Source: Trichodelitschia bisporula
Taxonomy: Eukaryota
NCBI GenBank assembly: GCA_010356995.1
Contig: ML996703.1
Coordinates: 248,001 to 312,000 of the forward strand
DNA: 64,000 nucleotides
Reading direction: 5' to 3'
The position numbers and the translations under genes were made by a program. The notes beneath the pieces were generated by a model, which made no database searches, was not told where the DNA came from, and saw only the letters and a program-made list of their open reading frames with translations. Below are positions 1 to 64,000 of this stretch, piece after piece. Each line of letters starts with the position of its first letter. Position 1 is the first letter of the stretch.

Positions 1-2433
1 CGATGTAACTGGCTGGGTCTGCACCGTCCGTTTAGCCTTCTCCCACCCATGTCTGAGACACCTAAGGGAAATGGTTCCGCACGTATCGACGATATCACGA
101 TGTCTTGCAGAATCTGCACTGCGGAAATTAGCCAGCTACCAGCAGCCGCGGATGCTTTCACTGTTGCAAGCGGCCAAAGTACGACCTAGCGGATAGCCGA
201 TGCTCTTTTGCTCATCGGCTACCAACAAAGTTGCTACATGATATCGGCGCTGAGAAACCGCCCAGTCATCGGCCATCCAGCCCTCACGGCTAGAACTAAG
301 GACTTCCCCAGATGTGTAATCAACCGCCTCGCCGACAGTCCCCAAACAGGTACATCGGTACGGGCAACCCAAGTTCGACTGGAGAAGCCCTCCCAGGTTC
401 CATGCCATTTCAATCTACTGGAAACGTGACACTCCCGCACCCCTGCACGCGGCGGCAAGACTGACGATTTGTATCGCCGACTCGAAAGCTCTTAGATGAT
501 GTGCAGCGGGCACTAAAACCAACAGAGAAAAGGCAGATCTAGCACTCAGGGCGAAATGGCGAGGCCTTGCGGAAGGTATCGGGCCAAATCGGTGGTGAGC
601 GGCCGTGGAGTGAAGAAGAAGGCTAAGCTAAGTTTTAGCCTCCCATCCAGCGATCATCACATTCGCAGAGATGCAGGCAGGCGTCGACGCAGGGACCATG
701 ATCGAAACGTAGGGAAGACTGTAGCGGGGAGAAACGCGTAGGACGACGTGACGGAGACGGCCTTCTTGAGATGCGTCGCACATGTGCTGCTGTGCAACAG
801 GGACACCAGATCCAGCGGCCTGGGTGCCTTGTGCTGCCACACCTTGACTTTTCCTAACGGAAGTTGACGATTCGGCGGCGCCCTGCCGTATGTTCGGCCA
901 AACGAAACAGCGAGTCAGTGGCCCGAGCCTGATGACGGCGGGTCATGCCGAGCGCGGGGATCCCGCTACAAAGCTCCGTGATGTGCTATCGTACCGATAA
1001 ACTTGTTTGATCGTTTCCTAGGCCCCGAAACGGAGTGGCGCCCCTAAGGCCATACTGTACCTACTGAACCGTCGGTGTCGCAGGGCGTCTTCGATGGAAG
1101 GGTCTCCGGCTGCTCCAGGTCGAGTAGAATCGAGGGACGAGGTCACTGAAAAGTCCCAGACTTGCCCCCTTCACTCCATGACGACGCACGAAGGTACCAC
1201 ACACATTGATACTCTAGTGTTTGAGGCAGCAGGCCACGAGGCACGAGAGTTTCCATTCCATTCCCTGCCCCGACATCTGGTTCAAACTTTTTGATAAGGA
1301 ATCCAGAATTTTTGGTAGCGGGCGTTAGGCAGAAGAAGAAAGGAAAGGGTACGTACCACAACACGGTCGATCGACACGTCAATGGCATACGCCGCGCTCT
1401 CATCGTGAGGAGCATACGCGTTGTCACGGCACGGCAATCGTGCAAAATCCCGCATTCACCCCGAGCCCCTGCCATGGTATCTGAAAATATCGTAGCCACG
1501 CCCGGCAGCAAAAATGTCTGGGCAAGGCGGCCACGACTTTCTCAGGTGGCTGTTAGCTCAATGTATTGGAGTGCAGTGCGCCTCTCGTGCTGTGTTCAAC
1601 GCGTACACACACGTCTGGTACAGCAGAAAAGAGACTTGAAGAGAAGTTGAGTGTGGAGGGAGCTCCTTAGCCCTTCCTTCCTTTCCACGAGGCCTGCAGC
1701 CCCGCTGCGCGTAGATCCCAATTGCTTTTGTCGCGTCCTCTAACCCCCGTTGCTGTTCTCCTTACCGTTCTCCCATTTGCCCATTTCTCCTCCGGCCACT
1801 ACCCCCCGCAGCCGCTCTACGGAGGTACTCTGGCAGCTCGCGCCCGGTCTCGAGTAGAGTAGAACTTTGTTGTGGGGGGCACTGGGAGGCTTGCGGCAAG
1901 ACTAAATTGCTTGGCTTCTGCCGCTGGCTCCCCTTTTGCTGCTGTTTTGCTAGGAATTCGACTGACTGAGCGTCAGAGCGATGGCACATTACTGGCATGG
2001 GGGCAGATCACTTGTTCTGGACGGCCATTCCCACGTGTCCGTCTGCGACCAGGGCCAAAAATCTTCGCACATGGGAGGGAGGAGGGGGTTAAGTACAGTA
2101 GTACGTTTTTAGGAGGGTGGGGTGAAAGAGGAATGAGGGGGGAGGAGAGTAAGGTGGGTAGCAGTGGAACCAGGGAAGCTTTGCTGCCGACAAAGCTGCT
2201 GCGTTGCGTGGTTGCTTGCTTGCTGTCTGGTCGCTGTCAGTCAAATCCACGTCCTCAATGCGATCAAGCCATCCCCACGTCTTTTCCCGTTCCCCGTTCC
2301 GCCCACCACAAAAAGGCCCTTACATCCGTGTAGGTTGAAGCACCACCAGTTCCTTGTCCCGCCTTTTCTAACCTAGCCACCTACAAGACAAGCTAGTTAG
2401 GGAGGTTAGACGCAGGCACACACACACACCTAA

Positions 2434-2531
2434 CCTTCACCACACCTTCACCACACCTTCACCACACTTTCACCACACCTTCACCACACTTTCACCACAC
2501 CTTCACCACGCCTTCACCACACCTTCACCAC
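2434..2531. repeat. Tandem 11-mer minisatellite (CCTTCACCACA)~9, preceded by a short (CA)n tract
   Basis: Directly visible: ccttcaccaca repeated with a few single-base variants, about 1 kb upstream of the bHLH start codon. Confidence 0.9.
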
Positions 2532-3588
2532 GACACCTCGCTGCTGCTTATCAACTGTCTGCTCCAGCACTACTTGCCCTCGTTGCTCTACCTTTCTTCG
2601 ACCTCCAATTACTAGACGGGATCACGAATGGCTGGTGTCGCCGAAGCTTAGCGTCTCTTTGGTTCTCTGGTCCCCCATCCCAGACTAATACCTTGAAATA
2701 TTCCCAAGAACCCATTCTCCACGAATATTAGGTCCTGGGTCTTCCCCCCCTATCCTCTCTCCGAAATCAAGCACCCAAGTGTACCCGACAGACCTCTCGG
2801 CTTCCTGTACAACGCAGCTCTCAAGCGGCCAACCCTCTTCGTTCCCCAAGCGTCGGCGCCCGCTTGCTCCCTGCGTTGGAGACTCTGCAACTTCTGCGCA
2901 CTTGGGCTTGTCTTCTCCGTTTCGCTCCGTCTCGTCCTAGAGTTCATTCTTCGCTCATCTCTTTAAACCCCGTCTCCTTTTTACCCTCCAGCAAGTGGTT
3001 GTTGTTGCAAGATAACCTCGTGGATCTGCGCAACGAGGTTCGGATCTTTCAAGCACCCGCCGCGCCTCGTTCACTGCGCTGCCGAATAACAACCGGATCC
3101 TTCTTTTCTTCACCTCGTTTCCTGTGGATCGGATTGGCCAATTGAGATCTTCTAGAATCCAGCAACACGCCCCAATTCCATCTTTGTTCGTTTAACCTTC
3201 GAAGCCATCCAGGGTCGTTGAGTTACGTGCAGCTTCTGCGGGGAGCGGCAGAAAGTCTTCGACTTCTTTTTGCCAGGCATAGCCCCACTTCTTGATGGGT
3301 TAGGTGCAAGCCATTATCGAGCCCTCAAGGCAGGAAGGCACAACCCCCACCAGGACATAAAATCTCCAAGCCACAAACCAGCGGTCGCTACTTCCTTTCC
3401 TGGCTTTCTACCGGGCCGAGCTCTTGTCACTTCCCTTCACGCCTACGGTGTCGAAGACACATCCATTCTACCCATCGCGAAACGAACTTACCCCACCTTT
3501 CCCTCAACAAAACTTATACCCAACTCAACTTTGTAATCGGGTTACGTGGTATAATCAGCCGAATACTGTCAGCATCTCCTCAGCCGAT

Positions 3589-5375
3589 ATGGATCCCTCA
3601 GGAGGGGGCCAGTATCCACCAGGAGGGGGCCAGCATCCATCAGGAGGAATCCAGCGCAACCCTCTCCCTTCTTATTCTACCCAGCCCAGCCTTCCTCCCA
3701 TCGCGGCCCTCGAGCTTACCCCCTACACAGAGCCGCCCCACGCCCACCTGCGTGGCGCTCCCGATGCTCGAGACTCTGGTAACTGGTCAATATCTCAATC
3801 TCAGTCCAAGCGTAAGTTGCATCCGTTCTTCGCAGTCAGCGGTCAGTGGCTTGCTTTTTCACGCTATTGCATAACTTGCCGCCGCCTGAAGATGTGCTCT
3901 GTGCTGGTTACACTATCCTCCTACATTGCTAACGAGCTTAGACTCCTCGGCGGCATCGAACCTGAATGGACTCCCGCTTCAGACGATTTTGAATCCTAAT
4001 GAACACTCCCCTTCTCGGAGCTCCCTTCAAGATGGCTACTTCCCGAGCCGCACGCCCCAGGTTAGTGTGAGTTATCAGTTAAGGAATTGCATCCCTAACA
4101 CGGGTCAGGCGTCACTGCCGTCCATAAACCATTATGGCCATGAGCATCTGTCTCGGGCAAGCTTGGATGTGCTCGACTCGCGTCGTAGCAGCGTCGACTC
4201 CAGGATGGGTGCCACTATGGGCCACCTTCAAATCGGCACTCCCTCCGAATATAGGAGCCAGAATCCCTCGCAGGTGTCCCTCACATCCACTCTTCAGCAA
4301 CAGCGTGGAATTACCGAGCAGCGGTCTGGCCCCTTGTCGCCTATGGGCCCGGGGCCGATGTCTGGACGCATACCTCCCCGTCGCGCACCAGTTATCACCC
4401 CTATCCCACGCAATGTCTCAGGGCAGCCAGATCCTACCGCTGCATCACCGACCAAGGGGTACGCATGGGCATTTCCCGACGACAAGCAGGACGACGAGCA
4501 GCGGAGATCGGAGAGCAGCGGAGATTCGAGTGGGGACAGGACCTTCCCTTCGCGGCAGAACAGCCTCGCCCACTCCATGACCAGCACTTACACAGCCGAC
4601 TCTCAGTTACCTGCGGGCCAGAGGCGCTTCGGTGAAGGTAAGACGCATAACGCCATACCGTACATTCGCTAAAGGAACTAGATCCTCACACTCATCATCA
4701 CTCCATCCAGCACCGCTCTGTCTCGAACTTGCAGTCTTCTGATACTCCATCTGGCACCGGGAGTGGAAACTACAGCCGGACCCCTGAGCTTCGCATCAGT
4801 CACAAGATGGCCGAGCGGAAGCGTCGCAGCGAGATGAAGAGCCTTTTTGAAGAGCTCAACAACATCCTCCCCAATCCTCCTGGTGGGAAATCGAGCAAGT
4901 GGGAGACTCTGACCAAAGGTCCGTGTGCGCTTCACTTTTGCCGGGTTCGTCCGCTAATTTTGCAGCTATCGAGCACGTAAAACTTCTCAAGTACGGGGAA
5001 GCCACTGCTCGTCGCGACCTTGAAAATTGTCGTTCGGATCTTGGCAAGTTGCGCCGGCACGAGAAGGAAATCCACGATTTGAAGGCCGAGCTTCTCGCTA
5101 CCTATGAGCGCCTTCACAATTTGGAGCCAAACAATCGGCAATCCTTCGGCGCCTACGGAAATCAACTTCTCCATTCTCCTCATCATCCATCCCAACTCCA
5201 TCCACAACCGTCGCCATCAAATCAGACTGGTGCGCACCCACCGCTGCCATGGCATCCCGCGCCGAATGGGGCTTCTATGCAAGGGGTCGAATACCCGCCC
5301 GGTCAGCAGCAGTACGAACATACGCCCGGTCAGCCGTACGAACATCAGCCCGGTCCGCAGTACGGACACCGCTAA
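3589..5375 (+). CDS. bHLH transcription factor, Esc1/DevR-like; introns ~3812-3941, 4061-4108, 4638-4681, 4919-4965
   Basis: Spliced product contains PELRISHKMAERKRRSEMKSLFEELNNILP...KSSKWETLTKAIEHVK, a basic-HLH motif; GT-AG introns join the ORF pieces in frame. Confidence 0.85.
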
Positions 5376-6308
5376 GCAACCCGCCGTGCGACAACCCTCA
5401 AAACCTGCGTACTGCAATCAAACCATCAGTCATGGACAGCCATGGCCGGCATCTACTGCAAATTGACATAACGCTCTTTCGAGTTGTCTCATTTCGGGCG
5501 TCATGGCGTGTTTATGGCTCTATCCCTAACCAAAACAGTGCTTCAGAGGTGCACTTTTTCTCTACAACCATAGGAGGGTTGTCATGCGTCAGTTCCTGGT
5601 GAGCAACACAAGAAGTTGAGTAGGAGCTTAGGCGCCGTGGAACGGGGTCTCAAGGATGATCCGTGAGTGCGGACGAACTTGTCAGACTGGGTAGTTCTTC
5701 TTTCCGCGTGTGCACGATGGCGCTCTTATGGCTGGGAGAAGGGAGTATCAAGGGTGCTTACTGTGCTAATATGGGTGGCGATTCAATTGACGGAGGAGTC
5801 TGGAGTGGGGGGCATACTACGCGTTAATCCCGCCGCTATCGTACACCGGTAGAGGCAGCAAAAACCTTGCTCGCAGGATTTGTATCTTTCCAAATATCAC
5901 GCGTGCAGCTGCAATGTCTATATGAATCGCGATTCACGAATGCCCTTAGCGTGTAAGGCCAACTAAGCTCGGTAAACGTGGGTTCCATTCATTATCCCGG
6001 CGTGGAGCGCTGCGACGCATGGTTTGAGGTCAGGGGCTTGCTGCTGCCCCACCCCCACTGGTTTGCGCAGCTCTGGGCATGGCCCAGGTGGGGGGGCGAT
6101 GACGTTGCGGGGCAGGTCGAGCGATGTCACAGCATGAGCTCTCTTCGAGCCTTGCCACCTGCCAACTTTTCAACAACTCCCCTTCTCCAAACGCCCTCTG
6201 CGTGATAAGCTCTTCTAATCATCCTCCGCTTTTACACACTGTTCAATTGCACCCTACATCGTCAAACTACACTCTCAACCCTCGTTTTCAGCAAGCGCAG
6301 ACCCCACA

Positions 6309-7417
6309 ATGGCAGCAGCAGCGTCCGGAACGCGCAAGGAGCTCCTCGCGAAGGTCCACAAGATGGTGCCGCCCATGCTCGAGACATTTCACAAAGGCAA
6401 GTACCCCGCCGCGAAGCTCCCTCAGCACCCATTCCCAGCCCCGCTAACCGCGTGCCGCAGGACAGCTCGGGCGCGTGGCCGTCATCGGCGGCAGCGAGGA
6501 CTACACGGGCGCGCCGTACTTCTCAGCCATGGCATCGGCGAAGCTAGGCTGTGACATGGTAGCGTCCCCAGTGGCATCCCTCCCTATCTCCAGTCTACCG
6601 TTAACCACTCCACCAGTCACACGTCATCTGTTCGCCTCCCGCCTCCGCAACCATAAAGTCCTACTCCCCGAACCTCATGGTACACCCCTACATGCGCCTC
6701 TCGAACGCGCTCGAAAAGCCCGACACCGAGGCCTCGGTGCAGAAGGCTGTGCTCGCCATGCTGCCCCGCGTGCACGTCATAGTCATAGGCCCGGGGCTGG
6801 GGCGCGATCCGCTGATGCAGAGTACCTGTGCCGCGGTCATCAAGGCGGCACGCGAGCAGAATATTCCGTTTGTGCTTGATGCGGATGGGCTGCTAATTGC
6901 GCAGGAGCAGCCGGAGCTGGTGCAGGGGTACACGGAGTGCGTGCTCACGCCTAACGTCGTGGAGTTCGGGCGGTTGGCCAAGGCACGCGGTTTGGATGTT
7001 AAGAGTTTCGAGGACGAGAGTCAGGTTTGCGCGGCGCTGGCGAAGGCGTATGGCGGTGTTACGATTATCCAGAAGGGGGCGAAGGATTATATTTCTAATG
7101 GCGAGTATACGTATGTGTCTGATGGCGAGGGCGGGAAGAAGCGCAGTGGTGGGCAGGGAGATACGCTTACGGGCAGTATTGCTACGCTGCTTGGGTGGCG
7201 CAGGGCGTATCTTGATAAACTCTGGGACCATGGGGGCGAGTTGACGGAGAAGGAGACGCTTGCTCTGGCGGCGTTTGGGGGCAGTGCGATTACGCGGGAG
7301 TGCTCGCGGTTGGCGTTTGTGGAGAAGGGGCGCAGTTTGCAGGCTGGCGATCTGACGGATAAAGTGCACCAGGCTTTCTTGAACGTCGTGGGCGAGAAGG
7401 ACGAGTCGAAGTTGTGA
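6309..7417 (+). CDS. NNR2: ATP-dependent NAD(P)HX dehydratase (YjeF-C/CARKD family); introns 6397-6460 (GC-AG) and 6559-6616
   Basis: Motifs [46 protein letters not shown] and [12 protein letters not shown]. Confidence 0.93.
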
Positions 7418-7798
7418 GTTGGTGGGCTGGTGACGTGGATGAAGTAGCCGGATAAAAACCTGGGCAGGCTGCTAGAAACGGTTATCATGAAGCACGAGGC
7501 GTTAGCAAAAGCAAAGGAGAAATGGAGCAACACGTATATTGTCGTGTCTATGAACAAATGATCCTATCGCCAGCCCATTTTCAGTTCCGTCCATCAATGA
7601 CGCCATAGCCTGCAGAACGCAAGGACAAGAATACTATAGCACCACTTTTTCTCACCAGTCAGTCCGGGAAACGACGGTATCCACGTATTCCCCTACGAAT
7701 GTCGTTCGCCCAGAGGGTATCTCGTCAAGCAGTTCCGCAACGCCAATCTATGAACCATTTATCGTGCACGGAGAGCACATCCAGGCAACCAGTAAGTC

Positions 7799-9226
7799 CT
7801 AGTCACTGGTCATCGGCATGCCGGCCGGCGTCGGCGGAGTGAAGGAAGGAGCTGTGTTCGGTGGCGGCGTATTCTCTTTCTCGGTAGTCTTAGACAACCG
7901 GCGATGTCCGTTCTCCTCGCGCGAGCTCCGCTTCTCGTGTCTCCTACGGCCATCGTCATCACGCGGCGATAGTCGACCATCCCTCGTTCTGTCGTCGTAG
8001 CGGCGCGGGGATCGATCCTGATAAGAAGGCTTAGCAGCGTTTCCATGAGGGGGGGATCGAGCCCTGGGAGGGGAGCGTGCTCGGGGCGGAGAACGACGTC
8101 TCATAGCGCTGCGCCGAGTGGGGGTGCGGCTGCGAGCACGGGAGGACGGAGAACGAACTTCGCTAGGAGAGCGTGATAGGGTACGCGGGCGGCGATCCCG
8201 CCGGTTGTGCCTATCACGGTACTCCCGAGATCTGTCCCTCGAGCGGTCACGCTTGCGCGGCCGGTCGCGGTGTCTGTCGCGGTCGTGGCGGCGGGGAGGG
8301 GTGCGGGACCGAGAACGAGAACGCAGACGGCGCGGTGGAGTGACGCTGCGTGAGCGCGAGCGGTAGCTCTTACGCGGAGGCGAAGGGCTACGGGTGCGGG
8401 TGCGGTATCCACGGAAGTCTTCGCCGCGGTGGATCGGAGCGGGGCTGCGGCTGCGGGTGTGGCGGCGGGGCTCGTCACGGCGGTCGTTGCGGTATCTTTC
8501 GTCGCGCGGGCGCTCTCCCGGGATATATGTGTCAACATTCGCACCATTGCCAGCTGGGGGGCGACGGCCTCTTGGAGAACGAGAACGGCCTGCCCCGCGG
8601 CGAGCCCCGCCACCCCGGCGGCCACCGCGCTCGCCACGCTCCCGCTGCCGGATGTTGTCTACTTCGGCCTGTCTGCTTTGTTCCTTCGTACGTTGAGCTT
8701 TTGCTTGGTCGGCGGCTTTGGCGCTGCGCAGCTGAGAATGGTTAGCTAGGACCTAGCGGGCTCAAGGCGAACATACCCGCTCCTGCATCAGCTCCTCTTT
8801 CTTGGCCTCGAGCAGCTCCTTGGGGATGCCCTGCTCGTTAGCTTGGGCACTGAGGAGCAAGGACCAGAGCTCTTTGCAGAAGGGGGGAGCTTTGTTCGCA
8901 AGAGCCCCCGTCATCGTGATTTGCAGTTCTTTGATCTTCGGCTACCACATGTTAGCCCGGAAGACGTCCAGTTTGTACCACGTACGTAGCGATCCGCTTC
9001 CAGGAGATTGAGGAACCAATCCGCCATGACATCGTCATCATCCCCGCAGAGAGCGGCCAGGCGCTCAAAAGCCCATCTGCACGGGTTAGCACATGAAAGA
9101 TGGGGTAGCTGGACGGTCGTACTTCTTGATCACCTCGACCTGGACCTTCCTTAAGTCTACCTTTTGATCAAACTCAGGCGGAAATTTGGTTCTCCGTAAG
9201 AGCTCGCGGTCGACTTTGGAGGCCAT
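7799..9226 (-). CDS. PWI-domain RS-repeat splicing factor (SRRM1/SRm160-like), multi-exon
   Basis: N-terminal TKFPPEFDQKVDLRKVQVEVIKKW...LWSLLLSAQANEQGIPKELLE (PWI domain) followed by long RS/RSP repeats. Confidence 0.85.
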
Positions 9227-12200
9227 TGCTGGGGTGGTGGATGATTGATAGCTCGGCTTGCGGGTTGTCGTGAGGTTTGATGTGCAAGCATCGACAGCGC
9301 TGGCGAAGAGGCTCTTGGCATTGTCGACGCGTTGAGCGAGGCAGCAAGGCAGCAAGGCATTAAATAAGACACGTGCTCTACCAACCCGTGATATCATTGC
9401 GGGAGTTGCTTTCAATTCATTTTCCGTCTGATACAGTGCAGCGATTCTGATCTACTGTTCAACTTGAAGTCAGCGCTATGCGAAGAACATCATATCCGCT
9501 GAAAATGGGACAGGATATCACGTGGTGAAACCCGCGACGACGATCGGTGCCACACCCTCTCATCGGTCACTCTCGGACAACGGAGGTACAGTACATTCTC
9601 TTTCGATATGAGGCTTCTGGCATGAACCGGACTATTGACATCGTGTATTGGATTCTTGCCATCGCATCTTCCACTTTTCCATCCGGCCAAAATCCGAGGT
9701 ATTGTCGGATTGATCAAGTCTTCCAAATACCAGAAGCCTCAAGTGGAGTCCTTTGGCGCGTCTAACTCCATCTTGATACGATCTGCTCCCTCGATACTCT
9801 TACATTGATAAGAGGTATCATGTTCGCCCTAGCATCTCCACGACCGTGGACCGACTATTTTAGCAGCTGTTAACAATGCAACCTCAGAAACGAGAATGGC
9901 CGATACAGACAGGTTGTCGAGGCGACGGACAGCGAAACTTAGTGACATGGCTAGCGGTCACATCAGGAGTCTTTTCTAACCGGGGACGGCAGTATCGCTG
10001 TCGATCCGCTGCAAGATTGTAAGATCCATCCCGGCCACGTCGTGATGCTTCTAAAATCCTTCTGCATGCTCAGCGCTCCGACCAACCTCGGCACTTCGCA
10101 TACTGAAGCGCTGAAGCGAATGCACAGTTCACCGTGCGTTTATGCGCCCCTGGGGACAGCTTCACGAAGTTGCTGACCTCGCAGCTTCATGGTGAAGCAG
10201 TGTCGCCGTGAAATGAGTCGCGTAACACCAACACAAAGAGATGCACACGCCGGCGTGAATTGTGTAGTGAGGTCACTAGCCAGCGTGAGAAAATAGTGTC
10301 AGTCAATCGGCTGCGTCCTCAAACACTCTGTGCTCTCTCAACAAAATGTATGTCGCAACTCTGCTGTCATCCTCAGTCTCCTCGTGGTCTTGACCATTTC
10401 CAGAATCTCCTGCATAGCGTCAACAGCGCACGGCCAATGGACGATCAGGAATTTTGGCAAAAATGCAGATGCAAGATCCGGGATCCCTCGTCAGTGGTGC
10501 AGATTCTTTATGCGCAAGAATGCAGGGCCCCTAGGCTGTGCGCCTGGCTCCGAAAGTATGTTTGGGGTTCACGACATCATTCGTGATGTGCAGTTGAAGT
10601 CGATAGGCAACGACTCATGAAAATTGCAGCAGTCATGAACCCGGACTAAACTGGGGAGGTCGGTGGATCGGGACAGCCACGGTAGGAATCGGCGGAAACT
10701 TCCCAGCAGCGGATCGGGATCTGGACATCCAGGACCTGAACTTTCATATAAAGGTTTACCGTGATCTTCACGGGAATCGGTTGATGAATATTGGAAGTCG
10801 AGGCCAATTCACGCTTTCCCGATGTTGAGACTTGCCAGTTTGAGCCGTTTCGATTCAGACACGCTAGGTACTCGATTCGTGGTAGCTTTCTCCGCGAGTG
10901 CGGGGCCGCGGAGGTTACCGTGCTTCGAGAACATGTCGAGTTGCCCGTTTTGCTGCACATCAATTCCTTTTGCGATCCCACATCGTCTTCTCTCAATCTT
11001 GAGACTGCAGTCACTGAATCCCTCCCGAGTTCCAAACTACCCCCGCAGCAAGCGCGCCGCGGGACCTGACAGTTGACGCGCCGCGGCAGTCGTCCAGGAG
11101 TCGGAGAAGTGTCCGGGCGGGCGCTAGCCGCCAAGCGAAATGGCTTCGATGCCATTTCAGCGTCGAAGTCTGCGGTGAGCTGCCCGTTCGGGAGCATGTC
11201 CGCTTTCGGGCCATGATCGACGTCACGATCAGGATTGGATGGAGATGCCAGACGCCCGTAGCGCCGCCATTATTCTTCAGAGAAGCCCCCACTTCTGCAG
11301 AACGCTATCTTGGCTCAAAATGGCTTCGCATCGCCCCGTCGATGAGTCTGTGAACCTGTGACGGTGTTGCTACTGTTTCGATGGATATCGCACCGCGGCG
11401 CCCAGTCGCAGCTCGCCGACGACACCAAAGATGCGGCGATACAGGGTTCTACGTACCCCCATCTCAAGCATGCTGGGATCGAGCTGGTACCCGCGCCGCA
11501 TGCGCCATGTGGACCCAAGTACGGCATTCGTCCCACCAAATCAACGCGTCCGCGCCCGTGGTGATCGGCGGTCCACTCCCACTGCTATCTCAGTGCTGAC
11601 CATGGCTGGTATCTCTCGCCTTTCAAGTTGCCCGTGGGGGGAGATTTTGTGTACCGTCCTGTGGCCGCGCAATCGGTGGCACTGGAGGTGGACGATGGTT
11701 GGTGAGAGAAGACCGAGGAGAATTTCGGTTCATTCTGTCGATGAGGCTGTGGCTGCCTATCTCGTGAAAGTCCATGACGAACGAGAACGAGAAGGCTTCC
11801 GACGATCACCCGTAAACAAGGTCTAGCGACAGCGTCCTTTTGCTGGCACTTTTGGCAGGCCTTCCTTTCAGCTTTCAGCGCGTTTGTATGCCATCGGTCA
11901 TGGGCTGAGCAAGCCTTCACTGATACATACGAGTAAGGTGCAAGGTTTCCCCCCGACGAGATGTTCGACTCTCTCGCGTCCCCCCTGCACCAATATGGTT
12001 CCTGACGGCTACGAACCCTGCGCGGCCCGGCGGAGCCGCGTTTGCAGGGCAGCAGCGCAGATGGGGGAGCTTGTGGGCGGGGGTAGTAGCGGTGGGCTGG
12101 CGGTGGGCTTGGTGATGATCTCCAAGCAGTGGTGCGAATCCACTCGTCCCCAGCAGCCAAGGCGGCCGAATGCCTGGTGTTCTTTTACGCCGTGCGACGC

Positions 12201-12885
12201 TCCCGCTCCGATCGCCCACAGGAATACCCTTGCGGGGCTTCAGATGGCGTAGGAGTGGGCGGGCGCCTGCGGGATTGCACTGTTCAGCTCGCAGTCTGAA
12301 CTCCCTCCAAATTCACCGACGAACCAGGCAAGAATTCCAAAAGCCTGTCCTCTAGCGCCATCGCATCGCCAGTTGTCACCGAACTCATCCCCCCTCAGCA
12401 ATTCCTTACCCCGGCCCTAGCGATGCTGAGTGCTTTAGATCCTAGAATCATACCCGCTATCGCTGGGAATCCCCCAGGAGCTTGTTCCCCCCCCGGCCTG
12501 GGCAACAGATACATCTCTCCACCATGACCCCAGCCTGGAGGATGAGATGTCGGGACAGGCTCCGTTTACTTTTCTCCTCCCGCTGCCCACTGACGCCTTC
12601 AATCTGAGACTCTCTTGTTCGTCATTTCCTTTTTCCTAAAGCCTTGTGAGACGGTGGTGTTCTTGGATGATCGAGGTGCGGGGAAACAAGCGGTGCTTAA
12701 GGACTGTGTCCGCCGCTGCTCTCTGCCTTTTTTCTGGGTTCCATTCCAGCCTTGCGACAAGACCGTGAAGCTGGTCATTCTAATCGGCTGTTGAAGAAGA
12801 TAAACGGGTATGTTGCTTTTGACCGTTGTGCTAGCGGAGACTAAACATGCCTGCAGCTCTCCACAGCAACACTAACAGAAAAGCA

Positions 12886-14442
12886 ATGGCGACCATCAAT
12901 GACGGAGCCTGGGCGGGCATTTCGCGGTTCTTTACACCTTCCACATCTCGCCCGACTACTGCCAACCGGCCAAACACTTCTCACAGGCCGAAGACCGCAA
13001 CGCGACCCGACACATCGCGCGACCTCACCAGCAACTACCGCTCAGCCTCGTACTCGGCGCAAGGCTTCCCCCCCTGCCACCACCCGAGCACATCACTCGC
13101 CTCCATGGCATCTCAGCGACTTCCTCAATGCAATTCTCAGCGCGACTTCCCGACAAAGAGCTCAAAAGGAGCCTTCTTTGGTCGCCGCTCCTCCAAAGAT
13201 CCTTTGGCTCCTCCTCACCGCTTAACCGAAGTGCGGCGAAAGGATGTCGCGCAAAGGAGCGCACCCCTGCCGTCAAGACCACCAAAGCTCCCGCCCAAGC
13301 CGACCGCTCCGAATTCAGGATTGACCTTGGAGCCTGCGAAGAAGCGCGATCGTCCAGGCGCCAGCAAACCGCACCGGAGGCCAACGCATATTCCCATTGA
13401 GCAGTTCTACAACCTCAACCAACAGGAAAGCGACGACATCAAAGAGCAGGTCGTCACCGTGCCCTTTCGAGCAACAAACTGGGGACCGCAAGTCAGTAGC
13501 CCAAAGCCGAATTTAAACACCGCCGCTCCACCACACTCACCTTTATCTCCCCGCCGACGTTTCTTCCGCCCCAAATCGCCCTCTTTGTCCTCCCTCCCCG
13601 AATTCCGTTTCAGCCTTGAAAGCGCAACATCCTCCCAGCCGACCTCCCATGGCGATATATCCCTGCCACCCACTCCTTCGACTCCTTCCTCCGCCGCGCC
13701 GCGCAAAAAGTACGTGCCCATACTCACCCCTTACTCCCTCCCCGGCGATGAGATGTACAACGTCGCGCCCCTCGCTCCTTTCGCTTCCGACTCCTTTCCG
13801 GATCCTTTCTATGGACGGGCCACTGCTGCTCCCACCATTGTGACACCGGACGATGCCGCGCCAACATACAAGCGCGACTCGCTCGTAAATCGCGCTTTCC
13901 TCGCCGGCGAGGCCAGCGAGCTGAACCTCGACGAGGAAGAAGATGACGGCGACGTCAAAACGCCCGTCGCGCGGGCATCCATTGTCACCATGGAAGCGGC
14001 CTCGATGACCGAATCCAGCGCCTCTCCCGCGTCCACCGCCGCGAAGACCGACACCCCCAACATCCGCATCGACAACTTCTCGCTCGATGACTCCGCTCCC
14101 ACAGGGTTCGACTTCAATGACTCCGCTCTAACGGGCTTCAACTTCGACGACTCCACTCCAACGAGCTTCCATTTCGATGTGGAGGATACCGACGACGCCG
14201 AATCGATAGCGGATAGCTGTGCCGAACCCGAGTTACCTGAGCAGTGGCGCATGAGCCCCAAGGAGCGTCTCGGCCTCGGCGTCACGACGATTCGGCGAGA
14301 CGAAGCGTGTCCGTGGGATGAATGGGGGGCTGATAGTAACATGCTCACGACTGGTAGTACAGGGGGGAGGAAAGGCAGCGTACCATCACTGGCGTTGGGC
14401 GGGCGCGTCAGGCTTCGGAGCATATTCGGGGCGGTGAATTAA
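12886..14442 (+). CDS. Hypothetical Ser/Pro-rich, probably disordered protein; probable 5'UTR intron ~12808-12857
   Basis: ~518-codon ORF with coding-like codon usage; C-terminal WRMSPKERLGLG and PWD motifs; short internal DSxxTxFxF triplication. Confidence 0.65.
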   Translation: MATINDGAWAGISRFFTPSTSRPTTANRPNTSHRPKTATRPDTSRDLTSNYRSASYSAQGFPPCHHPSTSLASMASQRLPQCNSQRDFPTKSSKGAFFGRRSSKDPLAPPHRLTEVRRKDVAQRSAPLPSRPPKLPPKPTAPNSGLTLEPAKKRDRPGASKPHRRPTHIPIEQFYNLNQQESDDIKEQVVTVPFRATNWGPQVSSPKPNLNTAAPPHSPLSPRRRFFRPKSPSLSSLPEFRFSLESATSSQPTSHGDISLPPTPSTPSSAAPRKKYVPILTPYSLPGDEMYNVAPLAPFASDSFPDPFYGRATAAPTIVTPDDAAPTYKRDSLVNRAFLAGEASELNLDEEEDDGDVKTPVARASIVTMEAASMTESSASPASTAAKTDTPNIRIDNFSLDDSAPTGFDFNDSALTGFNFDDSTPTSFHFDVEDTDDAESIADSCAEPELPEQWRMSPKERLGLGVTTIRRDEACPWDEWGADSNMLTTGSTGGRKGSVPSLALGGRVRLRSIFGAVN

Positions 14443-15759
14443 GGGCGGGTGGGGGCATCGACGACGTGCACGACATTCTGGACTCTTCTCGAACTTCACT
14501 TTTGGCTTACGGGCTAGAGCCAGCTGGATACGGATGTACTCTTTCTTGGTGTTTGGACCGCTTGTTGTCGCTTGACATCACTCTCGCTGGGGGTCACAAA
14601 GGAATGATACCCGACCGCTTTTCTTTGTCTCGATCTTGTGCTGCGAAGTGCCGGGTAATGGGGACGGTGAGCATGGCTATTCGGGATGCATAGTTACAGC
14701 ACATGTTTTCCATGAACCACGCGCAAGTAGCTAGTGCCGTAATCGTAGTTGCGATACTCGATCAGTGATCCGCTCCTCTTCCGCTCTTCGTGCTGTTGAA
14801 GTTTAGACCCGTGATCTGCTAGCCTGTCCCTACTCGCGGAGTTCACATATGTCTCGCAGCACCAGCGGAACGCCTCCCGACGTCCGCCCACGAGAAGACG
14901 AAATGATCGGAAAATGCACGTCAGATGAGACTCTGCCACGGCCACGAGGTCGTGGCGTATCTCGACCATCCGTGCAGATCGCCATCTCCAACATCAAGCG
15001 TCTGACAACGGCGCGTTGAGATCCTTGGTATATCGATTGGAGGCGGCGTGAGACATGGTTCGCCGATCTTGTAGGTGGATATGAGGCGAGACTTGCCCTT
15101 GTGAGGAGCAGGGGTAGTCTCCATGCAGTAATTATGGGGAGGAGAGGTGTCTTACTTGGTTGTTGAGGAACTGTTTGGGATTTATATGAGGTGATCCCCT
15201 CTTCTCGTTTCCCGCGTTTTCGTTGACTTTTTTTCCTTTGCTGGCTGTGATACCGGGGATCGGACTTGGGTTCATTTGCGCTGTTGGTGTAAGCACTGCT
15301 TGTCTTCGGCATTGCTGTCTCGTCTTGCGGGTCACTTCCCTCATACGACATTGAGTTCTCTGATGCTCATCTGTAGCGGCTGGCGGTTCCTCGACCCGCG
15401 GTCACTTTGCTTCTCATCAGTGCTGGCTCGGCTGCTCCATCAAAGCTCCGGATCTCCAAGGCAAGCTCCGACTCTCCAAGGGCAATTGACGGGATGCGTT
15501 GCCATGGACACGGGAGATAGCTCGAGGCAGATCATAAGAGTTTCGAGGTCAACAGCAGAGCAGCTCCCAAAGCGAGGATCCATTCCACACCCTATCATCC
15601 AAGCAGGTATCCGCCCTTTCCATCCACATTAAGAACCCATTTGCGATCCCGTACCATATGTCCATGATGCAAACTCCAGCGCCCTCGCGGGCGACGACTC
15701 CAACCGGATCCCCGAGTCCAAACCCAAACCCGACCATAACGCCAAACCGCTCAAAATCC

Positions 15760-17470
15760 TCAATATGCCGCCTTCCTAAACCGGATATTCACACCCTCAC
15801 CCGGGAACATAGTCAAGGTAAACCCCTTCTTCATCTTCTCCGCCCCACACCACTCAATATCATCAAACTGCTGCAGCAGCCGGACGATAAGGTAACTCGC
15901 CTCCGTAATCGCGTATTGCTCTGCCGGCACACATTAGCTCCAATCCCACAACTACAACCAACACAGGTAACTCACGTCCAAGGCATATGCGCGGCCCGCC
16001 CGAAAATGGCAAAAACGCCCAATCGCGCTTCAACCCCTCCCACCTCCCGGGCAAAAACTCCCCCGCATTCTCCCCCCACAAGTCCTCGCGCCTATGCATC
16101 CCATACACAATAAACGTAACCGTCTGCCCCTTCCTCACCGCAATCGGCTGGGTACCATCCGGCCCGCCCCCCACCGGCAACGTCGTATTCCGCACCGCGA
16201 CGCGGTTGTTGATCGGGACAACGGGGTACAAGCGGAGGGTCTCGTTGATCACATACTGGAGCTGGCGGCAGGACTTGAGGCGGCCGAAGTCGAGAGGCTC
16301 GGAGGTGATGCTGGGGCCAAATTCGGAGATGATGATTCGGCGCAGTTTGTGGTATTCGGTGGGGTGTGTGGCGAGGAGATAGAAGACCCAGCTGAGGAGG
16401 GCGGCGGTGGTGTCGCGGCCGGCGCCGAGGAGGGCTGGGGGGTGTTAGTGAGAGCTTCTGGGTTACACGGGGCGGGGATTGCCGGATCGTTGGGAGGACG
16501 TACCGAGGATCTGGTCGCGTAGGTAGATGGGATCGCGGCTTTCCTTGACCAGCTCCCTGAGCAGGGCGTACTTCTTATGCGCCTTGTCCTCGTTCGTCTC
16601 GGTGCTCTTCTCCTCCACCGGCGCATCCAGCGCCATCTGCACATAGCGATTGACAAAACCCCTCACCCTCGCCACCGCCTTCCGATAATACGGCCTATCC
16701 ACAAGCCAATACAAGCCCTGCATCCGGATGCGAAACGCGAGCCACATCTGCCCCTGATGGAACGCCTCCGTGAACTCGCGATCCACCGCCAGCTTCGCCA
16801 TGTCGCTCTTCTCGCCCTCCAGCTTCCCAGCCGCTTGTAACTGACTCTCGACATTATTCCCGAACAGAAACGCCGTCGCCGTGTCCATCGTGAAGCGGTA
16901 GAGGTAGGGCTGGAGATCAAACGGCGCGGTCCACTGGCCCTCGCTTTTCGGGAGCACATCGATAAGAATCCTTGCCGCGCGATCCGTCTCCTCGAAATCA
17001 TTGATTTGTTCCCGCGCAAACGCCGGCCGGAACACCGCGCGACTATGCGCCCAGAACGCACCATCACTCGTAAAAATGCTCCGTCCCAGCATAGCGCCAA
17101 ACTGCGCCGCCCTCCGCTCCCCCGTCTCAAAGTCCTTAAACTGTGTCGCGAGGGCCGCCTGCACGATGCGCGGCTCCATGGTCGTGATGGTGCGGATGCC
17201 GAAGGGTCCCGTGGCCTCGAAGGTGCGCACGCCGAGGGCGCGGAAGCGCGGCAGCATCACGTCGTCGAAGATGTCCTCGAGGCCGGTTTGCGCGGCGCGC
17301 ATGGTGCGGTAGAGACCGTCGAGGCCCCATGGGAGCTTGTTGACGAGGATGTAGGGCTTTGCGCAGTTGTGTTGCCGGGCGAAGGCGCGGAATTGGCGCT
17401 CGCGGAGGTAGGCGCGGAGGGTGGTGTAGAGCCAGTAGGCCAGGGCGAGGAGGGCGAGGTTGAAGATCAT
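15760..17470 (-). CDS. Cytochrome P450, CYP52-like (alkane/fatty-acid hydroxylase clan); 2 introns
   Basis: N-terminal membrane anchor, SIFTSDGAFWAHSR, I-helix GAGRDTT, ETLR (ExxR), heme motif FSGGPRICLG. Confidence 0.92.
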
Positions 17471-20443
17471 GGCTGCGGTGCTCACGCTCTCATCTCAGCT
17501 CAGCGCCGCGTGTGTATAGGGCGAAGGACAGGCAGGCAAATGTAGTCAAGCGCTCAGCATCACGAACAAAAACGGAAAGCGACCAGAACAGCGGCCACGG
17601 AAGCAAAGATATCAAGTAGCAATCTACCCTAATCTTCTACCCCTCTACCAACTTCGGCTATTTAGCGACCGCGCATCTTCAGGGTGCAAGCCCCTCGCGC
17701 CCCAAAACCGCCTGCCGAACCCGACACGGAGGATCCGCATGCGCGCGCGCACGCCGCCGCGGGCCAACGAAACGCCCATGTCCCCCCCTTTTGCGACCTT
17801 AGGCGAGCGCTCACTGGATGGGATTCAGAGAGGGGGGCAAGGACATACAGGCAGCAGAAGAATGGAGCAAGCGTTCTACGATACGTGCGATACGTCGCCG
17901 CTTGGCCCTGTTTGCGAATACGGAGCTGGAGGTCAGATGGGGGTTTCGACTTCCCAGTCCTTAGGTCTGAATGCAAGTGCAACCATCAATCATGCAGTTT
18001 GCGTCATTCGTTTCGACCTCCCCCCGGAAGCAATGTTCACTAGGCCTAGATCTCGGAAAGGTCCGACCGTGCAATGAACAATGAGAGGAACCGTTGAAAT
18101 GTTGATCTGGTGGAGCCTTGCGCTGCTTTTTTCGCCCTTTCGCTTGTTCAAACGCAACACAGATGGAAAGACGGTCAGGGCCGTCCAGTTGTTCTGCACA
18201 ATAGGCGAAAGCTGCTAGACGTAATCCAATACATAATATGCCGTCCTCTGCATCTTCGCTTGCCAGCAAAGAGGCACGCAGTAGGCCCGCCGCCGGCTTC
18301 GGCATCCCGTATCGAATTGAGCTTCCAACCATCCTCCCGGGGGTGGTGGTAGGCGAGAAAAAAGCTTATGCCGTCCACGAATACCCCGATTGGCCAGCGC
18401 TTTGACAGCCACGTCCGCCTCGTGCGACTGTGTCACCTCACGGAAGGGATGCGGAAAGGAACAGAAGAACGGGCTGCCGAATCCTGACGACTGTGAGAAA
18501 CCGGGGAACCGACAAAGCAAAATAAAACAACCTGGGAGAGATTTCGGCAGGCCAGCGTCATGACCGTCGGCGCTGCCTGGAAGTGGCCTGCGGGGGTGAA
18601 ATATATGCAGGCGGGCTTTTCGTATGTCGTCCTGTTTTGGGTATTTCGCCGGCGGAGCTGAAGCCGGACGCGCGTGCCTTTTTCTCGGCCTGCCGTTGCG
18701 AAGGTTATTGGAGGAGATGGCGAGGCTGATGATTGCTTGGAGAGGATACATATGCATCTGCTGTGCAAGTATCTGATGCTGTACTCTGTACGCTGCCATG
18801 GAACTGGAAAGACATTTCTGAATCAGACATTTTCCTCGGCGGTCTTATCGATAAACATGGCATTGCTTTGTACTGATGGGAATTGAGACTTCGAATCTAT
18901 GCCAGTATCAACTACATCCGTATTGAACTCTGGACATCACTTTCCAGAACAAGACCTAATCCTTCTATGGGCCTTATCTACGGTACCGGTATGCTATGCT
19001 GGTAGCACTACGGTGCAGCTTAAGCGGATGCCATTCAACCTAGACGATATTGATGTCATGCATGACGTTGATAGCGGCGGAGCGTCGGAGACGTCTAGAG
19101 TGGCCATCCGTAAAGGCAAGTGTTATCACCTTCGCAAGTAGTCATTGACCATGATACTCTTGACGTCCGAGGGAGAAGCCCAAGGGAGGCTAGCCGCATC
19201 CAGCTGCGGATGCCTTCATTTTCTTGAAACCAGTTGCCGAGCGGGGCGTGGGGTTTCCGGAGCGTTCGTACTGGAGTCCGTATTCTTAAGTACTCTGAGA
19301 CAGCTCGACGATCGACTGGTTTACAATTTCCAGAGAGTTATTGCTGTGGATCTAGATCGTCGTCTTTCATTTAGTGACGCTGAATTCCTTTCCGGCTAAA
19401 AATGATGCTATCTCCATGCACAAAGGCCAGGGGTCCCGGGATGCAACATCGTGTCTGCAACGTGGGTGCCTAAACCGGATCCCGGAGCTGATCAGAACTT
19501 TGACAGCGTTCGAGGCCGAGGCTTGCAAGATGCAAGGCAACAGATCTTGCGAACTGACAGTTGGACTTCGCTGGTTGGACGCGGAGTTTCAGCCGCAGCG
19601 CGTATGCAGCTGGGATACGCATCGATGCCTCGGTTTGGAGAGCTTCACATGGAGATTATGGCATTGAGATGGAACTGAGGTTCGAATGGATCCCCACACG
19701 AATTCGATGGGAGAGCGAGGGTCTCAGCCCTTTCTTCTCAGGAGCTGGTGGGTACTGCGTGCGAAAGGAATATTGGGTCGTTCGGCCAGAAAGGGCAAGA
19801 AAAATCATGTCCGTATCCTTTTGCAGCGGTGGTTGATTTTGAAGGTTCCAATGCCGAAGGCCACTTTAGACCATGGAGACATATATCATAGTCTCTTCAT
19901 TATCGCTTCGTGACATGTCAGCGTAGAAAAGAAAAATTTAAAGGCATCTGAAGCTTCACAAACCGTCTCGGGACTCTGGAGCCGGAATGTTAGCACAAGC
20001 AAAGTCGCAAACTGCTCCATCAAAAGCCGTGAACCATACCATGAAAAGCAGTAACCGATGTTAGAGCTCCGAGCCATCGAGTTCACCGCAGAAGAAGTCT
20101 TCTCCCATCTAAAGTGGCGATATCAAAAGCAGGTGACGCGGGGTCGAACCACTCCCCGAGCACCCCTGCAAGCAGCGACAAAGCAGCCCCCCGCTCTGCC
20201 CACCAGGCCCAGGGCAGGTCAACCAGGAGCCCGAGCGCTGACCTCACCTCACCTTCCCCTTTCCGACGATCAAGCACCAACGACACTCCGCAAGTTTGCT
20301 CGTGAAAACCGCTTCCAACAGCATCATTCCAGTCTTCACACCGCAGCACCCGTTCTCCACCATCTTATCAAGAAGCACACGTTCTCCGTTGCCCTCATTG
20401 ACCCGAACCCGCACCTGCCCCGCTTGAGAGAGACTCCGTCATC

Positions 20444-22037
20444 ATGGCCGACCTCCGCGCCTGGGAAGAAGACCGCGCGCTATACCTCTTCACCAGCCTC
20501 ACAGCCGGCTCCTCACACATCGTAACCGCCACCTCGCGCATCGAAACCATCCTCAAGAATGCACGCATCCCCTTCACCTACATAGACACCGCAACCAACG
20601 AGGGAGCAAAGCGTCTCTTCCAGCGGCGCGCCAACGGACGCAAGCTACCCCTCCTCGTAAAAGACGGGTTCGTAATTGGAGTACGCTAGGCCTTTCCCTC
20701 TCTCTCCCCTCCAATGCTAATACAGCCCGTAGGACCTCGCCCAAGTCGAAGAATGGAACGAGTTCGGCGAGCTCAAGGAAGCGATAGGCGACGTCCCCAT
20801 CACGGCCACGAGCCACACCACCACGCCGGCCAAAATGGCTGGGCCCTACTCTTCCTCCCCTGCGCTCACGCCCTCCAAGCCCGCTGCCGTGATGACGGCG
20901 GCGAACACGGCGAAGGCATCGCCTGCGCAGGCGCGCGCACAGGAGGCAGCGCCGCCGAGCGGGCTGGTTAGTCAGCTACGGCAAGCGGCGCAGGAGAGCG
21001 CTGCGGCGGCGGTGGCGAAGAAGGGCGCTGCGAAGGCGGGGCTGGGGTCGAGGGCTTCGACGCCAGCGGCGGAGCTGAAGAGCCCGCCGTTGACACCGGG
21101 AGGACGGCGGAGTAGTGGTGGAAGTGTGAGCAAGTTTATCCCTGATTCGTTTGAGAAGCCGGCGACGACTCATCGGGGGAGTGATGTGGGGATTGTGAGT
21201 GAGGAGGAGATTAGGGAGATTGAGCGACGGGAGACGATTTGTGAGGAGGATGAGGAGAGCTCTGATGAGGAGGATAAGGCGAAGGGGAAGGCGGCTGTGA
21301 AGAAAGAGGATAAGAAGCCTGCTCCGGCGAAGAAGGAAGAGGAGAGCTCCGAGGAAGAGAGCTCAGACGAAGATAAGGAGGAAGAGAGCGAAGATGAGAA
21401 GCCCAAACCCAAGCCCGCTGCTTCCGCCGTCGCACCCAGGAAGGTCGCTGAGACCAAGAAACCGGCCGAGGAAAGCTCCGAAGACGAAAGCGAAGAGGAC
21501 AGCGAAGAAGAGAGCGAAGACGAGCAACCCAAAGGCAAAGCTCCCGCAAAAACCCAGCCCCCTCCGAAGAAGCAACCCGAGGCCAAAAAGCCCTCACCTG
21601 CGAAGAAGGTCGAGGAATCATCCGAGGAAGAGAGCTCTGAGGACGACGAGGATGAGAGCGAAGACGAGGCCCCCAAGGGAAAACTTCCCGCGACCAAGAA
21701 GACAGCCGGTTTCGCAACGGCCCCCCCCGTCGCCGGTAGCTCGAAGCCAGCCGCGGCCCAGTCCAAGGCCGCCGCAGCGAAGAAACCCGCGGAGGAATCT
21801 AGCTCAGAGGAAGAAGACGATGATGAAGAAGACGACGACGAAGAAGAATCAGAGGACGAGGCACCTACTACCGCCAAACCCACCCCCGCAGCCGCAGCCT
21901 CGTCCTCCCAACCCGCCACCGCGCCTCCCGCAAAGGGGCCCGTGACAGCGGAGATCGAGCGCAAGCTCGGCAAGCTCAAGCTGCAGCGGACAGAGGAAGA
22001 GACAGATGAGCCGAAGACGGGGAAGAAGCCCCGGTGA
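20444..22037 (+). CDS. SH3BGR/glutaredoxin-fold protein with a long acidic/basic low-complexity tail; intron ~20681-20732
   Basis: LYLFTSLTAGSSHIVTATSRIETILKNARIPF...LPLLVKDGFVIG|DLAQVEEWNEFGELK resembles fungal SH3BGR-like domains; the intron restores the frame into ORF 20835-22037. Confidence 0.75.
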
Positions 22038-22906
22038 CTATGTTTTTGAGCACCGGGTCCCATGAGGGTTCGGTTGCTCGCCCCTTGATCTTGATTTAAG
22101 CGCGTCGAGCGTAAGTGCGTGTGGCGTGGTTTTTGGACTGGTGGACAATCTCGGCTCTGTGTGTTGCTGGAGGATAGTGGGTGCGGCTGTGTGTGATTTG
22201 AGGCGATGTAGTGCGTGTAATGGTGGAATTTTGGGGGTGGTTTGACTGTTAGATGCGTAGAGCGGTAATTTTCGACGGGCGCCGAATGGGTCTGGTATCT
22301 TCTTCGAGTAGGAATATACATTTGAATGCCGAGCTTCGCAGAGTCACAAGTTCGTCAGGTCAATTCAAAGTCCCAAACTTAGTTGTGAAAGGCCATAATG
22401 ATGATTCGATAGGCTTCATGATACAAATTCAAACTCCTGAGCGCCGTAGACTTCCCGTGAAGAAGCTAGTCTTGCAAACTGATGCCCATAACGCCGATAA
22501 AATGAGCTCCTCCACTGCCACTGTAAAAATGCCCAGTCCTTTCCGAAAATAAGCAAACATCCGCCCATAAGCAATCTGAGAGTAAACGCCGTCCATCACA
22601 ACTCCAACCCAGCCACCCTGTCGTGAAATCCATCCACATCCTGCATCCCTTTCCTTGACTGAACCGCAATCTCCATAAACATCAAACTGTCCATCAAAGC
22701 CCATCGAAGACCACCGAGTCCAGAACCACTCCCATCACATATCCAGCCGATCCCTGAGTCCCGTAGCCCAAATCCAACCTTCCTATCCAGCAAGCCCTCC
22801 GAGAACCATCGATCGTAATCCAGTCCATCATCATTTCGACTTCCAGTCCATACCCCCTCCTACGATACCGAGCCAAAGACCAAAGAAAAAGGAAAAGAGA
22901 ACCGCC

Positions 22907-23212
22907 GAGTTTTTCAGCCCCGATGCGAGAGCTCACACATGCAAGCATGAGAGCTCAAATCACACCTAAGCCTACTCCACCCCCAGTTCACTTGATACCA
23001 ATCCCGTTGACCAATCTAGTCCCAAAGTGGGAGCTCACCAAGGTGCCTACTTCATCGGCCAGGTTTCCCGATAAACCAGGACCTTGACACGAACTTCAGC
23101 AACCAGCAAGAACTCAACAACCTAAGACACCGAATGCCTCGAAAACCCCGATGGGAATTTCAGCGCCGGTGTGAGAGCGCACACATGGAGAACATGAGAG
23201 CTCAAATCACAC
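22907..23212. repeat. Imperfect ~55-bp direct repeat pair (~22907-22966 and ~23156-23212)
   Basis: Both copies contain catgagagctcaaatcacacc preceded by similar ttcagc..gagag..cacacatg. Confidence 0.7.
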
Positions 23213-23287
23213 CGGCGCGTACTTCATCCACCACAGGTCGTCGAATCTTCAGTCAGTATGTGGAAAGGAGTGTGGAACCAACCCGCA

Positions 23288-25538
23288 CTACTTGCGCGAG
23301 CGCAAAGTCCGGCCCCCAGTCGCAGTCGGATTGGGTACAGGAGGACGCTTAGCCGCCGCAGGAGCACCGCGCTTGCCAGTTGCAGCCGCCGCAACGCCAG
23401 CAACCTTGCTCATGATGTTCTTCGCAGTGGAAGCGGCGGTGGTCGCCGTGCCGGAGGGTTTGCCACGAGTGGTGCGAGCAGCCGCCGTCTTGGGGGCAGA
23501 GGGTTTCCGAGTCGTAGTGCGAGTCGAAGTCGTGGTCGTAGTGGTGGTCTTGCTGCTAGTAGCGGCAGTAGCGGTAGTAGCAGCCGTGAAAGCCGCGGCA
23601 GCGGCAGTGGCCGTCTTGGAGGCAGGCACACGCGGAGCAACTGCAGTCTTGCTGGGAGCGACGAGCTTACCAGGAGCGCGCGGAGCAGGCTTGGTGACAG
23701 GCTTGGGAGGCTCAGCCTTGGTTGTGGGCTTGGGAGCCTCAACCTTAGCAGCAGCAGGCTTTGAAGCATTAGTCTTACTCGCGCCAAAACGGAGGGGGGG
23801 AAGCTTGGGGGGGGCAAGCTTGCGGAAATGCACCTTTAGAGTAGGAGGTTTGGGAAGTGCTTTCGAGGTAGGCGCCTTAGCCGGAGACTTGGGGACGGGA
23901 ATCTTCGCCGTCTCCTTTTGGGCAGCCTCCATTTTGGCCAAGGCGATCTTGGCGGCTCCGGCCTCTGGAAGATCGGTGTGAGGAAGGATCTTTGCGGAGA
24001 GACGAGCGAGGGACTCCGCTGTGGGGAGAAGGGCCTCCACGTCGTGGTGGATCATGGTGCCGTTGGCGGCGCTGCTGCCGGAAACGAGGCTGCTGTTGCT
24101 GCCGGAGCGGGTACGACCAGCAAACGGACCAGCAGCCGGCTTGAGAGGAACTGTAGCCGGTGGAGCCATAACAGGAGTCGGCGGAGCCATGACAGGAGCC
24201 GGATTCGAGGGAGGCACGACACGCACCGCGGGTCCAGTGGCGCGAGTGGGCGACGGCTGGTGGGACTGCGGCTCGACAGAGTTGGCCCGAGAACCGGCCT
24301 GAGAGGTCGGCTGCGACGACGCCTGGTGAGAAGCGACGCCAGATGGAGGAGCAGAGGTTTTCTTCTCCATGAAGGGTTTGCCAGTGCGACTAGTACGAGA
24401 AGCTGCAGCTGTCTGGTAAATGATTTTACCCTTAGCATTGCGCTTCGGGGGCAAGGGGGGGATAGGCACCTGCTGAAGACGTTCAGCGACCCGAGCTGCA
24501 ATGGCAGCAGTGTCCTCCGCAATCATGGCCATTGTGCGGTTAGTCTTGGGTGTGGTAGACTGGAAGGGAGGCAGGTCCTTCATTGACGGATACACAATGG
24601 GCTCAAGGCGCGGAGAAGTGAGTTCCTGCGCAGCGGAAGCGGCCGCAATGGTAACCTTCGGAGCAGCGCGAGAGTTCTGGGTCTTGGGCGAGAGAATCTG
24701 TATAGGGTTGTTGGTTTTCTTCGAAGCGGCCCGCGTTGCGCGAGCAGCTGCCGGGGTGGCCTTAGTCTTCACACGCTTCTTCGGCATCTCAAGGTCTTCG
24801 TTCGTGTTCTCCTTGTTTTCTGCGTCGCCGGTCATTTCGGCACTGAGACGTTAGCATTGAGTTAAATGTGACCCATCCCCTACTTACCTAGCGCGCTTCT
24901 TCCCGCGCATTTCCTTGGGAGCAAGAGTTGTTGCCTTGGGGGGAGCCTTCGCCGCCGGAGCAGTTTTCGTGGTAGCCTTGGTCGCTGTCTTTGCCGCAGT
25001 CTTAGGAGCAGCTTTCGCCGCGGCCTTGGGGGCAGCCTTCGAGGCAGCCTTCGGGCCCATCTTCAAAACAAGCTTGGGTGTCGTCTTAGATCCTGCAATT
25101 GGAGCAGTCTTGGTGGGGGGAGCGGGCAAGGGCTTCTGCGGACGGAGCTTGACCTTGTACTCGTTGAGCAGCTCGCCCATCTTCTTCGTCCGGAGCCGCT
25201 GTGGGATCCGATTGATGCGCATCTCAAGGCGGTTCTGCATGCCTTCGACGTGGAGTTCGTACTGTGCGCGAAGCTTGCGAGCACGTTCTTCAACTGTAAT
25301 TGCGTCAGCTGTGTCAATTGGGGCGCACAATCCACTTACGTTCAAGGTCGAGATTCTGAATGAGAGCCTCTTTCTGCGCCGCAGTGATACGGCCGATGAA
25401 CATGTGAGAAGCGCCAGTTGGAGTCATTGCAGCGCGGGCGGAGGGAGTGGTGGGAACGCCATATGGGCCAGTGGAGGTCATGCCAGACTTGGTCGGGTCG
25501 GCCAGATGAAGCGCCCGCTTGGTACGCTGAGGAGGCAT
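23288..25538 (-). CDS. Borealin/Nbl1 N-terminal domain protein (chromosomal passenger complex) with a long K/A/P/T-rich tail; introns 25294-25339 and 24843-24887
   Basis: ITAAQKEALIQNLDLELEERARKLRAQYELHVEGMQNRLEMRINRIPQRLRTKKMGELL fits the Borealin_N pattern. Confidence 0.8.
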
Positions 25539-25587
25539 GATGAAGAGGTATAGGAGTCAGATTTATGTGTAGTAGAGGAGGTGAGAA

Positions 25588-26052
25588 GGTGGCACAAAAG
25601 CGCTCAATGCAGCACTGTGCTTGAGAGAGGTAGAGAGCTGGTGAAGTGGTGGACGGTGGGAAGGAGAGTGCGGGTTCACCACGGAGGTGACTGTCAACGC
25701 GCCGGATCGATACTCGGCCGTTGGCGCGAATCTCTCGCAGAATTGATGGTGGCAGTGAAACTGAAGCTGAATGATAGCGAAAAGATTCACTTGGAGGAGT
25801 GAGAACAGGTGAGGGTTCAAGTTTGCGAGATGCTGAAGCTTGAAAACCGGAGAGCAGGTGGGGAGTGCGAACAGTGGAGGAGGATCAAAAGGTAAACAGA
25901 GCGAAGCACTTGACTTTGGCGGAGGGGAGAGCGGAGGTGGCCTGTGCACCATACACAATTCAGTGCTCCAACTTGCGAGCCAAGGCTGACTCTCTCCAAA
26001 ACATTGACCAAAACATGAATCACATGATGCTGTGGCTGAACATACAGGTGGC
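25588..26052 (+). promoter_or_regulatory. Four GGTGGC cores (PACE/Rpn4-like) upstream of RPN10
   Basis: GGTGGC at 25588, 25748, 25936 and 26047, all on the same strand, in the divergent promoter. Confidence 0.4.
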
Positions 26053-26265
26053 ACAGGCCAATGTACGTGGCTGAACCTCCGACATCAGTTGCCCGCAGCC
26101 GTGGACGAGCTCAAGGGACCAACCTTACAAACCACCCTCCACATCGCGAATATCAAGCAAGACCTGCGCTCGCCATCTCCATCTTCTGGTCACCTCTTAA
26201 CGACCTCGATCTCCCACTTCTTTACACGTAACTGAGACAACCCGTGCATCGGAGAAGCTGTCGAG

Positions 26266-27298
26266 ATGGTCTTGGAGGCGACAATCATAGTGTAAGCTGA
26301 TGGAGCTCACCTTGCCCAGTATCATGTACTGACTGTCCCAGGATCGATAATAGCGAAAGCAGTCGGAATGGTGACTATGTGTTAGTTACCCTCTTCCCCT
26401 ATCCGCATCCGCTAATCCAGCCAGCTCGACCCGCTACGAGGCGCAAGCCGACACCGCGAAGTTAATCTACCATGCAAAGACGGGCGCCAACCCCGAGTCA
26501 TCGGTTGGCATGATGAGCATGGGAGGCACGAGCCCCGAGGTGCTGACAACGCTCACAACGGACTTTGGCAAGATCCTTGACGGACTGCACCGGACAAAGA
26601 TAAAGGGTGTCTCGCACTTCACCGCTGCCATCAACATTGCTGCTGTAGGTTTCTCACGGCTTGTCATTTCTATTCTAACGTCTCAGCTTGCCCTCAAACA
26701 CCGTCAGAACAAAAACTCCAGACAACGCATCATCATATTCTCGTGCTCGCCCATTGAAGATGACGAGAAGGCCATGGTCCGCTCGGCGCGGCGCATGAAG
26801 AAATACAGCGTGTCGGTTGATATCATCGCTTTTGGGGAGCTGGATGATGGGACGCTGAAGAAGCTGCGAGCCTTCCATGATAACGTCAAGAGCGGCGACG
26901 ACTCGCACCTCGAGATCGTGCCGCCGGGGCCCAACCTGCTCAGCGATGTCATCGTGACGGGGCCCATCCTCGCAGGTGAAGGCGGATCTGGAGGCGCGGG
27001 TGCTACCGGTGACACGGGCGACATCGGGGCAAGCCAGTTTGAATTTGGCGTCAACCCCGAGGTTGATCCGGATCTTGCTATGGCGCTACGGATGAGCTAC
27101 GAGGAGGAGAAGGCGCGACAGGAAAGGGAGCGGAAGGTGAAGGAGGAGGAGGAGGAGGCGAACAAGGAGAAGCTTGAGGGCATTCCCGAGGATGACGAGA
27201 AGCAGCCGCTGCTTGATGGCGGCGAGCCGAGCGGCTCGGGGTCTGGCTCGAAGGACCGCAAGGATAAGGACGACGAGGACAAGATGGACACGGCATGA
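26266..27298 (+). CDS. RPN10: 26S proteasome ubiquitin receptor Rpn10 (vWA + UIM); 3 introns
   Basis: MVLEATIIV.IDNSESSRNGDY, NPESSVG, LALKHRQNK, GPNLLSD, and UIM DPDLAMALRMSYEEE. Confidence 0.96.
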
Positions 27299-27547
27299 GT
27301 TTAGAGCACTACCGGCGTTCCGGCTAGATGAGATGGACGGGATCGGGCCGATATAGCATTAGTGTCTAACCCAATTTGCCCTGTCTGGTTGTTTTCAGGT
27401 CTTGCCTGCCATCTGATGTTTTCAGCTCCTTGCTGCGGCCTCGACCTCCGGATTCCGTCCCATGTTATGTCACGTGCCCACCGACGTAATAGCAATTTCC
27501 TCCCAACCTCTCAGACAAAAACCCAACATCACCATGCCTCCCCCCAG

Positions 27548-29168
27548 ATGACCGTCACAATGGCCGACGAAAAACCAGATCCCATAACCCTCTACGCCGA
27601 GCTCCTAACCAACCTCCGCACCTGCACCTTCTTCGCCTCCCTCAACACCGACTCCAATGCCGAGACCCGCGCAACCATGGCCTCGGACGGCCAGACTGTC
27701 ACCGTCACGCACGAGGGGCAAGAAGCCACGATGCGTCTGCCTATGACTATGGGCGGTGGGGGTGAGGCTGCACTCATGTTGCCGGCAAATCCGAGTAAGG
27801 AGCTTACGATGCGCCTCGTGTTGACGGAGCGCGAGACGGGACTTATTTGCTTTGATGAGACAAGTGAGGACCTTGTGCCGTGGGGTGCGGACCGGGTTAA
27901 AGGACGGGTTGTGTGCCGGTGTGGACGAGAGCTCGTGCAAGGGGTGCAGGAGTGGAGGGATCTGCCCCGTGAGGGGTGGGCCGAGATGATGGATTTCTGG
28001 CATTGTCATAAGCCGCACGAGGAGGGCGACCACAAGGACGTGGCCGCGAAGAAGGGCTACGGCGCGTCGCGGGGCGTGACGGCCTTGGAAAGTATCGGCC
28101 TGGTGGGATTGACGTATTTCGTGGTCAGCGAGCAGGACTGTACGGGCATCAAGGCAAGTCGCTTCTTTCATTCTCAGTCTCGTAGTTCTCCTCCATAGCC
28201 GGGTGACCAGAAGGAGACCAGCCCGCCGTCCAGGCACACCCACGGCCACGTCTCCGATACTATCACCCAAGAGCAAATCGCGGCGCTACACAGGCGCGCG
28301 GGGTTTCTAACCGCCTTGCGAGAGGCTGGTTTTCCCGCGCGTAAGCACTTTCCGCCCGGCCGTTTCACCGTCCCTTTTGGAGCTGTAAATTGGCTACGGG
28401 ATTATTGGCTGGATACATTTCTTACAAGTCGCAGGCGGTTCCGTCAGGCAGCGATGGTCGCGCGAGGTTGCGGTGCGAGAAGTGTGATTCTGTTGTGGGT
28501 GTTGTGGATAAGTTGGCGGAGGGGTGGCGGTTGTATAAGTGGGCTGTGGGGGTGAAGACGGGGGATGAGGTCGAGACGTTCAAGGTGCAGAAGTGGGTTA
28601 CGGCGCTGCTTGGGGCGGGGATTGAGAATTCGGGTGGACGGCGGTTTGTGGTGGAGGATGAGGACGAGGGTGGGGAGAAGGGGGCGCTGCTGGTGAGTTC
28701 GGCTTCTCACTGCTACCTGTGCCGTCGGGCTGACTATCGCAGCTCTGGGTCTTCACCGACGACCTCGCCTTCTCCTCCTCCGTAGGCCACACCGAGCGCC
28801 AGGACCCAACTCGCGCAATGAAGATATTCTGGAAGCGGATACCCAACCCAAAGCAACTGCTCGAGGAGCATCACTTCCAATACGAGCACCTGCCGCTCCC
28901 TACGAACGTGTATACAGATATCGAGGCCACGCTCGAGCGCAGCGCAGACATGCTCCCCCAGTCTGCGCGCAAGTTCCAGGACTGGGACGTGGGGATGTTG
29001 GAGAAGTTCGGGAATCGCGATCTTGGGTTTGAGAGTGTGGAGGATGGCTCGGTGGAGGAGGCGACGGGGCAGATGAGTGGACTTAATATGGGGGAGATGG
29101 AGGCGATGGAGACGGCGGCGGAGAGGGAGGTGAAGATGGTTGAGGGGGGGGAGGGATTGTTGGAGTGA
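27548..29168 (+). CDS. IPA1: HECT_2 / E2C-binding protein (Ipa1/UBE3D family); introns 28154-28434 (GC-AG) and 28693-28742
   Basis: LYAELLTNLR, WRDLPREGWAEMMDFWHCHKP, CEKC...WRLYKW, LWVFTDDL, AMKIFWK, and the C-terminal LPQSARKFQDW. Confidence 0.85.
28199..28420 (+). ncRNA. Intronic box H/ACA guide RNA, snR81-like (U2 snRNA Psi42 guide)
   Basis: Hairpin 1 stems GGGTGA/TCACCC and GGAGAC/GTCTCC flank pocket AGAA + GATACTA; H box AGAGCA at 28270-28275, 14 nt from the pocket; 3' hairpin CCGGCCG/TGGCTGG; ACA box at 28415-28417 followed by TTT. Confidence 0.8.
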
Positions 29169-30241
29169 TATGAGCGTTTTGGGGGACATTTGACGGCGCC
29201 GTGGTCGTGGAATTGCGAGAGTACATGGAGTCCAGTGGCTTTGGGTCGACAGTCGTGCATTGATTGAGGCGAGCTATTATAATCATGGGTGCTGAGTATT
29301 GCAGCCCGACGTCGCTCCTCCACGCAGACAAACTCAAGAGTGGTGATACCGTCGTCCTTGGATCACGAACCTTCATCTTCGTTCAAGCTTCGATCATGCC
29401 CAACTGACGATGAAGCCGAAAAAAGCATTGGCCGTCAACGTCGTAATTCCCAAACACCAGCCAATAAAACCCTCGATAATTCTTCTCCGGTTTTCCACCC
29501 TTGAACCAGCGCACAACAAAACTACTCGTTTCGTCCGGATGATTGGACCAGGAAGCCCATCTCGTCCCGATGTAGCCCAGACTACTGTGCCACTTGCGCA
29601 GAATCAGGAGATGAGCCATGAGCAGTCTTTGATCCGTGTCAATCCACTTTCCCTCATGAAGTCTGGCGTCTTTCCGGCGTCTTTCCGGCGTCTCTCCAGC
29701 GTCGAAATGGCGTCTCTACCCCCCCAGTTCCTCACCCCAAGTCTACCCCACCCCCTAACACCAACGCGCCTTTCCCCCCCATACCCTGCATGCTCGTCGT
29801 CCGGGCAGCCGCCGCAAACGCCGCCCGCATCAGTCTGCGCGTCGTGATTCAATCACGATTGATTATGCCCTCGTCCCTGTAACACTCACAACAAACCTCC
29901 ACCCTATCTTCACTCTCCCCCCCCCCGGTGGGGAAAAACACACGTCGTGAACGACAACAACGGCCCTCATTACTAACACACACAGCTGTGCCTGTCCGCG
30001 ACACACGCGATCCCGTACACTCTGCACTCTTTTGCACGACGCGAAAGCGGGCCGATACAAATTTCCCTCGCCCGAACGAGACACCCCCGCGCCACACCCG
30101 CTGCACACCGCGAGGGATAGAAACAAAGTAACAACACCAACACCAACACGCCCACTCGTTCGCTCCCGCTCCGCTCCGTAATCCCTCCGCCATCACCACC
30201 TCCCACCTACCACCGCATTATCCACCCCCTCACCACGCTCC

Positions 30242-32636
30242 ATGGCAATCCAAACTCCCAGCCGCCGTCTCGCCCGCCCCTCCCTCAACTCCGCAATCAA
30301 CACCGCCTCATCACCCAACCTCGCGCTCGCAGCTTCGACCGCCGTTGCGCGAAAGGCCTCGCTCAGCGCGCTTACAGCCGGTACCTCGCCCAACACGCCC
30401 GGGAAGATGGCAGGGGGCGATGGGCGCGAGATCGAGGCCGGCGATGCGGTGGATGTGCCGGGGGGCATGCATGGGGTTGTGAAGTTCGTGGGCAGTGTAC
30501 GGGGGAAGAAGGGTGTGTTTGCAGGTGTGGAGTTGAGTCGCGAGTATGCGAGTCGCGGGAAGAATGATGGGGATGTTGATGGGTGAGTTAGCGTGTCTGA
30601 GTGTTGTACGTTGCTGACAGCGCAGTGTACGCTACTTCACGACGTCTGTCGCTGGGTCTGGCATTTTCCTCCCTCTCCACCGCGCAACGAAGCGTGTAAC
30701 GTCACCCGCCCTAACTGGCGACACATATCCTCCCTCCCCTTCAACACCCTACAACGACTTCGCCCCCGATGCGCCCAAGTCCTACCAGTCGCCCACCCAT
30801 GCCCCGCCCAAGTTCTCCCAATCTGTCGGACCAGGCGCGCGACCCCCGAGCCCGCTCTTCAAAGCCAAGCAGCGCCCCTCCCTCCCGCGGCCCGAGTCAC
30901 CATTGCGCAAACCGCCGACCCTGGCGCCGACACCGGGGCGTGCCAGCTTCGGCGGCAACCCGCTCTCGAGATCACAACTCGGCGCGCCGCGATACACGCC
31001 CAGTCCTGCACCCAAGATGCCCCCGAAGAGCAGAACGCCCGTGCCTCCGCGCCCCTATTCTCGCTCCAACTCGCGCGCGAATTCAAGACTAGGGTTCAGC
31101 AGCTCGATAGACGAGAGCGCCGACACCACTCCCACAGCTAAGCAGAATCCCGCCCGCAGTAGCGATGGCTCCGCCGCCGGGTCCGGCGTGTCGTCAGGAT
31201 CGGGCTTCACGCCCGTTGCGCGCCGCGCCGCAGACGACAAAGGGGAGGAAGTCAACCGACTGCGCAAGATGCTACAAGAGCGAGACCGGCAGCTAAAAGA
31301 GCAAGCAACCTCACTCGCAGAGATGGAATCTAGCCTCTCCGAGCTCCAATCCCTAATCCCCAGCGAGGCCGGCTTCGCAGCCCACATGCGCTCGCGCAGC
31401 GGCAGCAGCTACGAAGACAACGACACGGCGGGTCTGCGCGCCATCATCCGCGAAAAGAACGAGAAGATCTCGATGCTGACGGCTGAGTTCGATGCGCACC
31501 GCGCTGATTTCCGGTCAACCATCGACACGCTGGAAATGGCGAGCAGCGAAACGGAACGCGTGTATGAGAAACGTGTTGAGGAGTTGCTGCAGGAGGTACG
31601 CGAGTTGCAGGAGCGGGGTATGGATGTTGATTCCGTTGCGCTGCAGCTCAAGCAGCTCGAGGAACAGGTCCAGGAGCTGGAGGAGGGGCTTGAGGATGCG
31701 CGCAGGGGCGAGGCGGAAGCGCGAGGCGAAGTCGAGTTCTTGAGAGGCGAGGTCGAGCGCTCTCGCTCCGAACTCAAGCGCGAGAAGGAGAAAGCCGCGG
31801 CGGCGCTCAAAAACGCGGCTCCTGCCGGCGCTCCTGCAGCCGGCACCGACGCCCGCGACCTCGAGCAGCGCGATGACGAAATTCGCGGCCTCAAGGCTAT
31901 CATCCACTCCCTGTCTTCCGGCGGCGCCGTCCCCGCTCTCGACGCTCCACCCTCAGACGATATGGAGCGTCTCTCCGCCGCGGTCGAGCGCCTGGAAAAG
32001 GAAAAGAAGGACCTGCAACAAGTCCTCGAGCGCAAGGCACAGCGCGAAGAGGAACTAGAGCGGGACATCGAGCGCCTGACCGCTGCCGCCGACGCGCCCG
32101 CCCACCGCGCGTCCGTCCTGTCTTCAGGCGGGTTTAGCGACCGCACGGCCACGGCGCTGGAGCGCCGTAACTCGGCGAGGGATAGCAAGGGCACTGTCGT
32201 CGGGGGTGCGTGGCGCGGGGGTGTAGGCACGGCTCTCGCCCCTATGGCCGAGGCGGAGAACGCGAGTGTTACGGATGCGCCGAGTACGGCCGGGAGTGGG
32301 GTCTTGTGGTGTGAGATTTGCGAACAGGGCGGGCATGATATTCTTTCTTGTGCGAGTATTGATGCCAGGAGGGAGGAACGGCCGCGCCCGTTGCAGTTGG
32401 GTGGCAAGTTGCCGCCGTTGCCCGGGGCGGCGCCGACGGCACCTTTGCCGACGCCCTTGGGGGGCGTGGCGGGCGCTGGGAATGGAGGGGTGGGGGTGGG
32501 GACGGGCGTGAGCGCGGTGTATGATGCGAGTGTCATTGCGGGGAAGGATGGGTCAAGGGATCCGAATAAGTGGTGTGCGTTGTGTGAGAGGGATGGGCAT
32601 GATAGTATTAATTGTGCGTTTGAGGATGAGTTTTAG
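30242..32636 (+). CDS. CLIP-170 family microtubule plus-end protein (Bik1/Tip1/ClipA-like); intron 30583-30625
   Basis: CAP-Gly motif GVELSREYASRGKNDGDVDG|VRYF, long coiled coil, two CCHC knuckles (CEICEQGGHDILSC, CALCERDGHDSINC), acidic-aromatic end EDEF. Confidence 0.9.
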
Positions 32637-33230
32637 CGGGGAGAAAGGGAGTAAGAGTGGTGGTGGTGGTAGTCCTATGATATCCTTTTACCTTGACTTT
32701 GTCGGGTCTGTGGTGGTTAGAGGCTGGGGAGGGAGGGAGTTGTGGTTTAAAACTGTTCTGATATTGACGCTTTCTTAGCCGACGATGCGGGATGATGGCG
32801 TAGATGCGGGATAGGATGTATGTTGTTGTAATCTTGATCTTGACCTTTGTGCCCCTGGTATGTGCGTGATAGACATTTGATGTGCTGAGTGAAGGCCGAG
32901 CCTCCTGCGGGATCTCGACAGCTACTGCTTGGTATTGAATCACAGTCGGGCGCTCAGGACGTGTCATGTCTCCGATCATCAGTCTGCTCGGTGCGTACCC
33001 GTATGTCTGCTTCGGCGTCGCAGGCTGGAGGACGACGGGCCTGGCGATGATATTATAGCAACCCGGCACACAGTCACGGCGGGAAGAAAGGGTTCAATGC
33101 GGGTATATGGAATTGAAGATCTACTACCCGAGGTGCCGTACGGGTCAGAGTTACCAGTTCAGCGCATTAATGGAAGCAAGACTTGGTATGTGCAAAGGCT
33201 ACGGTATAAAGCGAAAGGTTGATGAAAGAC

Positions 33231-33350
33231 GAAGAGCATCTCGAGACTAAATACACGATGCCAAGTATCCTCCTATGCTCCTTCCTCTTATTATCCGCAC
33301 ATTGCATCATATTCCTTCCCAAAGGTAAGATGCTCCTTCCTCCCATATCA
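33231..33350. repeat. Dispersed repeat, copy 1
   Basis: 29-nt core atgccaagtatcctcctatgctccttcct (33258-33286) identical to 57852-57880; similarity extends over ~120 bp. Confidence 0.85.
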
Positions 33351-36300
33351 ATACTCCTGCCTTGTCTACGTCATGCATAGACCGCCCCCAATTATGATGC
33401 TGGAGGCATGTTCGGCATACTGATGCGAGAGATGCTCGGCGGGCAAGCAAGGGCTCATGGAAAGGGATAGGTGGTTATCTACCAGGAGGTCATCGAAGCG
33501 GGAAAGAGTATACACTAGTTCTAGCATTGGGGAGGCTGCGGCCGCGGATCCGGTAGACGTTAATTAGGAGGTCGCGTGGCTCTCTGGAGTGGATGCGCCC
33601 CGTCAAGTCGGATCGAATGTACTGTACGTTCGCTTTGTCATAATGAGTGCCTTCTGTTCAGGAGAAGTGTCGAGCTCGGGAGAACTGAGATGGCGTGGTT
33701 CTCGCCGCTGACGTGTGGCTGTGGGCATGGAATAGGGAGCAGCTATGGGAGTTAGATGGACTCGAAGACGTGGCGAGAGGAGTAGCTCATCTTGCCGAAC
33801 TGGAACATGCTCTCCAGGCTACCTGGGAGCTTCCGGATCACACTGTAGTCCAGAGACCTCTTTGATGTCTGGATGGAAGTGACATCTGTCGGTGTTGGCG
33901 GAGACCATCAGATAAAGGAGTAATTAGCATTCATGACATTCAGGGCATCGACTTGAGGTGTGACGCTGGTACAAGACACTTCTGGCCCGAGAACCACTTG
34001 TGGAGGACTGGGGGACTTTCATACAGACTGGACGACTTGTCCCTGAGAGCCAAGTTTTGCGTGGTACGCCAGAAAAGCACAATATTCTGAGTTGAAACCT
34101 CGATTTCAAAGGTGGAGGAACGGCATATGAGCTAGGAAGCCGAGCGAGTGTGTTGAGGAGACTGAGATCGAGAACAGGGACAATAGACCAGACTCGAAAG
34201 ATCATTAGGGATAGCGTTGACCCGTGGGAACCCCACGTTGGTACAGAAGTGGAGTAAAGAGTCGGCAAACGGTGAGCCCTTCGATCATCGTATCTGATTC
34301 AATTCTCCGTTGGTATGGCGAGCGCATGCACACTCGGCCTCTCCAAGTGAGAGATCAAAGCTCAAGCAAGCGAACGGACATGAAAGTGTAGTGCGATTTA
34401 CAGGTCTACGGAGCCGGCACTACCGATACGAAGACGTTTGGGTATAGCCCTTTCGCCCCAGTCTTCACTCAGCCGCAATCAAGGAACCCGATACTCGCTG
34501 GACAAACAAAGGTTCAACGGCAACGGCAATAAGGAAAGATCCATACCCCGAGTGGTCCATCAAAGCTGAGATCCGGAAGCCGCGACGTCTAACCGTCTAA
34601 CCGTCTAACCAACGTCTCAAGAACCCTGGAGGCCTGAATCCTGCAAAAGTATTAGTGGAGGGCATCAAGAACGACCGTTGATACGAACCGTTGATACCCA
34701 ACGGCCAGCTTCAGCAGCGGAGATACTTCCCAACGTGTCAACCCGCAATCAACATCCCGCCAACGTCTTGCTCTGTTGGTCTCCCGCCCAAGCAAGGGAC
34801 CGCACCAGCCACCGCCCACGATATCACAACCTAGCCACGCAGCTCTCCCTTCAACCACCCCACGTCTCGTGCCTGACATCACACCTCGTCCCGCATGCAG
34901 CAACAAACATCTTAACAAGCTTCACAACCACTCAACCCCAACCCCACCCGCGCCGATCCTCCACCGGCCACCGCCAGGTCTAGGGTTTACAGCGCGACCC
35001 GGGGCTGTCGTCGGAGAGAACAGGAGCGAAGCGCGTCGACATCCGCAACCCGAATCGGGGAAGACGGTCAGCCCGCGGCGGTGCAGCGTGGCTAGTGGGG
35101 GCCAAGGAGCCAAGAATCGGCCCATTCTGCGCGGCAGGCTTTCGTAGATTAATCGCGCGGCGCGGGTTGGTCGCCGCGCCACGAGCGGGCCTGCGAGGCT
35201 GAGTCACCGTGGGCCCCGTCTGGGGGGGTGCGGCGTCGACGGCCCGGGGCTTGAGTGGGCGTGATGGGATGGGAATTGGGGAATTGGCGAATGGTGATGG
35301 GAGAGGTCGGCGCTGAGGTGTACGGGGTTTTGGCACTGTTACCCGCTGTACGACGTAGATCGGGTTGCATAGGGGAAGCTCGGAGTTTGGTTATCTCCAT
35401 GCTTTCCATTGAAGGCTTTGGGATTCTTATTCTCCTGTTGCCACGCATCGCGCCCTTCGTCGCACCCTTTGGCCCTGGCCCTCGTTGTGAACTACAGCAG
35501 TGTGCGCGTTGTACAGAGGCCGCACTGCTGGCTGCTTCGGATGGAAGGTTGAGGAAGACCCCCACTGAGGCGCGGGGCCACGGGATGGCATCAGGATGCA
35601 TATCCTGGGTTTAGAGAAGGGCCAGAACACACGGATACACGGTCTTGAATTGGGGGCAATATGGGAGAGACGTGGTTGGTGACAGTGCGTTCACCCACAA
35701 CATCAACCGTCAGCCTAGCGACCAGGAAGCAGTGAACGTTCATTCCTCGTCTTTCCATCTTCGGCATCGTAAGCGGCGATATTTTGGGTTGGTCGGGCTG
35801 CCGAGCGAATGGACGGGTTGGTGCCGAGCAACCTGACCGGAAGCTTTTGTCAGCGCGGGAGGGTCTGCGTGTTGTTTTGCGACGAATGAGCGTGCTATTG
35901 CTGAGGTATTTACGGCTTGGCCGATTGATGATCCCGCTCCCCGTTCGTCATCCAAGACGGTCGAGGCCAATGCGGAGGTTCTGGACAGATTGCCTCTTTT
36001 GCGGGGGAGAGCATGAGAGTGGACGATGGTTGCGTGCCCAATGATTGCGGGATGACGACTGCTCGTGAAACGCAACCTCATCGCGAACTGCTGAATACGG
36101 TTCTTGGCTTCATCAGATTATCAAATATATCGTGGCTAGTGTTGACCCCATAGTGGACGCGTGTTGGTAGCTAGGGTGCTTAACAATCCACATGAAGTCC
36201 ACGAGATGCTCCCTGCCGAGTCTCACAAATCCAACGGGTGCTTCCCGCTAAACCTCCAGTTCCTGAACGCATTCCCGTCTTTCCCCGGTTTCTACCGCAG

Positions 36301-38193
36301 CGGGATTCCCGAATTCCCCATCCAGACCTTCAGAGGCTCGTGATAGATTCTCACCAATGATACTCATCACCGTCAATGACCACACTCATCATGGTGGTCC
36401 CGTCAAGCTGGTGGCTACAACCGCCACAAGCCGTCGCGCTGCAGCGTCTCTTTTAAACCGTTAATTCGTCACCCGTTTCGCGGCGACGCGCAGACCAAAC
36501 TACGCGTGGGGTGTGTCTGATGTTTGTGAGGGTTGACGAGTCCCACGGCGACACTCGCCCTCCCCACTGATCCCCCCTCCACTAACAGGGCTTAGCGCCT
36601 CTCACCGGTCGGCTCACGGGCCCGCTCTGTGGCTCGGTCGCCGAGTCGTCAGAAGCTTGCGTTCGGTAGTAACCACTCACGCCCATTTAAAACCATCAAA
36701 GCTCCCCTGCGACTTGCATCTCCATATGACGCATTTATGCGCACGAGCAGCGTGCCCTTGCGGCGTGCAGTTGGCCCGCAGACCGACTGCGCGGGGGTGT
36801 GTGCGGCCGCGGTCTGGGTGGGTTGGTGGAGGGGTTGCGGTGTCTGGCTTTAGCTGCTGTCTGCCTCGTCCTGCGTGGAGTGCTGCTTGGAGTGGAATTA
36901 TTGGGGAATTCACTCTACTGATGCTTGTCCCTGCTTTCCCTTTGGGACCACGTCCGTTGCAAAGGGCGTGAAAGCCAGTCGCCGGTGGGCCAGTGGAGTG
37001 GGTCCAGTAGCTTTCCCCATGCCTCCACAAGTCGCGGGTCGTATCCTCGTACTGCGGAAAGGCGCACAGCAGCCTTCCTGAGTCGGAACGGCATGAAGGA
37101 ACACTTTTGACAACCAAGAATCCTTCGAAAGTAAAGCAGAGCGTTGATAGTAGTCGTTGTTGCACAAGACCGGTCTGACTTGCCCAGACGGTCAAAGGAT
37201 CTTGCGGGGAAAGACGGAGTTAGCATCCATCATTCACGCTCTCAATCCAGCTTTTCGCAGAGCGAGAGAGCGACAAGAATAACATGCGGTAAGTTGTTTT
37301 GGGGGTTTAAGCGTTCGTACTACCGGGACGGTAGAGTTCCTTCGGTACACGGTGCTCTCTCAGTGCGCCCCACCCCGGCCCGCCGCACGAGGCTTAGCAG
37401 TTAAGCGGCATTTAGCGTAGTTTAGCAGCGACTGGGGAAGGGACGAGGGAGAGCAAGGGCTGACAGCCCTCTTGGCATTTTAGGCTACAACATTTGACAT
37501 CTACCCCATCTTCACACCATCCCCCACCCGTTGCGTCTCCCTACTCTTCGTTCCCTCTGTAGCCTATCTCGAGTCTATCCATTGACTCCCATCTCTGCTC
37601 AATCATCCATTTCTCATTAGGGTCGTACAGCTCAGATCTGAACGCCCGTTCCATCACATTCATCCCGCCCCCGATATCAACCGGACTTCGTGTCGTGCAC
37701 TGCTGCTTCGCCCCGTTTCGTCTTTGGCAATACCAAGTTCGCACATTATCCCTCGCACCTTATCACTACGGAACCCACGACACCGCCTCGTCTCTGCCTC
37801 GAGACTACTGGTTAGCCTTCTCCACGTGTCCATCTTTGGTCCCCCCGAGAACCCTTCCCGCCTCCCGCATACTCCCTCTTCATCATCTAGGAGCACACCC
37901 TTCCCCGTCTTCAGCCGCGTACTACCCCATCACCCTTTTCATCACTCCATAAATACCATTTCTGCCGTTGAATGCGACTTGGAAACACGGCAAAGGCTCA
38001 ACAAAAGGCTCAGCGACGAGTCGGTCCACGGCACTGGCTTCCCCGCACCACCTGCAACTACCTGTCCTGGCACCCTCCGCCCTAGGACATATAGGCATCT
38101 AGTGAGTCACTTGAAGTGACATCTGCAAAGGTGCATTGCATCCCAATCCGTCATTGTCCCCGAAAAGCCCGGCAGTGTCCGACAATAAGTCCC

Positions 38194-40605
38194 ATGGCGC
38201 CCTTTGATACCAACCCCCGTCGCCGGCCTCAAAAGCCCACTGGACAGTCCCCGGACACAAGACGCATGCTTCGCAAAAGCGAAACCTTTTCTCCCCGCAG
38301 CCCGCTGTCTTCCCCTCTTTTGGACAACCCTTTGGATTCTCCCCGCATGCCGAAGCGCTCTCCAACCTGCACGAAAGCACTGGAAAATCTCATCCTAAAG
38401 GACGAAGAAAGCTTAACCTCCGCGGACAAGGTGAAGAAGCTTCTGAAAGATTTCGACCACTGCATGACCGGCAAGCCTTCTCACAATGCTGGCAGCATCT
38501 TAAAAGAGGGCCACATTTCCGCTCTACCCGGCCTGTTCCACCGCCCTGCGCCCCCTCAGCGGATGGACATAGATAAGCCAGCTAAACGCATCCACTGTCA
38601 CGATTCAGACAGCGGCATTGGCTCCAGTGTCTCGACTGCACCTGGTATGTTGTACACGAATTGCCAGGACCCCGCAACAGCAGCTTATTTAAACACAGGC
38701 GAAGAGCCCACCCGTGGATCAGTGAAATCTGTCTCCACGACCCACACGGCCGTCACCAAGTCTGCGTTTCCAGGCTGGACGCTCCGCTCCCACGAAGATC
38801 TTTCTCCGCGCTCTGCTCGCCAAATCAAGAAGCTGATTCTGCAACCACTTCTCGACGATTCCACGCTTTCTGAATTCCACGACATTGTGGACGACATTCC
38901 GCGTCGCATTGACCAAAAGGACATTGTGAATCTGAGGGATCTGGAGAAGACTCTGCTGAGTTTGGCTTGTGTAAGTCGTGCTGAGATTGATTCCGAGTGC
39001 GTAGTTTCTTACGCGAAGCGTGTGTTTAAGGAATTCTCTACTTCTTCCAAGTCCTACCTCAAATTCTGCGAAACCGCCATTCACTGCCTCTACAACAGCG
39101 TCGAATACATCTGTGACCGCGACCGCTGCTTGCCCGGCGACAGACCGTACAATCATCTCTACTTTGTCGACCTTGTTGAGCAGATTCGTCGCTACGCAGA
39201 GATTATGGCCTCCAGCAACCGCAAGCGAGCCGCCGGTCAGGAATTGGACGAAATGGATTACTCTCCGTATGTTACCCCCATTTCCTATTCCGCTTTAGCC
39301 CCAAAGCCCCCCAGTCCTGAGTCACTGTTGAGTCATGGCCTTTCCTTCTTAAGTCGGCCTCATCCTCTCTTACCCCACATGTCTTCACACTTTTCCCAAA
39401 CCAATACCACCAATGCTCATGTATCCAGGGATGAGGTTCTAGCCCTCGAGGGCGGCGTCACCGTCGACGGCCAACCGGCCCACCTCGTACGCAAGAAGGA
39501 TGGCAAGACCATCCCCCTCTCCACACCCTCATCAGCGCCCAAGCGTGCACTATCGCCGGACATGGAGGACGACGAAGGTGTCCACCGCTCCATGGCCCGC
39601 CGTCGCAAGTCGGACAAGGCTGGCGACGTGGTCCACTATTGCACCCAATGCGACAAGACATTCCCTCGCCATTGCGACCTTTCCAAGCATGAGAAGACCC
39701 ACTCCCGCCCGTGGAAGTGTGATGTCGAGTCGTGCCGCTACCATGAGCTCGGCTGGCCCACCGAGAAGGAGCGGGACCGCCATCACAACGACAAGCACTC
39801 GGCGCAACCCGTGATGCACGAGTGCCAGTACAATCCATGTACTTATCGGTCGAAGCGCGAATCGAATCTCAAGCAACACATGGAAAAGTCACATGGCTTC
39901 GAATACCATCGCATGAAGCGCAATGGAAAGAACAGGGCCACCGCGGGTCCTTCCACCGTTGCGTCGTCGTCGAACCAAGCTCCGTTCTTCGCCGAGAGCC
40001 CATTCCAACAATCAGCTGCCATGACGCCGTCGACTGCCGGCCCAAGTCACGCTGTCTCTCCAGCTCTCGACAACGCCTTCCCCTTCGGCCGCGAACTCCC
40101 GCTGGAGCCGCTCACCACTTTCCCGGCGCACCATTCCCCTGTCGAGCAAGTCATGGGGGGCAGTGCCTTCGACGAGGCGTGGCCCGAACACGTGGACAGT
40201 GCCTCGTTGTTTGAGCCCCTCGATCCAGGCTTTTACGATGCAGCATTCACGGCCCAAGACTTTGGGAACATGCCCGTCATGAATACTCCTGCCATGAGTG
40301 TCGATCTGGCTTCACCTCTTATGGGCAATCTAAATGAACTTAGCCCCAACATCACTACGCCGGTGATGGATCCTCCGTTCTCAAGCATGAATGACTTCAC
40401 TGTCATGATGCAAGCTCCCTCGGCCTTGAAGACCACAATGGACGAGCCCCTCGGAGAGTTTATGTCGTCGGATTGGCAACTGTTCCCGTCTGTCATGGAC
40501 CCTGCGTACGGGCAGGAGCCTCAGCAAGTGAACTTCGACCCCTACAGCACCTTCACTCCACAGTACTACATTAGTCATGGAGGGCAAGGTCAAGGGCGGC
40601 ACTAA
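38194..40605 (+). CDS. ace1: C2H2 zinc-finger transcription factor Ace1/SltA; predicted introns 38645-38698, 38971-39030, 39267-39428
   Basis: DSDSGIGSS, IPRRIDQKDIVNLRDLEKTL, DRPYNHLYFVDL, RSMARRRK, and three fingers including CDLSKHEKTHSRPWKC, GWPTEKERDRHHNDKH and KRESNLKQHMEKSHG. Confidence 0.92.
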   Translation: MAPFDTNPRRRPQKPTGQSPDTRRMLRKSETFSPRSPLSSPLLDNPLDSPRMPKRSPTCTKALENLILKDEESLTSADKVKKLLKDFDHCMTGKPSHNAGSILKEGHISALPGLFHRPAPPQRMDIDKPAKRIHCHDSDSGIGSSVSTAPGMLYTNCQDPATAAYLNTGEEPTRGSVKSVSTTHTAVTKSAFPGWTLRSHEDLSPRSARQIKKLILQPLLDDSTLSEFHDIVDDIPRRIDQKDIVNLRDLEKTLLSLACVSRAEIDSECVVSYAKRVFKEFSTSSKSYLKFCETAIHCLYNSVEYICDRDRCLPGDRPYNHLYFVDLVEQIRRYAEIMASSNRKRAAGQELDEMDYSPYVTPISYSALAPKPPSPESLLSHGLSFLSRPHPLLPHMSSHFSQTNTTNAHVSRDEVLALEGGVTVDGQPAHLVRKKDGKTIPLSTPSSAPKRALSPDMEDDEGVHRSMARRRKSDKAGDVVHYCTQCDKTFPRHCDLSKHEKTHSRPWKCDVESCRYHELGWPTEKERDRHHNDKHSAQPVMHECQYNPCTYRSKRESNLKQHMEKSHGFEYHRMKRNGKNRATAGPSTVASSSNQAPFFAESPFQQSAAMTPSTAGPSHAVSPALDNAFPFGRELPLEPLTTFPAHHSPVEQVMGGSAFDEAWPEHVDSASLFEPLDPGFYDAAFTAQDFGNMPVMNTPAMSVDLASPLMGNLNELSPNITTPVMDPPFSSMNDFTVMMQAPSALKTTMDEPLGEFMSSDWQLFPSVMDPAYGQEPQQVNFDPYSTFTPQYYISHGGQGQGRH

Positions 40606-42109
40606 GTGCGTGTTGACAGCTCAACCGCATTCCTAGCCTCCATCGGAGGCACATTTACGCATCTTTGTTCCTTTTTCCTCCCTTGGTTTATGGGGTTGAG
40701 GCTTCTGTTTATGTCTAGTCTAGCATTGGGTTTTTTTGGGAACACTTGGTTCCTTGGCAGGACATGTATCATTGCCTCTTTTGTGTGCTGCGTTACGGAT
40801 CTCTTCTTCAGCGTTTGCTTGGCCAGTGAAGCAACCATGGCATCTCAGTTACGAAACAAGATAGGTCAGCAGGCTTGGGACTCGACCGATGATTCGGTCG
40901 CGGGTGATAAAGTGCGCTCAGATTTTGCTCTAGAAGATTATGCACCTGTCGGTGGGATCTATGTTGATGATTGGATGCTGAAAGACCTAATTGATCAATC
41001 TTCACTCTGGCTTACTGTGCCGTTTGTGTGATCGTGCTGCTGGAGTGTGCCCAATGTGCGCCTGTCTACTGTAGGCTGCTTGACTGGCCGTTTGGCCTGC
41101 GGGCGTTGGGTCTGTGGCCGCCTGACTCTGGGGTCCGTTTGTAATGGCGTATATAACTCCGCGAATATGTGTCTGTTCGCCATCCGCCTTCTTCTCCTGC
41201 ATTTCCACTTAACAGCTATATGCTTCTCGTAGTCGACGAAGAAGAAGAGGAAGATCACAGCCTTACGGCGTTGTTCCTTCCAAATTTCTCCACCTCCGTT
41301 CGCGTAGTTTACTCATCAAAGCTTTAGCCATATCATGACACCCACTGTCTTCGACGCCCTCCGGCTCCCGCTCCGAAATGTGTTTCCGGTTTGAAGCCAT
41401 CGACAGCACTCAACATTCAGTATCCGCCGTATACTTTCTCGCCAGCACCACATCCACATCTCTCTCCTCCACATAACGGATCCTTACATATCCTTCCTCA
41501 TGGCCCTTCCCACTCTGCTTCAATGCCTCGTTGCCTTGCCTCTTCTTCTTTCTTTTCATTCAACACCGGTCCCAGTCTTTCTCTTCTGCACCTCCGCTTG
41601 ACACGTTTTCTGTGTATGCGGCTGCGGTCTCGACTTCGACAACGGCCCGGTGATGCGCAACCGGGCTACTCCGTCGTCGCCCGCTAGCCTCGAACAAGAC
41701 ACTTGATCTCGGTCCCTCGTCAGTGGTTATCAAGACGCCGGCATCCAGCCCGGCGGCCGTGTGTGCGCCTACGCGCACCATAATCTTCCACCCCGCGCTC
41801 GTTCTCGACGTCATTGGCGAAGGAGGTATCGTCACCGGCGTGGACGCGTTCGCTACCGAAGCTGAGCTGAGCTGTGAATGCACATCGGCAGGACGGGCCC
41901 AAAGCTGTTCCTCATCGAGGCTTCACCTGAAGTCGGCGCCCGCTTTGCTGCTGGGCCGTTGAGCGTGGAGGGGCAGGAGGACAAAGCGGAGATATAAGTG
42001 TCCTCGTTGCCCGGCTGTAAGAGTTACCAGCTCGGGTTATCTCCAAGGACGCCGTACTGGCTGGCGCGACCCTCGCTATGGCTTATATACGGCTTCGGCA
42101 CCTTACCGT

Positions 42110-42520
42110 TTGAGGCACGTTCCAACAACCTGCGTTGCTTGCGACTTGGATGGACTCTGTGTACAGAGGCATGGACACTATATGCGGAAGCGTGGACAAG
42201 GAGTCTCCGACCCTCTCCCACAGCCGTTGCCGGAAGGAGTCCAACTTCGGTCGCAGCGCGGGCGAGACTTCGGCCTCTATGCCGACATCCTCAAAAGCGC
42301 CAACCTGCTCGGCGTTCACAACTTGCACGACTGGATTCGAGAGGAGCGCTACCGTCAACTCGTCAGCTATCATATCCCCCTGCCCCTCAAGCTCCGCAGC
42401 CAACCTGCACACCAGTACCCGTCTTATCAACCTCCTTCCGTCTCTCGGGAAGCATCACTCAACAACATGACTCCACTCGGCGCAAAATTCCTACCGTTTA
42501 GTGGGCTCGACGTCGACTGA
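42110..42520 (+). pseudogene. Possible remnant of a fungal T1-type BTB/POZ gene
   Basis: GRDFGLYADILKSANLLGVHNLHDWIREERY resembles the C-terminal helices of fungal BTB proteins; no intact N-terminal part. Confidence 0.3.
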
Positions 42521-43160
42521 ACCTCGACAAGGCGTGTCGCTCGCCCACGTACCCCGGTAACGTGCACATATATCGCCCCTATGATTTCGTCTTCCTTCCC
42601 TTACGACACTTCCTATCGTCTCGTTTGGAATGCTTTCCGACGGATTATATATCCTCCGTGGGCCCGTTCTCCAGGACGAGGAGCGCTATACTTTGAGGCG
42701 AAGGTCTCACAAGGAGATGCCTTCGCTGCTCTTGCGCCAAAATGTGGCGTGAGTGATGAAGAGCGCAGCCTCGTCCGTCCTCGGCGTTGAAGCCGTAGAG
42801 GCGTTTTGCTTTTAAGATACCACGCGCCGCATCCGCGCAACAGCGCGATCGCACTCGCCGCCGGCGCATATCCGATCCTCCCACTCCACCACCCGCACGT
42901 CCACATACGCCAGATTGTATCCTCCGTCTACGCACCAACTCAAACCCGCCCTCGAGGTCACAACAGTTACAGCCACATTCGGCAGCCATCCCCGCCATGT
43001 ACGTTGCGTCCAAGACCGAGCCTGTTGCGGACCGTGTTCCCTTCGCCGCCTATAGGGGTCCTCCAGTCTCTGGCAGAAGCCTTCAGACACAGCCGGCGGT
43101 GGTTGCGTGGCGTTGTTATCTCTCGCTTCATATCCTTCCCGTCTTGCAGCAATACGCACG

Positions 43161-43311
43161 TCGAAGGAGAGTGCGCGCTTCGGCTACAAGGGAACTGTGG
43201 ATAAAGTGGACACTGGAAACAAGGCTGTAACCCTCAAGTCCGGCAGCGTTGTCAAGTACAACAAACTTGTCAGCATCATGGCCGTAGATGCGTCCGCGGA
43301 GAAGATTGGCC
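43161..43311 (+). pseudogene. Isolated fragment of UDP-galactopyranose mutase (ugmA/glfA-like)
   Basis: KESARFGYKGTVDKVDTGNKAVTLKSGSVVKYNKLVSIMAVD resembles an internal segment of fungal UGM as recalled; stop at 43317-43319; the rest of the gene is absent. Confidence 0.7.
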
Positions 43312-43626
43312 GCTGGTGATTTAGGGGTATGTTCACTGTCCACCGGCGGAAGCGTCACTACCGTACAGCACTGCTCACTATCGGTATTCCCGCTTCACGC
43401 TTCACGCTCCATGCTTCACTCGCCCATCACATTCCAGGTATACAGCAACTCACAATCTCATCCCGTCACTACTCACATTCACGTCCCAAGGAGTATAAGA
43501 GCCGGAGAAAACGGGCATGATTCCATTACCACAGCATCAACAGCTACCACTCGGAACACTCCAGCTCCAGTACAAGCCAAACCAGCCAAAGCACACCCAT
43601 CTCAGCAAAACCTTACGTTTGCAAAA

Positions 43627-43950
43627 ATGGTCTTCCCTACCTCACAGAACCCCACCGCGGCCCACCCCAAGCCTCGGCCGAAGCCGGGCCCGCCTCCGGC
43701 GCCGCCAAACTCACCGGCGCAGAACCCGACCGCGGCCCACCCAAAGCCCAAGCCGAAGCCGGGCCTGCCTCCGGCGCCGCCAAACTCACCAGCGAACATG
43801 CCCACCGCGGCCCACCCAAAGCCCAAGTCGAAGCCGGGTCCGCCTCCAGCGCCGCCGAATTCGCCGGCGCAAATGCCCGCCGCTTGCCGTCCGAAGCCTC
43901 GGCCGGCGCCAGGTGCATCGCAACCGCCGCGGCCGCGGCCTCATTTCTAG
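43627..43950 (+). CDS. 107-aa Pro/Lys-rich tandem-repeat microprotein (25-aa / 75-bp unit, ~4 copies)
   Basis: Good start context caaaaATG, TATAAGA at ~43494, in-frame repeats with synonymous variation between units. Confidence 0.6.
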   Translation: MVFPTSQNPTAAHPKPRPKPGPPPAPPNSPAQNPTAAHPKPKPKPGLPPAPPNSPANMPTAAHPKPKSKPGPPPAPPNSPAQMPAACRPKPRPAPGASQPPRPRPHF

Positions 43951-44384
43951 GTACTTGCCCGATACTGGATCCCCATAGGAGCTTTTTGGTGCAGGGGCAC
44001 TTAGGTTGAGTTTGCTATGTGTTGGATTGAGGCATGCCTTTTAGGAAAAAAAAAAACACACTGATGGCTTCGTTGGCTAGGTAGAACGATTTAGCAGAAT
44101 AATAGTAAATGTGGCCAGAGGTCAAAAAAACACCAGTCCCTGTCTGCTCAGTGAATGTTAAGCTCTGAACCGGTTGACTAGTAGTTGTGTGATGGGACGG
44201 GCAGCCAACCCCAAGTGCTGTATGATTTTGCCTTTCTGTGCATTGTGAAGGGGTGTTGGTTGGCGGCCTAGGGGACCGATCGAGGTCTAGCTGAAAATTT
44301 CATAGTAATTCAGCCCTTAAGATCATCGTCTAATCCGCTTGCTTCTCTCGAGATATTCGTACAAAGAAAACGTGTTTCATTGTT

Positions 44385-45522
44385 TCAGTCTTTGTCGCTG
44401 GCGTACTTCCGTATCAGTTTCTTCATTATGCTGACAGCACCTGAGCGATAGCCAGACCCGAACAAAGCGTAGTGATTCAAGTGGTGGTATCTAAAGGGGT
44501 TAGGACACCTCGCACGCCAAAGCTCAAACTTACAGCTCATAAAGCGCCACCCGGTCGTCGTACTCATCAACCGGCTCCGTCTTAGGGCACAACTTGTGAT
44601 ACTCGGTCAAGAAGCTCCCACCAAACCCACCAAACATCTTCATAATCCCCAGCTCATACTCACTATGCGCGTAACATGCCGACGGGTCGTATACCACGTC
44701 CTGTACCGGGCCCTGCCCGATACTTCCTCGACCTGCGTTGCCGCTCCATATGTCGCCGTGTACGACGACGGGAGTGATGCCGCGGCCGTTGTTCAAGTGG
44801 CCATCTCCTAGCAGTCGTGGAGCAACCTGCGACGCCATCGTCTCAACTAGATCGTGCACCTCTAGGTCCTTTCCATTGGCGGACTCCGCCCGGCGTAGAA
44901 TGAAACGCAGGCGGTTGTCCGCGTAGAACTGCGCCCAGCTGTCATGGAAGCCGTTTTCTTGGGGTGTATCGCCGCAGCATGTGCTTACTGGGAAGCCGAA
45001 GACGGGGCGGTTGAAGCCTTCGGGGATGGGGGCGGGGGTGGTGTGCAGTTTGGCGAGCTTAGCGGCGAGGGACGGGGTGGTTTGGGAGAGATTGGCGGAT
45101 CGCCTGTTGCCGAGATTGAGGAAGTCGGTGACGAGGAAAAAGGTGTTTGGGTCGGAGGCAAAGGGGCCGTAGCCAAAGGACTGGGGACAGAGGGATGGGA
45201 CGGCGTCGTGGATTGCGCGGAGGGAGGCGTGTTCTCCTGGAGAGATGGCTTAACGTCGTCCATGGGTTGTGCGGATCGAGGGCGTGTGCAAAGGCAAGGA
45301 GAAGGAGTATCAACGCAATGGGACTCAATTACCCCGAAACATTACTTCTGCGTCGCCTCCGCTGCTGGTTTTCATGAAGAACTGCTTCTCCGTGCCATCC
45401 GGGAGCTTTGCGGTGATTTTGGCTGTGGATGCCGATGAGCATCCTCCGCCGCCTGCGGAGGAGACGGTGGTTTGTTCGGGATCTAGAGACAGAAGCTCAA
45501 TAACTGCAGGATCGAGCTTCAT
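44385..45522 (-). CDS. Fructosamine-3-kinase / ketosamine kinase family; 2 introns
   Basis: FFMKT...MFRG|EHASL, FGFPVSTCCGDTPQEN, VVHGDIWSGN, YDPSACYAHSEYELGIMKMFGGF, LYHHLNH. Confidence 0.92.
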
Positions 45523-46186
45523 GATGAAGTTGCTGCAGTAGTAAGTGAGGATGCGAGGGGACGTTATGTTTAGAATTCTGAGAGCTGCTATGACGTCGGG
45601 ACGGAGCTAACCCCGCAGCCTTACCCCATAGCTGGGTCGAAAGTAACTGCCTTGTTTCCTTCTCCTGACTCAGGAGTCAGGGGCAACTACTTGTCCAGCC
45701 CCATAGAAAGGCTGAATTAAGGTGGTGGGGGTGGGGATGTGCCAAGCGGGGAGACGCTAGCGCGAGGAGTGGAATCGCCGCCTCGCGCGCTGTTCCTGCA
45801 CCTCACCGATGCCTTCGCTCCAATTCCGGCCGGCTGCATCATCAATCTGCAACATTAATGTGGCCGGAGGCGTTACCGTTAATTATTTGACCTTGTCGTG
45901 TTACCAGCGAACGAAAAGGTGGCAGAGGTACGAGGGGTACGTGCATCTTGGCACGGGTGTCACCCAATCAGCGCGTCGTCTGATGTGGCTGGGGAGGCTG
46001 GGAGGCTGGTGCCAACCACCGCGATGAACACCGGCCTCGCGGTTCACTCTTAAAGATGTACATCCGTAGAGGATACCCATGCAATCAGCATTCTATTCAC
46101 TATCGCTGCACCTGCATGTACTCTGCCTCCTCATTATCCTACCCTCTCCTCCTCCTACACCTTCCTGTCGCTACGCGGTTGCGAGC

Positions 46187-48990
46187 ATGAGCCTGACACC
46201 TGAGCCCTTCGATCTCAAGCACACCAACGGTACATTCTCACCGCTCTTCGGCGCCGACGTGTCTCGTCCACCTTTTTTTCGCATCGCTAACAGGTAGCAG
46301 TCAGTCGACCACAACTGGCACACAGCAACTCCAAGCAGAGTGTCGCAGCATCAGAAGACTACTACTCCTTCTCCGACAACGCTTCGGACGTCACCGAAGG
46401 CGGCGTCCGTCTCAATCCCTTTCACACACCCTCCCGCACACCCGAAGCCAGCTCCTCAGGACTCATCCGACCCATTGCGAGTCGTCAACGGCTCGCTGCT
46501 TCACCAAGCACCCCTCCCATCGAAGAAGCCATCGCGCGCGGCGCCATCGTCCCCCACACAAGATCAGAGCAAAAGTCGCTACTCGACACGCGTCGACCAG
46601 ACCCAATGAATCCCAACATCACTCCTGCCACCACGCCCGACGTGGACGACACGCCATACATCCACTTCGCCCTAGACCAGCTCACACGCGACGAAGAGGT
46701 GCGCGGATCACGGCGATACCCCGGCCATGAAGCCACCACACACGAGCTTGAACAGTCCGAGCACTCCCGTGGGGCAATTCTCCCATATGAAGAGGAGCAT
46801 CAGGTGGTGCTAGAACCGTCTGGCAAGGCTGGCAAGGCGCGTGTGTCGACGGAAAAGTCGCGGCCTTCGTTCGACGATGATCGCAGGGCCCCGGCTTACG
46901 ACGAGGAGGACATTTACGCGCAGGCGTTCGAGGAGGAATCGCCCAAGAGCAAACGCGATCTTGCCCAGCAGAAGGAGATGCAGGCTGGTCTGCCGCCGAA
47001 GCATCCCGTCCATGACCGTTCGAACTCTTCGACGTCAGTCGTCCAGTACGACGTCTTCATGCCGTACAACCCTCGCGTCGCGACCTACCAGTACCCCAAC
47101 CTCAACTTCCTTCCCGCCATCCTGCGCCCAGCTTGGCTCAGCTTGTTTATCATCATATGCGCTGTGATTGCAGGTGCGCTTATCTTCAGCGCCGTCTGGT
47201 CGCATTCGCACGACGGACTGATCGACTACCTCGACTTTGGTGATGCGCGGTACTTCGTTTTCCAGTACCTGCCGACCATGGTGGGCATGTTCGTGCTGCT
47301 TTGGTTGTTCCAGATCGAGACGGCCGTCCAGCGCATCTCGCCGTTCATGGCCATGGCCTCACCGTCAACAAAGTCCCGGACCCAGGGCGCCTTTCTCGAC
47401 CTCTATCCGACGCAATTTCTCGTCCCCAAGCTCCAGCACTTCCGGGCCGGACAGCCCATCATCGGAGTCTGCTTCCTCGTCTTCTGGCTCTTCCTCTTCA
47501 CCATTCCGCTACTGGCATCCGCATTCAACGTCCGCTTCATCGGCGCCGCCGCCTCAGGAGCCTGGCGCTGGATCGCAGTGCAGGGCGTCATTTGGACCGC
47601 AGCCGTACTCTACATCCTTCTAACCACCACCCTAATCCTCCTCGCCGCCAAGCTCTGGCGCTCCAGGACCGGTCTGAAATGGGATCCGCGCTCGCTAGCC
47701 GACATCATCGCCCTCATCGAGCGCGCCAACATCATGAACGACTACGTCGACACCGAGATCTTCGCCTCGCGCGCCGAACTGCGCCAGCGCCTCTGGACCC
47801 GCTCCGACCGCCTCGGGTACTGGCACACGAGCCGGCGCCCGCAGGACATTTTCTACGGGCTCGGTGAAGAGGGCGGTGCGACGCGCCGGTACTCCGTTGA
47901 GCAGGGCCGCATCCGCGAGAAGGTGCACCACCCCGCGTCGCGCTCGTCCACCAGCTCGTTCGGCGGCGACGACGTCGTCCGTCCCGAGCGCAGCTCCGTC
48001 GCGCGCGAGCGGTCCGATATGCGTAACCCGGACGTGCGCCGCCGGTACATGCCGTGGTTTCTGTCGTCGACGTCGATCCTGGCGCTCACCATCGTTGCCT
48101 TCGTCCTGCTCATCGCCTTCTACGTAATCGCCTTCCTAAAGCGCACGTCCACGCGCGGTTTCGACCCGCGCCTCGGAGCCACGGCGAACAAAGACGGTTT
48201 CTCAGCCGCAAACTTCACTTACTCCTTCGTCCCCGCCATCATCGGCTTCGCGCTGTACCTTCTCTGGCTCCCACTGGACCTGGCGCACCGACGCCTCGCC
48301 GCCTTCGCCGCTATGGCGGGGCCCAACGGCGCGAGCGCGGAGAAGAGCCTGCTCACTGATTACCCGTACCTGTTACCTGGGTCCGTGACGCTCAGCGCGC
48401 TCAGCAACGGGCACTACAAGGTCGCGCTCCTGTCCTTCATCAGCTTGACGAACGTCGCCATCCCTATCCTCGCGGGTGGCATCTTCTGGACGCAGTGGTA
48501 TCCGAACCAGAGCGCGCTGCGGGTGTCCGCCCATCCGGCGGGCCTGTACGCGCTGTGTGTTTTCCTGGCGCTGTATGCCGTGGGCTTGCTCGCGCTGTGG
48601 CCGGGGAGGCGTAGTGTGGCGCTGCCGCACGATGCGCGTTGCTTGGCGGAGTTGCTGAGCTGGGTGTACATGTCCCCGCTTCTGGTCGACCGGGCGTTTT
48701 CGCGGTGTGGCACGAAGGCGGAGCTCGTTGGCAGGTTGGTCGGGAGTGCGCCCGAGGGACCGCGCGGGTTCTTTGCCAGCATGGCGGATTTGGTGGGGAG
48801 TAGGGCGAGGGTGGCGGATGTGGAGAAGGGGCATGCGGGGGAGAGGCGCGGCGAGGTGAGGTATGGGTTTGGGGTATATGTGGGGAGGGATGGACTTGAG
48901 CATCTTGGGGTTGATAGGACGGTGAGGGCGGGGAGGCAAATGGTGCTTTTTGAGGGGGGGAGGGGGAGGGGGAGTTGGATGGGGTTTTAG
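46187..48990 (+). CDS. Multi-pass membrane protein, DUF3433-like; first exon 46187-46229, intron ending at 46297 or 46300
   Basis: Two hydrophobic multi-helix modules (FVFQYLPT..., FTYSFVPA...), TGLKWDPRSLAD, TPYIHFALDQLTRDEE; the frame extends upstream of the listed ATG to a splice acceptor. Confidence 0.7.
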
Positions 48991-49579
48991 TGAGAGGGGG
49001 TGATGCTTGGGTGATGATAGATGGTTTATGGGGTCATGATTAGCGATGGTGTTTGGGTGGGGGCATCTCCCCTTGGGTTTTTTGGCTTCTTTTCGCGGGC
49101 CGATGGCCTGCTGTACTATTATGAGCTTGGGTGGTGGGGCTGGGAGCATTTTTGCATATGAATGGCTGCATGGGGTCGGGTAATGGGCGGGCGCTGGGTA
49201 CGGGGCATGCATGATGCTGAGATGTTTGGAAATGTATAATGGGAGGATGAATGGGAGCGTAAATACGGATGTAGACACTGTAAATAAGCAACAAGACATT
49301 GAGCGTATGAAGCCATTACGACTGTGAATGTTGACATTCCACTGCCATTGCCCATCCATCCTTGCACTTTCCCTTTCCAGCCACAACCCCTCCCCCCCCT
49401 CCTCCCCACAAAAAACCCCCACCACCAAACCCAACACTCCACCACATCATCGCACTTCGACAACACAAGCCCCTCGACTCTAGAGCTACAGACAACACTT
49501 CACACACCATACACTCCACCTTTCTTCGCATACTCAAACCCCTCCCGCATCCACCACCAACCCCCACATCAATCTCAAA

Positions 49580-50395
49580 ATGTCCACCGCCTCGGACTCA
49601 GAACCCCCCGCCGACGCCGGAATATCCCAAGACAAAGGCCTCGCCTACTGGAGCAGTATATCGCCCGACGACGCCGGCGTCCTAGGCGGATACCCACACG
49701 TCAGCCGTGCGGACCTGCGCGGCAGTGCGACGTTTTATGCGAAGTTGCGGCGCAAATTCCCCACGCCTGGCAACACCTCAACACCGACGCGGAGTACACG
49801 GTCTGGGGCCGCAGCGGCGGACGGGGCGAAGGAAGATGGGGGGGGCAAAGAGGAGGGAGATGGGAAGGTCGCGCGCGCAGTGGATTGCGGCGCGGGGATC
49901 GGGCGCGTGACGAAGGGGTTCTTGGTGAACGTTGCCCGCGTGGTGGATATTGTGGAGCCGGTGAAGGCTTTGACGGATGTGATCACGACGGGGGACGAGT
50001 GGGCTTCCCTCCGCTCCTCCGGCTCCGTAGGCGACATCTTTAACGCCGGGCTCGAGGCCTGGTCTCCGCCCCCGGGACGCACGTACGAGCTCGTGTGGAT
50101 ACAGTGGTGTCTGGGGCAATTGACGGACACGCAGGTTGTGGGTTATTTGGAGCGGGTGAAGGGTTTCACGGTGGAGGGGGGCTGGGTGGTGGTGAAGGAG
50201 AATCTGAGTACGGATGAACAGGGCAGGGATGTGTTTGATGAGGTGGATAGTAGTGTTACGAGGACGGATGCGAAGTGGAGGAGTTTGTTTGAGAGGGCGG
50301 AGTATAGGGTGTGCATGGCGGAGGTGCAGAGGGGTTTGCCGAGGGAGCTGTATCCGGTTAAGGCGTATGCGCTTAGGCCGGTGGGGTGGGCGTAG
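49580..50395 (+). CDS. TAE1: Alpha-N-terminal protein methyltransferase (Tae1/NTMT1)
   Basis: GVLGGY, AVDCGAGIGRVT, VWIQWCLGQLTD, VKENL, FDEVDSSVTR, LPRELYPVKAYALRP. Confidence 0.93.
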   Translation: MSTASDSEPPADAGISQDKGLAYWSSISPDDAGVLGGYPHVSRADLRGSATFYAKLRRKFPTPGNTSTPTRSTRSGAAAADGAKEDGGGKEEGDGKVARAVDCGAGIGRVTKGFLVNVARVVDIVEPVKALTDVITTGDEWASLRSSGSVGDIFNAGLEAWSPPPGRTYELVWIQWCLGQLTDTQVVGYLERVKGFTVEGGWVVVKENLSTDEQGRDVFDEVDSSVTRTDAKWRSLFERAEYRVCMAEVQRGLPRELYPVKAYALRPVGWA

Positions 50396-50514
50396 ATTCA
50401 CTATTGATACCCGAATGGATGGATGAACTGTCTCGCGACATTCATATGCAAACGCTACAATATACAGATGGCCACCAGCGCCCTTTTCCTTTTCCTTTTC
50501 CTTTCCCATAACCA

Positions 50515-51309
50515 TCACTCCTCCCCACCACCACACCAACACCCCCTCATCCACCCCCATCTCCTCCGTCCCCCCTTCCTCCTCCCCCTCAAATACCCCA
50601 CCAGCCCCCCCCTCTCATCATCATCCTCAAAACAACTCACAGGCCCCTCCTTACACGCCCCATAATCCACTTTCCCCACGCCCTCACATGCTCCATACCC
50701 CCCCTTGGGGCCTCCAACCGTCGTCACACTGGAATTGAACGACCCAGAGCCGGGACACGCAATCGTCGTCGTCGACCCCCCAAACGACTCGCTGGCCGGA
50801 CTCGGCGGCGGTGGCGGCGCGATCCGTGTTGGTGATGTGGGGAAGAGGCTGAGGGCTGGTGTGCGGGCGGTGGGAGCAATAGCGACCAGAGGCGCGGGGG
50901 CGAGGAGGGGCGTGCGAGACGTAGGCGAGGTCCCCGTAGGCGAGACAGAGGCTGTAGGCGATACTGAAGCCGTGGGCGAGACTGCCGTTGGCAAGGCTGA
51001 GGGTGAGAGTGGCGACTGGCACCGCGCTGTTGCCAGCGGATGCAGCGGGCGCGGGGGTCGGCCGGGCGTGGTGCGTGGTCTTGATGAGGTGCGTGGGGGG
51101 TGAGGGGTGGGGTTGGTGGTGTGCAGTGCGTCGGCGGATATGAGCGCTAGCAGGGCGATGCTGCTCCCCAGGCTAGCGGGGAGGGTGTTGTGTTGCCGGG
51201 CTGGTGCGCGAGGTGGTCCGGGAGGAGAAAGCGGTACAGGTGGTGGAGGGAGAGGCGTGGTACTTCTGCGCGGCTGATTGCTGAGGGCTGTGAGCTTCGC
51301 TGAGGCCAT
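50515..51309 (-). CDS. Hypothetical Pro/Ser/Thr-rich low-complexity protein
   Basis: 264-codon ATG ORF with (ASVSPT)n repeats; no recognisable domain; 3' end uncertain. Confidence 0.3.
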   Translation of the reverse strand: MASAKLTALSNQPRRSTTPLPPPPVPLSPPGPPRAPARQHNTLPASLGSSIALLALISADALHTTNPTPHPPRTSSRPRTTPGRPPRPLHPLATARCQSPLSPSALPTAVSPTASVSPTASVSPTGTSPTSRTPLLAPAPLVAIAPTARTPALSLFPTSPTRIAPPPPPSPASESFGGSTTTIACPGSGSFNSSVTTVGGPKGGYGACEGVGKVDYGACKEGPVSCFEDDDERGGLVGYLRGRRKGGRRRWGWMRGCWCGGGEE

Positions 51310-51964
51310 GATTCGGTCGTATAAGGTTATGGTTGGGGAATGGAGGTAGGAGGGGATCTTAACCTCGCCCCCCCTCGCAATCGATACCGCTTTATGCCCC
51401 TCCTCACGGGGAAGCAGCTGGCAAGGGGGCGCGAGCGGCTGTCAACAATGGCCACCGCTGTCGGGCGGCTGCGCGCCAATGGCTGCGCTCGGCTGGCGCG
51501 CCGGATGTTGTGGGGCGGGCCCTGGCGTCTGGGGGTGGTATGTGCGATGGGAGGAATGTAAGGGCGTATGCGCGATCGGGGATTTTTGTGGGGAAGGGGG
51601 GGGGGTGTGGGTGCACAGTGGGGGGTGCTGTGGTACGGAGGGTGGATCTGGGGATGGGGAGGATGGATTGAGAGGCTGATTTGGGCGGATGAGGGATGCG
51701 GTGGGGGAGGGTTGTTGGGGGATTGGGGAGGAGGGCTGGTGGCTTGGTCCTTCGTTCGAGATTCCATGGTTTGGAAGGTTTTCACTGTGGTGGCGGAAGC
51801 GATGAGCGTGGTCCGAATTGGGCGATTGCTCGTTCCCATATGTACAGATATATGGCGCGAGTCTGGCACCCCGTTACAGCCCATGGACTTGCTCGGTCAA
51901 GACCGAGTAAAAGGAAAGGCTATTCTGAAGCAGCGCAAGGCAAAACAGGAGGGCACAAAAGAGC

Positions 51965-53104
51965 CTATTGCTTGCCGCTTTCCGCATTCGCCATGAGCTT
52001 CTCGTGCATCTCGGCAATCGAAGGGATAATCAACGACTCGATTTCGACCGCCGGCTCGCCCACAAACCGGTGGGTCGCCGAGTCAAGCTCGTCAATTTCC
52101 CCGCTCGCCTGGCCGATGAGCGACTCAATGCCGGACACGCTTTTCGTGCGCTTCCCGCGTGGCACCCGGACCCACTTGACGCCGTCCGGGGACACGAAAA
52201 CGACTTCCCACTTGCGCGTCGTGAGCAGGTTGCCAATGACCAGGTGGTGCGCATATCGTCCCAATGCATACTTCGCCTTGTTGACCAGCATCGACGGGTC
52301 GGTTTCGAGCTTGAAGCTGACGATCATGGCCTGCGGCGCCCAGCCGTCTACCAGTTGCTTCAAGAACTTGGGGACGGGCTCGAGGTCGATGACCAGACTC
52401 CGGCCTTCGACGCGCGCTGCCGGCCGGTGCGCGTGCGGGATCTGGTCGTATCTGAGGCCTTGGTTGAATTCCTCAGCGGACTGGATCTTGTGCTCGACCA
52501 TGCGGTGCCGCGGCACGAAGAAGTCGGACACGGCGGCAGCGAGGTAGAACAGCGCGCGCGGACCCAGCGGCTGCATTACCTTGGCCACCTCGCGCAGCTC
52601 CCAGAGGTAATCGGTGATGCTGACGAAGGTCAAAATGAGCAATGTATTCTGCTTCTTCGCCTCGGTGTACTGGCGCAGCACGGCCTGCATCTCATTCTGA
52701 TGCTCCTGGTCCACAACAACACGACCACTCTCGTCCTCGCGCATGAAGTCGAGAAACGAACGCGTGTTGTGCGAGTAGTGGCGCGAATACGGCAGGAGCG
52801 AGAACTGGCGGTGGAGGAAGATGACGGCGTAGCCGGCCTCGAGGAAGTACTCGGCCGACGTCGCTCCGCGCGTGCCGGCCGAGAAGTTGTCGATGTAACG
52901 TACGGTTTGGTTTTCCAGGGGGACCGTGGTTCCGCCGGATGTCACCAGCGCTACTTTCCGCCCTTCTACGGCGTGGCGGGCGACGAACGCACGGGCGAGG
53001 GACAGGTGTTGCTGCAGAGCGGCGGGCTGGGGGTTGGTTGCGAAGTAGTCATCCTCTGCGGCCGCCTGGCTGGGGAGAGGCTCAACGAGGGGTTGTGTGG
53101 TCAT
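51965..53104 (-). CDS. CAB2: Phosphopantothenate--cysteine ligase (CoA biosynthesis)
   Basis: LVTSGGTTVPLENQTVRYIDNFSAGTRGATSAEYF, YLAAAVSDFF, IVSFKLETD, VIGNLL. Confidence 0.95.
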   Translation of the reverse strand: MTTQPLVEPLPSQAAAEDDYFATNPQPAALQQHLSLARAFVARHAVEGRKVALVTSGGTTVPLENQTVRYIDNFSAGTRGATSAEYFLEAGYAVIFLHRQFSLLPYSRHYSHNTRSFLDFMREDESGRVVVDQEHQNEMQAVLRQYTEAKKQNTLLILTFVSITDYLWELREVAKVMQPLGPRALFYLAAAVSDFFVPRHRMVEHKIQSAEEFNQGLRYDQIPHAHRPAARVEGRSLVIDLEPVPKFLKQLVDGWAPQAMIVSFKLETDPSMLVNKAKYALGRYAHHLVIGNLLTTRKWEVVFVSPDGVKWVRVPRGKRTKSVSGIESLIGQASGEIDELDSATHRFVGEPAVEIESLIIPSIAEMHEKLMANAESGKQ

Positions 53105-54564
53105 GATGGGAGGTTGTGAGAATGTGATATGGTGATGGGTGGTCGCCGGTTTTGATGCAGTCCTCGCCTTCTGAAGTCGGCAAGACGATTCAACTACAAT
53201 ACAACGAAGATTGGATTCACAGGGCGAAGTTGGCGGGTCTTTCAGCAGACTTTGAAGATGAATTTAGGATACATAAACCAAACATCACACCATGTAGATG
53301 GGGGTGGTTAGGTGGAAGATGGCTATTCCACGCCGAGCGCCTGAGGTCACCCTCGCACGCCTCGGCCTGCGGAGAGATGGTCGGGTCGAAGGGAGGGTGG
53401 CGCCACCGTGGCGATGCTTCCCCGGGTGGCGCAGGAGAATGTCGGGTGACGGAAGATTATCAAGACCGGAGCTGCGAGATCGCCCGTTCTGATCGTGCAG
53501 TCGATCTTGCAGTCGATCACGCAGTTCTCCCCGCTGCGATCAGCTGAGTTCACCGCCATGACCGCTCATCAACATGAATGATTATGATCCTACCATCCCT
53601 AGGGGACGCCCATCTTTGAGAATGACTACCCGTGTCGCAAGGAGCATCTGCTTTCTTCGTCCGTTGTTAGGATGGCGACGTCATCTTGCCTATCAGATAC
53701 CCCTTGCTTACGACATTCGAAGGATTCCCAGCTGAACTCCTATGTCTGTTTTCATGAGCTAACAGTATTGTACAGCAGACACTTCATGTTCCCCGCTTGC
53801 AACACCGTTGCTCAAAGAAGGATAACGCCTCACGAGGGCAAGTTTCTTCGCTTGCCTCCATCTGTGCCATTTCTCCACCAAACGCTTGGGGATCGACGAA
53901 TTTATTCGACTCATTGGTCCGGCGACCTATCATCGGGAGCTGTTCGGAACTCGACGCTCGGTGTCCATCGGAAGCATTAATCATTTCCTGACCCCACGAT
54001 TTGCAGGGGCCCGAATCATCGGCAGTCGTCGGACAATCATCCAAGCTCCAGTACGGACAGACCGGGATCTTCAAGCTCATGGGAACTTGCAAGCCTACGT
54101 GGAAAAACACCTCTCATGTGCCTAGAGTCCTTTGATCTCAGCTTTTGTCAATAATTCCGTCATCCTGCTCCCAATGCCCGCTTTGGAATGCACGCACCCT
54201 GGCCCGGAAGAGGCTCAAGCACTCTACGAGGGCATCGCAAATCATTGTGGGGTAATCCCTGTGCGCGATGCTTCCCGTCTAGGGCTTAGCCTCAACGTCC
54301 GTCAGCCATGATTCCGTGAGGATTCTGTCAAACGCGCCATCGGACGTTTTTATCTTCGCGCGGAACACTCGGTTTCAGCACCTGTCGGCCGGTCAAGCAT
54401 GTGGATTTTGTGTCAACTATTGGTGCGACCCAGGTGCCAGCTGCACCTTTCAACCTCACACACGTTTGAAGCAAGCTAACCCCTTGCGAGGCTGACACCA
54501 CTGGACTTGTCTCTATTAAATTCTTGGGAATATGTGCAATAGGTAAAACGACATCTTTCGACCC

Positions 54565-55314
54565 TCAACTCTTAATCTTCGACAGCAGGAAGTTCGTAGC
54601 CTGAGTTCCGGATCCATCCATAAGGTAGGCGAAATGGCCCGCCGTAACCAGCAACATCCCACCGCAGACACCATCGGAGGCTGCGCAAAACACCTTGACC
54701 TTGTCCTTGGGGTAGTTGGGAATGCCGCTCTTCTGCTGCGCGTTCTTGGTGTAGCCGAAAAGGACAACGCCAGCGACCTTGCTCCTCACCGTCTCGTCGA
54801 GCTTGCTGATGGCATTCATCATCACCGCCGTCCCTTGGCTGTCCTGCTGTTAGCCCGGCCGTAAATCTTAGCTGGGACGCGTACCTGTATCCACCAGCCA
54901 CGATGGTGCTCTGTGGGCACTTGGTGTGCGCCATTTGGAACATCCGGATCGCCTCATTGATAGCCCCCGCCGTGGTACCAGCCGGCGCCACATTGTCCAT
55001 CAAACCAGCCGAGTACGGCCCGCCGACTCCCTGGCACGCAACGCTTCCAGCTCCCAACTTCGCCTTGAGCCCCGAGCACACCGCTGGCCCCATACTCATG
55101 CCCTGAAAAGCATCAGCAACGACCCTCTCAGTCTCTGGTGTTCGGGACGCACCATGTTGCCAGGCTCAGTAGAAGCCCGCGCAAAGATCAAAGTAACCTT
55201 CTTGCACGACCCGCTCGTCAGATCATTCGCCGTCATCTGCCGGCGCTCCAGCTCCGTCGGCGCCGCAAGCGCGCACGAAATGAGCGTCGAAACGGCGAGG
55301 CTGAGGAACTTCAT
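54565..55314 (-). CDS. Secreted cutinase (CE5); 2 introns
   Basis: Signal peptide, IFARASTEPGNM, GY|SQG nucleophile elbow across an intron, VLFGYTKN, C-x3-D-x2-C, catalytic His in GHFAY. Confidence 0.93.
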
Positions 55315-57820
55315 CGTGCTTTTGGTGGGGAGAAGTAGATGCTGACAGTCGTCCAGAAGCGGAGAGAGACCGATCCCGAAGGTCAAATGAATGCCCGAGC
55401 CGCGAAATCAAAGGAGCGTGTTTGCCGGGCGAAAGCTGAAGCGATTGTCGTTGCGTCAGTCGCCTTTTTACATGGGCACACCTGTGGTATTAAGTATTGC
55501 CCTCTACAAACACGAGCACATGCTTCAGCACCTGCGACGCCGGTTCGCAGCCTACATTCTCGAGATTTTTGCCCGATGCGGCGAAGCGTGCCAAGCGCAG
55601 TCTCTTGTGTGAAGACCGTGTAGGCACGCTCGGTGTTTCCGTGTTATCCGTGAGTGGCAGAGGGCTTTCTGAATCACACCTCTGCACTATTCTTTCCATG
55701 GTTTTGCCAACCGAAGCATATCGACACTAAGATACGTGGGAGTGCGATCGGGCATAAGGCTACTGTATCGACGGAGAAAAGCGCGCATTAGGCGCACCTG
55801 CCCGTTGTTGAATGGCGGCGGGTGGCTCACGAGTGTGTGATAGATTGGCGGGGCGAAGCTTGTTTTGCTGCTGTTCTGCATATCCCGCAAGCCTCCACAC
55901 ACCCAGAAACGTGTAGATGCCTTGGCCCGGGGTTGGGCCCGGCTGATCGATTGAGATGAAATGTATCGGCTAATTCCCATGTGGCCATTGCTATTCCACA
56001 GGTCACACGCTCTCATTTGTAGCATGTGCACCGTAGCCCAGTTTCGCATCCCCCGCTTAGCAAGGCCCCGATCACATTCACGTCGGGGGCGGCCGAGCAA
56101 GTCTTTTCCATGACACGTTTTCCTCCACAGATCTCGAGTATCGTGTGGAAACGCGGGCCGGGCGGCCAATCAACATCCTACCCGTAAACGAAGCTACGTT
56201 GCCAAGGCTCAGTCACGGGCAGCGGCCGCGCTATAATGCTGCCAACCGACTAGTTGTCTCGGAAAGCCTGCCGATGGGTACTTCGGCCGTAGTGGCGGCC
56301 AAGGCTGTACGGAAGTGAGCGGTGCCTGGCAGACGTCACTTGAATCTCCCGCAACAATTCCTATTTCCAAGGTTAGTCACGAGAAGAGAACAATACCTAC
56401 CCCACACTCTCACCGGCTCGACTTCCCCTTCCATCCCATCAAGCCGTCACCCTAATTCCCCGGCAAACCGCGCAGTCACGCTCGCCCAGAGCTTGACCCC
56501 GAACCCTATCGCCGATCCCGCGCACCGGAGCATTAACGCCTATACGTGCCAAATATAACGGCCCTCAGCGGGATGCCATGCCCTTCTCACGTGCCCCGCT
56601 CCCCCAGAGGTACACCAAACGGCTAGTTATATATGTGAAACATTATCTGGAAACACATATTGCCCCACGCCGCTGCGCTACGTGCTTCCTGGTTGTTTAT
56701 CCCCCGCTTCGCTTGGGTAGTGCCCTAGTTCTGGGCTGAGAGGGAGGTGAGGGTTAGCGGGCGTAGCGCTGGAAGAGGGGGGAAGGAGGGCGCGTGGACG
56801 CCGGCCGCTAGGGGATTGGGGGGGGAGGGGGGGGGGAAGGGTGTGGGACGGGGTGGCCAGCCGCCGAGATGTATATGTATACTACGTTGTAGCGGTTTCT
56901 TCCCGTTCGGATCGCGCTTGAAGGTGGAGCTAAGTGCTAGACTGAGTGCTAGACTGAGTGCTGGACTGCTGATATCCCGCCTTCCCCTCGCCACAGCTCC
57001 CACGATAGACCTCTTACAGCCACAATACCTCCCAGACAGCTCAGGCGTAGTGAACTCGGTTGAAGATGAAGTAGCCGAGTGGCAAAGGGCGGCGGTGGGA
57101 CGATGCGGCGCGGAGATGTATGATCAGCACGGGAAGAGCGCAGAGCTCACTTTATGTCTGGGAGAGAGGCGCGGCGGGCGGCTTGTGCGGCTGAGAGTGC
57201 GGACTGGCGTTCGGGGTTTAAGCGGGTATGGGTATCTTATGGTTTATAGAGCCTTGGTGGAGGGCGGGCTGGGGCGAGGCTGAAGTCGGGTGTGCGGAAG
57301 GTGAAGGTTGGTATGTGGCTGGGGTGCGTGGTGTGTTTCGATGTCCGTTGAGCTGAGTCTGAGTGAGGTTAGGACTTGGTTTCGGGGCATTGACGGGTGC
57401 GTTCGGCGGTTGTGTATTTGTGGTTATCGAGTTCTTCATGAGGCACTGAGCCTGTGCGACGGTGGTCAGTCTTTCTCTCATGGCACGCGCAAAACAGTTT
57501 CACACACCCCACAGACTCAAGTGATAAGCCCCTTGAGCCAAAAGGAAAGCTTCGTAAGAGCAAACAACGAATCGACAGCCTTCCCGAACGGGCCGAATGA
57601 AGCTCCCCCGGGCCGTCCAGGTGGAGAGCGAAAATCATGTCAGAAGTCACTGAGGCCCCGAGTGTCACTCGAGAAAGTTATGACTGCCCTTTCTGGGTGC
57701 CGGTGCGGGTCGAGGTGGTCATGACCTTTTCAGGTGGTCTTGATAGGAGCAAAGGCTCTAATTCGTGCAAAGGCAGCTATGCAAACTGAAGATTGAAGTA
57801 AAGAGGGAGAGAGGAAGAGA

Positions 57821-57946
57821 GGAAGAGACTCTCAAGAATAAATATACAGTAATGCCAAGTATCCTCCTATGCTCCTTCCTTCTATTATGCGCACGTTACA
57901 TCATACCTTTTCCTTAGACAAGAACGCTCCTTCCATGGCTACATCA
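57821..57946. repeat. Dispersed repeat, copy 2
   Basis: Same orientation and same 29-nt core as 33231-33350. Confidence 0.85.
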
Positions 57947-58466
57947 AGTTCTGCGATTACCACTTGTACCCTGATCGAATTCCACGTTTTGGACATCAAC
58001 TGGTGGAGTTACACATTGAAGGGATACCTTACGCACACCGTTGACTAGGGGACGATCCGAGTACACAAAGATATTGACTACGGCGGGAGGCGAACAGTAC
58101 TTGGCTGCAATACTGGGCGGACAGACCCGGTGAGATGGGGAGCTTCGCATGGATAAATGGAATGCTTTCTTTTGGATAATACAGTCCAGTGCAAAGAGAC
58201 AGATAAGCTTCGCACTTACACAGAACCCTGTATAAAATAATGATACATGGTGCTAACTGCCGACCTCACGGTTCCCAACCAGAACCCAACCACATTTGCC
58301 TCCAGGAGGAAATCTCACGCAATCTCAAGCCGGCACAACCCCGACCTCAGCCACGCTGACTTCCCTTCCCAGAATCATCTCCAGCCCTTTATGCGACGTG
58401 AATCTGCACACAATCAGCGCCGTCTCATCAAGCCAATCGAGCTACACACCTTAGGGGCTTTGGGGC

Positions 58467-59258
58467 CTACAGCGCCTCCACGGCAGCCTCCGAGCGCGGG
58501 ATGTGGATCTTCGGGACGTTGACCTTGGGGATGTTGACCTTGGGGATCTCGATCTTGGGCGGCTTGGGGAGGTTGACCTTCGGGATCTCGATCTTAGGCG
58601 GCTTCGGGATATTGACCTTGGGGAGCTGCGGCGGCTTGGGCGCCAGTAGATCCTCGACGGCGGCTTCCGAGCGCGGTATATGGATCTTCGGGGGCTTGGG
58701 GAGGTTGACCTTCGGGATGTTGATCTTCGGGATCTCGATCTTAGGCGGCTTGGGGATGTTGACCTTCGGGATCTCGATCTTCGGCGGCTTGGGCGCCAGC
58801 AGGTCCTCGACGGCGGCCTCGGAGCGCGGGATGTGGATCTTCGGGGGCTTGGGGAGGTTGACCTTTGGGATGTTGATCTTGGGGATCTCGATCTTAGGCG
58901 GCTTGGGGATGTTGACCTTTGGGATCTCGATCTTAGGCGGCTTGGGCGCTAGCAGGTCCTCGGCCACGGCTTCGGAGCGCGGGATGTGGATCTTCGGGAT
59001 GTTGATGTTGGGGATGTTGATGTTGGGGATGTTGGGCTTCGGGATGTTCACGTTGGGGAGGTTGATCTTCGGGATCTCGATCTTCGGCGGCTTCGGGAGG
59101 CTCGGGATGTTGACCTTGGGGATTTCGACCTTCGGCGGCTTGGGGAAGTCGACCGGGAAGGCGGCGACAAGGGCGCTGTGGGGTATGTGTTAGACTATGT
59201 GGGAGAAGGGAGAGGTAGAAGCTTACCTAGCGCCGAGGACGGAAAGAACGACCTTCAT
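58467..59258 (-). CDS. Secreted tandem-repeat protein (~246 aa), candidate peptide precursor; intron 59176-59226
   Basis: Signal peptide MKVVLSVLGASALVAA across a canonical GTAAGC..CTAAC..CAG intron; ~51-aa modules of PK-[IV]-[NEH]-[IL] pentads ending IHIPR, each followed by an SEA-initiated acidic spacer. Confidence 0.85.
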
Positions 59259-59930
59259 TTTTGAAGTGCTGTTGGCTCAAAGGAGTGTTGTCTGGTTGTC
59301 GTGGAAGCTGGATCGAGATATGATGCAAGAAGGGGCCACTTTATACCTTTCCAAACTTCAAACCACACCACCATAAGCGTTGGGGAAGCGAGAATTACCC
59401 ACGGGAAGCGAGATGCGAGCCATGCCACCCCACAACATGTCCCAGGGTCCATCGTGATATTTCCTCCAATGGATCACTCTGTTAACCCCTTGAGCGGCAA
59501 CCAAACCTAGAAATTAGTCCACGGTGTTAAACGGGCCGTTCCCATCGAGCTCTCCGCAATATGTTTCTCAACGTTCGAGACTAGAAGAATAGATGGGCCA
59601 GTTCGTTACGCGGGGAACGGGCCGCGTGGGAGCCCGGCATTTGCAGGGATGAGGCACTGGCGCGAGAGCTTGTGCTGATGTCGTTGGCACATGGGGAGAG
59701 GGGAACATGCGGAGAAGGGCTCGACAGATTGGCCCGTGGGAAAGGCAAGTCAGTTGACAGAAGGCTTGCGCAAATCTCCAGCCTTATTGCATGCGAGGCA
59801 CAGGCCCGGCGGAGATCGAGAGTGAGGCTAGGCGCAGCTGTGATTGGCGGCTTTTTTAAGAAGGTTAAACGTGCTTCCAGGTTCTATGGTGCGAAGCCTT
59901 GTCAAGCTTTGCGCCGTGTTGGACGGTTCG

Positions 59931-60737
59931 TTAATGTAGAGGCGGGGTAGTGCTCATCCCTCCGGAATTCTGGTTGAGATGTGGGCGTACTTGGGCGAGT
60001 GAGGGGTCGAGGCCCGCAGGCTCGGTTCGAGACCGCCGGTGGAGAGGCCGAATCGGGTTATTAGAACTAGCTCTCGAATTTTCCGATACGGTTGCGATCT
60101 CCATCTTAGTCTTGCCTCTGGTAGTGTGGGTAGAATTCTCTCCGTCGCTCTTCCGTTCCCAAGTCGAAATCGCAGCTCGAGTCACGTCGTTCGGGTTAAC
60201 GATCTTGTTAACAAGGCGATGAGGCTCGAGCACTTGAAACGTGCCCAAGCGAGGACCTTCATTGGAATTTTCCATGACGCGAAAAGACACAGGGAACACG
60301 CCTTGATGTTCAAAGAGCAAGTTGTTGAATCCAAAACGAGGAAAGTCTCGTCTCCCACGGGTGGAAAATATACGCTGCTCGGATGATGTGATTGCCCCTC
60401 CCAGATTTATGGTTTGCTGGCTCGCAATATCAACACGTGCGGCGCAAAAGTGATGGGGTCCAGACTCGTGGTGTGACAGCCTGGAATATAGTAGGGTCAT
60501 GGCACTGCCCACTATACACTCTACGTTTGAGGAGCAGGAACCTGCTCCTTCAAGCCTTGTCATATAGTGTAGTATAGGTCGGGATCCATTCGGAATGCGG
60601 AGATGCACCCAAGCGATGAACCGAATAGAGGAGCCCATCCGAAAATAACCTGCACTCGCCCTGTTGTCTTCCAGATTGGTTGCGACATCAAGACCGGGAC
60701 CTGTATTGGGCGTCGGACATTGGAACTGCTCGTTCAT
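59931..60737 (-). CDS. Hypothetical protein, possibly a divergent velvet-like domain
   Basis: 268-codon ATG ORF; FGFNNLLFEHQGVFPVSFRV loosely resembles the velvet F-x-F-x-D-L-S-V-R-x-E-G-x-Y-R-L-x-F motif. Confidence 0.35.
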   Translation of the reverse strand: MNEQFQCPTPNTGPGLDVATNLEDNRASAGYFRMGSSIRFIAWVHLRIPNGSRPILHYMTRLEGAGSCSSNVECIVGSAMTLLYSRLSHHESGPHHFCAARVDIASQQTINLGGAITSSEQRIFSTRGRRDFPRFGFNNLLFEHQGVFPVSFRVMENSNEGPRLGTFQVLEPHRLVNKIVNPNDVTRAAISTWERKSDGENSTHTTRGKTKMEIATVSENSRASSNNPIRPLHRRSRTEPAGLDPSLAQVRPHLNQNSGGMSTTPPLH

Positions 60738-61060
60738 CTGGTAATTTCCGGCCTTGTTTAGACGATTTACAAGGGCGACGAGGCGAGTTGAGGCGGTTCC
60801 ACGGATCGGAGTTGTCCTTGCGAGATCTCATCACATGCTCCAGGGAAGTCATGACGTCTCACCAAACCGCTGCAGCAAAGGACTTGAATTGAAAACCTAT
60901 GAATGAAATTAGCAGTTAACTCGGGTATCGTCCCCCGCCTCAACCACGGCCATCGACCAGCAGAGGGGTTCTGGCATCCATGCCCAGCTCCCATATCCCA
61001 AGGCCGTAAAACGCCGCCATATGCCCGGATCTTGTTGATTAGTCGCTGCTACACCCGTCT

Positions 61061-61591
61061 TCACAGGTCCAGCAGATCATCATCATCATCGTCCCAGGTG
61101 GGCTTTCGCCTCGTAACCGTAATCTTTTGCTCCGGCGCCTCGTTCTCAGCCACAGCGCCGAGAAGCTGCTTCAACTGCTCCTCCGTGACTTTCTGGCGGA
61201 TCTGGCCCGAGCGAGCGAGCGAAATGAGGCGGTTCTCAACATCAGTCGCGCGCGAAGCCTTGACAAGACGGATGCGGTCCAGGCGGTCAGCGGCCGCGGG
61301 ATCGAGGATCTGCGAGAGGATGGAGGCGCGAGCTTCGGCTTCACGTTCGGACCTAACTCCTGTCAACGACAGCGACAGGAAAGAGTGATTACAAGGCTTA
61401 CTTTTGCTGATCCTGGCCGTCACCGCCTGCCCCACCACCTTGCTGCTGGAGCTGCGCGAGACGTGCACGCCGAATCTGGATGCCGCGTTAGCAGACGTGG
61501 TGACTGAGGGATGCATAGGGGTGCTTTTGAGTGGTGCACGAGAAGAAGAAAAAGCTCCGAAGCATACCTCTTCCAAATCTGCGTCGGCCAT
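61061..61591 (-). CDS. SDD2: PDCD5/Sdd2 dsDNA-binding family protein; 2 introns
   Basis: MADADLEE|IRRARLAQLQQQ...ILSQILDPAAADRLDRIRLVKASRATDVENRLISLARSGQIRQKVTEEQL. Confidence 0.92.
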   Translation of the reverse strand: MADADLEEVCFGAFSSSRAPLKSTPMHPSVTTSANAASRFGVHVSRSSSSKVVGQAVTARISKSKPCNHSFLSLSLTGVRSEREAEARASILSQILDPAAADRLDRIRLVKASRATDVENRLISLARSGQIRQKVTEEQLKQLLGAVAENEAPEQKITVTRRKPTWDDDDDDLLDL

Positions 61592-63196
61592 GTTGGAGAT
61601 GAGGTGGTTATGTGGTGTTCAAGTGGCACTTTGTGGCTTGCTGCCTTTTCGGATGCGGGGCAGGTGGCTCGAATCACGAACGCCATGCATGACGCCGCGG
61701 GGCCGGTGTTTCTTTCTGCCGCCTGCTGCCCCATGGCGGTGACGGTCTTCGACGCTTGGAGGTTCGCTGCTGCCGGTACGGTAGGTACGGGAATCCAAGC
61801 ATCTCACCTGATGATCAATCAAGACTTTGACTTCGAATTGAAAATTCGTGTGATTAGATACCAGCTCCTGGAGGACATGGCGCGCTCGAAAGTGGTACGA
61901 CTGTTAGTGCAATTTATCAAGCTCCAACACCTGCGCTTCTGATCGGGCTCGAGAAATGAGGAAGTTGAATAGCAACATGACACAAGAGTACAGTAGGTAG
62001 CACAGCAATGGCCCGACGGAGATTCTCAGGGACCAGCGTCCAAGTGTTCGTTTGAGGTGTTTGGAAGAGCTCATTGATGCATCAGAAAGCAATTTCTGAC
62101 TCGCAGTCGGAAGCTGGAGATCCAGTCAAAGATGTGCACACCCACGTGGGTCATGAAGTGACTTTTATAAAATCCTAGTCTGCTCTTTAGCGGGAGACGG
62201 CGGGCCGGTACGCCCTAAGGAAGGTGAGATGTGCCTCCTGGCGGAACATCAGGCACGAAGAAACAGGGGAAAACAAGAGGGTTGTTTTGATGCTGCGCTT
62301 ATGCGCCATGCAATAGGCTATGTTCTAGGAATGAGGCTGCGAAAACAGCGAAACAGAGCGAGGATGTTTCTGATGGGCTGGTGCAGAAATGGTGACGAGT
62401 TCGGAGGTCAGAAAACGCCAGGAAAAGGCAAAAATGACATGCATTCTTGTGATCTGACTTCTTACAGGCTCATCTCGCGACTCAGGTCATCATCCACCAG
62501 CTGACTGATGATGGCTATTACTAGTGCCAGAGATAGGAAGACCATATCCTACCGAAAGCTATCATCGTGAATGCTGGGTTGCTGAGGGAAGCTTAGGATA
62601 GCAAAGTACAAAAGACCGGCTGAAAATGCCATGCGGTTCCGGTCCGGGGCAAGATACGTATTCTAGACGTTGTGGACGCGCGGAGAGAGACGCATGAGAG
62701 ACGTGCATGTCTGCAGTCTCCTCCGATTGACCACAGCCCACTGGCGCCAAGTTGTGATGTCCTAGCGAAGTTGAGCGCCCCAGCGGTTCTCCGGAGCGCC
62801 TCATAGCTGCAAGTCGCCGCCTTCCCGACTCCGCTTGCAAGCCTTCAACCCCCCCAACCCCCCCCCCAGTCTTCCAAGTCACTCCTCCTCCACCATCCAC
62901 ACAACTCCACTACCTCCCCCACCATTCCCGCACCCGCATTCCCTACTACTCTTCACATCACCCCTCCCTCTTGCATCTGCATTTCACGAAGCGCAAACGC
63001 ACCATTCTCCGACATGCCCAATTGGTGAACGTGCCAGCGAACCCCCCGGCCCCATCAGGTTTTGTTGTCACAAGGGCTCGCCCAGCGCACTGCCGGCCCC
63101 CTTGTGCAGCGTCCATCCTTGCCTGCCGGCCTGGTTCGTCCTACCGACCGCAGCATCCCGAGCCCTTCAAAGTGACCTGCGGGTCCTGATTTCAAG

Positions 63197-64000
63197 CTGG
63201 CCGAGTGAGTAGCATCGTCATCACATCCCCTCTTACTTTGTGCACCAAAAATCCGCTCTTCGTTGCGAGCGCGTCGCGAACTGTCGCGCTGATGGTGTCC
63301 AGCTTCTTCCTGTGGGGCCACACCAGTGGCCTCGCCGCCCGCCTCTCACAACATTCCTCGCCGAAACGTTCCATATCGGCAACAACTGCGTCGCCGGGAC
63401 CGCCGACGCCCTTATCGCCGCCTGAGACAACTCGAACTCTCGCACACTCTTCATCAACACCCGCACTTGCCGCCATGGCAGCGGCTGTCGCTCCCGCGCC
63501 TGCTATACCGTCGCGGCTATTTCCCGCAGACTCTGAAGCGATGAACACTATACGAGATCCCCGAACTCCGAGTCCGTCGTCCTCGCTCTCGCGTTCAGAC
63601 TCGACTGCATCAGCCCCGCACCCCGACCTCAGCAGCGAGGTTGCAACCCTGAGCTCCAAGCTCGTCAACGCCATCAACCACCAGACAAACCTCGATGATG
63701 CTCTACAGGGCGCGCGCCACGACCTCGAGATGGCACGGCGGAGGATGGACAAACTGGAGGCGGCGGTCAAGCAGCACGAACAACTCGTGAGCAGCGGTTC
63801 TCTGCTCCGCAAGGAGGACATTGAGGCACGCGAGGCCCGGATGGTGGCCGAGCTTGAGGAGGAGCGCAAGCTGCGGGCCAAGGCGGAGGCTGAAAAGAAG
63901 AAAATGGAGCAAGAGCTGGGAGATCTCACAACTGCGCTGTTCGAGGAGGCTAACACCATGGTGGTCACGGCACGTATGAAGGCCGAAGCCTTGGAGAAGC
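63197..64000 (+). CDS. SEC2: Rab GEF Sec2, 5' part only (runs off the window); probable CTG start, intron 63205-63302, first ATG at 63475
   Basis: HPDLSSEVATLSSKLVNAINHQTNLDD and EKKKMEQELGDLTTALFEEANTMV (Sec2 coiled-coil GEF motif). Confidence 0.88.

Follow-up and report, generated by a model that had tools for sequence, protein, structure and literature searches.

Pseudouridines adjoining the branch-point-recognition sequence of U2 snRNA are conserved and affect splicing. In S. cerevisiae, U2 Psi42 is guided by the 5′ pocket of the box H/ACA RNA snR81, which leaves U42-G43 unpaired, and the 3′ pocket of the same RNA guides 25S Psi1051 (PMC6049503, excerpts). The excerpted text of a fungal survey traces the snR81 family in Saccharomyces only (PMC5824354). 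In vertebrates, U2 Psi41, which corresponds to yeast position 42, is guided by SCARNA4/ACA26 and, in Xenopus, by the 5′ hairpin of SCARNA15; either of these two RNAs rescues Psi42 in yeast from which snr81 has been deleted (PMC5733568, excerpts). Another fungal H/ACA guide, pugU2-43/44 (SPNCRNA.1709) of Schizosaccharomyces pombe, was found through the complementarity of its pocket (PMC5473140, excerpts). In N. crassa, none of 20 H/ACA RNAs was predicted to act on snRNAs (PMC2780460), and the predictions published for the H/ACA RNAs of T. rubrum likewise include no snRNA target (PMC3890542). Finally, the 17 conserved fungal RNAs reported by Gao, Jones and Rivas (2021; PMC8216456, excerpts) include one from Pezizomycotina designated "H/ACA snoRNA intronic."

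Here we describe an element within the first intron of an IPA1/UBE3D-type gene of Trichodelitschia bisporula, located in a stretch of 64,000 nt that we refer to as the window. We read this intron as the source of a ~220-nt box H/ACA guide RNA whose 5′ pocket is directed at U2, at the position equivalent to U42, and we assign it a probability of about 0.85. The predicted RNA resembles snR81 in that its pocket pairs with the same U2 flanks and sits in the H-box-proximal 5′ hairpin. It differs in the extent of pairing (7+7 bp for snR81 and 4+7-8 for the window element), in being intronic, and in having an extra middle hairpin. With SCARNA4/ACA26, Xenopus SCARNA15 and Drosophila scaRNA:PsiU2-38.40.42 it would share the equivalent U2 position, a likeness based on target position; those three are animal Cajal-body RNAs whose other pockets also target U2. 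Like pugU2-43/44, it would be a fungal H/ACA guide for this region of U2, whereas the S. pombe RNA is described in the excerpted source as targeting yeast positions 44/45 via its 3′ pocket and as lying downstream of RPC10 rather than in an intron. It shares with the "H/ACA snoRNA intronic" its retention in one host-gene intron across Pezizomycotina; the latter, however, is a different RNA, having a vacuolar sorting protein gene as its host and a predicted SSU rRNA target in the excerpted description. Rfam contains an snR81 model. A search of positions 28100-28500 against Rfam 15, a check proposed in a preliminary description of this locus, returned no matches at E<=10, and at gathering score neither the window nor 20 of the 80 orthologous loci introduced below gave one. 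The term "snR81-like" used in that description therefore fits the predicted function, a pocket for U2 U42, but not family homology, given the null Rfam result and the tracing of snR81 in Saccharomyces only.

The host gene and the element in its first intron

The three exons of the host gene (Table 1) encode a translation of 429 residues. The Pfam family HECT_2 (PF09814) is colinear over exons 1, 2 and 3 (profile positions 1-194, 204-282 and 285-369), scoring 145, 58.1 and 60.8 bits, respectively, against a cut-off of 22, which upholds the proposed IPA1/UBE3D-type identity of the host. Yeast Ipa1 and human UBE3D belong to HECT_2, and the host gene presumably encodes an mRNA 3′-end processing factor. 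The protein is 100% identical to a T. bisporula hypothetical protein (P0001) over 98% of the query, and the closest relatives after this one are ~54-55% identical.

Direct reading of the sequence places GCAAGT at the start of intron 1 (28154) and an acceptor CAG at its end (28434). Contigs from two runs, X1 and X4, skip 281 nt at intron 1 and 50 nt at intron 2; the labelling of both runs as RNA is a guess, though both carry spliced joints. The joint at intron 1 has a 4-nt ambiguity, within which GC..AG ends occur only in the 28154-28434 register and GT..AG ends occur in none. According to these joints the intron is indeed 281 nt long and spliced as GC-AG, as had been proposed from the sequence; the accompanying remark that it is much longer than the other introns in the window holds in comparison with intron 2, the single intron compared. 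The deposited T. bisporula gene model reads across the GC donor and is spliced at different sites, in conflict with the RNA joints. GC-AG splicing of intron 1 thus constitutes a correction to that model, which avoids the GC donor. X4 contained only the spliced form of the host gene introns. In X1, intron 2 was likewise represented in spliced form only, without unspliced cover, and one contig of 337 nt ran unspliced from exon 1 through the entire intron 1 into exon 2 (28126-28462). As this contig extends into both exons, it represents an unspliced transcript; it indicates that intron 1 sequence exists in RNA joined to both exons and is no proof of a mature snoRNA.

Table 1. Coordinates of the host gene and of the putative H/ACA guide RNA, numbered from the first nucleotide of the window
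Feature	Position	Strand	Basis
Host gene exon 1 (HECT_2 / IPA1-UBE3D type)	27548..28153	+	Pfam PF09814, E 3.8e-42
Host gene intron 1, 281 nt, GC..AG, putative RNA host	28154..28434	+	contig joints in X1 and X4
5′ hairpin, with lower stem 28201-28206/28263-28268 and upper stem 28213-28218/28250-28255	28201..28268	+	MFE fold, covariation
Pocket 1, 5′ strand CCAGAA; AGAA predicted to pair with U2 U44-U47	28207..28212	+	consensus (A)AAGAA among orthologues
Pocket 1, 3′ strand GATACTA; predicted to pair with U2 U35-C41	28256..28262	+	complementarity, orthologues
H box AGAGCA	28270..28275	+	sequence; 14 nt past 28256
Extra middle hairpin between H box and 3′ hairpin	28280..28355	+	MFE fold
3′ hairpin; lower stem 28356-28362/28406-28412, upper stem from 28368 / to 28399	28356..28412	+	constrained folds, covariation
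Pocket 2 strands TTTCA and GATTAT	28363-28367 and 28400-28405	+	constrained folds
ACA box, followed by TTT	28415..28417	+	sequence; 17 nt ahead of 3′ splice site
Possible degenerate branch site CTTAC	28421..28425	+	nearest fit to CTRAY
Host gene exon 2	28435..28692	+	Pfam PF09814 profile positions 204-282; contig joints
Host gene intron 2, 50 nt, GT..AG	28693..28742	+	contig joints in X1 and X4
Host gene exon 3 with stop codon	28743..29168	+	Pfam PF09814 profile positions 285-369; translation

Within intron 1, the 5′ hairpin is formed by a lower stem GGGTGA/TCACCC and an upper stem GGAGAC/GTCTCC, both read directly from the sequence. All coordinates that had been given for the stems, the pocket strands, the H box and the ACA-TTT were correct, including the placement of the H box 14 nt from the pocket (28270 relative to 28256). 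The ACA starts 15 nt past 28400, where the 3′ strand of pocket 2 begins, and 2 nt past the lower stem of the 3′ hairpin. Pocket 1 with the H box and pocket 2 with the ACA therefore both obey the 14-16 nt spacing rule of H/ACA RNAs. The minimum free energy fold of 28195-28420 contained the 5′ hairpin with exactly the internal loop expected, and the remainder formed two hairpins. Hence the boxes, the pocket and the 5′ hairpin of the anatomy first described stood up to reading and folding, while a third, middle hairpin had been missed; with it, the hairpin-hinge-hairpin-tail architecture takes an extended form. The anatomy agrees with every rule for H/ACA guides that can be read from sequence. 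The fold energy of the window sequence was unexceptional (z -1.49, with 13 of 200 shuffles folding equally well), so that the window alone proves nothing and the comparison across orthologues is decisive.

Conservation and covariation in orthologous introns

Orthologous loci were obtained by means of a profile of 25 relatives, and of the 153 relatives confirmed, the best 80, which lie on metagenome contigs, were analyzed. Both flanking exons were matched in 60 of the 80 loci. In 59 of these the two exons lie 274-479 nt apart, and in the remaining one (L065) the gap is 51 nt, so a long intron at this position of the host gene is the rule. We judged taxonomic spread by the nearest named protein among 120 listed, which is a rough guide. 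For Pleosporales the nearest were Alternaria (92-99% identity) and Plenodomus, Ascochyta and Periconia (64-85%), for Leotiomycetes Hyaloscypha (54-95%), and for Sordariomycetes Verticillium (53%) and Colletotrichum (38%); others were Verruconis (49-58%), Patellaria (64%), Elasticomyces (42-66%), Xylona (38-51%) and Flavoplaca (35%).

A pattern combining the pocket and the H box was found in 74 of 81 sequences (the 80 loci and the window). The seven without it comprise four that are cut by a contig end ahead of the element, L059, which is cut within the element, L070, which has a variant H box, and L065. When only unique introns of at least 200 nt were considered, the pattern was present in 65 of 66, compared with 52 of 3300 dinucleotide shuffles (1.6%) and 6 of 66 reverse strands. 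Outside introns, it occurred 71 times in 614,858 nt. We then relied on a covariance model, R1, comprising the 5′ hairpin and the H box and built from 60 unique sequences. R1 matched the window at 28193-28277 with 61.9 bits and gave exactly one match per locus in 75 of the 80 orthologous loci (E<=1.3e-6); elsewhere in 393,793 nt there was a single 13-bit match (E 0.34). Among the five loci without a match, four end at a contig edge and L065 is without a long intron. Most of the matched sequences are seed members of the model, although L059, L070 and duplicates lay outside the seed and were still matched. The sequences counted had first been chosen by motif patterns, and the invariance of AGAA and GATA in our alignments is therefore partly by construction, a bias that the model search and the shuffle control address. 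The pocket and H box noticed in the window are thus kept in orthologous introns, in 75 of 80 loci by the covariance model. On this comparative evidence, the putative RNA is kept in one IPA1/UBE3D-type intron across several classes of Pezizomycotina.

The details of the element are conserved to differing degrees. The H box lies 14 nt from the start of the 3′ strand of pocket 1 in 53 of 60 unique orthologues, 15 nt in six and 16 nt in one, and reads ANANNA in 44/60 and ANANNG in 16/60. The stretch from the H box to the ACA spans 136-169 nt in the 44 orthologues in which it was measured automatically, with values of about 140-160 nt in most, suggesting that the middle hairpin is a regular feature, apart from L080, where the stretch is shorter. 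The ACA itself is invariant in the alignment of the 3′ part (A2), partly by construction as the sequences had been cut at an ACA. Among 42 unique sequences, pocket 2 lies 14-16 nt from the ACA in 39. Its 5′ strand has the consensus U-U-U-C-A, with 34-38 of the 42 sequences agreeing at each column; its 3′ strand begins with GA in 33 and then varies, the forms seen in different lineages including GAUUA, GAUAA, GUUUA and GAGAG.

Both hairpins covary in the orthologous introns. In a MAFFT alignment of the 60 unique orthologues, 82.3% of the cells of the 5′ hairpin were paired, compared with 70.4% in shuffles (0 of 500 reaching the observed value) and 30-45% when the partners were slid. Its covariation score was 0.378, compared with 0.200 in shuffles (0/500) and 0.05-0.11 for slid partners. 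Because MAFFT misaligned the lineages in which the upper stem starts with CCGG, the sequences were realigned to the covariance model, after which 83.9% of cells were paired and the score was 0.399, in an alignment that leans to structure. Pairs in the lower stem change among G-C, A-U, U-A and C-G, and the upper stem is of a GGNG..CNCC type or, in the lineages nearest Elasticomyces, of a CCGG..CGG type. For the 3′ hairpin, 81.5% of cells were paired among 42 unique sequences, compared with 65.6% in shuffles (0/500), with a score of 0.538 compared with 0.287, and double changes were observed in all nine pairs tested. When applied to a full-length alignment, RNAalifold returned nothing beyond the 5′ hairpin and the upper stem of the 3′ hairpin.

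Complementarity of the first pocket to U2

The pairing analysis is based on nt 31-78 of yeast U2, a sequence given in the Methods section of PMC4712673. In this sequence, U42-G43 lie between GUAUC (37-41) and UUCUUUUCA (44-52). Pairing was scored on the yeast sequence for the 60 unique 5′ domains. The predicted U2 target thus rests on yeast U2 together with the near-universal conservation of this stretch, a 14-nt core of which is common to the yeast, vertebrate, fish and plant U2 sequences appearing in excerpted papers. A U2-like 10-mer was absent from the 393,793 nt of fungal sequence comprising the window and the search set of orthologous loci.

In the window, pocket 1 presents AGAA and GAUACUAU, the last pair being G-U, for 4+8 nt of complementarity around U42-G43. 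The proposed fit of the pocket strands to U2 on either side of an unpaired UG was thereby reproduced in yeast numbering, with GAUACUA predicted to pair with U35-C41 and AGAA with U44-U47. With U42-G43 unpaired, this exceeds the minimum of 8 bp between guide and substrate found in yeast experiments (PMC6049503, excerpts). The 5′ strand in the window pairs by four residues only, owing to a C in place of the consensus A. Among the 60 orthologues, the 5′ strand pairs contiguously with 3-10 nt starting at U44, and the 3′ strand with 5-8 nt starting at C41 in 58, with no pairing (0 nt) in two. GATAC or GATAT is present in 58 of the 60; L049/L050 and L067 read TATAC instead of GATAC and have 7 nt of contiguous complementarity. 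Total complementarity was 10-11 nt in 40 of the 60, 12-14 nt in seven, 17-18 nt in ten, 9 nt in one and 7 nt in two, and it amounts to at least 10 nt in 56 of 60.

In the larger pockets, the added residues continue to match U2 in both directions. The 5′ strand grows in orthologues up to CUGAAAAGAA, the complement of U2 44-53, and the 3′ strand grows to GATACTAC in L006-L009, which complement U2 34-41 and 44-52 (9+8 nt). In the group formed by L038, L041, L043, L054, L055, L060 and L066, complementarity covers U2 34-41 (with two G-U pairs) and 44-53 (10+8 nt), and L045, L046 and L051 have 9+5 nt.

One could argue that the RNA is a genuine H/ACA snoRNA whose 5′ pocket acts on a site in rRNA or on some other RNA, the match to U2 being incidental. 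The published surveys of N. crassa and T. rubrum, which predict no snRNA targets (PMC2780460; PMC3890542), would be in keeping with this, as would the core U2 match, which is only 5+5 nt in many lineages. We nevertheless consider it highly improbable, since complementarity grows along U2 on both sides in separate lineages, and since the unpaired dinucleotide and the 14-nt spacing equal the arrangement of snR81 on U2. Conservation, covariation and box spacing together strongly support both the box H/ACA identity of the element and the assignment of its 5′ pocket to U2, and this pocket very probably directs pseudouridylation of the U42-equivalent.

Under this U2-guide reading, the RNA would span roughly 28198-28420. 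By analogy with other intronic snoRNAs, its maturation would presumably involve release after splicing and trimming down to a core protected by the snoRNP, and it would be packaged with Cbf5, Nop10, Gar1 and Nhp2. The 3′ hairpin would provide a second canonical pocket, positioned by the ACA.

Splice signals, the second pocket and significance

Of the 77 versions of intron 1 examined, 76 have GT as their estimated donor and the window alone has GC, which makes the weak donor a peculiarity of the species that lies outside the conserved design. The earlier suggestion that a weak GC donor couples splicing efficiency to U2 modification consequently found no comparative support. No CTRAY motif occurs between the ACA and the acceptor in the window. 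Of the 46 orthologous loci listed, 14 have a consensus CTRAY branch adenosine 8-10 nt past the ACA, and in the remaining orthologues with a recognizable branch motif it is found 41-159 nt from the ACA. Taking CTTAC as the putative branch site in the window, the ACA lies 7-10 nt upstream of the branch adenosine there and in several lineages.

These signals bear on a second alternative, in which the element is a cis-acting intronic splicing structure, perhaps pairing with U2 to help or hinder the branch site, and has no guide role. The window intron would suit such a role with its GC donor and lack of a consensus branch motif, as would the retention of intron 1, but not intron 2, in X1 and the proximity of the branch adenosine to the ACA in 14 of 46 loci. 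This alternative leaves unexplained, however, why H and ACA boxes should lie 14-16 nt from two covarying pockets, and it sits poorly with the greater branch-site distances of the other orthologues and with the ordinary GT donors in 76 of 77 introns; we regard it as very unlikely. The idea that chance alone produced a hairpin and box-like motifs in a long intron, to which the window fold z of only -1.49 and the lack of an Rfam match might have lent themselves, has next to no probability and is already refuted by the comparative data, with one element each in 75 of 80 orthologous loci, the pattern in 65 of 66 introns as opposed to 1.6% of shuffles, and covariation in both hairpins.

A combination of guide and cis functions can also be envisaged. 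U2 nt 33-38 pair at the branch site, and since the ACA comes close to that site in some lineages, a cis link between the guide and the U2 snRNP splicing its host is a slight possibility. There may be a slim chance that the guide acts on, or helps recruit, the U2 snRNP that splices its own host intron. If so, a nascent H/ACA RNP complementary to U2 nt 35-47 would adjoin the site at which U2 nt 33-38 pair, and U2 modification, snoRNP assembly and splicing of the host gene could be coupled.

In a milder form of this idea, both pockets would be on U2, with pocket 2 directed at stem-loop IIa. A stem-loop IIa of the type ...UAAUC-UC-UGAAA, a sequence type that we assume here, would fit pocket 2 of the window. 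Searches with a yeast-type 20-nt U2 pattern gave no stretches in genome contigs, and an 18-nt pattern gave 2 stretches in viral contigs and 103 in genome contigs. The U2 copies among these 18-nt matches are contaminants of prokaryotic assemblies that derive from eukaryotes. They contain the TTTAATCTC loop; their stem IIa has other sequences, and the yeast type occurs in none of them. Were both pockets to act on U2, the RNA would represent a dedicated, scaRNA-like U2 guide in fungi.

We compared the element with published catalogues. A motif look-up in the 20 H/ACA sequences published for N. crassa did not return the AAGAA...GAUAC pocket. Two of them, the intronic orphan ACA9 and the AGAAGAACCG-containing ACA12, were rejected as counterparts on inspection by eye. 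The supplements of the T. rubrum study contain no matching text. An H/ACA guide for U2 is absent from the N. crassa and T. rubrum reports, from the excerpted main text of the snoRNAome study (PMC5824354) and from Rfam 15, and an earlier listing in the snoRNAome or A. fumigatus supplements is possible. In our literature search, no report connecting introns of IPA1/UBE3D with a snoRNA came to light, nor did a guide for U2 pseudouridylation in filamentous fungi. We therefore regard the element as a real, unannotated, predicted U2 pseudouridylation guide, without a catalogue entry so far in filamentous fungi.

By its predicted pairing, the RNA is a guide that would work as snR81 and SCARNA4 do. 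It may thus fill a gap, a filamentous-fungal H/ACA guide for U2 being absent from the published catalogues, and it supplies a ready covariance model together with a testable target.

Middle hairpin and loci with unusual matches

The predicted middle hairpin of the guide RNA carries a semi-conserved motif that is found at the same place in orthologues, and the version of it in the window, CTAACC, is similar to the branch-site consensus. The covariance model of the 5′ hairpin and H box, which was built from 60 unique sequences, has a second match in the window that is most likely noise.

Features in the window
Feature	Position	Description
Middle hairpin of guide RNA	28280-28355	Semi-conserved motif YTAYCC ... 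GGGTT, window and same place in orthologues
Deposited model at intron 1	28154-28460	Encodes '...GIKASRFFHSH/DGRARLR'
Match to 5′-hairpin model	46910-46953	13 bits, E 0.34

Among the orthologous loci with both exons matched (from the best 80 of 153 relatives), the long intron is missing in L065 alone, where the gap is 51 nt. This locus is the most distant orthologue (28% identity in the best segment), and its guide RNA is either elsewhere or absent.

U2 genes in prokaryotic MAG records

Eukaryotic U2 snRNA genes were found in tandem arrays within prokaryotic MAG records (L083-L132 and others, from the U2 pattern search), one example being a cyanobacterial MAG contig of 51,687 nt. A 100-nt stretch of U2 is identical at 38 loci of such records, and copies on one contig are spaced about 1.37-1.38 kb apart. 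These arrays in bacterial genomes look like host or other eukaryotic contamination introduced through binning.

Gene models at intron 1

In nine gene calls from metagenome contigs (P0019, P0026, P0030, P0033, P0035, P0069, P0070, P0075, and P0107), exon 1 is continued directly into the intron and the snoRNA is translated. The C-terminal ends of these database 'proteins' are non-homologous, for example PIQSPKSNRL, a codon reading of the snoRNA pocket, lower stem, and H box.

The model of the deposited T. bisporula host protein (P0001, 427 aa) reads through the GC donor, and the splice sites chosen differ from the joints in contigs of runs X1 and X4, which were labelled RNA by guess and carry spliced joints. 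In these contigs 28153 is joined to 28435, giving the protein '...GIKAVPSGSDGRARLR'. The public model of the host gene appears to be wrong at intron 1.
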